Assembly (NCBI GenBank): GCA_965287045.1
Contig: OZ336874.1
Coordinates: 54,932,001 to 54,996,000, forward strand
Length of the DNA: 64,000 bases
Source: Carcharhinus amblyrhynchos
Lineage: Eukaryota
Reading direction: 5' to 3'
The notes under the pieces: model-generated
Databases searched by the model: none
What the model saw: the letters and a program-made list of their open reading frames with translations, nothing else
What the model was told of the DNA's origin: nothing
Shown here: in pieces, positions 1 to 64,000 of the stretch
How the letters are laid out: the number at the start of each line of letters is the position of its first letter
Numbering within the stretch: position 1 is the stretch's first letter
Made by a program: the position numbers and the translations under genes

Positions 1-87
1 CATGTGGCCAGCCTTCATAAGGCAGTGCAACTATTGAAGTTCAATCCTCTCATCATCTAACATCCACACTAGCTCACTGATCATGGC

Positions 88-252
88 ATCATAGAGTCCC
101 TGGAGCGCAGAAGGAGGCCATTTGGCCCATTGAGTCCGCACTGACCACAATGCCATGCAGGCCCTATTCCTGTAATCCCACATATTTACCCTGATGATCT
201 CCTGACACTAGGATGAATTTAGCATTGCCAACTAACCTAACCTGCACATCTC
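88..252 (-). mobile_element. HE1-type V-SINE, 3' fragment
   Basis: Matches the tail of the full SINE copies at 19920-20243 and 38645-38967 (ggaggccatttggccc...accacaat...tagcattgccaa...cctgcacatct). Confidence 0.8.
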
Positions 253-1779
253 ACTGGAAAATGAGCCAGAGCATAGATTTTGGTTGAAATTTTCTCCTCC
301 CTAATCCATGGGACCTGAGACTGATTGTAGTGGTTTCTCTTCCAGGATTTTTATTAAAATTCAAGTTTGTCATGCATGTAAACACAACCATGAAAAATTC
401 TCTATGACCTTAACATATCATGCACCATTTCTGTAGATAACCTAGAGTTGCTGTGAAATTCGATCCCAGGGTACAATTTACAGTGTAAACAATTTATCTA
501 TTTGTTCTGAATCATCACATGTACTATCACCTACTGCACTGCATATCTCCTTGTGTTAATGCCCATGTAAGAAGACACATTGGGATATGATGCATGATAA
601 TAATAAATAGCACATGAACTGGCAAGTGCTTTTGTTTTTGGTTGTTGATCTGGGTGAATGCCACAAGCTGGCCCTTTTCCACACAAGTTTCTCATCTTTA
701 TTATAATATCTAAATAAACCAGAGCTGCTGCTTAAATACAATCTCATTCAAATCAAACCAGGTGAAGCACCCTGGTAAAGCTGTTGCATGTTATAAAATG
801 CAGCATCACTCGCATTATTTTGACACATACACAGAGTGCTTTGTAAAGTACTTGCCCATGACAACCAGATAGTCCAAGAGCTTGATAATGAGATAAGCTG
901 AAGGTATTTAAACCCGCTGCTTCATTTATTTGGCATTGTAAATACTACACTAGCCTAATTTTGTTGAGAAACTATTCTTGGAAAAATAGGGACTTTCTTC
1001 ACAGCCACCTCTGTGCCAATTTTTTGAGAAAGGGTTGTCAGTAATCTTCCTTTTGATTTAAGTATGATCAGCTTACTGTCATAATACTGACAGTTATTAT
1101 AAACGATGTGATGTCCTGTTGAGAGACTGGGAAGAAAGGAGATTTTGAAGAAGTGAGACATTACAGCATGCAGCAACGTTTTTGCAGACACTGTATGGTG
1201 CAAAAACAATATTTTATCCATGAGTGAGGGAGACTGAACAATGTTAGTTTTCTTCATGCTATGTGCTACATTGTTATGAGTGTCCATCAGGCTTTGCTAT
1301 AATAGCTCTTCCTTCCTGACAATGAGAGCAGAATTTCCAAGTGTCACAGATTCAGCTTATGTGTTTTATTGTTGTCCATGTTCAAAGTGTGAGATTAGTT
1401 ATTTTCTTATCCTGAAAGTGGTTTGTTCCAATTTAAGTCATTCCAGCAGCAAGTTTTTTGGTGAATTTAAGAAGTACCGATTATTTATTAGCCCACACTT
1501 GCCTAGAGGTTTAATGCAACATCTCAAACACAGGCAAACGTTAAATACAGGTAACAGAATTTGATTACAAGTAGTAGTTATTTCAATCTCTTTCATAGCA
1601 AGCCTTCGTTTCTTAAGATAAACTAATGTTTTGGGTGGGATGGAGGTCATGTTAAACAGAGGCTCTTCAGTAGGCTGTGAGGCTTCTTGTAATTGTATTG
1701 CCAGGAAGTTGGCTCTCAGTTGAACTTGAAGAAGTTGGGAGAGAATCCTTCTCCCACTTTCAAAGTCAATGGTAGCCAT

Positions 1780-2266
1780 GATGTGGACATGCTGGCGTTC
1801 GACTGAGGTGGGCACAGTAAGAAGTCTCACAACACGGACAATCACATCCACTTGTGAAATTCACAACTCTCTTTGGTAAGGATGAACTATTAACAGGATG
1901 GACTATCACACATCAGCTAACTCACCTTTCTACTTCACCCGGACCATAAAAACATCAAAACTCTATGCCTTTTCTGAAAGGCATTGAAAGGGATAATTTC
2001 TCTTGAATGGGGTCAATCAACTAAAAAACCATGGCTATCTCAAAAGCCCTCAACATGTGAAAAGCTAAAACATTGGATGTGAGAAAAACACTGACTTTTA
2101 TGGAAGAAGGCTTTTGAATCTGTAATTGGTCACATAATTAAATCAGCTATGACAACACCAGTTTAAAGTCCAACACTCACTCGCCTGATGAAGGAGCAGC
2201 TCCAAAAACTCATGATTACAAATGAACCTGTTGGACTTTAAACTGGTGTTGAGACTTCTTACTGTG
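1780..2266. mobile_element. Penelope-like element pLTR fragments in inverted arrangement, carrying a captured insert
   Basis: cagtaagaagtctcacaacac and cctgttggactttaaactggtgttgagacttcttactgt match the pLTR of the RT/GIY-YIG element at 20990-23768. Direct repeat cccactttcaaa at 1753-1764 and 2267-2278. Confidence 0.8.
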
Positions 2267-2714
2267 CCCACTTTCAAAATATAGTGGTTTTACTTTGGCT
2301 GTGCAGTTAGCTCGATGGTTTTTCAGATGATGTTTTGGTTGATATTTCTCAGTGTTCTGATCTGAATAGTTTTTGCTGTTAAAAGGACAGGTAACAAACA
2401 TGGCTGACTTAATCATGTGATCAATTACAAATTCAAACACCAATCTTCCATAAAAGGCAGTGGGGTTTATTTTCACATCCAATGCTTTTCACATGTTGAG
2501 GGCTTTTGGGATAGCCATGGTTTTGTAATTGACTGACTCCATTCAAGGGAAATTATCCCTTTTGAATGCCTTTCAGAAAAGGCACAGTTTCGATGTTTTT
2601 ATGGTCCAGGATTATGTAGAAAGGTGAGTTGGCTGATGAGTGATAGTCCATTCTGTTGATAGTTCATCTTTACCAAAAGGAGCTGTGACTTTAATAAGTA
2701 GCTGCGTTTGTTCA
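1836..2714. repeat. ~315-bp inverted duplication (1836-2151 vs 2399-2714)
   Basis: For example aaaccatggctatctcaaaagccctcaacatgtgaaaagc is the reverse complement of gcttttcacatgttgagggcttttgggatagccatggttt. The alignment extends over both arms. Confidence 0.92.
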
Positions 2715-3069
2715 TATTTTAATTGGATTTTTTTTTGAATCAGGTGTGTCTGGAGGTCATGTCACCAAACTCATGTGAGATTTCCAGCCATCATCACTAA
2801 AACTGTTAGCTATGATTTAGTAGCCACACTAGCCGCGAGCGTAAATTCCATAATGGCTGCTAAATCTTACAAAAGACAAAAAATGGGATTTATGCCAGTG
2901 AGATTTCAGTTTCTGATCTTCACCAGCCCCTCCAATAACACAACTAGGTTTACGCCCAGAAAGGGCATGAGTCTGATTTGCATATATTATAATATCATCA
3001 GTGGCCTTGCTGGCACTACCTTCACCCTCAATGTATCTTTCCATTCAACGCAAATCGCTTTGCAAAAAA

Positions 3070-4050
3070 GAAAACCAGTCGTGATGACCACGCTGAGAGT
3101 GGGGGAGACAGGGAAGTATAGTACCTGGGGGTGGGGGAGGCCCATGTCTGTGCAGCATCCTGGCAGGGGCAACCTAATTCTGCCAGGATGCCAGTTCCAG
3201 GGTGTCAGTGCTAGGGATGGACCCTTTGGGGTCCAGAGTGGGGCATGCCACAATGCTTTTCAGGGAGAGAGTGTGCCCCCATTGCCTGTTAGGGGGAGAG
3301 AATGCCCCAGTGCTAAGGCGGGGTGGGGGGGGGGGGGGTGGTGGCGGCAGTGTCCCAATGCCTGTGTAGTGTGGTGGGAAGTTGCCCTGATGCCTGTATT
3401 GTGGGGGTGGGGGAGTGTGCACTGATGCCTGCCTATGTTGTGGGGTGGGGGAGCAGAGTGCACTGATGTCTCTGTTCTGGGGATGGGGTGGGGAGGGATG
3501 GAGTGTGCCGATACCTGTGTTGTAGGGGCATCACCCCAATGCTTGTGGCAGAGTACCTCCATGCCCTTGAGAGGAGTTTATTCTTCTCGCAGATCAGGGC
3601 ACCTTTTAAAGATGGCACCCTGGTGTGCATGGAGCCAGCCTTACCAGCTCTATCAGACACTGCTTGAGTGACAGCACGAACCACACCCCCCAGATTCTCT
3701 GCACATTGAGTGCCAGAGAAGCTGCAGTAGAAACTTGGCTGTGCAGCTGGAGAGACATGCACTGGTTTGTAGTGTGAAACTGACTGACAAATTTTAAGAC
3801 AATTCCATTCCTGTGTCCATTTCAAAACACAGGCTCAAGTCTCCCTTCAGAATCCCTTTCCTGACCTTAATCCGACAAAAAAAACACACCTTTCTCTGAA
3901 TTTGCTGGGGTTGGGGGGAGCAATCTTCCAGTGGAGAATCCTTCCAAACTGATTCAGTGCAGGAAACCTCAGAGGCATCGGTGAAGGGAATCCACTGAGA
4001 CGCCAGACCCTGTTCTTACAGCACGAGCTGCCTTATTTTGTTAAATAAGA
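3070..4050. repeat. G-rich, internally repetitive interspersed element, probably a non-autonomous DNA transposon
   Basis: Repeated gtgcc/tgatgcc + G-run units. Similar composition to 13238-13715 and 63540-64000. The ORFs here are low-complexity artefacts. Confidence 0.4.
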
Positions 4051-4332
4051 GGTTTAAGTGTCCCAACTTCTAGCCATAGCTTTTCAAGGAAGCTTTAGTT
4101 GTGTAGGGAGCCAGGTAGGTAAAGTAAGTGGTTAAGTGGGTAGGCTGGGTAAGTGGGTTAGAGTGGCAGTTGGTTATAGTGGTGAGATCAGGTAATGTCA
4201 GTCTGGAGGCGTTGGGTGGTTTTGGTGGAGTAGGAGTCGGTAGTGGGGTAGTAATTGGGTGGGACTGTCTGGGAATAAAGTCATGGGGGCTAGTCAGGTC
4301 AGGAAGCTCTGGTTCATAATTGTAAAACATTG

Positions 4333-5160
4333 TGTTGTGCCTGCCACATTGTCTGTTTTAACCCTTATACGATGGACAAAGCATTGCGAGTAGACTTCTT
4401 GTTAGTACAACCAATATTTATTTAAAACACAGAGTCAATAATCACCCACCCAACCAACAATAACTTATTGTTAATATCTTACAGAAAATACTAAAGTTCA
4501 AGTCCAATACTAGATCTTGACAACTTTGCATGACCGGCAAATACCCAAGCAGATATTGGCCTTTATCGTACACTGGTCTCTGTGGCCCTCTGTGTAGTCT
4601 GGCCCTTTGGCCTAATCTGGCACTCTGGCTCTAGTCTTCCTTCCTTCTCGGATGTGGTAGCTCTCCTCGTGCTGGTCGTTGCTGGCCACGTTCACCATTG
4701 TTGTAGCTCATTCATGGGGTCAGAGAGAGGGAGCTGCTTCTGTGGTGCAGCACTTTTTATCCCTTCTTGCTTTTGTGTCCTTTTGGGTGGTCTCCTGATT
4801 CTTGTCAATCAATCAATCGATCAGGGCTTGATCACCCTGATCGATAAGAATCCAATCAGGTGCTAACACACCAATCTCTGGGTGTGTCCCAAACAGCCAT
4901 CCCTGTAGGTGCTGGAAGCACGTAGGTCACAGGCCTCCCTCCCAAATAAGAGGTTAAAGTTCTCCTTTGTCTGGTAAACAACCCAGTTTGACCAGAGAGT
5001 CCCCTTTGTCCTGGAGATGGCCCATATCTTGTGTATTCAGTCATCTGAGCTGCGGCCTGTTCATCTCTGTCTTTTAGGCTGCAGCCTGCTGTTTTAATTC
5101 TTGCCCAGTTGTCCCAGGTTGCTTTATAAATTGCCATTTTGGGTGGCCCATTTGGCCATA
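4333..5160 (-). repeat. 3' LTR
   Basis: Colinear with 8796-9612 (10 mismatches in a 120-bp segment I aligned). Minus-strand AATAAA at 4417-4422. Confidence 0.93.
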
Positions 5161-5176
5161 GTCCCTCCTTTGATCC
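5161..5176 (-). promoter_or_regulatory. Polypurine tract (PPT)
   Basis: The minus strand reads ggatcaaaggagggac immediately before the 3' LTR start. Confidence 0.8.
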
Positions 5177-5699
5177 TGAATGCAAAGTGTGATGGATCAC
5201 AAACTTAGGACTAATATCTGTCAGGAATTCCCCAGTCACTCAACAGTCAAGCAAGGCGCAGGCATTGGCATGCAAAGCAATAATACATCCCTCTAACATA
5301 TTTACATTCCAGAAGTTACAGACAGCAAACATCCTGCTGTTAACCATGAATTACAAATAACTACACACTCTGAAGCAAAATCATTACAATAAGTCAATTA
5401 TAAACAACCAAACATTCAAAAAACATTACAATCATGAGTCCAATACACGTTCCGATATTAAGATTTTCAACTGTCCATTATTGTCCAGTAGTGCAAAGTG
5501 CAATCTCTGTAAAATTGTGCAAATAAATTAGAGGGGATCGTGATTCGAAGGTGAACCCCATGTTTAATGTTGTGTCAAACCACAAATAGCCGGGATATGA
5601 AAGGTTCATCGTGCTTATTCTGATCATGAGTCTGATAAGGTTGCATCTTTTGTCATCATCTGCCATTGTCCAGAGGAGATCAATGTAATTTCTGCTGTT

Positions 5700-6336
5700 A
5701 TCACATCTAATATTTGATGTATTTACTCTTTGTGCACCCCCCCTTTTTTTCCTGAAGCTGTATTGTATTTAGATAATCCACTGGTAAAAGATCTGACTCC
5801 CAAGTGGCAACATTCTGTTCAAAGGTCAACGTCAACTGGTGAAAGTATAACAAATGACATTTGATTTTTAAAAATCAGTATACAGCTTTCAAGAAATGAG
5901 TTTTAAAACAAAAGACCATCAGTTTGCTTTCAAAGAGTCTTGCAATAAGTTACAGGAAAAGGCTGTTGCATAGGGAGATCTCTCATTACCTTTCAGTGGC
6001 AAGGAAAATGACTCAGAAGTAACTAGGTACATTGCTGGCTATATTCAACTTGCGGTCTCAATCCCTTGACACATGTTCCATGCAATTTTCCAAGTAAAGA
6101 CATTTAAGTTCATTAAAAGCCACACTTTTTAAATGAAGTGCTCAATCCTCATAACGAGTTAACTGAGTCAATAATGGATAGCAAGATTAATCATGGTGAA
6201 AATGGTTCTCTAGCATTTTAACATAACAGGCAAATCAAATTTCATCAGATACAGCTGTCTGTGGTTCCAGGAGCCATTTTGGGAACAAGATGGGAGCTTG
6301 ATCCTGAATCTGGCAGAAATGCTTCTTTTGCTTTGA
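5700..6336 (-). other. Probable 3' UTR of the captured CIRBP-like mRNA
   Basis: Non-repetitive AT-rich sequence continuing from the CIRBP-like stop. Possible AGTAAA signal near 5722-5727 and no poly(A) tract. The distal boundary is uncertain. Confidence 0.55.
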
Positions 6337-6796
6337 TCAGTCAGTATAACTACCACCACCACTGTAGTAGTATCCATCTTAGCCCTTGTTCCCAGCTGAA
6401 TAGTTATCCCAGTCCCCCCTATTGTACCGGCTTCCACTGTTATTGCCACCTTTCCTGTCACTATCCCCAGTAGCCACCTCCTGCTCCTCTCCCGCGGCCA
6501 CTGTTACTGTAGCCATCTTGATCATACCAGCGGCCATCTCCAGACCTTTTCTTGGCATGACCCACCCAGATCTGGTGCCCATCAGATGATTTCCTGTTCA
6601 TTGCTTGCAATGCATCCCTGGTGTCCCCTGGGTTTTCAGAAGAGATGAAGCTGAAACAGCAGGATGCCATGGTGTCCTTGTCTTTAATCACTTTCACCTC
6701 AGAGATTTGCCTGTACTTGGAGAAAACCTCTTCCAGAGACTGCTTGTCTGCGTTGAAGGTCAGGCCGCTGACAAACAACTTCCCTGCTTCAGTCAT
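6337..6796 (-). pseudogene. CIRBP: Processed copy of cold-inducible RNA-binding protein (CIRBP/RBM3 family): RRM + Gly/Arg/Tyr-rich tail
   Basis: MTEAGKLFVSGLTFNADKQSLEEVFSKYRQISEVKVIKDKDT...AMNRKSSDGHQIWVGHA closely parallels the CIRBP RRM (EGKLFVGGLSF...SLEQVFSKYGQISEV...AMNGKSVDGRQIRVDQA). Intronless; RNP1 decayed; frameshift near 6463 and an internal stop near 6380. Confidence 0.9.
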
Positions 6797-6839
6797 GATG
6801 ACGGGATTGCTGTGCACTTGAGAGTGTGAAGCTCTAGGA

Positions 6840-8508
6840 GCTGGTGGAGCTGATGGCCCTGGTGGTCTTGGGAACCGTGGTGGGGGTCTCCTACAATCTC
6901 GGGCGAAGTGTCCAGGCTGCCGCAGTTAAAACACATCCCTCTATCTCTCCCCGGGGCTGCTGTGTAAGGTGGAACTGTATCTCTCTGGTGTTGGGGATCT
7001 CCTCTACCTTAGTTTCTCCATACTGTACCCTGGCCCGCCCTCATCAGAAGCATTCTCGTCTCCCTATCTGACCGTGATATTGGGGCTCCCTTATCTTCCT
7101 GTTCCCAGACATGAGCTAACCGTCGGAAAACCCATGCTTCATTGTGTGCGGTCTCTGCGGGGTGAAAATTAGCACAGGCTTTCTTGCCTTCCTCTGTGGT
7201 GTGTGAGACTAATGTCCTAGCCCATTTGGACGGATCAGCTTCATCTAATTTAGCCCGATCTAATTCCCCATACACTCCCGCGAAGTGGATCCATAAACAA
7301 CCGGCAAAGGCAGTTGGATGTTCTCCTTTCCTCTGTCTACATTTATTTAACCCATCGACAGGATCCCATTTATAAAATCCTACCGTGGTCAATATTGCTT
7401 CCTTGATCTCTTTCAAGGTTCCTTCCCCGAAATTTTGACAGGCTGGCAGGGCACACCGTACAGACTTGCTTAAGCACATGACTATCAGCTTCATTTCTTT
7501 TCTTTCATCTAGCCCATGCACTATCTTCTGCTGCCCAATATCCTCAAAGAAACTGTGGGTCAGACGATGACTCAAAGGTTGTGATTTTATTTGCGATTTT
7601 GGCCAATTGTGCCACCGTAAACGGGATCGTGTATGTAACAGCTGGGCCCTGAGACTCTCCTACCTGACATTCAGCCATCACTGGGTGCATCGGTACTGGA
7701 GGTGAATCAGGGGCACGGTGGGCATGACTTCCTCTGGGAAAGATGGTGGTGGACCCCAATCATCGATTCACATAATGTAAAGTTTAGCATTCTCCTTTAA
7801 CTCTGCCCAATCTGCATCCTCTATCTCCTCTTCTCTACTGTCCCGAAGGTACACATAAATCCATTTTGAACTGATAATCGGGATTCCAGCTGTGAAATTA
7901 CTCGCTGGCATTTGGAGTGGTCAGCGGTTGCCTGTCTCTGTTCTTTACCGGTTTGATGTAGCGCCTTTATAGCAGCCTGCAGATCAGTGCACTTAGTTTC
8001 CAATCGTGCTACCGCCCACTTGGCTTCACCTTTGGTCAAGACTGTGTGCAGGGCATTTTGGTAGGCTTTCTCATACTGGGTTTGAAAATTGCCCAGATGT
8101 AGTAAATTTGCCTGGCTGGTTCTCTAATTCCTCCACCTCTCTGTCCTTTTTGGCTCATATTTGGTCTATCCTCTCCTGATGCTGTTCCCTTAGTTTCTTA
8201 ATCTCCTTCTTCTTTTCCTCCTATGCCTGCTTCTACTCCTCCAGTCCCTTACGAACTATGTTTAATTCCTTTTCTGTTCCTAGCAGCTGTCCTAAGCAGC
8301 TCATAATGACAGTCACTTTCTCACATTTGCCCGCCTGTTTTCCCTGAACTTTCCTCACACCGCCCCAATACTTCTGCCCCAGGGATCCCGGTCCCACCTC
8401 AGCATTGGCACAAGATCCTGCCCATAACGGCCATCCTTTCTTCTCAATATATTCTCTGAATTTTGTTTCTCTTATGGGACACTTTGTCTCTGTGCTGTTT
8501 CCTGCCAT
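6840..8508 (-). pseudogene. gag: Degraded gag: N-terminal coiled coil, capsid with MHR-like motif, CCHC zinc knuckle
   Basis: Consecutive minus-strand ORF fragments 8233-8508, 7821-8039, 7544-7759 and 7009-7575 (CRQRKGEHPTAFA). CFNCG/QPGHFARDC at ~6893-6933 with a 1-nt deletion. Confidence 0.85.
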
Positions 8509-8775
8509 TCTGTCTTCAACAACAAGGGATTTGATTGGACTACGGATACAGCTTTGGCTATGTTTTAGTCCTAATCTCTCTGGATTCTAATGTAAACCTG
8601 CGGAGTTTACCCTATCCTCCTTGTTAGTAACAATGCACGCACAATAAATAATTTCCCGAAAGCAGTTATTTGTCCAATAAGGAGTTTTCATGTGTTGGCT
8701 CTGAGTTTTAAATAATCATTCAATGTAGGTTCTGTGGGATTCGATATCGGAGCAACAAAGTTACTTCTTGTCGAT

Positions 8776-8793
8776 GTCGCACCAGAGTAGCCA
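8776..8793 (-). promoter_or_regulatory. Primer-binding site, tRNA-Arg(TCT)-like
   Basis: Minus-strand tggctactctggtgcgac 2 nt after the LTR end. The plus strand gtcgcaccagagtagcca resembles the vertebrate tRNA-Arg-TCT 3' end (...tcccaccagagtcgcca), recalled from memory. Confidence 0.7.
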
Positions 8794-8795
8794 AT

Positions 8796-9612
8796 TGTTG
8801 TGCTTGCCACATAGTTTGTTTTAACATTTATATGATGGACAGAGAATTGCGAGTAGACTTCTTGTTAGCATAACCAATATTTATTTAAAACACACAATCA
8901 ATAATCATCCATCCAACCAACAATAAATTTTCTTACAGAAAATACTAAAGTTCAAGTCCAATTCTAGACCTTAACTTAACTTTGTGTGACACAAGTACCC
9001 AGGCAGATTTTGGCCTTTCTCTGTGTGCTGGTCTCTGTAGTCCTCTGTATAGTCTGGTCTTTTGGTCTGGTCTGGCACTCTGTCTTCCTTCCTTCTCCGG
9101 TATGGTGGCTGTCCTCATGTTGGTCGTTGCTGGCGATGGTCATTGTTATTGTAGCTCGATCGTGGAGTCAGAGAGAGAGAGAGAGCTGCTTCTGTTGTGC
9201 AGCACCTTTTATCCCTCCTTGGTTTTCTGCCCTTTTGGGTGGTCTCCTAATTCTTGTCAATCAATCAATCGATCAGGGCTTGATCACCCTGATGGATAAG
9301 AGTTCAATCAGGCGCTAACACACCAGTCTCTGGGTGTGTCCCCAACAGCCATGCCTGTAGGTGTTGGAGGCAGGTAGGTCACGGACCTCCCTCCCAAATA
9401 AGGGGTTAAAGTTCTCCTTTGTCTGGTAAACAACCCAGTTTGACCAGAGAGTTCCCTTTGTCCTGGAGATGGCCCATATCCCGTGTATTCAGTTATCTAG
9501 GTTGCATCCTGTTTATCTCTGTCTTTTAAGCTGCAGCCTGCAGTTTTAGTTCTTGTCCAATTGTCCCAGAGTGCTTTACAAATCACCAGTTTAGGTGGCC
9601 CATTTGGCCACA
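8796..9612 (-). repeat. 5' LTR
   Basis: TG...CA termini (tgttgtgc...ggccaca); direct repeat of 4333-5160. Confidence 0.93.
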
Positions 9613-9620
9613 ATTATAAT

Positions 9621-9751
9621 NNNNNNNNNNNNNNNNNNNNNNNNNNNNNNNNNNNNNNNNNNNNNNNNNNNNNNNNNNNNNNNNNNNNNNNNNNNNNNNN
9701 NNNNNNNNNNNNNNNNNNNNNNNNNNNNNNNNNNNNNNNNNNNNNNNNNNN
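9621..9751. other. Assembly gap (131 N)
   Basis: Run of N. Confidence 1.
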
Positions 9752-9854
9752 TATTGGGGGGAGTTTTCCTGTCCCACCTGTTCTGGGGATCATAGCAGGC
9801 AGGAGGTGAACTATTTAAAGATCCATTGACCTCAGGTGGGATTTTCTTGTTTTG

Positions 9855-10610
9855 GGTGTGTATGTGTGTGAAGCTGCCTGTCTGTTTGTGTGGGTGTGTG
9901 AGAGTGTGGGTGTGTGTATGTGTGGGTGTGTGTATATGTGAGAGTGGGAGTGTGTGTCTGTATGTGCGGTTATGTGTGTCAGAGTGTGGGTGTTTATATG
10001 TATGCGAGTGTATCAGTATGTGTGGGTATGTATAAATTTGAGAGTGCCTGTGTGTATGTGTGGATGTAGAAAAATTGTAGAAAACCATAGAAAATTACAG
10101 CTCAGAAACAGGCCTTTTGGCCCTTCTTGTCTGTGCCGAACCATTTTTTGCCTAGTCCCATTGACCTGCACTTGGACCATATCCCTCCACACCCCTCTCA
10201 TCCATGAACCCGTACAAGTTTTTCTTAAATGTTAAAAGTGACTCCACATTTACCACTTTATCCGGCAGCTCATTCCAAACTCCCACCACTCTCCGTGTGA
10301 AGAAGCCCCCCCTAATATTCCCTTTAAACTTTTCTCCTTTCACCCTTAACCCATGCCCTCTGACACACCCATGTGTGTTTATATGAGAGTGTGTGTCTGT
10401 ATGTTTGGGTGTGTGAGAGTGCATGAGTGCATATGTGTGAGGTTGTGCACGTGCATGCAGGTGTGCGTATGTATGAGAGTGTCTCTGTGTGGGTGTGCGA
10501 GACTGTGTGTGTGAAGGTGTGCGTATGCATGTGGGTGTGCGTACACGTTAGAGTGTGTCAATATGTGTGAGTGTGTACATGTGAGAGTGTGTCTGTATGT
10601 TTGGGTATGC
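9855..10610. repeat. Degenerate (TG)n microsatellite, split by a CR1 fragment
   Basis: gtgtgtatgtgtg-type tracts at 9855-10070 and 10370-10610. Confidence 0.9.
10070..10362 (-). mobile_element. CR1-clade LINE 3' end
   Basis: RGHGLRVKGEKFKGNIRGGFFTRRVVGVWNELP is the typical CR1 ORF2 C-terminus, followed by the 3' UTR and a short tandem tail. Confidence 0.88.
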
Positions 10611-11017
10611 TTTATTTATATTTGTATTTATCTTAAATTTTGAGACCATCCACCCAGCAGTCTCTGTTGCTTCTCCCTGTTCCCAGTCTCTCCCAATCCA
10701 TATATCTTCTTCTGACCCTATTTTGTAGTTGTTCCCCCATGTGCTCCCAGGCCTTATTATCATTCTGTTTTTCATGACCCCTTGCATCCTTGACTCCTTC
10801 CTTCCCAACACAACAACCTTCATCCCCCAGTGCTCACTGATGCCATGAATGACTCACTCTTGAGGAGCTCCATCTTTCATATTTCAAGACTGTGTCCTCA
10901 AAAGGTTCACCCTGATCCCTATGGTGTTCAGTTTCTAACCTCAGTGTGCTCTCCAAAGTCATTGCATCATTGCTACCCGGTTCCATGCCTATCGGTCTCA
11001 TTGTTTTCTCTTCAAAT

Positions 11018-11210
11018 CATAGAAAGCATCCTATCTGGATAAATCACAGCTTGGCAAGACTCCTGCTCTGACCAAGACTGCAAGAAACTACAAAGGTTCA
11101 TGAACACAGCCCAATCCATCATGCATCCAGCCTCCCATCCATTGACTTGTTGTACACTTCCCGCTGCCTCAAAAAAGCATAATCAAGTATCCCACGCACC
11201 CTGGACATAC
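11018..11210 (+). mobile_element. Rex1/Babar-like LINE fragment
   Basis: Similar to the ORF2 C-terminal part of 50598-51530 and 61511-63312 (gaccaagactgcaagaaactacaaagg...cctcccatccattgac). Confidence 0.7.
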
Positions 11211-11254
11211 TAGCCAGAATTCTACCGGCACACCAACCCCATATAAGTCCCAAA

Positions 11255-11600
11255 GGGCTCAGTTCCAATCTTTGCTGTACTAAACCTGTGAAAAGAGTTT
11301 TGTCTAAAGGAAGTTTTGGTTTTGATTGGAGTATCTTAGATATATTTGTTAAGGATTATACATTGTTGTGGTTGCTTTGTTTTTGTTTGCAATTGATAAA
11401 AGTTATTGTTAGCTTTCTTTTCATGCATATTAACTAAATTCTTAAATAAACTTTGTTTGATAAAAGTTCTCTGGTGGGTTATTTGAATCATACCTGAGAT
11501 GAACCATATCATGCTTATTCTCGTCAAATTCAAGTTGCAAAACTTATGATCCAGATGGGCTTCATAAAACACTGGGGAGTTTTTGACCTGAACCATAACA
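11255..11600 (+). mobile_element. Probable LTR fragment (3' part)
   Basis: aataaactttg signal followed by a U5-like segment ending ...ccataaca. Confidence 0.4.
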
Positions 11601-11935
11601 TTATTACATTAACAAAACACGTGTTCAGGTTGTGGATACAGAGGGGACACAACAGACAATTCGCTCCGTGTAACCAGAAAACATTTTTCACTTGTAACTT
11701 GAGTGTAATTTTAATTTTGTTTATCAGCAATGATTACAAAGAGCCTAACATTTCCAGAATATCAAAGGATAGATATATATTTACAGGCTTTAAAGTTTCC
11801 TGGAGGAAATTGCTGGGTAGAATGAACCAGGCACCATCACAACTCAAATCATTAACCATCGTATGAATGAAATAAAATAACAATTACAAATAAACTCTTT
11901 ATCATGACTTAATTTGTGAAATGGGGTGCCAAGAT

Positions 11936-12364
11936 AGGGTTGCCAATAACCAGGATTGTCCTAATTAATGATAAATCTCATGAACACCACTGCATGTACT
12001 CATGCTAAAAATTGTAGGGGCATTAAAATTGTTGGCTGGGATTTTCCAGCCCTTCCTGTGGTGGATCTCTCAGCCCTATTGAAGGAGACCTACTGCAGCA
12101 GGTTCCCTGGTGGTGCAGCCTGTAAGCAACACAAATGGCCATTGACTATGGCGGGATTGGAAGATCCTGCTGGTGGCCAATGGTGAGCCACCTCAGGGCG
12201 GGAAAACCCAGCTCACTTTCTCATTTCCTTTCAATAATTCATTTATCAGTGATAAAAATTTTGGAGATGGGGAAAAATAACTTTTGGGCCAGGTGGGATG
12301 GTTGAAGGTGGCAGGTCATGTGACAAAGTCTCCAGGAATATATCTGAACAGAGTTGGCAACCCC
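11936..12364. mobile_element. hAT-like MITE with a nested short palindromic MITE (12033-12212)
   Basis: TIRs gggttgccaa / ttggcaaccc. The inner element has ends gctgggattttcc / ggaaaacccagc. Confidence 0.6.
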
Positions 12365-13237
12365 AGTTCAAAATGGAAAATAGAAGTCCAATCTTGCCTT
12401 TGATTCAAATTCATGCGGCAAACCATTTGCTGTGACTAATGCAAGTTCCCCAAACTATGTATCTGGTTGCTTCAAAACGTTAAAAAAGTGAAAAAATACA
12501 GTAGAAAGTGCTGGGAACACACTGAGAATCTGTCAACGCATGTGAAGACAACAGCCAAATTAATAGATCATTTTTAAATCCAAAGTATCATCTTTGCTGT
12601 TTGCTCTCATAGTTGCTTGTTTCAGCATTTTTGTTTCAAATTTGCTTCATCTCCAGTATTTTGCACTCATTAAAGAGGTTAATCTCCATACTTTCGCTGA
12701 GGGAGTAACCCGTTTAATCTGAAAACAATTACAGCAGTTAAGAAAAAAATATTTCCACAATTTTTGTCCTTCCTTTCCACATAAGCACTTGACCTTGTAC
12801 TTGTGCCAACTTCACTTTGAAGCAGCAACTTTCATTGTCTTGCCAAGTATGATGTTAGTTGTTGGCAATATCATTTCACTAAATTGGAAAAGGAAAAGAG
12901 TGGTGCAGTTTCTGGGACTTTCAAAATAAGACAGAATCTTTCCATTAGTTCCTGCTGAACACTATTGTCTGAGAGCTCTCAGATCACCATTGTGCTGTTA
13001 TGCAAGAGCATGTCAATTGGTGTGAAGTTGCGACTATTTGTTTTTTCAAATTCCATCGATGTCAGTTGACAATGCAAGAATTTTATACTGGCGCTGAACT
13101 GCTAGTTTTCAGCCCACCCAGGTAGCCAGATTGATAATAACAATCCATTAATAATTGCTATCAGATGCTGAATTTGGCTTCTATTTTGGTATCCTGCTTT
13201 ATCCAAATGTTTCAGGTGCCCATAAGGATTATATTGG

Positions 13238-13715
13238 CTGGAATTCTTCCAAAACTAAATTAAATGTCTAACGGATGGGGAAATGAGAGTATTTCCCGCC
13301 TGTTTTTGGGGCGTATTTACTGGAATGAATCTCCGACACTCTGAGCATTAGGAGTATCTCAGCGTGATTGCCTCTGGTATGTAGGGAGCAGGGCATATTC
13401 TGGCCTGAGAGGCCATCAGAATAGGGTTGAGCGGGCCACTGCGCATGTACCATTCTGTCAGTGTGGAGATTGAAGCACTTGCCCCTCGATCACCAGCCTC
13501 CACCTGATCCCCAAGGAATCTTGCACAAGATTGCTGGCCTGCCCCACAACCCAACTAATTGCTGGCCATCCAGACCCACCCTTCATTTCCCCAATTGCTG
13601 GCCTACCTGACCTCCCCAGGCCAGCCCCGATCTCCCCTCGCCACCCTCCCCTGGCCAACCCTGGTCTCCCGCTCTCACCCCGGCATAACACCAGTCACAA
13701 AAATCCCACCCATTA
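13238..13715. mobile_element. Non-autonomous DNA transposon-like repeat
   Basis: Ends ggctggaattct / aaaatcccaccc resemble the TIRs of other MITEs in the window; C-rich internal repeats. Confidence 0.45.
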
Positions 13716-16700
13716 ATTTTCACTCAAAGAGTTAACTGTAGGCACCAAAGTAAATTCCATATATCAGTATTTGTGATGGGCAGCACCAAGATTAAACTTA
13801 ATCATCTTCTCACTTTACAGAAATGTTGGGATCTTAAATGCTGGAAGAATTCTTTACCTGTTATTGAAGTGATTTCCCTTTAAAAATGACAATTACAATA
13901 GATAATGATGGATAACTGTGGTGTGAAATACAAGCCAGCTCTTACGAGTTTCAAAGACTTTCATAACCCATAAATGTTTCAAGTGGTTCGTAAGCATCTT
14001 GTAACTGGTCATTAACTCTGAAAGTTAGTTACTTTCTGAAATCCATGCTGTTAATTTGTTGGGGGGGGGAGCGATTTAAGTTAATTTTTCACTCACAGCG
14101 GCTTTTATGTTCTCATTCACACTGCAGGATTGCCCATCGAGATAGAATTATTGGAAACCCACCAAGAGATAATATGCTGCTGATTTTTGCGAAACTGAAT
14201 ACTGGTTGGATATCGTAGATACATTTCCAAAACATGGCCACCAAAAAATACAAATTTACAGTGCAAGATTGTCAATATTTGTGATGTAATTGAAAGAACA
14301 TCCTCAAAATCTGTGACTCACAGAAACAATCAATGGGAACTTTGCACTTAATTGTTCTGTTACATTCACAATCTCTCAGTACTGTTTTAGACAGGTTATA
14401 GGCACCAAATTATACTTGTACAGTGTTTTCCATCTATTCATTGGTGCAGATGTGAGCCCTGTTTCTGCTAATCCTCTGGAAATCATTGCTTTATTTTCAA
14501 CCAGGAAGGTGCCTACATGAATGAAGCTTTACTTTTGAGTAAAAATCAAGAGAAGTTCCATTGTGTACACATTTTTGTTTTACATTAAGCACTGGTCTTT
14601 CCACCTCCCATTTTATTTTCAACCAGCAATTCTCACTGGTTAAATATTGTGAGGTAAAGCTGCTGCTGGGTCTTCTGTCATCTCAAGCACTAGAACATGT
14701 CAGGGTCCTGTAACTGTATGTGGCAGCATCTGACTGGCTGTTCAGGAATAGCATCAACATTATTTTATCATTAGACACAAATTACTGCATTGAAAACAAA
14801 CTTTATACACCTTGTTTTGCTTGTCTTTGTGCCCATTTAACGATGGCCGTGAGTTAACAGTGATGGAGGGGTCTCAACCTTCCAGGCAATTCTGAACTCT
14901 GGATGAGGGACAGGGAAAGCCTCCCTATCTCCAAATGACCTGACCAGCAAGGCCATATTTGTAGCATCTGGCATCCTAGCTACACCTGTAGTGGCATGTG
15001 CACCCACTGGCCCCATAGTATTGTGAATTGTGGAAGGGCTAATTAATAATCCTCTAGTAAAGATTCCTCTAAGAAAGAGTAATCAAGACATTTTTATTGA
15101 ACTTAAGAGTTGATTAGTCAACTCCATGACAGGAGTTTAAATCAGTATGAAGCACACAACATAGGTTTTGGGACAAGTTGACTAAAATTGATTAGGAAAT
15201 GATTAAAAAGTATGATAATAGATAAGCAATAGCAAATATTTAGTGAATAAATACATAATTTTCAACACATATGTGTTCTCTTAAAGAATAAAAACACCAC
15301 AGGAAGAAAATAAGTTAATAATCAGACTGAAAGAAGATTATAATTATTTCAAAAAGATAGCTGTGAATTAGGAAGATATTAGAATTCAATAGAAATTGCT
15401 AAAGAAAGAGAAAAATAGAACAAAAGGGTATATTATCAAGAGATATAAAACAGATTGTAACTGTTTCTATAAATATATAAGTTAGAGATTAGCCAAAGCA
15501 AATATAGGTCGCTATTACAATGGAGAATAAGAAAACGGTAACAACGTTAAGTGAGTACTTTGGTGGAAATTTTCTTAGGCAAGGGAGGTAGGTTTGTATT
15601 CAGTGGGGAGTTAAATCATTTAAATGTTTTGTCAGGCTGGGATCCCGGCGTTATTCCACCTTCTTCTGGGCTCACTGGAAGACTAAAGACAAATTGGACA
15701 CCAGCTTGCATCTGTTAAGTAAGTGATTAAGATATTTAGAAAAACAATTAAGATTTATTTTCATTCTCAATTCTGGACTTCTCAGACAGGGCACCTGTTT
15801 CCCGATCTGTCAATTACTCAGTAGGGTCGTTAAAGTGAGCCCACAATGGGAAAAGCTTCTTTGATAAAACTGACAACTGAAAAAACTTTGATTGGTGAGA
15901 TTGAAGAACTTCAACCATGGCTAGGTGTGTGGCTGCTATTGAAAGCATTTCTTCTGTCAGAGAGTGCTATCACTCCTTGACTGGTCATTGCCAACTTCTT
16001 GGAAGTCAACTCGTCTGTTAAGCACTTCAGCTGCACTTCTCTGCTGCCAGCCTTCGCTTCAGCAAGGGAACAGCTTGTGCAACTGAACCTTGCATCTCTG
16101 AAGAGGGACAAGAGGAGAAACAGCACCACTGCTATCAACAACACCAGCAGTAGAAGCAATGCCTGCAGGAGCATCTACTGTCTTCTCCCCAGCTGTAAGC
16201 CTCTCCACAGGACAGTGGGGATGGACATTGAGATCCAGCTGGAGGGAGATGAGACCCCCAACACAGGGTCTTCAAGCAAAGGATAAGTTCCTCTGCATTT
16301 CTGAGCATCAGTTACCTTCAAAAGCTCAGGTTTTCATGGCAAGCCACTGATGACATCTGCAGCCTCCTGGAGCAGGTGGGCATGCCTTGCCCAATGAGGC
16401 ACCAGTCACTGGAGACTTTTATCCTCTCCCTCACCTACTCCCTCTGTCCTCCCCTGGGTCAGTGCCTCCTGCCAAGTTCTCTTCTGCATGGAGAGAAATC
16501 AGAGTTGGGTGTGTGGCTTGTGTGAAATGGAGAAAAGGGCACTCTTTTGGAAGATAGCTTTGAGACATGGGTATGAGACTGCAATAGGCTGAGGGTGAGT
16601 GTTGCCTGTTCAGATGGAATATGAGGTGCCTGGAGAGAGAAGAATGAGCGGACCTACGCAGCATGCTGCCCTGAGGAAATGCTACTCAGGAGAATGCTGA

Positions 16701-18139
16701 AAGTTCACTGTGAAGCTTGACACCTGGAAGTGTTGTTATACACCGACCTATCCTAACCTTCTGAGGCCTAGACCCTCTTGGTGTACTGTCTTCAGTTTGG
16801 AGGGACCACATGTTGACTGTTGATATCCTCTGTCTACTCTATCCATGACTGCTCAACTGGAGAGGTTGATTTTTGCCTCTTATCCTTGACAGAGTTCACC
16901 CCTCAGCAAGACCTTAAGGTAACAGTGAGGAGCCAGAGAGCAGCCTTCCCAGGTCTCTTCTCCATTCTTGTAATTACAGAAAGTTAATATGCAGATACAA
17001 CAAACAATGAAGAACATAAAGGATAGGTTAGCCTTTATTACAAAGGGATTAGAATGTAAGGTAGTGCTAGATTTTTGCTCCGGAGGCTGGTAGCACAAGT
17101 TAGGAAATTTCCCAGTTTATGGCACCTGCCTCAAGCAAAACTCCCCCAAATGGCATGATCTTTGTTTCAATGGAGTCGGCAGGCGGTGGGTGTGTGATAG
17201 AGACAGGCCCAATGCCAATGGTTGCAGATTGGAATTTAGAAGAGTGAGAAGCAATTTCATTGAAACCCAAGGCTTGGTGAGCACTGAGGTAAGCTTGGGA
17301 AGGCTGCCCTCACCCATCACAATCTATTGCCCCAAATTCCTTTCCCATGGCCCTAAAAGGTCCCATCTAAACTACTGCCAACTCATGTCAATCCACCCAC
17401 GACCTTTGGGCCTTTAAAAACCTCATGCCAATCACCCAGTATCCACCACAACCATAACATGGGAACCATGCTGAGGTGAAATAAAATAAAGGTTCAAATA
17501 TTTATTAAAGCCTTTACCATATTAAAAAAAAACAATCCCACCATTTAAATCTTTTAAATATCCTCATGTGCTTTATCCCATGAAAACAAATGTCTATGCA
17601 TAGCGCCACATCAGAGGCAGCTAGCTGATCCTTTAATAAACTTTTTGAGCTGTCAATCGAACAGTAAACTTAGGACTCAATACTGTGATCATTACAGCAT
17701 GTAGAAAGCAGTCAAGCATTCATAATGACATAATGATAGCTCTTGGGAAAATCTCAACAAACAGTTATTGTAAGGGCTAGAAAATGTACACTGACACATG
17801 AAGCCTTTTTTAATTTTTATGGAATTGGGGATTTAAATAACTTCACATTCTGGCAGTTCAAGAGCATTTTTGTCTTCTCTGAGCATTTTGTGACTTCCAC
17901 ACTGCAGGTCAAGGCCCTTATTAAATGAAAATGGTGTGTGTTTTAATTCAGCACTGAGTTTTAATGGCCCTGCTGAGTTCAGGTTTCCCTCATGTGAGTC
18001 TTGCCATGCGTCCTTTTCCCTTTGGCAAAAATGACATCTGTGATAAACACGGCAGGACTTCAAATCCAGTCCAGCCCACCCTTTTTAAAGGTCCATGGTG
18101 TCTCCACAGCTCCACAAGAAAAATAGGCCTAAAACTGAA

Positions 18140-18720
18140 GAAGCGTTACTGCAATTGTTCAGGGCCTTGGTGGGACACACATGGAGTACAGTGTATCCTT
18201 TGTGTTTCCCTTTCTAAGGAAAGATATATTAGCCTTGGAGGTAGTGCAACAAAAGTTCACTAGACTAATGGCTGGGATGAGGGGATTGACTGAGAAGGAG
18301 AGATTGAGCAGCCTGGGATTATATTCCCTGGAATTTAGAAGCATGAGAAGCAATCTCATTGAAACACAAAAATTCATCAAGCGCATGAGATTCTGAAAAT
18401 ATGTTCCTTCTTTGTAGGAAGTCAAGAATAAAGGGTTGCAATAAGACGTTGACCCTTTAGGATTGAAATAAGAAACAATTTCTTCACACAATGTTTTGTA
18501 AACTCGGGATTCTGTATCCTAGTTAGCTACAGATGCTTTATGGTTGAGTCTATTCAAGATAGAGAACAACAGATTTTTAGATACTAACAGAATTATGGGG
18601 CATGGGGATAATATGGAAAGCTAGAATTGAGGTAAAAGATTAGTCGTGATAATACTGAGTTGTGGAGTGGGCTCAAAGGGCCAAATGGCCAACTCTTGCT
18701 CCTACTAATTGTCTTCTTAA
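18140..18720 (+). mobile_element. CR1 LINE 3' fragment, degraded
   Basis: MEYSVSFVFPFLRKDILALEVVQQKFTRLMAGMRGL...YSLEFRSMRSNLIET. Confidence 0.85.
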
Positions 18721-19287
18721 CAACATGTAACACCTACACATAGTGAAAACATCCAAGGTGTTTCAAAAGAGAATAATCAAACAGAATTTGGCACAGAAGA
18801 GACACATGAAGAGACTGTCAACCAAAAGGGTAGAACTGACAGAACATTTTAAAGGAGGATGGAGAAGTAGAGTGATTTATTGAATGAATTCCAGGATTCA
18901 GGGCCTAAATAGCTGAAACACAGCCACCAATAATGAAGGAAAGACAATTGAGAATGCACAAGAGGCCAGAATTAGAGGTGCTTAATTGGAGTGCAAATCA
19001 ATTAAGCAGACAAAAGGATTGCAGAATTTTGAATGGACATGGATTATGTGTGAGTGTTAAATGCACTCAAATTTCCTTGATCTTTTACAGCTGATTGTCT
19101 CTCCGCCAGGACAAACGCACCTCTGCCATAGAACTGGTCACACACACACAACATTTAAACACAAATACCCTGCAGTTGCATGTGTTTCATCGTGTGCGGC
19201 GGGTATCTTAATCTTGTGACCAGATTTTCAGGCACACAGGCATCTATACTTAACAAAGTTAGTGGTAGCATTGGTTACTTTATCAGA

Positions 19288-19882
19288 TAATGAAGCAATA
19301 TAGGGCATTGGTGAGGCCGCAGCTGGAGTACTGTGTGCAGTTTTGGGCGCCGTACTTGCGCAAGGATATTTTGGCCTTGGAGGGAGTGCAGAGGAGGTTT
19401 ACTAGGATGATGCTGGAGTTGAGGGGGTTGAGCTACGAGGAGAGGCTGAATAAACTAGGCTTGGACTCGTTAGAGTTTAGAAGAATGAGGGGAGGTCTCA
19501 TTGAGACGTATAAGATGATGAATGGGATGGATAGGATAGAGGTGGAGAGACTCTTCCTGCTCAGAAAGGATAGTAGGACTAGGGGGCACAGCCTCAAGAT
19601 AAAGGGGGGGCAGTTTAGAACGGAGTTGAGGAGAAACTTCTTCACTCAAAGGGTGGTGAATCTCTGGAATTCTCCACCCGTTGAAGTGGTGGAGGCTACC
19701 TCGCTAAATATTTTTAAGACGTGGGTTGATGGGTTTTTGATAAGAGAGGGGATTAAGGGTTATGGGGAGATGGCGGGAATGTGGAACTGAGCCACGACAG
19801 ATCAGCCATGATCTTATTGAATGGCGGGGCAGCCTCGAAGGGCTAGTTGGCCTACTCCTGCTCCTATTTCTTATGTTCTTAT
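19288..19882 (+). mobile_element. CR1 LINE 3' end, well preserved (open 166-aa ORF2 C-terminus)
   Basis: YRALVRPQLEYCVQFWAPYLRKDILALEGVQRRFTRM...RTRGHSLKIKGGQFRTELRRNFFTQRVVNLWN, followed by the 3' UTR and a cttatgtt tail. Confidence 0.93.
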
Positions 19883-19919
19883 ATGGTGAATGATAGCTGT
19901 CTAGAGTATTTTATTGTAG

Positions 19920-20243
19920 TCATAGAATACATAGAATCTCTATAGTGCGGAAGGACGCCGTTTGGTCCATCAAGTCTACACTGGCCACAATCCCACCCAG
20001 ACCCTATTCCCATAACCCCATATATTTACGCTGCTAATCCTCTGACACTAGGGTCAATTTAGCATGGCCATTTAACCTAACCCACACATCTTTGGAGTGT
20101 GGGATGAAACCGGAACATCCGATGGAAACCACACTGGCACAGTAGGAATGCGCAAACTCGACACAGACAGTGACCCAAGGCTGGAATTGAACCCGGATCC
20201 CTGGCACTGTGAGGCATCAATGCTAACCACTGTGCCACCATGT
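19920..20243 (-). mobile_element. HE1-type V-SINE
   Basis: tRNA-like head (ggcacagtggttagca...ggttcaattcc), V-domain and CR1-type tail. Confidence 0.88.
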
Positions 20244-20399
20244 CTGTATTGTACATGTTTTATTACCAGAACAGGATTCTGATGATCAGATAAATTATGA
20301 GAACAAGTTCAAAGTTGTTTCTAAGATCTTCACATCACCAATAATTTGTTACAGAGTGTAATATACTTTCCTTATCTGAGTTCTGCCATAATTCAGGTT

Positions 20400-20840
20400 T
20401 ATGTAACTTAATAGGTCCCACTCCTGAGGTTGAACACACAATCCAGGCTGACAACTGTAGTGAGATCTCCCAACTGTGGCCTTTTACTCAAGTGATGTCT
20501 TCCAACTCCATTATCCTGAACAGGTGATAGGATATGTATGCTGCATGAGACACTCTTCCATTCTACATAACTGAACAGCTGATTAGGATAAACAGCAACA
20601 TCAATCATGATCTTTGCAGGAAGCAACAAGGTCCCCACCATGGTCATGGCATCCTGTCAACATACTGTGATCTCCCATGGAAATACCAGTAGACTGATTC
20701 CAGTGGAGTCTTGTTATGTGTCTGACAGTTGGCAGAGACCTGTTTGAGTGTACATATGTAAATCTAACTAATTCAGTGAGATAAATCAGAACTGTGTTCA
20801 TTCGGGTATCCCTTCGTACAGGGTTCCGTGTTATCACAAA
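20400..20840 (-). mobile_element. Possible highly degraded Gypsy integrase remnant
   Basis: HWNQ...GDLVASCKDHD loosely resembles the integrase HHCC zinc-finger region. Confidence 0.3.
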
Positions 20841-21733
20841 AAGGGTAAAGTGGACCCATTCTCCTTGGTTTGCCCTTCTAGCAGAGATTAATGGATAATG
20901 AACAGAAGTGGGAACTCTGGCTGGTTTTCACAGCCCCCCTCCCCCTCCCTCAGTAATGCTGTAGTGCACCTAGATGCTGTAGCATCCCCCACGATGAAGG
21001 CTTTGCTGCAACTGCCTCAGTACTCAACGCTGACAACTGCCAATCACCAGATGCAATTCTACAACTCATCCACTTCATCCTAGACCACAACGTCTTCACC
21101 TTCAACAACCAGTTCTTCATCCAGACACATGGAACAGCCAGGAGGACCAAATTTGCACCTCAATACGCCAACACCTTCATGCACAAGTTTGAACAAGACC
21201 TCTTCACTGCACAGGACATTCAATTAACGGTATACACTAGATACATCAATGACATTTTCTTCCTTTGGACTCACGGTGAACAATCACTGAAACAACTATA
21301 TGATGACATCGACAAGTTCCATTCCACCATCAGAATCACCATGGATTACCCTGTGGAATCAGTTGCATTCTTGGACACGTGCATTTCCATCAAGGACGAT
21401 CACCTCAGCACTTCACTGTACTGCAAGTCCACAGATAATCTCACGATGCTCCACTTCTCCAACTTCCACCCTAAACACATTAAAGAAACCATCCCCTATG
21501 GACAAGCCCTCCGTAAAGATAGGATCTGCTCAGATGAGGAGGATCACAACAGATACCTACAGACGCTGAAAGACGCCCTCATAAGAACAGGATATGGCGT
21601 TTGACTCACCCATCAACAATTTCAAGGTGTCAGAGTGAAAAACTGCACTGACCTCCTCAGAAGGCGAACAGTAGTCGTCCAGTAGTTCCCAGGAATGGAG
21701 AAGCCAAAACATCTTCTCCGGAGTCTTCAATAT

Positions 21734-22914
21734 AGAGTCATAGTCATAGAGTCATAGATGTTTACAGCTTGGAAATCAGGCCCTTCGGCCCAACTTGTCC
21801 ATGCAGACATTTTTTTAAAAATTCCTAAGCTGATCCCAATTGCCTGCATTTGGCCCATATCCCTCTATACCCATCGTACCCATATGACTAAATGCTTTTT
21901 AAAAGATAAAATTGTACCCGCTTCTACTACTACTTCTGGCAGCTTGTTCAAGACACTCGCCACCCTCTGTGTGAAAAAGTTGCCCCTCTGGACACTTTTG
22001 TATCTCTCCCCTCTCCTCTTAAACCTATGTCCTCTGGTGTTAGACTCCCCTATCTTTGGGAAAAGATATTGACTATCTACCTTGTCTATGCCCCTCATTA
22101 TTATATAGACGTTTATAAGGTTACCCCTCAGCCTCTGATGCTGCAGAGGGAAAATTCCCAGTCTATTCAGCCTCTCCTTATAACTCAATCCATCAAGTCG
22201 CAGTAGCTTCCTAGTAAATCTTTTCTGGACTCTTTCTAGTTTAATAATATACTTTCTATAGCAGTGACGAGAATTGCAAACAATATTCCAAGTGTGGCCT
22301 TACCATTGTCTTGTACAACTTCAACAAGATGTCCCAACTCCTGTATTCAATGTTCTGACCAATGAAACCATGCATGCCAAATGCCTTCTTCACCACTCTG
22401 TCCACCTGTGACTCCACTTTCAAGGAGCTATGAACATGTACCCCTAGACCCCTCAATTCTGTAACTCTCCCCTACGCTTTACCATTAACTGAGTAAGTCC
22501 TGCCCTGGTTCAATCCAGCAAAATACATCACCTTGCATTTGTCTAAATTAAACTCCATCTGCCATTCGTCAGCCCACTGGCCCAATTGATCAAGATCCTG
22601 TTGCAATTGGAGATAACTTTCTTCACTGTCCATTATGCCACCAATCTTGGTGTCATCTGCAAACTTACTAACCATGCCTCCTATATTCTCATCCAAATCA
22701 TTAATATAAATGTCTAATAACAGTGGGCTCAGCACTGATACCTGAGGCACACCGTTGGTCACAGGCCTCCAGTTTGAAAAACAACTCTGTACAACCACCC
22801 TCTGGCTTCTGTCAAGAAGCCAATTTTGTATCCAATTAAATACCTTATCCTGGATCCCGTGAGATTTAACTTTATGCAACACCTACCATGCGGTACCTTG
22901 TCAAAGGTCGTGCT
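21734..22914 (-). mobile_element. CR1 LINE 3' portion inserted into the Penelope element
   Basis: NGVPQVSVLSPLL...SKFADDTKIGG RT motifs, a (gagtcata)n tail, and aatat on both sides. Confidence 0.92.
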
Positions 22915-23675
22915 AATATGTCATTGATGAAGACGAACATCTCGCCAAGGCTATTCCCACACCCCACTTTCTGCCTTCAAACAACCGTACAACCTCAAAC
23001 AGATCATTGTCCACAGCAAACTACCCAGCCTTCAGAAGAACAGTGACCACGACACCACACAACCCTGCCACAGCAACTTCTGCAAGATGTGCCAGATCAT
23101 CAACACGGATACCATCATCTCACGTGAGAACACCACCCACCAGGTACACAGTACATACTCTTGCAACTCAGCCAATGTTGTCTACCTGATGCGCTGCAGG
23201 AAAGGATGTCCTAAGGCACCATACATTGGGGAGACCATGCAGGCGCTATGACAATGAATGAATGAACACCACTCGACGATCACCAGGCAGAACTATTCTC
23301 TTCAGCACTTATGGGCATTCAGCCTCTGATCATCGGGTAAACACTCTCCAAGATGGCCTTCGTAACAGATGACGACACAGAATCACTGAGCAGAAACTGA
23401 TAACCAAGTTCTGCATACATGAGGACGGCCCCAACAGGATCTTGGGTTCATGTCACACTATCCGTAACTCCCATGACTTGCCTGGGCTTGCAAAATCTCA
23501 CTAATTGTCCTTTCTGGAAACAATATACACATCTCTTTAACCTATGCTTAACCCGCTCTCCACTCACATTGTTTGTACCTTTAAAACTTGATTACCTGTA
23601 AAGACTCGTATTCCAACCATTATCTTGTAAATTGAGTTTGTGTCTATATATGACCTGTTTGTGAACACAACTCTT

Positions 23676-23714
23676 CACTCACCTGAAGAAGGAGCGAGAC
23701 TCTGAAAGCTTGTG
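23676..23714 (+). ncRNA. Minimal type I hammerhead ribozyme motif (Penelope pLTR)
   Basis: CAC CTGAAGA A GGAG CGAGA CTCT GAAA GC TT GTG: core boxes, helix II, palindromic helix III and CAC/GTG helix I. Confidence 0.7.
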
Positions 23715-24029
23715 CTACCAAATAAACCTGTTGGACTTTAACCTGGTGTTGTGAGACTTCTTACTGTCACACACCTACCCAATGTAGGAGGAGCAGAGGA
23801 TTCCTTCAATTAAATATTGGGAACACGAAAGCTATTGCCTTTGGGCCCTGTCACATTCCCTAGTCACCTATTCCATCCTCCTCTCTGGCCACATTCTGAA
23901 GCTGTACCAGGCTATTTACAAACTCTCTGTCCTGTCTGGCCAGGATTTGAGCTAGTGACACCATAACCTCTCCATCACTATGGATCCCCATCTCCATAAC
24001 ACCACCTGACTTCACCCCAGCCTCGGCTC

Positions 24030-24845
24030 ATCTGCTTCTGAAACTCTCACATGCTTTTGTCACTTCCAGATTTAATGCTCTACCATTTGCCTTCCCATTC
24101 TGCACCCTCCATAAGTTTGAGCTGATCCAAATTTCTGCTGCTTCTGGATCCTAATTTGTGCCAAGCGACACTTGTCCATCACCTCAAGCTTGCTGACCTA
24201 AATTGATTCCCACTCCAGTGAATTATTGATCTTAAGATTCTAACTCTTGTTTTCTAATTCTGGCATGGCCTTGCCCCACCTTATTTCTTTGATCTCCTCC
24301 AGACCTATATTTCTCTCAAATACCTCCTCTCCTCTAATCCTGGTCTCTTGTCAATTCCCAATTTTAATTGTTCTACCATTGGTCCCTGAACCTTCTGCTG
24401 TCAAGACCCTTTCTGAAACATCTTCCCTTCTCTACCTTTAAGAGAATGAGGCATGGTGGCATAATAGTTAGCACTGCTGCCTCACAGCACCAGAGGCCCA
24501 GGTTCAATTCCTGCCTCGGGTGATTGTCTGTGTGAAGTTTGCATGTTCTCCCCATGTCTGTGTGGGTTTCCTCTGGGTGCTCTAGTTTCCTCACACAGTC
24601 CAAAGATGTGTAGGTCAGGTGGATTGGCCATGCTAAATTGCCCCTTAATGTCAGGGGGACCAACTCGGGTAAATATGTGGGGTTATAGGGAGAGGGCCTG
24701 TGTGGAACTGTGGTCAATGTGGACTTGATGGGCTGAATGGCCTCCTTCTGTATTGTAGTGATTCTATTGAAGATGATTCTGAAAACCTGTTTCCTTCTCC
24801 CAAAGCTTTTGATCACCTACCGTAATATCCTCTTATGTGGTTCAG
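24030..24845 (+). mobile_element. L2-like LINE 3' remnant, interrupted by a V-SINE
   Basis: catgcttttgtcacttccaga...atccaaatttctgctgct...atcacc and an aaaacc...ctttt...cacc tail typical of L2. Confidence 0.55.
24449..24775 (+). mobile_element. HE1-type V-SINE
   Basis: ggcatggtggcataatagttagcactgctgcctcacag head, V-domain, tail ending gattctat. Confidence 0.88.
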
Positions 24846-27800
24846 GACCAAACTTGAATTCAATACAAGCAGGGGATTTTTCTGTCTCAACTACTCACTG
24901 GATAAATACTGAGCCATGAAGCAAACTAAAATCTTCGAATATGCCAATTTTAAAAACAGAACCTTGCAGACCTGTATTAAGAAAGAGGCAAGTTAAATCA
25001 TAATTCAATATAAAATGAACCTCTCTGAACACATTCCCTGAGTTGCAAGGATGAGGTGACAGACAGTGTTTCATTTCACACAAAACCACCTCACGCCAGT
25101 TGCTTTAGCTGAGTTGTGCCAGAATTTTCTAAAATGAGGTGTAATTTGTGTCAAAAAAATAACTGCCATTTCCTTTACTACACCCATGGGGCAAAATTAT
25201 TTTCAACAGCTCTTGAAGACTAAAACCTCAATCCAAAATGTTAGTAAAAAATTGCACTTAACAGAAACAAGCAACCTGTAATACTTGGAGTCAAATCCAA
25301 GTTCTGTTCAAATATTGCCCTTTATCTCTGGAACTTGGATCTGATTCTAAAACAGAATGATGTGCTGAAAATTTACTCATTCTTGTATGCTAAAGTTCCA
25401 AGAGATTAACCTGGATGGTTATAACCAAGAGCAATGAAGGTGTGAACTCATGGCCCAAATGTGTTTACAATTTGGCTCTGACTGTTAAATGTGTTAAATA
25501 TGACATCCAGTTGGGAAACAATAGTGGAAGGATTGTAATGTCACACTGATAAAAGTGAGGTGCTCCTCCAAGTTATGTTCATTTGTGAGCAGAAAGCAAA
25601 CTTTACTGTGCATACAACCCCATTCTTGCTGCTTTGAGAGACCTTCAGTAATAACATCCCCCTTCATTAGTACAAAAATATAAAAAAAACAAGCTTGTGT
25701 TAACGTGGGAGTGGAGGTTTAGTAGGGGAGTGGAGGAGGGGATTGTAGAGAAATTGTTGACCTAATGCTTTTTTTCTCACTGCTTTGAGATGCAGCTGTT
25801 TCAGCTTAGGAGGTATGGAGGGTGACACATACTGTAGTCAATTGTTCCATATACACATGTTGTAGCACAGCTGGCACTGTTGGCAAACACTCCAACCAGC
25901 TGGCTTCATGGACTCACTGAGGACTGGAAATTTAGTTAACCTGTGGGAAACGCAGCAGACTTTCTCTCAAGTATTTCTTGTCCTTTGCTTCTGACTTGAA
26001 AAATAACAGAGGAACAGGAGCACAAGTGGGTTTAATTTCCCCTGGTAGTACCTCTATGTGTTATCTTAACACATTTATCTACTCAATAACTTTAAATGAA
26101 GCACATCACTTCTCAGTATGAGCAGGTGCCATTAAAAGTAAAATGATAGCAAGAGTCACTGGGGACAAAAATTTGATTACTTCTCTATTCTATTGCCTCT
26201 GGAGGTGTAGGGAAATTAATGTATGATTTTGTATGAATTATAATTGCTTCACTGTGTCTTAAGCCTCAAGCACTGAGATTCTCTGCATACCCCTCTCTGC
26301 CTCACTATTTCACTTTCTTCACAAAACTTCTTAAAATCCACCTCTTTGACCAAACTTTTACTTTTTTGAATTAATGGGTGAAATCTTCTACTCTTTAGAT
26401 TCATCGGAGACCAGATGTACTGTGTACACCAGGAGTCTGTGTAAAATGTTGAAGCATGGGCCTTGGTGGGAATTCACAACAATGTATAAACTACTAATGA
26501 GCGATTCCCCTTTTCCCCGGGAACCTGAACAAATTCCTTCCACTCTACGCTAGAATCAGAGACTTTGGATAGTTCTGCTGTAATTACCTGTTATTACTCA
26601 GGAAATGTTACATTGAGTAAAACCCACTCTAACACCTGGATAACCAATTCCCCCAGTCAATCGCATAATCTTCCCATCATCCCCCTAGCAACCTGACAAC
26701 CTCTCAATTCAACCAACTATGCGTGCGACCACCCAACTAATTCCCCCACCACTTGACTATCCCCTCCTAATCCCACTCAACTATCTTCCTGACCCGGCAC
26801 CATCTGCCACCTTACCCGTTCTACCCACTTCACTCAACCACTCCACTTCAACCGCCTAATGACTTACCACCCCTACTACCTCATCCGTTTATCCATTCAC
26901 CTCATTAACATCCAAATTGGAGATTTCAACTTACCATATGGCAACCAGTGCTGTAAAAAGGAGGTGAGCCCTGACTTCTCTCTGGCTGCACTGTGGGGCA
27001 TTTCAGAGGAAGTGGGTTTGGAAGGATAGGTAGAAATGTACAGCAGCTTTGAGCTGGTAAGTAGTTGATCGCAGCGGCAATTCTACTGCTACTGTGTGGA
27101 AGATCTGGACATTATCTCCATTGTAACTCGGTGTCACAATTTGCCATATAATGCTCCTGTGAAGTGCCTTTGGATGTTTAAAGGTGCCATATAAATGTAA
27201 GTTGTTGTTGTTAGTACCTCCAGAGATAGCAGTGCTACCTCAGTTTACCTTGCTGATAAACAGCAGCATATTCACCAGTGGCAAGGGGAGGTAATATTGC
27301 TACGCTTGGCATTGGGTTGAGATGTAAATAATACAATTTAAAAATATTTTTTTTTGAACTTTGAATAATTCAAACCCAGCTTCAAAGAGTTCTACACATA
27401 TTGGCTATCACGAACCAGGCTCAAAGCAGGATCACTCATTTATTCAGCCACATGTTGAATCCATTAACAATAAGAAGTAAAAGATCACTTTTACATACAG
27501 CTGTTGCATTTGACTTTATTATTATGGTTAATGATCTATTAATGACACAAGGATGGCTTTAAAAATCAAACAATCTTTCCACAGTCATCATCCTCACTTC
27601 CTAGCTTTATTGTTTGTTTTTGTGAGATGAAGGTGACACTGGTAAGCCAGTATTTATGGCCCATTCTCAGTTGCCCCGTGGCTATTAAGAATCAGCCATG
27701 TAACCCAGATGGGTACAAATGGAAGGAACCTTCCCTGAAGGACACCAGTAAACACGTCAGGTTTTTACAACAATCTGGCAGCTTTTATCATCTTTTTATC

Positions 27801-28068
27801 TGGTGCCAGTCCACAATTTACCAGATTACTGAATTCAATTTCACAACTGGTGGGAGTAGACTTACAACCTGTGGTTTCTTAGTCCAGTATTATAGTTAAC
27901 TTTGACGTCTGTTACTCCTCTATAATGCTTTACTATCAGCTAAAAGAACATTGAAATAATTAAGCCTGGAAGTGACAAAAACATGAGTGGGTATTTCAGC
28001 AACAGCTGGGTTTAGGCAGGAGCAGATATGGTGGGCACTGTTGCAGAGGTGGTTGTAGGTAGTCATTT

Positions 28069-30560
28069 GGGGCAGAATTTAAAATAGCTCGGGATGGTAA
28101 ATCATGCAGAAAGCTGCAATTGTAATTGGTAGTTAGCCCCAAGTGGGAAAACCTGCCACGATCAAGTCAGAGGTAGAAAAGAGTTGACGCGTTCAACTTG
28201 CCCACTAGTGGCAAAAAGGTAATGGGGTAAATTTAATGAGCGTGTTAAAGCAATTTTAAAAGTGAACCCACTCAATGCAAGTTCTGCAAATGTCCTGAGT
28301 GTGCTGGAAAATGCCCAAGTGGCTTTTAAGTGGTTTAGCTGACCTGCTGGAGGTTTGGTGTTAACCTGCATTATTGTTGCCTCCTTTGTTCTGACCACAA
28401 TCAGGTCAGTTTGGAGGTATTAACAATGGGAATCACACACTCAGTAATGTTGAATCCACTGGCAGTGCAAGGAATGGACAATGAGACTGAAGACAATGCT
28501 ACAGAGGCACCTGAACATGTCCCCCAGCAGCAGCTTCAGGAGACAGCAAGGGAAGGGCAGACACAGGTGGCCAGTGCAGCCTAGAATCTCACCCACTTGT
28601 ATGACCTACCCACAAATGGCAGCGAGGCAGTGCCAGAGGGGGACCTGCCTCTTTCAGGAGACAGTGAGTGTTCTAATGCAGGATGACTTGTGCCCAAAGG
28701 ATGGTAACCCAATGCCAGTAGTGCTTAAAGAGATGGCCACACTGAACATCTGCATCACAGATTCATGATGTGGAGATGCCGGTGTTGGACTGGGGTAAAC
28801 ACAGTAAGAAGTCTGACAACACCAGGTTTAAGTCCAACTGATTTATCAGACTATCAAATAAATCGGTTGGACTTAAACCTGGTGTTGTCAGACTTCTTAC
28901 TGTGTTCACAGATTCATTCCAGGGTTTGATAGGAAAGCTGTTGGGATCTCTTTGGCTACCACTCACTGTTGGATAAAGGAGGTGACCAACGCTTTTGCCA
29001 GGAGGGCTGGTGACCTCAGTAAATACTAGGTGGATGAAGACAGCCAGACTGAGTGGTCAGTGGGCTTCCTGGCCATGGCTGGTTTTCCACAAGTGCATGG
29101 TGTGTTTAACTGCAAACATATCATCATTATGAGGGAGAGGCAGCACAATCCTATTCAGCACCGTCTGACCCACCAGTGCATTCGTCGACAGGAAGGGGTA
29201 TATTCAAACATATAGCTTGGTTGGGAGAACTGGAAAGGTATTCCACAGGTGGGAGCAGGTATCCAAACAGCAGCCATGACACCTACATGCTTTGACACTC
29301 ACAGGTACCGCAGCTGTTCACTTTGTAATGGCAACTGAATGGATGGATCCTAGAGAAGTGGGGCTACCCTCGCCATTCCTGGCCCATTATGCGGATATGA
29401 TGCCCTTGTCCTGATTCCAAGGAAAGCTATAACATTGTTACAACCTCAGAGGGCTCTCATTGAGCAGACTATTGTTTTGTTTAAAGTGCATTTCTATTGC
29501 CTGGGCAGGTCAGTGGGAGCACTTCAATGATCTAGTGAAGGTCTCACATATTGTTATGGTTTATTGCATCCAACACAATCCGGCCATGGAAAGGGCGGAG
29601 CATTTAAACCTCGATGAGGGAGAAGCAGCACAAATCTAATCAGGTGAAGACAATGGGATCAGGAGCTAATTCAGGAAGAAGAACGGGTGGGAGCACCTAC
29701 AAGCTGCATATGCCTAGGTAGTGGAGGTGGACACTAGAGAGACAAGAGAAAACCTCACCCTGATGATTCCAGTAGCCTGGTTTGCACTGAGGGCCAGCTG
29801 ATCAAAAGTCATTCTCTGTGATCATTGAAGTTAAATGTCATTCAGCTGCAAACCTCACGTACGCCTTATGCATCTGGTGACCTGATGCTCACAACCATTG
29901 AAGCAGCAAAACACCATGCACAATGCTGATGAGTCCTCTCAGGTGGGGGCCCTGCTACCTTCCTGCTTCAAACCCAATTCAGTTTATGGTGGAAGAACCC
30001 ATGGGGACCTTCACACCTCACCAACAGCTGAGGCCCACTTAAGAGTCTCATCCTGCTGCTGCTGCTGCTGGTCATCACTCAGCAGTGGGCAGAAAACCCA
30101 CCAAGCAGGGGATACAATAAACAAACGCATTTGGGGTTGCTTGTGGTCTCCCAATGATAATGGTGGCTTTCTTGTCCAAAGGCACTCGGTACATGATCAG
30201 GAGACCAGGCATGAAGAAAGGGCAGGAGCTACTAAAAGCATGTACTTTTGCTGCTAACCCTTCACTCCCCCCTGCCCTGTGATCCCCACAAACCCCTTCT
30301 CTTGCCATCATTTACCTGGGTTGGGTCCCTCCCTCATCCAAGGCCTAGGGTGGGTATCATACTGACAGCAGCTATCACCTCCCTGGAGGGGTAGCACTGC
30401 TGAGTACAGAAGATCTGCCAGCATCCGATTGAACAGCAGCTCTTGACAGATGGATCTTCCACCCCTGGGGTCCTTGATACAAGAGAAGGCACACCACTGA
30501 CCTGTGCTGTGCTGGATCCCATTAACCTACTGAATGAATCTCCGCTGCTCTACCTTCAAG
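28069..30560 (+). mobile_element. PIF/Harbinger transposon remnant (HARBI1-like DDE transposase ~28980-29590)
   Basis: GFLAMAGFPQVHGVFNCKHI, AFVDRKG, YPNSSHD, WGYP and RALIEQTIVLFKVHFYCLGRSVGALQ correspond to Harbinger DDE motifs. Outer limits are approximate. Confidence 0.75.
28767..28905. mobile_element. Short palindromic Penelope pLTR insertion with 12-bp TSD
   Basis: ~48-bp inverted arms (aacacagtaagaagtctgacaacaccaggtttaagtccaac). TSD tcacagattcat at 28755-28766 and 28906-28917. Confidence 0.85.
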
Positions 30561-31616
30561 TCGAGTTCATCCCTTCTTAGATGTGAGATCCGGAACTCTG
30601 CAAAATGTTCCAGGTACAGTCTTACCGAAGTCTGACACAGGCTGAAGGAAGACTTTTTTGATCTCCCGTACCCTTACAATGAAGACAGGCATGCTGTTTG
30701 TCAACTTAAAAGCTGGCTGTGCCCACATGCAGACTTTCTGTGTTCCTTGTACAAGTACACCCAAGTCTCTTTCAACATCTGGGTGAGATGCTCCCTTGGA
30801 AAGTCGGTGCAGACTCGATGGGCTGGATGCCCTCTTTCTACAGTGCAGGGATCTTATAGTTCTATGGATTTTATGGTTCTCACTATAACCTGTTTTTTGC
30901 ACTCAGGGGCTCCAGCTGAGAGCTGTCAACACTAACTGAGGCAGGGCAAGTGAATTTGAATGATAGAGAGCCCTGGAAGGCAACCCTGCAATCTGAACTC
31001 TGACCATCTTTTGGTTGGAACACAAGCTCTCAACCACCTGAACTGCTAGCCCATCTTTAAAATCCTATCTGTATATTAAAATAAAAATATCAGTGGAGCA
31101 AAACAGCAAATGTAAACTAGATAGAAAAATCAAAATTTGAGAACAAAGTTGAAGAAGAATTTCAAGGAGTTTGTGGTGCGTTTAGTCTTTTGGATGCAGG
31201 ATGTTGTGCTCTGCAGTCACAAAGGATAGGGAATATTTCTGAATCTATCTGTGTCCAGTTATGTCAGATATCCAGTATGAACACAATCATGATAAACATC
31301 TGGGGTCCAGATTCTGCCTGTCATCCACAGTCAGTTCCAGCTGTTAAATCGGGATTTGCAACGTCTTGGTTTCCAGAGGAAATATTTTTGATGTTAACAA
31401 AATAAGTCCGCAGGCTTTATTTTCCTTTGTTTAAAATTAGAAACAATTGAGTCACTTTGCTTTGTTTAGCTAGATCCATTGGTGTGTGTAGAATGGAGGC
31501 AGCATGAGGATGAAATTGGCAGCACAAAGCACGTTCAGAATAAATTTGATGGAAAAGGAAATCTCAGTGTGATGTAAGACAGTCTGTTCATGTGTTATGA
31601 TCCTGTTTATGATACG

Positions 31617-31903
31617 ATGGCACAGTGATTAGCACTGCTGCCTCACAGCACCAGCAACCTCGGTTCGATTCCTGGCTTGAGTCTGTGTGGAGACTGCACA
31701 TTCTCCTCCGTCTGTGTGGGTTTCCTCCAGATGCTCCGGTTTCCTCCACAGTGCGAAAGACATGCTGGTTAGGTGCACTGGCATTGCTAAATTCTCCCTC
31801 AGTGTGCTCGAACAGGCGCCGGATAGGGGCCACTTGGACATTTTCACAGTAACTTCATTGCAGGGTTAATGTAAGCCTACTTGTGACACTAATAAATAAA
31901 CTT
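31617..31903 (+). mobile_element. V-SINE, subfamily with alternative tail
   Basis: Same head and V-domain as HE1, but the tail is gtaagcctacttgtgacactaataaataaac. Confidence 0.85.
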
Positions 31904-33181
31904 TAAAAATTCCATTCACCATGTGGCCAGGTATGAATACGTATCCAGATTCTTTGGGTTAGAAATTTATTTATGTCTGCTTTTGGCCTCTGAAGTGACG
32001 ATGGAATTGTAATGCTCGTTCAAACTAGGTAGCTCATGTCCAGCCTGTCAGGCTTCAACTAATTGCTGCTTGCCTTGTCAGCAGCAGCTCCAAGGTAAGG
32101 AGTTGATGGGGGGAGGGGGCTACAGCAGAAATGAAGGGACGGGTGATCATGAGCACTTTGGAATCAGGAGAACCATTCTAACTTCTCCTGGCTCCACAGC
32201 TAGGAATTTTATAACATTACATAAGCAGTTGCTTCTTAAGAATCTTGAGCTATTTGGAATTCAGTTTGGAAGAAGGGTTGCAAAATAGGCATTAGGTCTC
32301 ACTTACACATGCAAGAGCTTGGTCCTCTTTTCAAGCAGTAGCCTGAGAAATAACCTGACTCAGTTTGCTAACTCCGACTGGGACATTCCTGGAGGATTGA
32401 TCACGTGACATTTGACCATATCATGCCTGATCACATGACATCAGATCAGATTTGTATCTATAAATGTTACTGCATTTACCTTAGAATGGTTGCAACCTCT
32501 GTAGTTCAGTATTTTTGTTGGTGATTTTGTAACAAGCTTCAGGAACCACTTTAATTCACTTATGAGCAGGCAAAGGTGAGAGCCGATAAACAGTGAACCG
32601 CAGACTAGGAAGAGGGGAAATAGAAGAATACCCTCATTTCGGAGACTACTTCCTATCTAAGAGTCCTGAGTTACCCAAGGGGCATATCAGTATATCACAG
32701 GGAGAACCACCAGGTCACATCAAGAGGTTGCCCTGTGGTGTCTGATTTGCATTTTGGACAATTTCAAGCAGTGTTTGCAGAAAACAGAATGTCTGGCCTG
32801 AAGTTTGACAGTTGCTGACCTGACCTTATAAGGAGCCTGATGTCTAAGTTTCAGTGGTTTGGTTCACACACAGCAGCCTGTTTCTGCGTGTGCTTCTGTT
32901 ATATCTCTAGAATAATAATGCTGCTTTAGTGGAAGTCAGCTGTGAATGTCCCATAAACACAACAGTGGGTTGACCCAATTTGGTCACACTGAGACACCAA
33001 TAATTGCTAACTCTGAGCCCTTGTGATTCCTGACTCTCCAACCCTTCCCCACTGAAGTATAATTGGTGCAGGATATCTCTGGCTGATGTCACTAGTGCGG
33101 AGAATTGCAAAGGAAAATTTAAACATCTGATCTTATGGCTGTCGTGATGATAGCTGGTTGTGTGTGTTGACTTGAGTATTA

Positions 33182-33390
33182 GAACATAGAACATAGAACA
33201 TTACAGCGCAGAACAGGCCCTTCGGCCCACGATGTTGCGCCGACCAGTTAAAAAAAAACAACAATGACCCACTAACCTAAACCAATCCCTTTTCGGCCAT
33301 AAACCTGTCCACAGACCTCTTAAACGCCCCCAAACTAGGCGCATTTACAACTGCAGCAGGCAGGGCATTCCAATCCCTCACCACCCTACT
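33182..33390 (-). mobile_element. CR1 3' end inserted in the Gypsy 5' LTR
   Basis: RVVRDWNALPAAVVNAPSLGAFKRSVDRFM with an (agaacat)n tail. Confidence 0.85.
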
Positions 33391-36300
33391 AGATACTATA
33401 CGATGCTTGGATAAGATACTGTAAGGTTCACTCTGCACTACAAATGGGGTCACCTGCCCTGAGGTCAAAAAGTCAGACAGCACATGTTCAGAAATGAGCC
33501 AGAGTAGCAGATTCAGTGATGTGACACCTACAGTTAAATCTGTTGCTTTGAGTGTTGTTCTTCAAGCCTGAGATGTGACATGAGTGAGGAAGGTAATGAT
33601 GGGAGATGTTACAAACGAATGGTCTAGTTGGACCAATGCATGGCACTGGCTTGGAGGGCCAGAGGGCCTGTTTCCTGTGCTGTACTGTTCTTTCCTCTTT
33701 GTTCTTTGTTCTTGTTTAGGATTCTGTCAAGACATTTGCTGGAGCTGATTTGTCTGCACTCTGGGGAACTGAGCCATTTGATCTGATGGGTGATGCCAGG
33801 ACCATCTGTGAGAATGGAAAGCATGACAGGAACGGTTTGAGGTGTATGCAGCCAGTCATGATCTGTCTTTGGACAGGGTGACACTGGCACAGGAAGCACA
33901 GCGACAGGCCTTGTTGTTGTTCAGTGCTTCAGTGAGGGAGACTTTCAAGAGATTTCCTGACCCAGGAGAAAAGATGGATTTTGAGTGAAAGTTTGAAGGA
34001 TTGTAATGTGGCCACACCAAATGCCACATTCTAAAGGTATATTTTCCATCAAATGAGACAGAAAGAGGGAGAAACAGTCACCCAATTTGTGACCTGGTTG
34101 AGGCAGGCATCAGATGGAAGCAATTATGATGCGACTGATCTGAATAACCAGATAATGGATCAGGTGGTCCAACATTGCGATTCGGATAGGTTGAGGTGTG
34201 AGCTGCTGGGAAAAGAGGTGATTTAATGTTGGATGACACTTTGAAAATAGCAGCAGCATTTGAAACAGTGAATAGACAATTTCACAGCACGAAACTTGGT
34301 TCCACATCTGCCACTGATACAACATACGCTGAGGTTAACGGAGTGGCATAACGGACCCCAGGTGTGTGTAAATGTTAACAGCAAATGTCTGAGAGACTGT
34401 TTCAGATGAAGCAACTTGGGGAACTATAAAAGAGATGCCCTGCCAAAAGAAGGATATGCAGACAATGTGGCAAAGGCCATTTTGCCAAGAAGTGCAGAAA
34501 CAAAGTTGAACAGAGTAGGAAGCCTGGCAAAACACATCAAGGAAAAAGAGATGAAAATAGTACAATTGTGAGATGAGTTGCAGAAGGTGCCAAAAGTGAG
34601 GACATACATAGTAATCATGGGAACAAATCTTTTGTCAATGGGACCAACTAGGAGAAAATTCCATTAGTTGTTGGTGATATTGAAGTGAGCATCATTGTAG
34701 ATTCAGGCAGTGACAGTAATAACATCGACAGAACACTCCGGGAGGAACTGAATACAAAGAGAATCAAGTTCATATCTCAAAAATGTGTCAAAAAACTCTA
34801 TTCTTACACCTCCAAAACCCACTTCAAACTATTGGATGTTTTATTGTGGATATGAGAATGTGAATGAAAATGCAGAGACAGAATTTGCAGAGACTAAAGA
34901 GGATGGTGAGCCTCTTCTGGGTAGAGAAACTTCCCCAGTGTTGGAGCTGCTACACATCAGATTGAAAATGAATTGTGTGAAATGCTGTGTGAGGCTTAGT
35001 GAAGAGTTTAGACCAGTGCTTCAAGGAATTGAGAAGTTTCACAACTGTCAAGTGAGATTAATCATGGATGAGAATGTGGTGCCTGTAGTTCAGGCGGTAA
35101 CAGACACCTTTTGGTCTGAGAGGGAAATTGAGACAAAGGTAAAGGAACTGATTGAGCAGGATATCATTGAGCCAGTTCCAGGACCAACATTGTTGGTGAG
35201 GCCAGTTTTGGTCATGTCAGAACCAATTGATGACATCAGACTCCATGTTGATATGTGACAGGGAGAATGAAATGGTAATGAGACAATGTCATCCAATCCT
35301 AACTGTAGACAAAATCTTTTAAGAGTTACTAACAAGCAAGTATTTTCCAAATTAGACTTAAAATGGGGAGACCATAGATGGAGTGCAACAAATATTCACT
35401 GGGCTGATTTCTAGAATGGCAGGATTGTCACATGAGGAGAGATTGGGAAACAGCAGGAGCGTGTCTGCATTGACTGAAATATTTCAAAGCACAGACTACC
35501 AGTCACTCTGTATTCAGATAATCGGCCACAGTTCACTTCACAGACCTTTACAGGCAAGTCACAGGAATTCACCAATACACAGTGATCTGTAAATGACCTT
35601 GAGTAAATAGGGAAGTGACGACAAAGCCAACCCTTAATGAAACAGGTGAAGATTACTCAGGCTAAGGGCAAAGATTGGAAGGCAGCATTGTTATCTGATG
35701 TGACCATGTACGGGGCAGCTCCACTCACCATGACAGGAAAGAGAGCAGCTGAGCTGCTACTTAGACGCAAAATACTCACCGTGATGACAGTGCTGGGAGA
35801 TATCAGTGTTAATCAGGAGGTTCGAGGTCATGACGATGAGAAAAAGGACCGTTTTACACAGATCGCAAAAGGGGAGCCAGACAATTTGATCAGATGCCAG
35901 GTGATGAAGTACTGTTGGGACAGAAGAGTCCAAGTAAGATGGACAGGCTATTTCACTCCCAAGTTGTACATTGTCACCCCAATAAGGGAATGAGTGTGAC
36001 TGTGCAATCCCCAGAGGGTATATTGTATGACAGAAATTCTTGTCAAAAAGTTTCATGGTGGTAAAGGTACAGCAGTAGATGAAGCAGATGTAGGGAGTAA
36101 ATTGACATCTATAAATCCAGAACTCCAAGCCAGTGAGGCTGATGACAGGCAGACAGCTTGCTATCCAGTGGGAAAAATATCAGTTCCAGAGGGGACAATG
36201 ATATTTTGTAATCCTGACGTGATGACAAGAGTTCCCAAGACTGCAGGCAAATCATAGTGTGAGAGAAGACCCCAAAGCAATAAGAAGATTTTGTGTGGAT

Positions 36301-36429
36301 TAGTAACAGAACATGAAATTGGAAATAGCAGTTCCAGAAAATGAAATACTGAACAAAAGATGGAAACTATATTGGACTGTGACACATTGAAATTATCTGC
36401 ATTTATAATCAAAGATGTTGATTTACTTA

Positions 36430-36852
36430 GTGTGTTAAGAAAATAATGATTTATTTAAGTTTGTTTGCAAAATTTACTACAATATGTTTAGCAATAGATG
36501 GAGCCAGTTCAGTCAGATTTTTCCTCCTTCTTATTTTGAAAGCAGCGGGGAATAAACAAACAAGAGAATTTTCTTGGTAGACATCAGTAGAAAAGTGAAG
36601 TAATCTTTCATGAAACATTCCTACTGTTTCCAAGAACCGGTTCTTAGAATCTGTCTGTGGAATCGAAAGAAGCTTCAACAGTGACTTCTCCCCGAGATTG
36701 CTTGGGCTGGCCCTGTTTATTGAGGCCAGAATGCATGATGGGAATATAGATGTCATCCATGTTGGGCATCACAAAAACTTTCTGGAACTTGTGCTGCAAT
36801 TTCTTCTCAATCCACTCAGTCACATGCATGACGGTGACTTCCGCTCACCCAG
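36430..36852 (-). pseudogene. TEX2: 5'-truncated processed copy of a TEX2-like mRNA (C-terminal coding part 36644-36852 + 3' UTR)
   Basis: LGER/EVTVMHVTEWIEKKLQHKFQKVFVMPNMDDIYIPIMHSGL matches the TEX2 C-terminus (LGEREVTLVHVTDWIEKKLEQEFQKVFVMPNMDDVYITIMHSAM). One frameshift; minus-strand AATAAA near 36450. May derive from a paralogue. Confidence 0.85.
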
Positions 36853-36855
36853 ATA

Positions 36856-37140
36856 CATTTTTCCACCTTCTCCGTTGGGAAAAATGTACAAAAGTCTGTG
36901 GTTATGTGCCAATCGACTCAAGGACAGCTTCTTCTCTGCTGCCACCAGACTTTTGAATGGACCTTACTCGTATTAAGTTGATCTTTCTCTACACCCTAGC
37001 AAAGACTGTAACACTGCATTCTGCATCCTCTCCTTCTCTAGGTACAGTATATTTTGTCTGTATAGTGTGCAAGAAACAATATTTTTCACTGTATACTAAT
37101 ACATGTGACAATAATAAATCAAATCAAATAAAATCAAGTC
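36856..37140 (+). mobile_element. Rex1/Babar-like LINE 3' end
   Basis: YKSL...NRLKDSFFSAATRLLNG, followed by the 3' UTR and a gacaataata(aatca)n tail. Confidence 0.82.
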
Positions 37141-38399
37141 AAAACAAAGTCATGTTCATGTTTTGGGTCTGATAAGGTAGGGATGTGATGATGATAGGTG
37201 ATTTTAAGTGGACTAGAGTATTAGATATTATAAAGTACTCAGATAGTATACTGTAAGGTACACTCTGTGCTACATATGGGACATCTGCCCTGAGGGTGAA
37301 AGGTCAGATTGCACATGTTCAGAAATAAGCCAGTATGGCAGATTAAATGATCTGCAGTTGAATCTGTGACTTTAATGTTGTCTTTTCAGCCTGAGATGTG
37401 ACACTGGGCTGCTGCACCCAGGACCCAGGGAAAGAATCCCGATTCCAGGAAAATTGCAGCCATTCCAGGAGCTGAGAATCAGGCCAGTATTCTAGCCATC
37501 TTTGGGGTGCATGGTGTTAGATTGCAAATATGAACATTACAGCTCGTGTTTTCACTTTTTCGTCATGTGCAACAAGGTCCAATTTCTACTCCTTATTTTA
37601 GTTTTGTGTGCAGTTCACAATTCTAATTACAGAATAATTTTAATGGAAATGCTCTCAAAATAGTCGGATGCAGGATATGCTTCTGTTCTTCACATAATTC
37701 CACCACTCTGCAATGTTGGGCTTTAATAAACAGTGTTACATCATTACATTCTAATCTGGACCCCTTAACATAAATCAGAGTCAATTTACTTTTGTGTTTC
37801 ATTTAAATGCTCTACCTGACTGAATCCAATAAACCATCAAATGTTCAAAATGCAAAAAGCATTATTTTCTTACACATTCCAGCAAGAGTTAATATTACCA
37901 CATTTTATCTTGGAATGAAGTTTGATGAGGAAGATTTCACATGTGTGATTAGAATTTCATTGTAAATGACACAAGGATAGATTTCAATAGAATTTTGGAC
38001 ATGCTTGTAAACAAACGTAGAAACTTTGTGAAACATATTAAGCTGCATTTATACTTCTTTTGTTTTCATGCGGTTGAATCTGCACTATAATTTGCATTGG
38101 TTTAACATTTGATCTGAAATATAATGGGACAAACATTTATTAAGGCCTGTTTTTAGCACAAGGTCACATCTGCCAGGCTTTGTTCTCTTTCAGACAGGCA
38201 GCATGCAAACTTTGTGCTATTTCCTCATTTCCATGGTTCCTGCATGCAATACAGGGAGACCCACGCTGTTGGCTGGCTGCACGCACAACAGGAAACCTAA
38301 CCACATTCCAACTCGTCTTCAGCTCTTAAAGGCATTCTCTTTTAAAGGAAGCTGCACAGAACCAAAGGAGGCTATTGCTAACAGTCACAATTGCAATTG

Positions 38400-38482
38400 G
38401 AAAGAATGGGAATGGAGCACCAGACAAGGAAAGGACTCCACAGTTCACAGATGTGGTGCTGAAGGTATTAGTCACAGAAGTG
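38400..38482 (+). mobile_element. Harbinger Myb/SANT-like protein N-terminal remnant
   Basis: KERTPQFTDVVLKVLVTEV resembles the R.P.F+..E...L+.EV start of Harbinger-associated Myb-like domains. Confidence 0.45.
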
Positions 38483-38576
38483 AACTTGGCACATTTCTTG
38501 TTTTACACACCACCAGAATTACAGATTGTCCAACTCACAGACTGGTGTTTTAGATGTTGCTTGATTTACATGCTGC

Positions 38577-39600
38577 TCGATCGATACACTGGCTGATTGA
38601 TATGCCACCTGATCGATACACCATCCCATTGATACACTGTCGAACATAGAATCATAGAATCATCCCTACAGTAGCGAAGGAGGCCATATGGCTCATCGAG
38701 CCTGTATAGACCACAATCCCACTCAGGCCCTATTCCTGTGACCCCACACATTTGCTCTGCTAATCTCCCTGACACTAGGGCCAATTTAGCTTGGCCAATC
38801 AACCTAACCCCCACATCTTTGGACTGTGGGAGGAAACGGACACTCAGAGGAAACCCACTCAGACACGGGGAGAATGTGCAAACTCCACACTGATAGTGAC
38901 CCAAGGCTGGAATTGAATCTGGATCTCTGGCGCTGAGAGGCAGTAGTGCTAAACACTGTGCCACCGTACTGTTGATACACATCCAATCAATGCACAGACT
39001 ATTGATACATTGTCCAATTGATATACCATCCGAACGATACATCATCCAACTGATATACTATTTGATCGACACACTTTCTGATCGATACACTATCCCATTG
39101 ATACACCATCCCAATGATGCACCGTCCCAATGTTACACTGTCTGATTGATACATCACCCCATTGATACACTATCCAATCGATACACGATCAAGCTGATAC
39201 ACCACATATTGTCCCATTGATACACTATCTGACTGATAAACCATCCAATCAGTACACTGTCCAATCATACAACATCCGATCAATGCACTGTCCAATTGGT
39301 AACTGGCCGATCAATATACCATGCCATTGATACACCATCCGATCGATAATCATCTAATTGATACGTCATTGGATATACCTTCCAACCGATACACCATCTC
39401 ATTGATAAACCGTCCAATTGAAATACTGTCCAATTGGCACGTCAGCTGATCAATACATCGTCCAATTGATACACTGTCTGATTGATATACTGACCCATTG
39501 ATACACCATCTGATCAATAAATCATCCAATTGATACACTATCCAATTAATACACCGTCCAGCTGATGCACCATCCAATCGATACACTGTCCATTCAATCC
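38577..39600. repeat. Degenerate 16-bp minisatellite (approx. CRATYGATACACYRTC), split by a SINE
   Basis: Units such as gatcgatacaccatcc, cattgatacactatcc and gattgatacatcaccc; roughly 40 copies. Confidence 0.9.
38645..38967 (-). mobile_element. HE1-type V-SINE
   Basis: Full head, V-domain and (catagaat)n tail. Confidence 0.9.
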
Positions 39601-39614
39601 ATCATCAGAGAACA

Positions 39615-40330
39615 TGTCCATTTTTGATCTGGTGATAGAGGAAATGTTGTTGAAGCAGAAAGTGGTTGAAGCTATGACATTGCCCTGTCCTGGACTGAGA
39701 TGATTGATCCCCATTGACCATAACCATCTTCCTTTGTGCTAGGTATGACTCCTGAAGAGTTTCACCTGTAATTCCCATTGACTTCAGTTTTGCTGTGGCT
39801 CATTGATGCCACATTTGGGCAAATGCTGGCTTGATGTCAAAGGCAGTCACTCTCACTTCACCTCTTGAGTTCACCTCTTCACCAAATGATGGCTGTAATG
39901 AGGTTAGTACCGACTAAGTGCTACATGACAGCGCTGTTAACAACACCTTCCATCACCTTGCTGATGATTGAGAGTTGACTGATTGGCTGGGTTGGATTGT
40001 CCTGCTTTTTGTGGGCAGGATATTCCCGGACAATTTTCCACATTGACGGGTAGATGCTAGTGTTCTGATTGCCAATGCTTGTAATGGAACAGCTTGGCTA
40101 GGGGCACAACTAGTTCTGGAACACAAGTCTACTGATGGAATAATGTAAGTGCCCATAGCCAGTGTCTGTAACCATTGCTTGATATGTGGAATGAACTGAA
40201 GACAGGGTATCTGTGATCCTGGAGAACTCAGGATGAGGCTGAGATGCATCATCCACCCAGCATTTCTGGCTGAAGATGTTTGCAACACTTAAGCCTTATA
40301 TTTTGCATTGATGTGTTTGACTGCTGCATG
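39615..40330 (-). mobile_element. Degraded CR1/L2-group LINE RT-region fragment
   Basis: The minus strand encodes VRVTALDIKPAFAQMWHQ-like (RT domain 3: LD+..AFD.V.H) sequence near 39805-39855. Confidence 0.65.
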
Positions 40331-40489
40331 ACAAGTCTGTTAGCTTGACAGCACTCCCAATTTTGGCAAAAACCCCACATGTTAGTAATGAGGACTCTCC
40401 AGGGTTGGCAGGATTGGGTGTAACTATGTTGATACTGGGTGACCTGCCAGGTTTTGTTCCTTTTTGACTTTCTACTGATTTTGATATAA

Positions 40490-40810
40490 CTGAGTGGCTT
40501 ACTCGGCCTTTTCAGGGTATTTAAGAATCAACCATATTGCTGTGGATCTGGAGTCATGTGAAGGCTAGAGCCAGTGAGGACAACAGTTTTCCTTCCCTAA
40601 AGGACAATAGGGAAGCAGATGGATTTTTACAACAACTGACAACAGTTTCATGGCCAATGTTACCAAGACTTGCTTTTCAATTCCAAATTTCTACATTGAA
40701 TTTAAATTCCACAACCTGCCGTGATGGGATTTGTTCCCAGAGCTTTAGACTGGGCCTCTGTATTACTAGACCAGTGACATTACCACCTTACTGCAATACC
40801 ACCTTCCCCT
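40490..40810 (-). mobile_element. SINE-like repeat (second family; other copies 27620-27895 and 54420-54750)
   Basis: Shared core ccttccctaaaggaca / gtggatctggagtca and a tRNA-like head in three copies. Confidence 0.6.
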
Positions 40811-42486
40811 TAATGTGATATCATTAGAATGTAGAAACAGGAATATACCATTCAGTCTCTCTAACGTGCTTTGCCACTGTTCACCTAAATATAGTTGATC
40901 TGTTTCTCAACTTCATTTACCCTACCTTTGCTCCATAATCCCTTGACATATTTACAAACAGAAGCTTAGAACCACATCACCCCAATATGGTAGACTGTAG
41001 TAAATGCCAGAAATGCAGCACAGATCATTCAGCATCTGCTAGGGAAAAAATGGTCTTTGACAATTTGGTCATGTGTCATTGAACAGATACAGGTGCACAT
41101 ATGAATTCCATAGCAAATCTTTTTCATTACTGATACCTCTCCAGTCCAGAAAGCATTTAGACAGTTATATGGGTAGGATGGGTATAGAGGGATATGGGCC
41201 AACGTGGGCAACTGGGACCAGCTTAGTTGTTAAAAAAAGGACAGCATGGAGAAGTTGGGCCGAAGGGTCTGTGATAAACCGCTATGACTATTTTTTTTTG
41301 CTTTCATTTCAGATTTCCATCTTCTGCCTTTTTCTTTTCCTTTTTATCTGAATGATGATTATTCAGTTGGTCTGACCCGGTACTGGAAGCTGCAGGAGTA
41401 AATTGGAGTAATTGGGGCCTGGGATTCTTTCCACTTGGCTCCAGAATATCCTGAATGCCAGTGTCCCAGTGGGTAGGGTGGTCCTTGCTGGACAAGCAAC
41501 AGGAAGCAGCTTCAGTAAACTGTGTGCTTTCAGCTTGTTAAATTCCAGCCATACACTTCTGCATATTTGCCTGTCGCAATGCTTCGGCCCTTTCAATCTA
41601 GTTAGGAGCAGCAACAGGAATGGATAGACCGCTTTCAAATCAAGAGTCCACTCAAACAAGGAAAAATAATTAAAATTTGATATCACAGCAAAGCAGGTAA
41701 GTGATTGGTTGGTGAGCATTTCATATTTTTTTCACTTCTTTTTCTCTCTCAGCTGGGATATTTGTTTAAACTTGGAACCAGGAAATTAAAGTTTCTATCA
41801 AGCTAAGTAAAAACAGTAAGTGAAATAATAATCAGAGTTTTAGCACAGAGAAGCTTCACTCGAGTGCAGATTTCACCAGAGTTCAAGAGTGAGAGAATTT
41901 GGTGACCTGGGGTTAAAAGGTGCTGTTGGATATGTAAAAAAAAATAGAAACAAATAGGCTTACATTAGGACTAAGTTACAGGAAAGACCCAAAGACAGGT
42001 TCAGTCCACAGCATCATGATCACCACAGTTAGAGCAAGGAGGCAGGTCCCAAATTCACCCTTCCGCAATGGTAGTACACCCCATACTATTGGCACCAAAC
42101 TAATCTATATTGACTGTCCAGTCAGCTGAACCAGCTGGCCTCTCCAAGGAGTCTGAGTTTCTGTGCATGCTCATTATAACCTGGAGCTATCTATCGATAG
42201 TGAAGGTAGAGGCTCCAACATCCTTTCCCTCACATGACTGACTAGGAATCTTACCATCTTTTGGTACGTATTGGAAGGATTTAGAAGTTGGTACTCAACC
42301 TATTTGGTGTTTTGTTGTGTGTTCAGGGTCTAAATGGGTTTCTTTGGGTCTTTGGTCTATTCTTCCAAAGTAAGCAGCTGCAGATTACTCTTTATTTTTA
42401 GCCACTGTATATTTATTAGAAACTCAGCACAAGATTGGAAATTCTCCTCTTTCCACATCTCTGGTACTCAATCATGTTTACAAGTT

Positions 42487-42848
42487 TGTAGTTTATTTAT
42501 TAGTGTCACAAGTAGGCTTACATTAACACTGCAATGAAGTTACTGTGAAAATCCCATAGTTGCCACACTTCATGCCTGTTCAGGGATTTGCTACCAAGTA
42601 AGTCTGTTGGACTTTAACCTGGTGTTGTGAGACCTCTTGCTGTGTTCAGGGACACTTGGAGAATTTTAGCATGGCTATTGCCCCTAACCAGCATGTCTTT
42701 CAGGCTGTGGGAAGAAATTGGAGCATCCAGAGGAAACTCACGCAATCTTGGGCAGAATGTGGAAACACTGCACAGACAGTGACCCAAGCTAGGGACCAAA
42801 TCCGGGTTCTTGGCGCTGTGAGACAGCAGTGCTAACCACTGTGCTGCC
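42487..42848 (-). mobile_element. V-SINE (alternative tail) containing a 56-bp Penelope pLTR insertion (42587-42642)
   Basis: SINE consensus interrupted by ctaccaagta..ctgttggactttaacctggtgttgtgagac, with TSD tgttcaggga. Confidence 0.85.
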
Positions 42849-44064
42849 CTTAGTTATTACGTCATCATTACATGGGCATCACGTGCTTCTGATGTTAACC
42901 CTTTAAGTGATCCCTAAGTCTTCATTGCAATTATATACATCGTCCTCCACCGCCCCCCTCCCCCCCACCCCCCCATCGCCCCCATCCCCACCCACTGCCC
43001 CATCCCGCCTCAAAGTCTCAGGCTTCACAAGCTTAGTCTTTGAGGTGACTTGAGTAAACTGCCTGTTCTTTTTCTGATTTCTTTCTGTGGTCGAGAACAT
43101 TCCGTACTCTTGCTCCTGTCAGTTTGACAGTCCTCTCCTGGGTAGCTAAAGAGTTTTATCTTCTTGTTTCTTTTTTTCTCCATCAGGATCTAATTAGTAA
43201 GCCCAAGGTTCTATTGTCTCTCTTTCCAAGGATATTAAGGTGCCCTGATTTCTCTTTTTAATTCCCTGGTCTGACTCAAACCTGTATAATCTTGGTTGTG
43301 GAGATCTTTTGACTATTATACATTCTTTCTGTTGATCTTGGACCCAGACTCTCTCCCTGGGCTACAGCACTGATTAATCTCATGCTCTACGCCTGCAGAT
43401 AAAGTTACAAGGCTGTTTGGGAAGGGAGCCGATGATATATTGTAGTGTAGCAACATATGGCTGGAACTCAGGTCAGGGAACAAACAAAGGTTTATTAAAA
43501 GGATAACTATACACATTACATTTATATGGTCCTGAAGTGCCTCATGGGCTGTCTGTCTGATTGCCAACAATCTGAAGACGGGAAGATCCAGCCCCTTATG
43601 ATAATTAGCTAATCCTGTTGAATTTGTCAAGTTAACATTCTCTCGAGTGAAGTGAAAGAATACACCAATCCAGATAATTTTTTTCCAAGATCACTAGATT
43701 GCCGAATAAAAAAGAAGGGATAATTTTATCAGTTTGCGCTCCTGCAATGATAAACAAAATAAACTTTGGAATGTAAGCTCAAGCTCACAATGAGGGCTAC
43801 AGGTAGGTAGATCTCTGGGTTCTGGAGACAAAACACATCACTTCCCATCTATTTGTTGATTAAATCATTGAGTGCACTCCAGCTGTCTGGTACACCATTG
43901 CATGATTTTAATATTGAAATTTTTATGTTTAGAAATTTGACAAACTTTGAAGTTTGCACTTTTCCATCTGCACAGTTGTTGTTAATGAAAAGGTACTGTT
44001 ATGCTAAATCTGAGGCTGAAGGTGCTCTCACATAATATATTTCAATATAATGGGGGGTGGGAGG

Positions 44065-44390
44065 GCTCAGTGGCTAAGTGGTTAGCATTGCTGCCTCACA
44101 GTGCCAAGGAGGTGGGTTCAATTCCCGACTTGGGTCACTGACTGTGTGGAGTTTGCACATTTTCACCGTATCTGCATGGGTTTCCTCTGGGGGTGCTCTG
44201 GTTTCCTCCCACAGTCCAAAGATGTGCGAGTTAGGTGGCTCAGTCTTGCTAAATTGCCCCTTAGTGTCAGGGGGATGAACTAGGGTAAATGCATGGGGTT
44301 ATGGGGATATGGCCTGCGTGGGATTGTGGTCAGTGCAGACTTGATGGGCTGAATTGAATGGTCTTCTTCTGCACTGTAGGATTCTATGAT
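44065..44390 (+). mobile_element. HE1-type V-SINE
   Basis: Head, V-domain and tail ending gattctatgat. Confidence 0.88.
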
Positions 44391-47300
44391 AATTTGGGTA
44401 GCTTCACAATCAAGCTACAATGCACTGTTTGTGTAATGTGAAAGAGGAATTATTAAATATCATTACAAAAATATGACATAACAAATCTATGCTACAACAT
44501 AATTAGATTTTACTCTCTTTCATGGAATTTGTTTCCGTAGGACCTTTTCGTTTTAGTTGTTGTTCTAGAAATATTCAAAATAAAATCACTTGAAAATTCA
44601 ATTTATTCTGTTCATAACTGCTGGGAGGCCTTCCTGTCTGTGTGGACACAGTTGGTAGCAGAGTGCCAAACTCAAGTCAGGGCTCAATCCATCTGAAAGA
44701 AAGCTGACTCCAGACACACACACAACTCATTTCACTTGGGAAATGTATTTGACTTTAATAAATGGTATGTGGCAGGAAAATACTACTGCAGATGTGAAGC
44801 AAAGTATGTGAACTGTTGCCCATTCTGCCAGTCTTTCATAGACAAGGTAGTGTGCTTCAGTTGCACTGCCTGCAGCACGTAATGGAGATACTTGGGGGTT
44901 GAGTCAGTGTCTGTTCATTATATTCAATTTTTGACTGTAAAATGTCTCAATACCACCAAGACTGTTATGATCAAAAGATCCCAGGTGATCACAGTTGCAA
45001 ACTATCATTACATCCAAAGGAGGTAGATGAGGATTTTTGACTGGAAGTTTGAGGAGTACATCTGTGACTTTAGCACCTGATTGGTAAGCAGCCACTCACT
45101 GCACTGCTGAAGGGACAACATGCTTTCCAATGAATAGAAATCACATGGACTGAACAACCTTGTGCAAATAATTAGATCTGCACATTAGGATCATGTTAGC
45201 TGACCCCACCACCATAGGAAGAAACAAACATTTTCTGTTTATGTGGTCTGTACATGATCTTGTTTGCTGCAGATGCAGCTTCCACACCGAGATTCCCTGG
45301 AAACTGGCTTAGCATTTCTGGTTCCCAACCTAATCCATGAGCCTTCTGCTACATTCCCACCTGGATTATGGTGGAAACACTAGCATCACCATGCATGCAT
45401 CTTGGACACCTATCAAAGCAGTGGAGAAGAAGTGGCAATAGACCCCAACCATTAGGAGACGCACAGAACAAGGAACTTCTGGTCAAGGCCAATTTGTCAT
45501 TTTTTGTTCTTTGCGGGTCTGAGCTGGCACCCAGGCTTGGATCTTTGATGGACCAGGTAGGCCAGTACACTTCAACCTCACTTGGTGGAATTCTGCCCAG
45601 CTTATTGCAGGCAGAAGATGACAGAGCTGCTGGCATGGGAATCTCTTCCTCCTCAGCTACTGGTCCTCTGTCAAGTGCGGTCTTGCTTGAGCTAAATGGA
45701 GCTTGCATCCCACACAGGAACCTTCCCAAATAGGAGCCTTTGAAAGCTGGCAGCAAGGCTGGAACCCAATGTAATTACTGGGCTTTCTCATGCATTCCTA
45801 CCTGGATTATGGCAGGACAGAGTCTGGAAATTCAGGACCCACCTTTTTTGAATTAAAGCTCTCTGAAGTAATGTCCTAAGTGTTAAATTCAAATGAGATG
45901 GGATTGTGTTCTTCAGTTTTTTGCCCAAAGGCAGACAACAGCTCACAGCACCACAATGGGTAAGGGAAGGAGACAGGTCCCAGATCATGCCAGACAGAAC
46001 AAAGGTTGAACCTCATGCTGCTGGCACCAATCTGATCCTTATCAATCATTCAGTCATAAAACCCACAGAAATCCTACAGTGCAGAAGAAGGCCATTCAGC
46101 CCATTGAGTCTTTACTGACTCTCTGAAAGAGCACCTTACCCAGAACTACCCCCCTCTCTGGATCCCCAAGGAGTGTAAGCTGTTGCTCTGGTAGGCATGT
46201 TCTAGTCCCAGTCTATGAATAGTGATGGCAGATACCCCAATATTCTTTCCATCACAAAACTGACCAGGGATCTCTCCCACCTGCAGCTGCATGTGTTGGA
46301 CAGATGTACAAGTTGATACTTAACCTGCTTGGCCACACTATGAATGCACTTTCCTTGGACATCGAGTTCTGGGGTGGGACTTACACCCAGAGCTTCTGGT
46401 TTAAAGGTAGGGACAATATACCCACGGTACCAAAAGACTCCAGTAACACTGGCAGCTATCCTAATACACTCAATATCTGAACATTGTCTTCTTGCCATCA
46501 TTGGCCAGTCAGTACAAGTAATGGAAAACTAAACCTGCTGAATACTAAGAGGATTTGGCTTCGTGGGTTTTGATTCCTGACTAAACAAATTCCCCTGTTA
46601 AATGCAGGAATACCTTTCTGCTTGCAATGTAATTGCTGTATCCCAGAGCCTTGTTTATTCTAAACAGACTGTAGTCTACAAGAAAAGGAGGAAGATTTTC
46701 TTCCTTGCCAGGAACTCATATTTTTCGAATGCTCAGAGTTTCACCCACCCACAGAAATACTTTGTTTTCTTTTCTCTAACTTTTCTCACATTCACTTACA
46801 ATACTCCCAATTGCAGGGACTATGGTGAAATTAAGAATTTATCATTATTCAAATTATCAATTATCACTCAGTTGTGCTGAATTTTAAAATGGGAAGGTCT
46901 GGTGCATGGATGATTATTAAACTGAAATGCAAACAACACAAGTTTCCCTTTATTTTCAGCTCAGCAAATTTCAGTATAAACTGCCTTTGCTTTCCTGTGA
47001 TTATTTCCATAAATTTTGAAAACCAATGGGAAACAACAGGACCAAAAGCAAATAGCTTTTTTTCACCATACTCCTTTACTGACAGGTTAATGCTTTACCG
47101 CTTACCCTGCACCACTGCACTTCAACATGTGCAATGGTGCATATGCTTCTTCTTGGTTTAACTAACTGGTTGTGTGCCTCCTTGACTTAACACTATTAAA
47201 TGTTGCCAATTGATCATTATTTGTCATCTGTACAAACAATAGATTTGCTGGCGCCATCAGATCTTTCCGTGGCCATTGGGCACCGTAGGGACTAGGGTGC

Positions 47301-48627
47301 TTTATTGATTCCCTTAATCACATTTTGGTTTAATGTTTTACATTTTCTTTGAGATTCTGGATGGAATTTTCCATGGGAATTGTAGCAGGCGGGATGCGGA
47401 CCATACAACAGTCATTGACCTCGGGCAGGATTTTCCACTCTTAAGGCAAGTGCGGCTGGAAAATCCTGCCCTCTGTTCCTTTTCTGTAATATCCCTTTAA
47501 GAGGCTGCTCTTTCAATCGTTTGATTGCTTTTTTGTTTTACTCTGAAGGGGAAAAACAAAACAGTAAATCTACTTGATTTTTATGAAACATTCTCACTAA
47601 TTTTTCACCATTTTTTACATTGGGTCTTGTTTAATAGGGGGCGCAGACCTCCGGTCATTCTTCATGGGTATAATTATATGCTGGGCTAACAGACCCCGTG
47701 TCCATTCACTTTGGCATTAAAGTAGCTGTGAGAACTACCTACTCACATCTTCTTTGTTAAGCTTAGAGACAATAAAAGTGTTGACAGGTTCAACCATATT
47801 TTTTTGCAACTGGTTGTCGATATTTCACCAGTAAGCCTGCAGAGATTTCAGTTCTTCCTCCCAACACTAATTATTGGTCAAATTGTAATTGGAGACAGTG
47901 GCCTGGCACACTGGCTGGAAAGAGGGTGGGGCAAACCCTCCTTCACCGGAGCCGTGCAGCAAATTTACAGCCATCCAGCAGTTGATTGCCTAAGCTGTGG
48001 TTACCATCCCAATGGGGGAAGCTGCCTCTCCTCCAAGAGATGCAGATGGCAGGCAGTTCTCCAGTCCAGGCTGCACCATGGGAAGCAGTAGCCACTGCTG
48101 GCACTGAAATCAGTCCCTGACCAACAGCACACTGGTGGCTGGCATTCAAGGTAAGTTGGACAGCCTCACCAGGGCAAGTCAGGTAGGACGAGCCAGAGTG
48201 GGGTGTGTGGCAATCAGGGCACTGGAGTGCTGGGTGCAGTTTAACCAGGCCCTTTCCGTTGGAAGGATTCCTCCATTAAACAGAGGATTGCTAAACAGGA
48301 GATTTCCCCCCAAGCCACAGGCAAGCCACCAGGATATAACTGGTGTTGTGGCCACATAGGCTTGGCAATCACCACACCACCTTTCAGTAAAGCACCTGTA
48401 AAAGCAGGAGATGCTCTTAAGTGACCATTGGAAGTCCATGTAAGGGAACTAACCCAAGATTGGGCAGGCTGCCAGCATATACCTCACCACAGGTAAAATA
48501 CCAACGGACAAAGGTAGACAAACAGCATGTGACCCCTACAATCTCATCTAATTTTACACCAACCGCATCTCCACCCTCCTCCAGCACACTCTCAATGACA
48601 CTGTTGGGATTGGAAAGCTTCCAGCCA

Positions 48628-50597
48628 TCTGATTGGCTGGAAGCTCTTGCAAACAAGACATTCTCCTGCAAACACTTGACAATTAAATGCCTGAGACAAG
48701 TAAAATTGTGTCAAGGCTTCATGGGTCAATGGAGCTGGGATTGCCCCCGAATTTTCAGCAAGGGTGGACCCAGCTTCAAATTCAGCCACAAACAACGTGC
48801 GGTATTGAGACACTCAGATGGACAATCAAATTTGCGAGTTTGATGCAGCTGAGGCCTGAGGACGAATTTCTGGTGAGCTCCAGGTGCCTGTCCCATACCT
48901 GCTGCCCATTTTGTACTGATTTCTGGTGCTACACATATTTCTCTCCCCTGCATGTTTAAAATAAGAACAGTAACAAGTACTGGGGCCAGATAAGAGAAGG
49001 AAAAATATTCTAAACCTGGTGAACAGATGGAAAAATGTGCATCGTCTATACTTAACAACAGATGAAAACTGAACTTCTCTCCAAAGGAATTGTTGACGTT
49101 TTGCCAGAATCTGATTTCGGTCAGGTATTCTTTTCATGGTAATTAAGGGAGATTACATGTGTGTGCACAGTGTTACCAGCCACAGTAAATTGAAAGTCAT
49201 ATTCTTTGTAATCAATCCTTTAAAGCAGCAGGCTTTAACACATTACCCGTTTCAAAGAGTGTTTGTTTACTGAGCTCCTTCAGTTAGTGTAAAACCAGAT
49301 GGAACGGATTATGTGACTTTCTTATTCTGTTGAATTGATGCAGAAACATAAAAGGATCCAAGTGCATTTTAATGGACAATCTCCCTCTCCTGAAATACCT
49401 AGAAATAACGGATAAATCAATATTTGCATGTAAGATGCAGCAGGAGACTTCCTGAAACAGTGTTAAACAAGTGTCAGTTTAAACAGAGAGCCGGGAGACA
49501 AGCTACATCTCTGGAGGGAACGAATTGTAGTTACTGTGCGTTCCAGTCTGGCTACTGGAATCTGAAGACGTTCATAGGCCCTAGTACATGTAGACTTCAT
49601 ATACAAACATTGGTTTGAACTCAGCACGTGCTGAAAAAATGAGTTAGCCTGTTTTTTCATTCCTGCAATTTAAATGTAGTTCAAACTTATCGACCAGTGG
49701 ATTCTAATGCAGAGTACTGAAAATGTGTGGTCCTTGTAGAGGCCAGTACAAACAGGTTTCCAAAAAAAACTTTTACTTGATTATTTTCATGGGACCATGA
49801 ATATTCCCACCATTGCCAGTCTTCATAGAGTCCCACCCATAAAGGATAAGAACCCACAGTAACCCATTTTCTTTCAGTACAGTTTACTGTGTAACAGTAA
49901 AAGGACAGTCAGATAACCTGTGAACATGTTTAAACAGCCAATGTTTCTGAAAGTGAGACTGATAAGCAAGAGCTAGTCAATACTTTCTTTGAGTATTCAC
50001 TTTGGAAGATGGAAATGGTATACACTCCCTAACCAATAAAACTAAATGAATAGAATAAAGTCAGTCTGGCTAAGAGAGTTCAAAATATTTAGACACCCAA
50101 GATGGATGGCATCTATCTCAGAGTTCTAATAGGAGGGAAGATCTCTGCGCTAGTGTTGGGCTGAGGAATAGCACATGGAATGATACACTGGTAAAGCCAG
50201 AAATAGATGTGGTTCATTCTTGCCCAGCCACTATATCACGCTGTCAGCCTTCAACACCATTATTCCTATAAAACTCTGATTGGCTGGAAGCTCTTGCAAA
50301 CAAGGCATCCTCCTGCAAACCCCCGACAATTAAATGCCTGTGACAAGTAAAATTGTGTCAAGGCATCCTGGGTCAATGGAGCTGGGATTGCCCCCAAATT
50401 TTCAGCAAGGGTGGATCCAGCTTCAAATTCAGCCCTAAACGGCATGTGGTATCGAGACACTCAGATTGATGATCAAATTTGCGAGTTTGATGCAGATGAG
50501 GCCTGAAGACCAATTTCCAGTGAGCTCCAGGCGCATGTTCCATACCTGCTGCCCATTTTGCACTGATTTCTGGTGCTACACATATTTCTCTCCCCCA
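48628..50597 (+). repeat. ~320-bp direct duplication (48628-48948 and 50276-50597)
   Basis: ctgattggctggaagctcttgcaaacaag...ctggtgctacacatatttctctcccc is present twice and colinear. Confidence 0.92.
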
Positions 50598-51530
50598 CTC
50601 TGTGTCCTAGGGCTCGGCTCCTCCCTAGATTTCCTAACAGACCACAAACAGTAAGGACAGGCAACGACACCTCCTCAATAATCATCCTCAACACCAGTGT
50701 CCCACAAGGCTATGGCCTCAGCCCCTCACTATACTCCTTATATATCAATGACTGTGTGGCCAAATTCCCCTCCAACTTGATTTTCATCATCATAGTGGGT
50801 GGGATCTCAAACAATGACGAGACAGAGTACTGGAAAAAGATAGAGAACCTATGAACTGGTGCAACGACAACAATCTCTCGCAATGTCAACAAAATGAAGG
50901 AGATAATTATCAATTTCACGCAGTGGAGAACATGTCCCTATACACTCAAAAGGGATGAAGTAGAAATGGTCGAGAGCTTCAGATTTATGGTGTCCAGATC
51001 ACCAACAACTTGTCCTTGTCCTACAACGACTCTATAGTTACGAAAGCCCACCAATGCCTTTACTTTCTCATGAAACTAAGGGAAGTTGGCATATTCACTA
51101 TGACTCTCACTATCTTTTATTGATGCACCATAAAAAGCATTCTTGATTTGATAGAATGAGAGTAAAAGATAGAATTAGAAGGTATGCTGGGCACAGCTTG
51201 CAAGAAATTGCCTCACTCCGGTGCCAATCACAGCTTGGTATGGATTCTGCTCTGTCCAGGACTGAAATAAACTGCAACAGGTAGTGAATGAAGCCCAGTC
51301 CATTACACAAACCAACCTACCATCCATTGACTCTCAGACTTTTGAATGGACGTACCTCGCATTAAGTTGACCTTTCTCTACATCGTAGCTATGACTGCAA
51401 CACTACATTCCGCACTCTCTCCTTTCCTTCTCCATGTATGGTATGCTTTGTCTGCATAGCACCCAAGAAACAATACGTTTCACTGTATGCCATTATATAT
51501 GACAATAATAAATCAAATCAAATCAAATCA
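50598..51530 (+). mobile_element. Rex1/Babar-like LINE, 5'-truncated
   Basis: RPQTVRTGNDTSSIIILNTSVPQGYGLSPSLYSLYINDC; (aaatc)n tail. Confidence 0.88.
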
Positions 51531-53049
51531 CACTTGGGGGAGGGGAGGAATAGCTGTGGGCACCTTAAGTCATAGCCTTGATATTATTCTACATTGATCC
51601 TCAGGTACATTCATTTTTCCTGCATGTTAGAGACATCATTTTAGTGAAAGGGCAAATTAGGTCCTTAATTATATATAACCTTATTTTTGCAAGGACTCAT
51701 TTTATGGTAAGGATGGTAAGAATTTTCTAAGTAGCATACGATGAACATTATTCAGTACAGAACTACTAGTGTAGGTTTTCTGCTGAATATTATAGGCAGC
51801 AATCTCCTTGGAAAAGAATTGGGAAAAATTAAAAATGTAATAGGTTTTAAGTAAGTGAAAGGGGGGAATGTGGGAAAAAGAACAGAAGGAAAAATCTGTG
51901 TTATGGTGGAAGACAGGAGAAATTAAGTGGCAAAAGGGTTGGTGATACAAAGGCAAAAGAAGTAGTAATGGGACATGAAAAGAAACAAAACGGCTGGAAT
52001 TTTACTCCATGCCCACCCCCGAATTGGGGCAGATGTGACTCACAGAACCAAATTCTCCATTGGCCTCGGGCAGGAGTTTATGATCCTCGCCGGAACAAGG
52101 TCGTAAGATAGCTGCCAATGTGTCTGAGAATGTGAATAGCAAAAAGTGAATGGCTGTCATTTGAAAACAAAAAGAAAAAGCAAGTAAAATCAAAACCTGC
52201 AAAGAAAAGTGGTATAAAATGGGGGCAAAGATTACAGTCTGAACAATGGTCTTGTTCTCTTGAAGGAGCACTCCGTAATGCAGTACTCCCTCAACATTGC
52301 ACTATATTATGGCCTGAATTATTGTAAAGACAGAGGCAGAAATTGTCCATTCCCACCTGCTGCAGGAATTACAGCAGACGGGATGGAGAGTCTGATGGAC
52401 AAGCTAAAACCCATTGACATCAGACAGGAATTTTCAGTTCTAGGGCAATGGGATGAGAAACTCCCACCCAGAAAGACTCCACACCTTAGCAATGTGGCAC
52501 CAAAGGCCGGATTCCAGAAGTTCTTCCCCAGAACCACAATCTCCACCGGTGAGTGGGAAGAACAGGGGCAAATTGACCTTCGCACATGCATTGTTCACAG
52601 AGGCAGTTAGATGCAATTTTTGTCACCCAGGTTTTTGAATTTGAGGAGGATATTTGAGGAGAAAGTTTAAATTTACCAGAATTTTTTTGAGAGGTACCTT
52701 TTTGGAAAGCTTGATAAAAAGTTTCACCAAGTGCCAATGTACCTCCATAAATTCGATCTCAGGTGTATAGCTGATATCCAAGCAAGTTGGAGGGTGGGGC
52801 CTATGCTACATCGTTCTGATGTCTGAGTATCTGTGTTGACTGAATGTGAGATAGTCAGATGTGACAATACTTCTTAGACAATTCTTCCTCCTCCTGGGAT
52901 GAAATTGCCCAGGGGTTGATGAGCAAGTGGCACAGGAATGAATGAAACAAAAGACAATAAAGAGATTGAGCCTTTTACATTGTGAGAACATGCTCCAATG
53001 CACACCACTGTTCTTAAACACAGCTGCAGTGTCCTTATCATGCAACCCA

Positions 53050-53690
53050 ATTTTCACGATCCCTCTTGTGTCAACACCTCTCTACCGTATTCCAAAGTGT
53101 CTCTACCACCATCTTCAGTACCTGCTCTGGGTGATTTTCCATCCTCAAACACCAGTCGTATGGCACCATGGCAACTGCAATTTCCTCCGCATTATGGATC
53201 GCCCATATCCTCGAAGCCCCATCGTCATCTGGGCCATCTCCCTGGCATTATGTGCTCTCTTGTCCTGCAAATACAACATGAAGAGTGCTGTTAGCTTAAT
53301 GTAGAGGGACTAATTTCTTGAGTGTGACAGTGTAGAATAGCGGACATTCACATCTCCATTGTATGCACCTATGGAGTGGCTTGGACATACAAGCCTTCCT
53401 GCTATAAGAGAAGTCCTTTATCCTTGACCAAATCGCCTAACCCACAATGAGTCCATTTCCACATCTGCATTACTTCTGGGGTTGGAGACTGCCATTTTCC
53501 CCTGGTCCTCCCATCTTGGAACAAAGAAACACAACATTCCGGCCACTTTCTCCCGAATCAGGTTTGCAGTCAGGAATTTTCCCAACTCTTGCACTCCTTG
53601 ACTCCAGAATGAAAATTCAATTCTGTGGAGTAATATTGCCCATGACCTCAGGGCCAAGAGCAATATTAGCTGAACTAAAATGATACTCAG
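53050..53690 (+). mobile_element. Possible DIRS-type tyrosine recombinase remnant
   Basis: SYGTMATAISSA, KYNMKSAVSLM and AHDLRAKS occur in the order expected for DIRS YR motifs, but in different frames. Confidence 0.3.
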
Positions 53691-56001
53691 CATCACAAAT
53701 ACACATGTGGACAGGGATTTTTTTTATTACTTGTGGTTGTGGATGAGTTGACCATGAGGGTGGTGAACATACTCACAAAATGTGAAAATAAAATGACATT
53801 GCTCTAGAGTTTCAAGATTTGATTCCAAAATCATTAGCGGTGCCTTCTCATTACTATTACTTTCTACATTTTCCATTAGCTATTTGAAAAGTTACAGTGA
53901 GGAAGAGTCAAAAATAGTTACCATAGGCATTATTTATTTTTATTTACATTTATTTAACTCAAATGTTTCTCCTCACTTTTATATATAGAATCTGCTTCCT
54001 TGATGCAGTAACTCCAGATACTATTTCATTATTTTCTCCCACATGCAAAGGACCCAACATCTATTTTAGGCAGCTACCATGCATGCCTGAAGAATAAATT
54101 GGCCAGATTTGGGATATTTCAAGCATGTTTGAGGCATAATATGTTAGTCCCTAAAATTGGGTCTCACATTGCTCCCATAATTGATTGCCCAACTTCTACG
54201 TCTCAGTTCCTAAACTTAGATTCCTAATGACCAATTGTACCAACTACAATAAAAAAAGTCAGTTTTCAAAAATCACACTTTGGATAAAGTACCTAAAATG
54301 ATACATCAAAGTGAAAGATGACATTAGTCTTTGATTTTATGAAAAATACAAGGAGGCATCATTTTATCCTCATATGGATGGGTGGAGAAAGAACTGAGTG
54401 GGGATTTAAAAATAAAAAGAAGTGGCGTAGTGTTAATATTACAGGACTTGTAAACCAGAGGCCTGGTCTGGTAAAATCTAAATTCAATGAATTCAACTCA
54501 AATCTGGAATCAAAAGCTACTCTCAGTAATGATGACCGTGAAACTATCAGCTCTTCATAAAAACCTACTGTCCTTTAGGGAAGGAAATCTGCCATCCTTA
54601 CCTCGTCTGGCCCACATGTGACTCCAGATCCACAACAACGTAGATGAGTCTTAACTTCCTTCTGACATGGCCAAGCAAGCCTTCTGAAAGGTAATTAGGG
54701 GTGGGCAGAGTTCTGACCTTGCCAGTGATGCTCACATCCCATAAGACCATTTTGAAAGAATGCTCCAATTGCCCCCTGCAATTTTCCATTTACCCCATGT
54801 GATGCCACCCCTTCCTTTTCTTGCCCCAACTGATCATGAACAAATGGAAAGGAGTAAGGCTTCCAATCATGTTTTTCTGACATAACATCGTTGCTGTTGG
54901 AAAGATCTGATAGTCCCCAGCCCGGCTCATTTGGACTTTAATTGGTGTTCTAAAAGATATTCAATATTTGCTGTTTCAGTTGAGGTGTGTTCAATATTTA
55001 GTGTAAAGAGCAGAAAAATGGATGCAATTATTGTGAGTGTTGGACTATTGCCATGTATACGGATTCCAATCAGCGTTAATTGTGCTATAATGTGACACCA
55101 CACAAGACGGTGCAATGGTTTCACTGTAAGGAGCAAGTTGTTCTGGGAAGTTTTTCTGCTTAATCCAGCTTGCCAAATAAAATGAAAATCCAGCCAAAGG
55201 CTGAAAACTTTTGGCTGTAAACTGAGAGCTTACTTATTGTTGGCAAGCACTGAATAATATTCTCAGCTTCTCACCTGTCAATAACAAGTATAGAACTGTC
55301 ATCAAAATAATCACACAAGAGGATTCAAATACTTGATTGCGTGTCACGAAAACAACCACCGCCAACACACTATTCAACCGAAGAATTTGAGTCGAGAGGA
55401 CAGTTGGCAGCATGCTGCCGTGTAGGCGTGCCGAGAAATGGATTACAGCAGGGACATCTCTTTTTTCCACTTGGTAAAGTATTCTTGTTCCTCCACTGCA
55501 GTCTTCCGTTAATGCAACTTTCTTACCATCCAAGAGAACGGCTCTCTTACCTCTGCCAGTGTCAAATGTAACTTGTACCACCACAAAGCAGCTAGCAGGG
55601 ATTCCCTTTTGTTTTTCTCTTCTCCCCTCTGGGATTTGTTTGCCTCCGACTTGATCTTTCCCCATTCACGGCTGGATCTGGAACTTATCATTTAAAGAAA
55701 TTGAGGCACAACCATATTCCAGCATGTTATGACATAACATAGTGACTCTGACATGTGGGCCAATGGTCCTGGCCACTGGGACTGACCACACCAGTGAACC
55801 CTAGCACCAGCCCTGTACCCTGTTTGTGGGGTCATTTGACTGGACCCAGTTGGAAACCATGTCATCAGGAGCACATCACTTTGCCCCTTAGGCCAGAATG
55901 TCCATCACAATTTATCAGTCCTGGATATGGGGATGCTGAAAAGAAAATTTTAAAAATGTACATCTTTAACTCCCTGTGTGGCCTACTTCTGTTTGGTGGG
56001 G

Positions 56002-56301
56002 TGGCATGGTGGTACAGTGGTTTGCACTGCTGCCTCACAGCACCAGTGACTCGAGTTCAATTCCTGGCTTGGGTCACTGACTGTGGAGTCTGCACGTTCT
56101 CTTCGTGTTGGCATGGGTTTCCTCCGGGTGCTCTGGTTTCCCCCCACAGTCCGAAAAACATACAGGTCACGATCATTGGCCATGCTACATTCTCTCTCAG
56201 TATATCCGAACAGGCACTGGAGTGTGGTAACGAGGGGATTTTCACAGAAACTTCATTGCAGTGTTAATGTAAGCCTACTTGTGACACTAATAAATAAACT
56301 A
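56002..56301 (+). mobile_element. V-SINE (alternative tail)
   Basis: Head, V-domain and tail gtaagcctacttgtgacactaataaataaac. Confidence 0.87.
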
Positions 56302-57075
56302 TAGCTTCCTGGACCAGCTGATCCCCCATGAATCGTGCTCAGCCTCCTTTGTGAATCACATTCCTCTGACAGGGTCTGACATTGGAAGCCCTCACACATC
56401 TCCAGCTGCATCCTCGTCTTGTATGGGATGGGTACAGGGGGACATCCCATTCAAGGCAAGCACCTAGACTATGTGAGTGCTGAGCCTTCCATCAGGTTAC
56501 CACCAGAAATGCAGCAGGAGTGATCAGGAAAGACAGAAGAATTTCCAATGCTAATTCACCACGCCACCCTGATCAAAATTGCTGAATGAAATGTTTGCTT
56601 CATGTCACATTCTCAGCCATCCTTGGGGGAGATTATTTCACTGTTGGCAACAAAATCTTTCTCCATTACCATCTACTTATTTTTAACTTTACTCATAAAC
56701 ACAAAATTCAGTCTAGCCATGCTGGCTTTTACTAATTGGCTCAGAGCTGTGATGAACTCCAGAAAGTTCCGCTTTGCTTTCTGTTTGCTCTGGGGAGAAC
56801 AAATATCTTCCTATGTAATATTTTTCACACATTGTCAAAAAAAAACACAGACTCAAAGATAGATAAAACCGCAAATCTGCTGCAGTGTTGTTTATAATAA
56901 ATAACTCTATGGCCAGAATTTTCCTCTCCCATCTGCCTTGGGAATCATAGTAGAGGGGGCATTCAGCTTGGGTGGGATTTTCTGGTCTTGGGGCAGGCGT
57001 GGCTGGACAATCCCGCCCATTGTTTTACAACTAGTTGTTGGCTGCAGTGACCAGTAACCACACTGGAAAAAATAC

Positions 57076-57189
57076 CATCCTTCATGTTCAGCCCATTGCC
57101 CGCACTCTGGAGAACTACCATTTTAACGCAAGTTTTTTTGAGCGCTCAAAATCGAATGAGTTCTGGGGATCTTGCCATTGAAGGGTTAA
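57076..57189 (-). other. Candidate internal exon of an unidentified minus-strand transcript
   Basis: Strong acceptor ccatttcctctttctcttctctgtccag, donor ATG|gtattt, and an internal aaaATGG start (MVVLQSAGNGLNMKD). Confidence 0.4.
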
Positions 57190-59194
57190 CTGGACAGAGA
57201 AGAGAAAGAGGAAATGGTGGCCCGCTCCACACCAAGTGCAATAGCAATGAATAATCTGGACTTTGTTTTTATGAATCTGTTGGCAATGTACTTTATGCCG
57301 GGAGCTGGAAAGAGGATTGCACCCCTGCTCTGTTGGTTGTAAAGCTCCTGAACATATGGAATTCCTTACATTCAGTGTAGTAGGCATTTCAAGGGCAACA
57401 CTGTAATAATCAATCATCTGTTTCACATTTTCCCTGCTTTGTCTAATGAAGACCACTTTTTGGAATCTTGAACCACTGCCTGTCTCAGTCTTTGAAGTCT
57501 GCACATTACCAGGAGACAGTGGTCATGTGTCGAAATCATTACCTGAACTTTCACTCAGACCTTTTGTTCCTTTCCGCCACAACTCAAGTCAAATTAAGAA
57601 ACAACGTATAATTTTTTTGATTTTTTTTCACAATACCCAGCATGTTTCTTTTGGGAACTGAGGAAGCAAATGCCCATAAAAAAGGGCAAAGAACAAACTA
57701 TTAATGTATTGACCCATAATTGGCTATAAATCATGATTAATTAGAGTAAGCTGTAATCCTTGCACTGTTGGTCACCTGAAGAGTCAGCCTTTATTAGTAC
57801 CAGATGCTTTTAACAGCACAGCCTTTAATAATAACAGCAGTTAAACACAAAAGCCCTGTCATTTTGAACTTAGTCTTGTATTTCTGTGGGAAATAATAGA
57901 TGTAAATGATATACTTAACGTGCAAAACTGATGAAGAGAAAGATTACCTGGGGAGGTTTGGTCTCCATTAGGTGTGAAGTGCCTACTAAATGTTGCACTG
58001 ATTTATTGCCAAGAGATACTACAACAGTGTGGCAGGCACGACATTGCTGCTGCATGCAATGCCCTCTCTCTGACCCCCACAACCTATGACGTTGACTTCA
58101 TTTTGATGACATTTTAGGTGAATTGTGCCAGAATTCAAACCCAAAACTTTCTGTCCCCAATCACCACGCAGTCAACTGAATTATCTTGCCTTGCTATATT
58201 AATAATGTACCTAAAGAAAATAAAATCAAAAGAGATTTTGTTGTGGTTTGTAGGCTATTTTAAAAGTTTTTTTTATGAAGTTGCAATTTACAGCCTGGAA
58301 ATCTGTACATGTGGATAAAGCATTCGTGCATAAAATAACTTTGTTATTTTAGTGGAGATATTAATCCAAAATGGGTTAACATCTCTGTTAAAGGAGCAGA
58401 CAAAACCATTTCATACAAATGTCTTGGCCATATATGCACACTTCTAAGCTAACGTATTAAACGAACACATCATAAAACGTCTTAGCATAGCTTGTCAACC
58501 TCAAAAGGGAAATCTGGCCCCAGGATCTCCATGTTTTTCAGCATCCATTATACTTTTGTTATTTATACCGTGAGAAGCCAATATTTTATACCTGTATTTT
58601 ATCAGTCATATTGTACTTCCTGACCAAATTTAAAGTGAAATTTATTTCCTAGTAAATTCATGGGCTTTATTGATTAACTAACAAAATTTCATTTCAAGTA
58701 GCAGAAAAGGCTATAGTTTGGCAAGTGCCTGTCTTTAATGAGTATTAGGAGGTTTCACAGTCAGTGTAAATACTTCACACAGTTTTTTAAAAAAGTACCC
58801 TTGCCCCATTTTTAAAATCGCTTTACTCTTTTGTCTTGATCTCTGTCCCACTCATTTATTACAAAAGGCCCAAAAGAAAGTACTTCCCTGGGCCTCTTCC
58901 ATCAGTGTTGTTTGGGTGGTTAAACTGGCGATCAGACCCTTTGCTACTTCACTGCATTCATGACTCATTCAGTCCCGCTGCCATTTTAACTGCCAGGTTT
59001 CTGTCAGCACCAGGGCTGTCACCTCACGAGTATGGGGGTCTCATAAAGATTGATATTTCAGAGTCTGATCGTGTCATTCAAATCCCAAAACCTCATGTTT
59101 CCAATTTTGCCAGGAGGGTAGAAGCCAGCCAAAGTAATCAGAAAACAAGCTGCAATTCACATAGTGTAGCATGGTCAGTGAAGCTGCGGATGTG

Positions 59195-59660
59195 AGAAAC
59201 GTAGGTAGTGGATCAAGTTGAATCCTGGAAATTATTGTCTCTAAGATCGGACCCCTTTCATAACAAGTGAACATGTAAGGATGGGTTGTTCATAAACATG
59301 TGGACCACTTGAGAAGTAGAGAGATGCCCCAACAGTGTTGCCATCAAGAAATGTTTTCAAACCCAAAAGCACCAAAGCACCTGATGGACATGTTATCAAC
59401 ATAACTGATGTCTCCATGGAAGCAAAGAGTGATGAATCACTTGTGCTAGAAGAGGTATTGCAAGTCCTGTTAATGTTGATCCTCTGGAGGCATGTCAGAC
59501 AACAGAATTATACTGCTCCACAAGGAGCAGAAAATCCCCTCAAAAACTTGATTAATAATTGTCCAACTCATGTACATAATGTTTAGCCAGTATTTAGGAC
59601 GGAGCAAATTAGGTATTGAAGGTTGGGCAAAGGAGTTAAATGGGGAGAGATGTGATAATT
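59195..59660 (+). mobile_element. Gypsy integrase C-terminal remnant + PPT
   Basis: IIVSKIGPLS*QVN...VHKHVDHLRSRE motif; aaatggggagaga followed by tgtga. Confidence 0.6.
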
Positions 59661-60829
59661 GTCTATTTAAGGGCAACATTGCAGGACCAATTTTGGGAGC
59701 TATATGAAGTTGCTGTACAATTCTTATTAATGAATAGCTTTTGTGTTCACTAATGAAGTCTGTAAAAGTGCATCTTTAATGAAGACATTATGAGCAGAGA
59801 GAGAGGGAGAGAGAAGTTTTAAAAGTAGGAAACAAAAATAGTGAGTAATGAAACAAGGTGACAAAAGAGAAGACATGAAGAAGAAAGAGTGAAAGGTAAT
59901 GATAAATGGAGCAGATATATAAATAATAACAGTAACAAAGATAATTTTTCACTTTTTACATTGAAGATGATTCTCTACAAGGGAAAAGCACTTGCTGGCA
60001 ACACAAGGGGGGAAATAAATAGACACAGAAAGGCTAAGGTGGAATATTGCTACATTGAAAACCTGATTCTCATTCTGGAGGGAAAGGAGACTAAAACAGA
60101 CAGATAGAATGTGAGACAAAGAGAAATTAATGGTATTGGTACAGATGGTCCTTAAATTGAACTACCATCAATCCAAAACTGCGTCATGAGGTATCAATTT
60201 TTCAAAAGTTACGTGAAGTATGTTTGCCAGCCATTTAAAGCAAAGCTTCTCAAAGAGAATTTCATGTGTAACACGAGAATGTGAGAACAACTTTGTTGAA
60301 TCCTTCCCTGCCATTATTACTGATGAATAACTTGTATTCCTGTACCTGTACTGCTGTTGGCATGACATTTTAAACAACTCTGTGACTTCCAAAACAAAAG
60401 GCTGCCCATTGTTACAACAGCAAGCAATGAAAGATGACTCTGTGATGCCATAAATCAGGCGGGATTGCTTGTGAAAGACAATAAGCACTAAATGCGAGGG
60501 AGGGAGGGAGGGGGCACTTTCTCAGTGTTGTACAAATGTAGTATGCTGTGGAATGTTTTGTGATTTCCGAGGCAGAGCTACTAATACCAAACCCTATGAT
60601 TTGATGATAATCCATACAGCTGTTGACACACAAATCTGTTTACTCAGCTCGCCAATGGCAAAATCCTGAACTCCTGCTCCCCAATCTGAAACTGTCACTG
60701 AAAACTACAATTACAGTGATTATACTCAAGCAAGATTTTAAATCAGAATCCCCCTGTTCAAAAACACTTAGATTGCAAAGCTCTGTCATTAAAACTAACG
60801 GAAATTTTTATACGACAATGTTTTATAAT

Positions 60830-61245
60830 TATTTCAGCATCTTTAATGTCACAAGATGTTCGTTCACACAACATTATAAAGCAATATTTGATACGGAGCA
60901 AGAGATAGTGCTAATAGCTTAATTAAAGGAGTCAATTTTTAGGAGCGTCTTGAAGGAGGAGAGGCAGCTAGAGAAACTGAAATGTGTAGAGAGGGAATTC
61001 CTGGATTTAGGACATGGACAGCTGAATGCACGGCCAGCATGGCACAATTAAGAGTGGAGGTGTTCAGGAGAACAAGTTTCTACAACCACAAACATTTCAA
61101 GTGTTGCGGGGTTGAAAAGTATGACGGGAAGAGAGAGGGGTGAGGCCAGGGAGGCCTTTGAAAATAGAGATGAGAAATTTGTAACTGCGGCATTGCTTAG
61201 CCAGGGGCCAATGTAGGCCACCTGCACAGGGTGATTAGTGAGTGG
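60830..61245 (-). mobile_element. L2-like LINE 3' remnant
   Basis: tttttaggagcgtcttgaaggaggagagg...gggaattcc; similar to 18720-18990. Confidence 0.5.
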
Positions 61246-61258
61246 GGCAAATAAGAAC

Positions 61259-61420
61259 ACAGTAAAAAGTCTGACAACACCAGGTTTAAGTCCAACCTGA
61301 CGAAGGGACTAACCCCGAAAGCTAGTGACTGTACTGTCAAATAAATCGGTTGGACTTAAACCTGGTGTTGTCAGACTTTTTACGGTGTTTACCCCAGTCC
61401 AACACTGGCATATCCACATT
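61259..61420 (+). mobile_element. Palindromic Penelope pLTR insertion with hammerhead motif
   Basis: Inverted arms; CTGACGA..GAAA core; TSD gcaaataagaac at 61247-61258 and 61421-61432. Confidence 0.85.
61294..61327 (+). ncRNA. Minimal hammerhead ribozyme motif
   Basis: CTGACGA A GGG ACTAAC CCC GAAA GC TA GTG. Confidence 0.7.
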
Positions 61421-61607
61421 GCAAATAAGAACCACAGAGATTTGGATGACCTCAAGTTGAAGAAAAGTTGGATCAAGTAGGCCAGCCAAAATATGTTGGA
61501 AAGCCAGGTCGAGATTTTGATTTGATTTATTATTGTCACATGTATTAACAGTAAGAAGTCTCACAATACCAGGTTAAAATCCAGCAAGTTTATTTGGTAG
61601 CAAAAGC

Positions 61608-61650
61608 CACAAGCTTTCGGAACGCTTGCTGCTCCTTCATCAGGTGAGTG
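61608..61650 (-). ncRNA. Minimal hammerhead ribozyme motif
   Basis: Minus strand: CAC CTGATGA A GGAGC AGCAAGC GTTCC GAAA GC TT GTG. Confidence 0.72.
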
Positions 61651-61996
61651 GGAGATGTTTTCACAAACAGGGCATGTAAGGACACAAACTCAATTTACAA
61701 ATTAATGGTTGGAATGCGAGTCTTTACAGGTAACCAAGTCTTAAAGGTACAGACAATATGAATGAAGAGAAGGTTAACCACAGGTTAAAGAGATGTGTAT
61801 TGTCTCCAGCCAGGACAGTTAGTGAGATTTTGCAAGTCCAGGCAAGTCATGGGGCTTAGAGATAGTGTGACATGAACCCAAGATCTCGGTTGAGGCAGCT
61901 CTGTTTGTAGATTATCTGTAAAGACTCGCATTCCAACCATTATTTTGTAAATTGAGTTTGTGTCTTTAAATGCCCTGTTTGTGAACAGAACTCCCA

Positions 61997-62035
61997 GTCA
62001 TCTGATGAAGGAGCAGTGCTCTGAAAGCTTGTTGC
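61997..62035 (+). ncRNA. Minimal hammerhead ribozyme motif
   Basis: CAT CTGATGA A GGAGC AGT GCTCT GAAA GC TT GTT. Confidence 0.65.
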
Positions 62036-64000
62036 TTGTGCTACCAAATAAACCTGTTGGACTTTAACAGGATGTTGTGAGACTTTTTACTGTGCTTACC
62101 CCAGTCCAATGGCAGCATCTCCACAACATGTATAAACATACAGTGAAAAGTATTGTTTCTTGCGTGCTATACAGACAAAGCATACTATACATAGAGAAGG
62201 AAAGGAGAGAATGCAGAATGGAGTATTACAGTCATAGCTAGAGCATAGAGAAAGCTTAACTTAATATGAGTTAACTCCATCCACAAGTCTGATGGCAGCA
62301 GGGAAGAAGCTGTTCTTGAGTCAATTGATATGTGTCCTCAAACTTTTGTACCTTTTTTCTGATGGAAGAAGGCGGAAGAGAGAATGTTCGGGGTGAGTGG
62401 GGTCCTTAATTATGCTGGCTGTTTTGCCAAGGGAGTGGGAAGTGTAGACAGAGTCAATGGATGGGAGACTGGTTTGAGTGATGGACTGGGCTTCATTCAC
62501 AACCCTTTGTAGTTTATTATGGTCTTGAACAGAGTAGGAGCCAGACCAAGCTGATACAACTGGTGCATCTGTAGAAGTTGGTGAGAGTTGTGGCAGACAT
62601 GCCAAATTTCCTAAGTATCCTGAGAAAGTAGAGGCGTTGATGGGCTTTCTCAACTGTAGCATCCACACAGAGGGACCAGAACAGGTTGTTGGTGATCTGG
62701 ACATTTAATAACTTGAAGCTTTCAACCATTTTCCTTTGTTCCCCATTGATGTAGACAGGGGCACGTCCTCCACTATGCCTCCTGAAGTTGATGACTATCT
62801 CCTTCATTTTGTTGACACTGAGGGAAAGATTATTGTTGTCACACCAATTCACCAGATTCTCTATCACTTTCCTGCGCTCCACTTCATCATTATTTGAGAA
62901 CTGACCCACAGCGAAGGTGTCATCAGCAAACTTGAAAATCGAGTTCAAGAGAAATTTGACCATACAGTCATAGATGTTTAAAGAGTATAGTAAGGGTCTG
63001 AGGACACAGCCTTGTGAGGCACCAGTGTTGGGGATGATCATGGGGGAAGTGTTGTCTCCTATCCTTACTGATTGTGGTCTGTAGGTTAGGAAGTCTAGGA
63101 TCCAGTTGCAGAGGGAGGAGCCACAACGTTTGGAGCTGAGTCTCATAGGAATAGTGATGTTAAAGGCTGAGCTGTAGTCTATGAATTGGAGTCTGACATT
63201 GATGTCTTTGTCATCTAGATGTTCCTGGGTTGAATGGAGGGTCAAGGAAATGGTGTCTGCTATGGACCTGTTGTGGCGATAAGTGAAGTGTAGTGGATCC
63301 AGGCAATCTGGGAGGCCGGAAAGAGGAATAAGGTTTCAGGATACACAAGAGATGCTCTGCAACAACATGTCCATAACTGCATAAAATGGTGTGACTCATT
63401 TTGACAGATATTTACAGCAGGTAGAACTTCTAAACACAAATACGAACAAAAACATCTTGAAAAACTCAGCAGATCAGACAGCATGCATGGTGAGAAACAG
63501 AGAGGCGATCCTTCTAAAAAATGACAAAATGTCAGGGTCTGACTGAAAACCTCTCTCCAGAGAAACACACTGGTTTTCTCTCCAGGCCTTCTGATACTTT
63601 GGCCCCAAAAAATCAACTGGGCTTGTTTCATGCCATCATGTTGAGAGGTGGGGCCTCAATAGGTCGACACAGCCTGGCTGCATTGAGATTGGGCTGCCAT
63701 GTTAAATAGTCACTCCGATCAGAGGAAAAAAATAACCTCTCCATCCCACCACAGAGGACTCAAAAGCTCCCCTCCGCCTCCCCCCATGATCAGAGCCAGT
63801 ACCTGAATCCCCCCGACCCAAACAGTTAATGTTAGCTCTCTACCCCTCTGCCCCCAGCAGACAATGTTGCCCCTCCCACCTCCCCCCCAAGGAGTTAATG
63901 CCACTCTCCTCCCCTCAAACAGTAAGAAGCACTGTTACTCCCCCCCAGTTTTCCCTCAAACATTGGACACCTTCCCCCCGATGCCCCCCCCACCAAACAA

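Follow-up and report, generated by a model that had tools for sequence, protein, structure and literature searches.

Between 9612 and 4333, the minus strand of the 64,000-nt stretch of Carcharhinus amblyrhynchos DNA analysed here (contig OZ336874.1, hereafter the window) is the coding strand of a retrovirus-like element. Its features, in the order in which the element would be read, are:

4329..4332 and 9613-9616, no strand: flanks ATTG and ATTA, matching in 3 of 4 positions; the readable right flank comprises 8 nt before an N gap
8796..9612, minus strand: 5' LTR, 817 nt, TG...CA ends, TATA-like GATAAAA at 9213, AATAAA at 8885
8776..8793, minus strand: primer-binding-site-like stretch, starting with TGG from 8793, 2 nt past the LTR
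6830..8508, minus strand: gag pseudogene, phmmer E 2e-55 against a Scyliorhinus torazame protein, with tblastn blocks
6824..6835, minus strand: 5' junction zone, from where gag similarity ends to where host-leader similarity starts, with AGCTTCA at 6833-6827
6797..6823, minus strand: host 5' leader of about 27 nt, stop-free and in frame, linking gag and the host ATG
6337..6796, minus strand: processed CIRBP-B-like copy (type A tandem paralogue), Pfam RRM_1 E 2.7e-13, placed by tree
5753..6336, minus strand: presumed host 3'UTR, about 0.6 kb, AT-rich without A skew, its host origin inferred rather than aligned
5737..5750, minus strand: A7 (5750-5744) followed by G7, a candidate poly(A) remnant and 3' junction
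5172..5736, minus strand: internal residual of about 0.57 kb, presumably element-derived, mildly A-rich and then T-rich (AT skew +0.13, then -0.27)
5162..5171, minus strand: polypurine tract of 10 purines, recognised from sequence
4333..5160, minus strand: 3' LTR, 828 nt, AATAAA at 4422

Direct LTRs with TG...CA ends, a primer site and a polypurine tract mark the element as an LTR retroelement, i.e., an Ortervirales provirus. The LTRs at 4333-5160 and 8796-9612 are identical in 711 of 810 aligned bases (87.8%) and differ by 74 transitions and 25 transversions (K2P 0.136); the 3' copy starts with TA. The primer-site-like stretch presumably resembles the end of an arginine tRNA; the 64-kb window holds no tRNA gene for comparison. 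The flanking ATTG/ATTA is a probable, if weak, integrase-type target-site duplication (TSD). A 131-nt N gap starts 9 nt outside the 5' LTR, and the element itself is free of gaps. Neither the LTR nor the internal region has a second copy in the window, and Rfam yielded no match over 4000-10000. The order LTR, primer site, gag, CIRBP coding sequence, 3'UTR, residual, polypurine tract, LTR had been claimed in an initial annotation, which named no strand; it is borne out on the minus strand. The accompanying statement that all cis signals for packaging and reverse transcription are kept holds for the ends needed in reverse transcription, the primer-site-like stretch and the polypurine tract.

Ground sharks are presumably younger than about 309 My. 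Dating the LTRs by 0.136/2u was given up: it yields about 31 My with a mammalian rate and, if the shark rate used in the consulted part of PMC4422223 is taken, about 309 My. Since the latter figure exceeds the presumed age of ground sharks, we assign no date to the element.

The gag pseudogene comprises an N-terminal region with a coiled coil, a capsid from about 7684, a CCHC zinc knuckle (6933-6893) and a Pro-rich tail. Five frame changes and five stops lie inside its aligned blocks. An exhaustive search for homologues with the capsid frame returned 11 matches, one of which (P0020) was dropped as a spurious bacterial repeat protein; a word-indexed search among longer proteins returned 0 of 759. 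The zf-CCHC domain is present in the homologues, the gag pieces of the window match no Gag family in Pfam, and none of the 11 homologue representatives is an intact Gag-RRM fusion protein.

The capsid fold is taken from a model of the homologue P0013 (mean pLDDT 55.9), not from the gag of the window. With this model as the query of a VIA search, retroviral or retrotransposon-type capsids fill the first 35 of 50 rows (best Z 8.4, rmsd 4.1, 80 aligned). Among solved structures the capsids of PEG10, MLV, Copia and dArc tie at Z 7.6-8.4; in a viral structure library the Gag of a Rhinella marina ERV (E 2.5e-05), WEHV2 (6e-04) and WDSV (1.6e-03) score best, which are epsilon-like. Atlas features suggest Ty3/Gypsy-type capsids. 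Orthoretroviral capsids are recognised by an N-terminal proline and a beta-hairpin. The proline motif is found in the gag homologues, and the hairpin is predicted in the P0013 model at a pLDDT of only 40-48. A model of full-length Gag was poor (pLDDT 54), and the coiled coil dominated its structure searches.

The host-derived copy contains an RRM at about 6778-6569 with a degenerate RNP1, and an RGG tail disrupted by a frameshift (near 6466) and by a premature stop. This copy of the element is dead in both gag and RRM. The best PDB matches of the host-derived part are human CIRBP (E 6.5e-24) and RBM3 (1.7e-19), and over residues 1-111 it and the Mustelus host protein are 71% identical; shark relatives are named CIRBP-B-like as well as RBM3-like in different sources. 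Vertebrate CIRBP/RBM3 genes have coding introns, and the same is assumed for the shark parent. By tblastn, residues 1-156 of the 158 of P0007 are covered over 6796-6340, colinear and without an intron-sized gap, so that the earlier reading of an intronless host coding sequence in sense orientation is confirmed by shark CIRBP-B-like proteins. The "whole mRNA" of that reading is better called near-whole, the leader being limited to at most about 35-40 nt between gag and ATG. The host belongs to the ground sharks, and the parent gene is one of the host's tandem CIRBP-B-like genes; the RRM tree included one bony-fish row. The N-terminal MTE, once considered a derived mark of the family, proved to be the ground-shark host state in this tree.

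At the 5' junction, comparison of nine leader codons with the leader that the gene model P0008 reads through gives a score of 17, which 0.04% of 127,628 9-mers of the window reach. This kept leader with its in-frame ATG had been overlooked before. The host ATG at 6796 continues the reading frame of the gag zinc knuckle, with 40 stop-free codons from 6916, and the gap relative to P0014 between 6916 and the ATG amounts to 6 residues and preserves the frame. An intact chimera could thus encode a Gag-RRM-RGG fusion; by chance alone, one junction in three is in frame. P0014, whose gag is 78% identical, crosses the same gag-leader junction: 19 of its last 24 residues are identical to the shifted frame of the window, up to a stop that overlaps the host ATG. 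Its last 10 residues contain three differences, each one transition away, and two of the three give the host-leader residue.

The 3' side is less clear-cut. The presumed 3'UTR ends in a variant poly(A) signal, AATACA (5769-5764), which is followed by AGCTTCA (5759-5753) and by the A7, the only run of at least six A on the minus strand of the element. AGCTTCA occurs in both junction zones (6833 and 5759); a second 7-mer, GTGCACA, is shared by 6817 and 5737, the latter past the A7. A shared 7-mer is met by chance in 4% of window zones of 40 nt, in 11% of 100 nt and in 78% when the whole 3' part is taken, and the zone was chosen post hoc. The previous statement that neither poly(A) nor TSD could be found is not confirmed: AATACA, the A7 and the repeated AGCTTCA are candidates for them, though weak ones. 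An open frame of 96 codons (5768-5478), mostly within the residual, matches nothing in Pfam, in PDB sequences (E up to 10) or in the Atlas. A remnant of env or protease in the residual found no support, the 96/124-codon frame not being significant (resampling P ~0.10), and the residual is left unassigned. As a frameshift site into protease, A7G7 has nothing but its appearance in its favour, and the idea was discarded.

A pol domain was seen in none of the six frames of 5172-6340, yet the scan is insensitive: applied to a decayed Gypsy-like pol at 34650-35402, it detected no pol family in any of three frames. The absence of pol is better argued from size, as just about 0.57 kb of the element is unassigned. 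The claim that no remnant of protease, RT or IN is left agrees with the scan and with the little space available. Nor does gag continue past the 3' junction, with 0 of 5 homologue tails found there (P 0.67-0.96), these tails being poorly conserved.

How could a host mRNA get into a provirus? Capture at the RNA level, by which the spliced transcript of a tandem CIRBP-B-like gene ended up in a shark ERV-like element, is, in our judgement, moderately probable. An abundant host mRNA would have been co-packaged, and reverse transcriptase would have quit the viral template some 0.57 kb upstream of the polypurine tract, continued on the mRNA from its poly(A) end or close by, and gone back to viral RNA at the gag end; in place of this last step, a read-through transcript may have been spliced. 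The product would have been a pol-less element copied with a helper. The chimera would then have diverged and given rise to at least this insertion, probably to others in ground sharks. In favour of capture are the sense orientation, the site just past the zinc knuckle, the intact cis ends and a retrocopy with parts of a single LTR element at either side. Of the double template switching proposed initially, the part concerning retroviral capture is the reading we prefer, the two switches themselves being putative; for the signs then named against it, namely a TSD and a remnant of poly(A), there are now weak candidates.

Read-through followed by splicing is the classical model of oncogene transduction. 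Within capture, this sub-route, in which a provirus lying within the host gene or upstream of it yields a transcript spliced from the gag end to the first coding exon and a single template switch near the poly(A) restores the viral 3' end, strikes us as rather unlikely. The leader similarity does begin at 6823. There P0008 seems, to judge from its residues, to run across a splice acceptor, and gag similarity ends a mere 6-12 nt or so away; the A7 sits at the presumed 3' junction. The gag end, however, is Pro-rich and poorly resolved, and upstream of the leader point P0008 is probably intron read-through, so that the similarity would end there under any model. Alternatively, a LINE might have made the processed copy by target-primed reverse transcription, and the copy might have landed at the gag end of an already pol-less provirus, any later copying being optional. 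We regard this as doubtful. The copy is near-full at its 3' end and slightly short at its 5' end, which PMC5470649 gives for LINE retrocopies, and LINE remnants lie in the 64-kb window. The variant poly(A) signal, the A7 and the 7-mer at both junctions, with an A-rich stretch preceding the second AGCTTCA, mean that a LINE-type insertion has to be reckoned with, and GTGCACA past the A7 would also serve. But such 7-mers are open to chance, as calculated above, and the two candidate TSDs are mutually exclusive: one would exclude the A7 from the insert, the other is contained in the host-leader match, and neither fits a poly(A)-then-TSD arrangement cleanly. The missing gag continuation likewise argues against a LINE, which would moreover have had to hit an already pol-less element in sense orientation and right behind its knuckle. 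An assembly chimera or chance juxtaposition, finally, is suggested by the N gap close to the 5' LTR; it is extremely improbable and, for the 5' junction, largely refuted, since P0014, an independent record, shows this gag-leader junction too and the element is gap-free.

Whether the captured gene travelled must be judged from its relatives. In the tree, the window copy and the Mustelus record P0001 cluster at 98/93 within the ground-shark clade. At 7 of 87 residues the two agree with each other and differ from the Mustelus host gene, and six of these shared residues occur in at most one of 10 type-A hosts; P0001 and this host gene lie on separate contigs (202 and 149 Mb). Many CIRBP-like pseudogenes are predicted for this genome in the initial annotation. 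Of 45 listed proteins, drawn from predicted intact ORFs only, one groups with the window copy among those placed in the tree. The dispersed CIRBP-like genes of Scyliorhinus were rejected as support; they are mostly type B and fall outside this group. The window copy has 16 private changes, and decay simulated from the LTR divergence gives a mean of 12 (95% range 6-19). The private changes thus fit decay since insertion, and the shared ones most simply predate it. From the P0014 junction and the six derived residues shared with P0001 the chimera appears old, and it probably persisted or moved again, the support being indirect.

A single old insertion that never amplified is a real, if tentative, possibility; P0001 and P0014 would then be orthologues, or P0001 would belong to an unrelated retrogene lineage that served as mRNA donor. 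The searches turned up a single relative for the junction and a single one for the RRM, the gag changes show no significant asymmetry (11 window-only and 6 P0014-only of 98 columns, p 0.33), and the insertion may date far enough back for several species to have it in common. The total of 22 changes falls outside the range expected of orthologues at 6.8% divergence but within it at 10%, a plausible figure for a coding sequence rich in CpG. The RRM changes, in contrast, are asymmetric, with 15 window-only against 3 P0001-only (p 0.0075). P0001 also shows a deficit of private changes relative to a neutral copy of the element's age (P 0.004-0.015), so that selection or a younger copy is needed, with some bias in these counts because P0001 was ascertained as an intact ORF.

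MC29 (gag-myc) and Fujinami (gag-fps) are acutely transforming retroviruses with gag-onc fusions. They share with the shark element a defective genome, a host coding sequence in frame with gag and, as far as the proposed history of the shark element goes, the loss of pol and dependence on a helper. They are, however, somatic isolates selected for transformation, whereas the shark element is a germline fossil with a stress RNA-binding protein as cargo. Most likely, it adds one more case to a known class, the LTR-mediated retrocopies described by Tan et al. 2016 (PMC5131818), in whose consulted sections human FAM8A1_r, mouse IAPEy retrocopies and Drosophila CG17604_r figure, individual cases being given in supplements. 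There as here, a host mRNA copy lies amid parts of an LTR element, in the shark element putatively in place of internal ORFs, both LTRs being kept; such copies are often in sense and in frame and can be recopied as non-autonomous elements. With the mechanism already described in those sections, the architecture, which agrees with theirs, will not surprise a specialist. They define the class by mapped microhomology, and most of the copies are incomplete, with a median of 26% of the transcript in Drosophila, and carry no poly(A); the near-full shark copy with its candidate A7 remnant differs in this, which speaks against capture. Sharks are not in the species set, according to the same sections. 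Maize Bs1, also treated there, is an LTR element with captured host sequence and several copies with common switch points, as P0014 suggests for the shark element; it carries fragments of three genes of a plant and a functional hybrid protein, the shark element one whole vertebrate coding sequence, now dead.

The viral-library matches of P0013 recall the epsilon-like (class I) ERVs of fish and amphibians and the elephant shark CmiERV lineages II/III, as far as these are presented in the consulted parts of PMC4422223 and PMC4977317. A single CCHC and a probable 4-bp TSD are common to both, but the shark element has no RT or env by which to place it. Zebrafish LTR elements are reported in the accessible part of PMC8672886 to hold host genes in place of viral ones; in that part they are not described as processed mRNA copies or gag fusions, whereas the shark element keeps gag. 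A search of titles and abstract openings, mostly from journals open without subscription, found no report of a CIRBP-bearing shark element.

The locus offers a clean, testable case for cartilaginous fish: a near-complete mRNA, both LTRs, a junction that can be mapped in a second record and a related intact Mustelus gene. If sister copies with different flanks exist, a captured host gene has been carried along as cargo for long periods; if selection acted on the RRM during its fusion to Gag, we would deal with a rare natural germline gag-host fusion kept by a retrovirus. A bolder version, which we hold to be very unlikely, is that a ground-shark retroviral lineage bore the Gag-fused host RRM-RGG as a working part, a germline fossil of gag-onc architecture. 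Such a lineage would have replicated with its cargo, fixed about six lineage-specific RRM changes and seeded several copies, at least one of which (Mustelus XP_078065643) would survive as a constrained retrogene. The additional RNA-binding domain of a working Gag-RRM-RGG could putatively aid genome packaging, or translation under cold or stress.

The feature is real and most probably belongs to a known class, that of captured host mRNA copies. It lies within a decayed LTR provirus, here called the element:

9612 to 4333, minus strand: the element (LTR, primer site, gag, CIRBP-like insert, residual sequence, polypurine tract, LTR)

The anatomy proposed in the initial annotation, i.e., paired LTRs, a primer-site-like stretch, gag, an intronless CIRBP-like coding sequence and a purine tract, was borne out. 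The LTRs are direct repeats, 817 and 828 nt long, with 87.8% identity across 810 aligned bases (K2P 0.136); further copies of either repeat were not found in the 64-kb window. The primer-site-like stretch starts with TGG, and the purine tract comprises 10 purines. The flanks agree in three of four bases, the right one being readable for only 8 nt before an N gap.

In an exhaustive protein search the longest gag frame matched 11 proteins, 10 of which were looked up: four shark proteins (Scyliorhinus torazame, Heterodontus francisci), five without species name and a bacterial one, which was dropped as spurious. The homologues align to 8454–~6830 of the window, crossing five frame changes and five stops. 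The structure predicted for P0013, a capsid-containing Gag homologue, has a modest mean pLDDT of 55.9; the best 35 of its 50 structural matches are capsids of retroviral, retrotransposon or domesticated origin. Among solved capsids, PEG10, MLV, Copia and dArc tie. A viral structure library yields epsilon-like Gag proteins as the best match, whereas features in the Atlas, the protein collection searched, lean to Ty3/Gypsy-type capsids. On this evidence the gag identity is secure, and an epsilon-like ERV is a lean and not a result. Epsilon-like and SnRV-like ERVs are among those reported from the elephant shark (PMC4422223, PMC4977317). Three distant Gag relatives (P0019, P0022, P0023; ~25% identity) are found on longer contigs, possibly within complete elements from which the family might be placed.

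The frame 6925–6461 contains half the zinc knuckle and a complete RRM. The solved structure closest in sequence to the insert is human CIRBP, with RBM3 behind, and shark proteins are closer than either. Sharks possess small RRM-RGG genes in tandem, with two tail types, A and B. The window copy has a type-A tail and is colinear with type-A proteins up to the final residues, with no intron-sized gap. Its RNP1 is degenerate, the frame shifts once near 6466, and the tail contains a premature stop. A tree of 30 rows was built from the window copy, one gar and 28 named rows of cartilaginous fishes, omitting unnamed hits and the remaining bony-fish hits of the homologue search. It places the window copy inside a ground-shark clade (97/94), paired with Mustelus XP_078065643 (P0001; 98/93), on a long branch (0.29) and with a composition flagged as atypical.

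Two proteins of this family, P0005 (Mustelus) and P0008 (Chiloscyllium), have two RRMs in 354 and 337 aa, respectively, and one is misnamed chloroplast ribonucleoprotein; they look like gene models fusing tandem CIRBP-B-like paralogues. Scyliorhinus has CIRBP/RBM3-like genes on different contigs (P0033, P0034, P0038, P0039, P0040, P0043, P0046), for the most part type B and some diverged. In catsharks the family thus seems to give rise readily to scattered copies, independently of the element's clade.

On the 5′ side of the insert, the closest Gag relative ceases to be similar at ~6829, within a Pro-rich stretch, and the nine codons ahead of the host ATG are similar to the type-A leader as read through in P0008. 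Their score of 17 is attained by 0.04% of 127,628 window 9-mers; two other upstream sequences scored −9 and −12. A host leader of ~27 nt is thus retained, and the gag-host join falls within ~12 nt. From the knuckle to the host ATG, 40 codons run in frame without a stop, a point not made in the initial annotation, the prior chance of an in-frame join being 1 in 3. A second record of the junction is the protein P0014 (168 residues, 78% identical in gag, itself frameshifted). Of its final 24 residues, 19 agree with the shifted frame of the window, and it terminates at the stop overlapping the host ATG. Its last 10 residues show three differences, each one transition away, and two of the three give the host-leader residue. 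Because P0014 runs through the same junction, the latter is no assembly artefact and is present elsewhere too, be it as a further insertion or as the same locus in another species.

At the presumed 3′ end of the mRNA, AATACA is seen at 5769 and an A7 run at 5750–5744, past which the sequence shifts mildly to A-richness (AT skew −0.05 to +0.13). These signs suggest that the mRNA ends near 5769–5744. A perfect 16-nt palindrome (5862–5877) lies within the presumed 3′UTR. The 5′ and 3′ junction zones have two 7-mers in common; such sharing occurs in 4–11% of comparable zones, a figure that refers to a zone picked after inspection. The claim that poly(A) and TSD are lacking is, in view of AATACA, the A7 run and the 7-mers, not established; nor are the initial annotation's claims that pol was replaced and that there are many copies. 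The remaining internal sequence of the element amounts to 0.57 kb, with no match assigned. At window 33900–35900 (+) there is an unrelated, decayed Gypsy-like gag-pol with a zinc knuckle near 34433–34525 and a protease-like motif near 34700. As Pfam reported no pol family there, it served as a sensitivity control: the scan for pol remnants failed it, and the absence of pol in the element therefore rests on length.

The best account, and a moderately probable one, is retroviral capture at the RNA level, in which the element would have taken up a host mRNA. A splice or read-through 5′ join, counted within this account, is improbable. The main rival, in which a LINE-type event placed the copy in a provirus lacking pol, is rather unlikely; one of the 7-mers could be its TSD, but neither fits a LINE event cleanly. 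Hallmarks of LINE and LTR retrocopies, and the possible capture of whole genes, are treated in PMC5470649; ERVs containing host genes are among those reported from zebrafish (PMC8672886), and further sources offer general background only (PMC8922424, PMC13320880, PMC10587355). Among the titles and abstract openings searched, none described a CIRBP-bearing shark element, which is weak evidence.

Across 87 RRM columns, the window copy and P0001 share seven differences from the Mustelus host gene, six being rare among type-A hosts and one a host-side change. Fifteen further changes are private to the window copy, three to P0001, and one column differs in all three. With neutral decay at the per-LTR divergence, 12 changes would be expected (range 6–19); since the count falls inside this range, the private changes of the window copy fit its own age. 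Most simply, the shared changes are earlier than this insertion and arose in an ancestral chimera, which moved afterwards. Orthology also fits, at 10% divergence (range 11–25). That the chimera amplified or moved later, a question separate from the mechanism, we consider fairly probable. A neutral copy of this age should have more private changes than P0001 does (P 0.004–0.015), and the asymmetry between P0001 and the window copy is marked (p 0.0075). P0001 is therefore either younger or under constraint, a conclusion tempered by its having been chosen as an intact ORF. In gag, the changes number 11 against 6, an asymmetry that is not significant (p 0.33). P0001 (Mustelus asterias XP_078065643.1) is an intact 120-aa RRM gene with a shortened RGG tail and a candidate functional retrogene; the host tandem genes lie on another chromosome-scale contig.

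The gag-onc transducing retroviruses are the comparison system for a gag-host fusion. A ground-shark retroviral lineage with a host RRM-RGG fused to Gag as a working part is very doubtful; the reading draws on the in-frame join, the recurrence of the junction in P0014 and the constrained look of P0001.

The window holds other repeats. A 300-nt direct repeat (48628–48927 and 50275–50574; 90% identical, spaced 1647 nt) may reflect a small duplication or a further element with flanking repeats. At 38545–39620, a degenerate tandem array of 16-nt period is broken by a SINE-like insert. Nested inverted repeats at 1831–2718 and 61548–62093 suggest MITE-like or head-to-head structures. ORF translations at 19269–22882 and 62517–63335, read by eye, contain what we take to be LINE and Penelope-like reverse-transcriptase fragments.

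Follow-up and report, generated by a model that had tools for sequence, protein, structure and literature searches.

Acutely transforming retroviruses are laid out as gag-onc fusions. In defective transforming retroviruses such as Hz4-FeSV (v-kit) and SSV (v-sis), host mRNA replaces pol/env and is joined in frame to gag, and propagation depends on a helper. Viruses in which gag is fused to a host gene have mainly been met as short-lived isolates from tumours of birds and mammals, and to our knowledge no CIRBP-like cargo is a known v-onc. Captured host mRNA is also described, in PMC4299795, for the endogenous retrovirus lineages CrocERV29 (KIT-ligand) and CrocERV31 (nectin3), where it occurs in several copies (6–9) with purifying selection reported, and lies in a separate frame between pol and env or in the place of env, with pol kept. 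LTR-mediated retroposition, as portrayed by Tan et al. 2016 (PMC5131818), involves a double template switch at microsimilarities, replacement of internal genes and secondary retrotransposition; its retrocopies are mostly partial and have no poly(A), and the phrase "in frame" does not occur in the main text of that paper.

The window analysed here, a 64,000-nt stretch of Carcharhinus amblyrhynchos DNA, harbours a dead member of a defective endogenous retrovirus family, which we judge to be a germline-amplified transducing retrovirus with gag-onc architecture. The layout agrees with that of defective gag-host transducing retroviruses, as an earlier note on this DNA had suggested: a host mRNA lies between two LTRs, the gag-host fusion is in frame and a related complete helper exists. 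With LTR retrocopies the family shares microsimilarity at the switch points and target duplications around the whole element. It differs from the transforming retroviruses in its germline fixation at no fewer than 36 sites, in residing in a shark, in being known from sequence alone and in carrying as cargo an RNA-binding protein that is no known oncogene. In contrast to the CrocERVs, the shark family is without pol and has its cargo fused to gag, and in contrast to the mostly partial retrocopies of Tan et al., the whole reading frame was taken up to the poly(A) site. A search outside subscription journals and repeat libraries returned no published report of a Gag-CIRBP shark family. In this cartilaginous fish, the gag-host architecture has become fixed in the germline in dozens of copies, and the record of the capture (microhomology, a poly(A) junction, later signal loss and one host gene conversion) remains legible in these copies, which makes it testable whether captured genes are selected during spread.

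Anatomy of the decayed provirus

The element is located on the minus strand, where its 5′ LTR (TG...CA; 8796–9612) and 3′ LTR (4333–5160) share 85% identity over 833 columns (K2P 0.135), and it is flanked by a target-site duplication reading TAAT on the left (9613–9616) and, with one mismatch, CAAT on the right (4332–4329). The earlier designation as an LTR retroelement is borne out by these two LTRs, but the element belongs to an endogenous retrovirus with an env-bearing parent and not to a simple LTR retrotransposon. A decayed primer-binding site for tRNA-Arg(UCU) at 8776–8793 was judged from the parent loci L043 and L049, whose primer sites show an 18-nt match to the 3′ end of the tRNA-Arg(TCT) of the same genome. 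By tblastn with natural open frames from other copies, a broken gag consisting of an N-terminal part, a long coiled coil and a capsid-like region was located at 6934–8508, and alignment to other copies placed a single CCHC zinc knuckle at 6893–6933. Alignment of junction-bearing copies, parents and host further revealed a proline-rich gag tail (6834–6892) extending to the virus/host junction, with a CTCCT (6840–6836) common to virus and host.

Beyond the junction, sequence alignment identified a captured host 5′UTR (6797–6833) that forms an in-frame linker of 12 codons, and the text before the ATG in Cetorhinus and Scyliorhinus gene models is identical to this linker. The captured CIRBP-B-like coding sequence (6337–6796) runs from the CIRBP ATG at 6796 through the RRM (6796–6545) and the RGG tail to the native stop at 6339–6337. 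It is followed by the captured host 3′UTR (5749–6336), in which 374 nt are deleted at about 6181 throughout the family and the poly(A) signal (5769–5764) has decayed, and by an A-run at the host/virus 3′ junction (5744–5750) that is likely a poly(A) remnant meeting the viral A-rich tract. Viral remnants at 5161–5743, comprising a piece near the env start and the 3′ region with the polypurine tract (about 5171–5163), were recognised by matches to the parent loci L038, L043, L046 and L049. The host insert takes the place of the gag tail, pol and most of env.

In line with the earlier note, the minus strand is free of stops from 6925 to 6461 and leads from half a knuckle into the RRM (QPGHFARDC-RRPPPRF...HSNPVI-MTEAGKLFVSGL); this frame gave an RRM_1 match with an E of 2.7e-13 and a weak zf-CCHC match. 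The 1-nt deletion reported for the knuckle also stands, the knuckle being one base short relative to other copies, but it is not the only lesion nearby as had been claimed: gag has a stop at 7011–7009 with further stops and frameshifts upstream, and a one-base insertion near 6465 closes the CIRBP frame early, at 6463–6461. The RGG tail of this copy moreover shows two in-frame deletions. Every family copy examined is in a broken state.

The parent retrovirus

Parent loci were found to carry the same gag tail, followed by about 37 more residues, a TGA stop and a protease in the same frame, and then RT, tether, RNase H, integrase and an env-like gene (RT_RNaseH_2, RNase_H and rve matches). When their gag-pro junction was used as a query, all 40 scored matches, among 193 candidates, were near full length. 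The parent is a retrovirus of gag-pro-pol-env layout whose primer site matches tRNA-Arg and whose Gag combines a coiled coil with a single zinc knuckle. The predicted structure of a sister copy contains a helix about 105 residues long (pLDDT of about 90 or higher), and the Atlas look-alikes of gag were retrotransposon gag clusters (0.90–0.94); Foldseek on the capsid model, in which the capsid region was modelled poorly (pTM 0.28), returned nothing at E≤0.001. The env-like frames display a cleavage site and a hydrophobic end. Their sole profile match was faint (Baculo_F, E 0.055), four short env fragments gave no match to PF00523 (paramyxovirus F), and env fragments in the Atlas search yielded lectin look-alikes under 0.9 only. 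Compared with PDB entries, RT scored 90–93 bits against MuLV-type, 45–60 against foamy and 55–57 against Ty3 enzymes, while the closest Pol was that of an unclassified Xenopus tropicalis element (49–50%).

By its traits, the parent recalls snakehead retrovirus (SnRV). Its tRNA-Arg primer site is like that of SnRV, which we take to be primed by Arg. Reports on SnRV-like elements (CmiERV lineage I, PMC4422223; PMC2717909) describe a Gag that has a coiled coil and a zinc finger, and a gag stop lying in the frame of pro, both as in the parent, and relatives of SnRV exist in the elephant shark according to the former; the parent differs in that its stop was TGA in 23/23 copies read. With the lokiretroviruses, as described in PMC7947760, the parent shares a tether and second RNase H, an R-x-x-R-type cleavage site and a cysteine-rich env, as well as the coiled-coil (SMC-like) region that some of them have. 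A link to them is conceivable. Points of difference are the lack of a PF00523 match on the four short env fragments and an RT that scores best on MuLV-type PDB enzymes, and lokiretroviruses are not reported from cartilaginous fishes.

Intact relatives are present in Scyliorhinus torazame, where three proteins annotated as uncharacterized (P0125, P0126 and P0203) represent long open gag frames of a related virus, 42–45% alike, and might be young or co-opted copies. At one further locus (L123:1435–1521), ARAGORN called a tRNA (anticodon CTA) whose 3′ end is that of tRNA-Arg; it is probably a mis-read intron-bearing Arg tRNA.

Donor gene, capture and spread

The earlier note had named host CIRBP as the source of the cargo. 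The captured sequence is indeed CIRBP-B-like, but it came from an intronless paralogue and not from spliced CIRBP: the donor is an intact, intronless CIRBP-B-like gene of 164 codons at L033/L034 in a tandem cluster on C7, with L034 matching the coding sequence and providing the best fit for the UTR. The spliced multi-exon CIRBP genes of C26 were rejected as donors, as they differ from the captured sequence. In the host, the donor coding sequence has no intron. Full-length donor orthologues were retrieved from catshark, white shark, horn shark, sevengill, sawshark and sawfish. The donor gene is elasmobranch-wide, and its presence across sharks and rays indicates that the transfer went from host to virus.

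The cluster itself (L031–L034; C7:121.53–121.66 Mb) consists of four intronless CIRBP/RBM3-like genes in tandem, among which L033 and L034 have identical coding sequences and UTRs that differ at 59/848 sites. In other sharks, annotation pipelines fuse neighbouring genes of the cluster into multi-RRM models (P0121–P0124, P0127), and P0121–P0124, once considered as Gag fusions, proved to be such merged tandem host gene models instead. Two neighbouring spliced CIRBP-like genes at C26:15.16–15.19 Mb and a decayed CIRBP-like piece at C6:13.77 Mb were also noted (L035–L037).

The captured piece extends from 37 nt before the ATG, directly after the 5-nt shared stretch, to 17 nt past the AATAAA, where it gives way to an A-run, beyond which the virus resumes with sequence shortly ahead of env. 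This end position, together with the A-run, marks the captured source as a polyadenylated mRNA. The AATAAA has been lost in 19/23 copies and kept in 4/23, and two of these four also retain the host residue at codon 4, which fits an early loss of the signal.

Both switch points display microsimilarity, CTCCT on the 5′ side and the A-run versus the viral A-rich tract on the 3′ side. In the alignment, the CTCCT has one and the same codon phase in parent and host and is where the copies switch from virus to host, with about 37 gag-tail residues replaced and the 12 host 5′UTR codons included in the fusion. When 27 copies were scored for the distance from the knuckle end to the ATG (two being unscorable), it was a multiple of three in 14/25, nine of which were also free of stops. 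The other 11 copies carry small indels away from the junction that are private, except for a one-base gap in the gag tail of L005 and L007. One natural copy even has an open frame of 482 codons over capsid, knuckle and RRM. Taken together, these in-frame distances, mostly private indels and long open frame show that the fusion frame was the original state of the family, and no gag stop or other frame before the ATG, which the earlier note had named as refuting its in-frame junction, was encountered as a family trait. A full Gag-CIRBP protein was not among the matches listed in two protein searches (6 and 12, respectively), although one protein (P0211) crosses the junction in a shifted frame, and no contig among the 32 pieces listed (with 11,564 more) of two presumed RNA runs bridged the junction.

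A 301-nt junction query gave 197 candidates, of which 40 were scored: 28 span the junction, three are host C7 genes and nine match on the gag side only. The junction is therefore family-wide and not confined to one locus. A 22-nt junction pattern likewise had 21 matches in the genome versus 0 for its reversed control. With the loci added by a 3′ query, captured sequence was present at 37 fetched loci, two of which form a duplicated pair, amounting to at least 36 genomic places. In each uninterrupted copy, the match to the host breaks off at position about 722, resumes at 1096 and stops at about 1536. As all copies covering those sites have the same 374-nt UTR deletion and the same 3′ end, there was a single capture. 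The deleted segment sits on a TGTTA repeat and is present in host contigs from presumed RNA runs, indicating that the gap is not an intron.

Target duplications of 4 bp, each different, were recovered in 8/28 rows (four perfect and four with one mismatch) and mark independent integrations; the other 20 rows had no outer end or were mis-picked. They surround whole proviruses, whereas a duplication around the CIRBP insert, which the earlier note had named as refuting its reading, was not observed. LTR pairs of 19 copies had a K2P of 0.07–0.19 (median 0.14); the age of about 300 million years that follows from a rate of 2.2e-10, as assumed in PMC4422223, was distrusted. In the tree, the family forms a branch separate from the host gene with 86% support.

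The family occurs beyond C. amblyrhynchos and is common to at least one other shark. A protein of Mustelus asterias (P0011) has all five family-typical residues and no match above 83% in C. amblyrhynchos, and in a DNA run of a second organism (G) one contig spans the junction, while a contig across the flank and LTR of the window locus shows 15 differences over 525. P0011 is apparently a retroviral family copy annotated as a cold-inducible RNA-binding protein gene, which may serve as a warning to annotators. Co-option of P0011 was considered and rejected, its eight differences from the commonest residue per column lying inside the range of the copies (7–24, n=24).

Some two-LTR copies are without most of the fusion (L078, L056). 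L078 is a deletion derivative in which capsid, knuckle and RRM are gone, and L087 is another, with the junction kept and nearly all cargo lost. In one copy, a unit of about 44 nt is repeated in tandem within the viral 3′ region (L084:2491–3082). The captured part of L056 (4996–5201; the same locus as L007, some 1 Mb away from the donor cluster on C7) is close to the host: it differs from the present host gene at 3/198 sites, while 25 other copies diverge by at least 9.5% (mean 14%). As the LTRs of L056 differ by 0.15, this points to a later event in which the host gene either converted this copy or was captured anew.

Selection and competing explanations

Raw pairwise dN/dS to the host (pooled 0.32) was rejected as evidence, because host CpG at synonymous positions decays in dead copies (o/e 1.07 vs 0.22) and makes this ratio misleading. 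Non-CpG variants were instead classed per column against captured-UTR rates, excluding L056 as a converted copy; for the gag variant counts, L075, L105 and L111 were dropped as duplicates and the junction-bearing L087 was left out of both the family and the parent group. Singletons behaved neutrally, at about 1.0–1.1 (gag 1.09; coil 0.76). For gag variants present in ≥2, ≥3 or ≥4 copies, the replacement ratio was 0.61, 0.52 and 0.34 (p 0.001, 0.005 and 0.001), and without variants seen in ≥3/32 parent rows it was 0.61, 0.60 and 0.40 (p 0.004, 0.047 and 0.015); the parent control was weak (0.64–0.89, not significant). Shared RRM variants yielded 0.77, 0.66 and 0.44 (p 0.18–0.22; best p 0.09 with a second control), and the RGG tail was neutral, near 1. 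Of the Gag-NC-RRM-RGG module proposed in the earlier note, the in-frame, family-wide fusion holds; selection is clear for gag alone, hinted at for the RRM and not seen in the RGG tail.

On the stem, 1–2/238 non-CpG replacement sites changed versus 9/317 UTR sites (Fisher p 0.03–0.08), and near-fixed replacement changes of the RRM at codons 15, 49 and 82 are all at CpG sites, as in decay. Shared indels comprised 12 in-frame and three shifting ones in coding sequence, as opposed to 14 and 46 in non-coding sequence, the in-frame ones being largely in short repeats and partly double-counted. The RNP aromatic residues persist in 25/25, 23/25 and 24/24 copies; Phe codons change slowly anyway. Both trees are star-like, and linkage between gag and captured-part variants is weak (rho 0.11, p 0.047; 19 strongly linked pairs vs 25.6 in shuffles), so that the gag signal may stem from helper recombination. 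One parent locus (L041) nests among family copies with 85% support. Moreover, as host paralogues are homogenised (compare L033 and L034), the stem may include host evolution. Both selection tests are thus confounded, by helper recombination and host gene conversion.

The best explanation, which we favour with some reserve, combines capture of CIRBP into gag by two RT template switches with helper-aided spread and a Gag-RRM-RGG protein. A poly(A)+ host mRNA would have been co-packaged with viral RNA. RT would then have jumped from the A-rich tract ahead of env in the viral RNA to the poly(A) tail of the mRNA and, by way of the CTCCT match, back into gag; such co-packaging with a double template switch, after the model in PMC5131818, is very likely. 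The chimera would then have been copied in trans by the parent Pol, helper Pol being needed for spread since the element has no pol. Later copies would have benefited from loss of the captured AATAAA, since an internal signal of this kind would truncate genomic RNA at a premature 3′ end. A fusion of roughly 730 residues would be translated from the gag AUG, and its Gag part was probably functional. The RRM may have added RNA binding that improved packaging or stability of the RNA of the element; that it aided binding of this RNA can be put forward tentatively, a selected role of the CIRBP part being just as tentative and unproven. Somewhat more doubtful is that the RRM acted as a second RNA-binding module behind the knuckle, was kept by selection and was used to out-package the helper. 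If true, host RNA-binding domains would be recruitable into retroviral capsid polyproteins, and this fossil gag-host fusion virus would have spread to its own advantage.

The main rival, which we regard as rather unlikely, holds that the family is an ordinary LTR-mediated retrocopy whose cargo, taken from an abundant mRNA, was a passenger, its frame being a one-in-three accident of microhomology and its spread relying on its cis signals alone, with every protein supplied by helpers. The lack of significant selection in RRM or RGG among copies, the star trees with weak linkage of gag and cargo, the CpG-type changes on the stem and the existence of copies without the fusion would all suit it, and such chimeras are described, in PMC5131818, as re-transposing as non-autonomous elements. 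It accounts poorly, however, for a gag deficit that survives removal of parent-shared variants, for the stem deficit of replacement changes (p 0.03–0.08) and for shared coding indels that are mostly in frame. It is improbable that the fusion acted on the host cell instead, being amplified by infected germ cells or tumours in the manner of a transduced oncogene. The whole CIRBP reading frame was captured, the RNP aromatic residues are kept, and the layout is that of helper-needing defective transforming retroviruses as presented in PMC13297096; yet the RGG tail is neutral, slow Phe codon change weakens the point of the aromatic residues, and a cellular role is not separated from one in the particle by the analyses made here.

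Splicing of a donor-like gag site of an upstream provirus into the host transcript could be considered as well, as the parent reads AG|GT at the junction. The copies nevertheless have two bases more than a clean join of donor and acceptor would leave, one host contig of a presumed RNA run is unspliced over 255+ nt upstream of the site, and an LTR or gag match is absent from seven host-cluster stretches of 10 kb, making such an origin very improbable. Finally, the A-run at the 3′ end might evoke a local artefact, either an L1-made CIRBP pseudogene within one provirus or host C7 genes derived from the element. This was refuted by copy number and replacement structure, with identical junctions at dozens of loci and pol replaced and not interrupted; donor orthologues in rays and distant sharks and the family branch apart from the host gene also leave it next to no probability.

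Elsewhere in the window, nested inverted repeats at 1831–2718 (110 nt at 81% and 79 nt at 92%) probably represent a small non-autonomous DNA element or paired repeats. A near-perfect hairpin of 52 nt (96%) at 28795–28909 is formed by two head-to-head copies of a short repeat that recurs at 2215 and 23715. On the plus strand, 34752–35258 carries decayed RT-like sequence from another LTR element that looks Gypsy-like by eye, and the remaining window holds LINE fragments and no long host frame.
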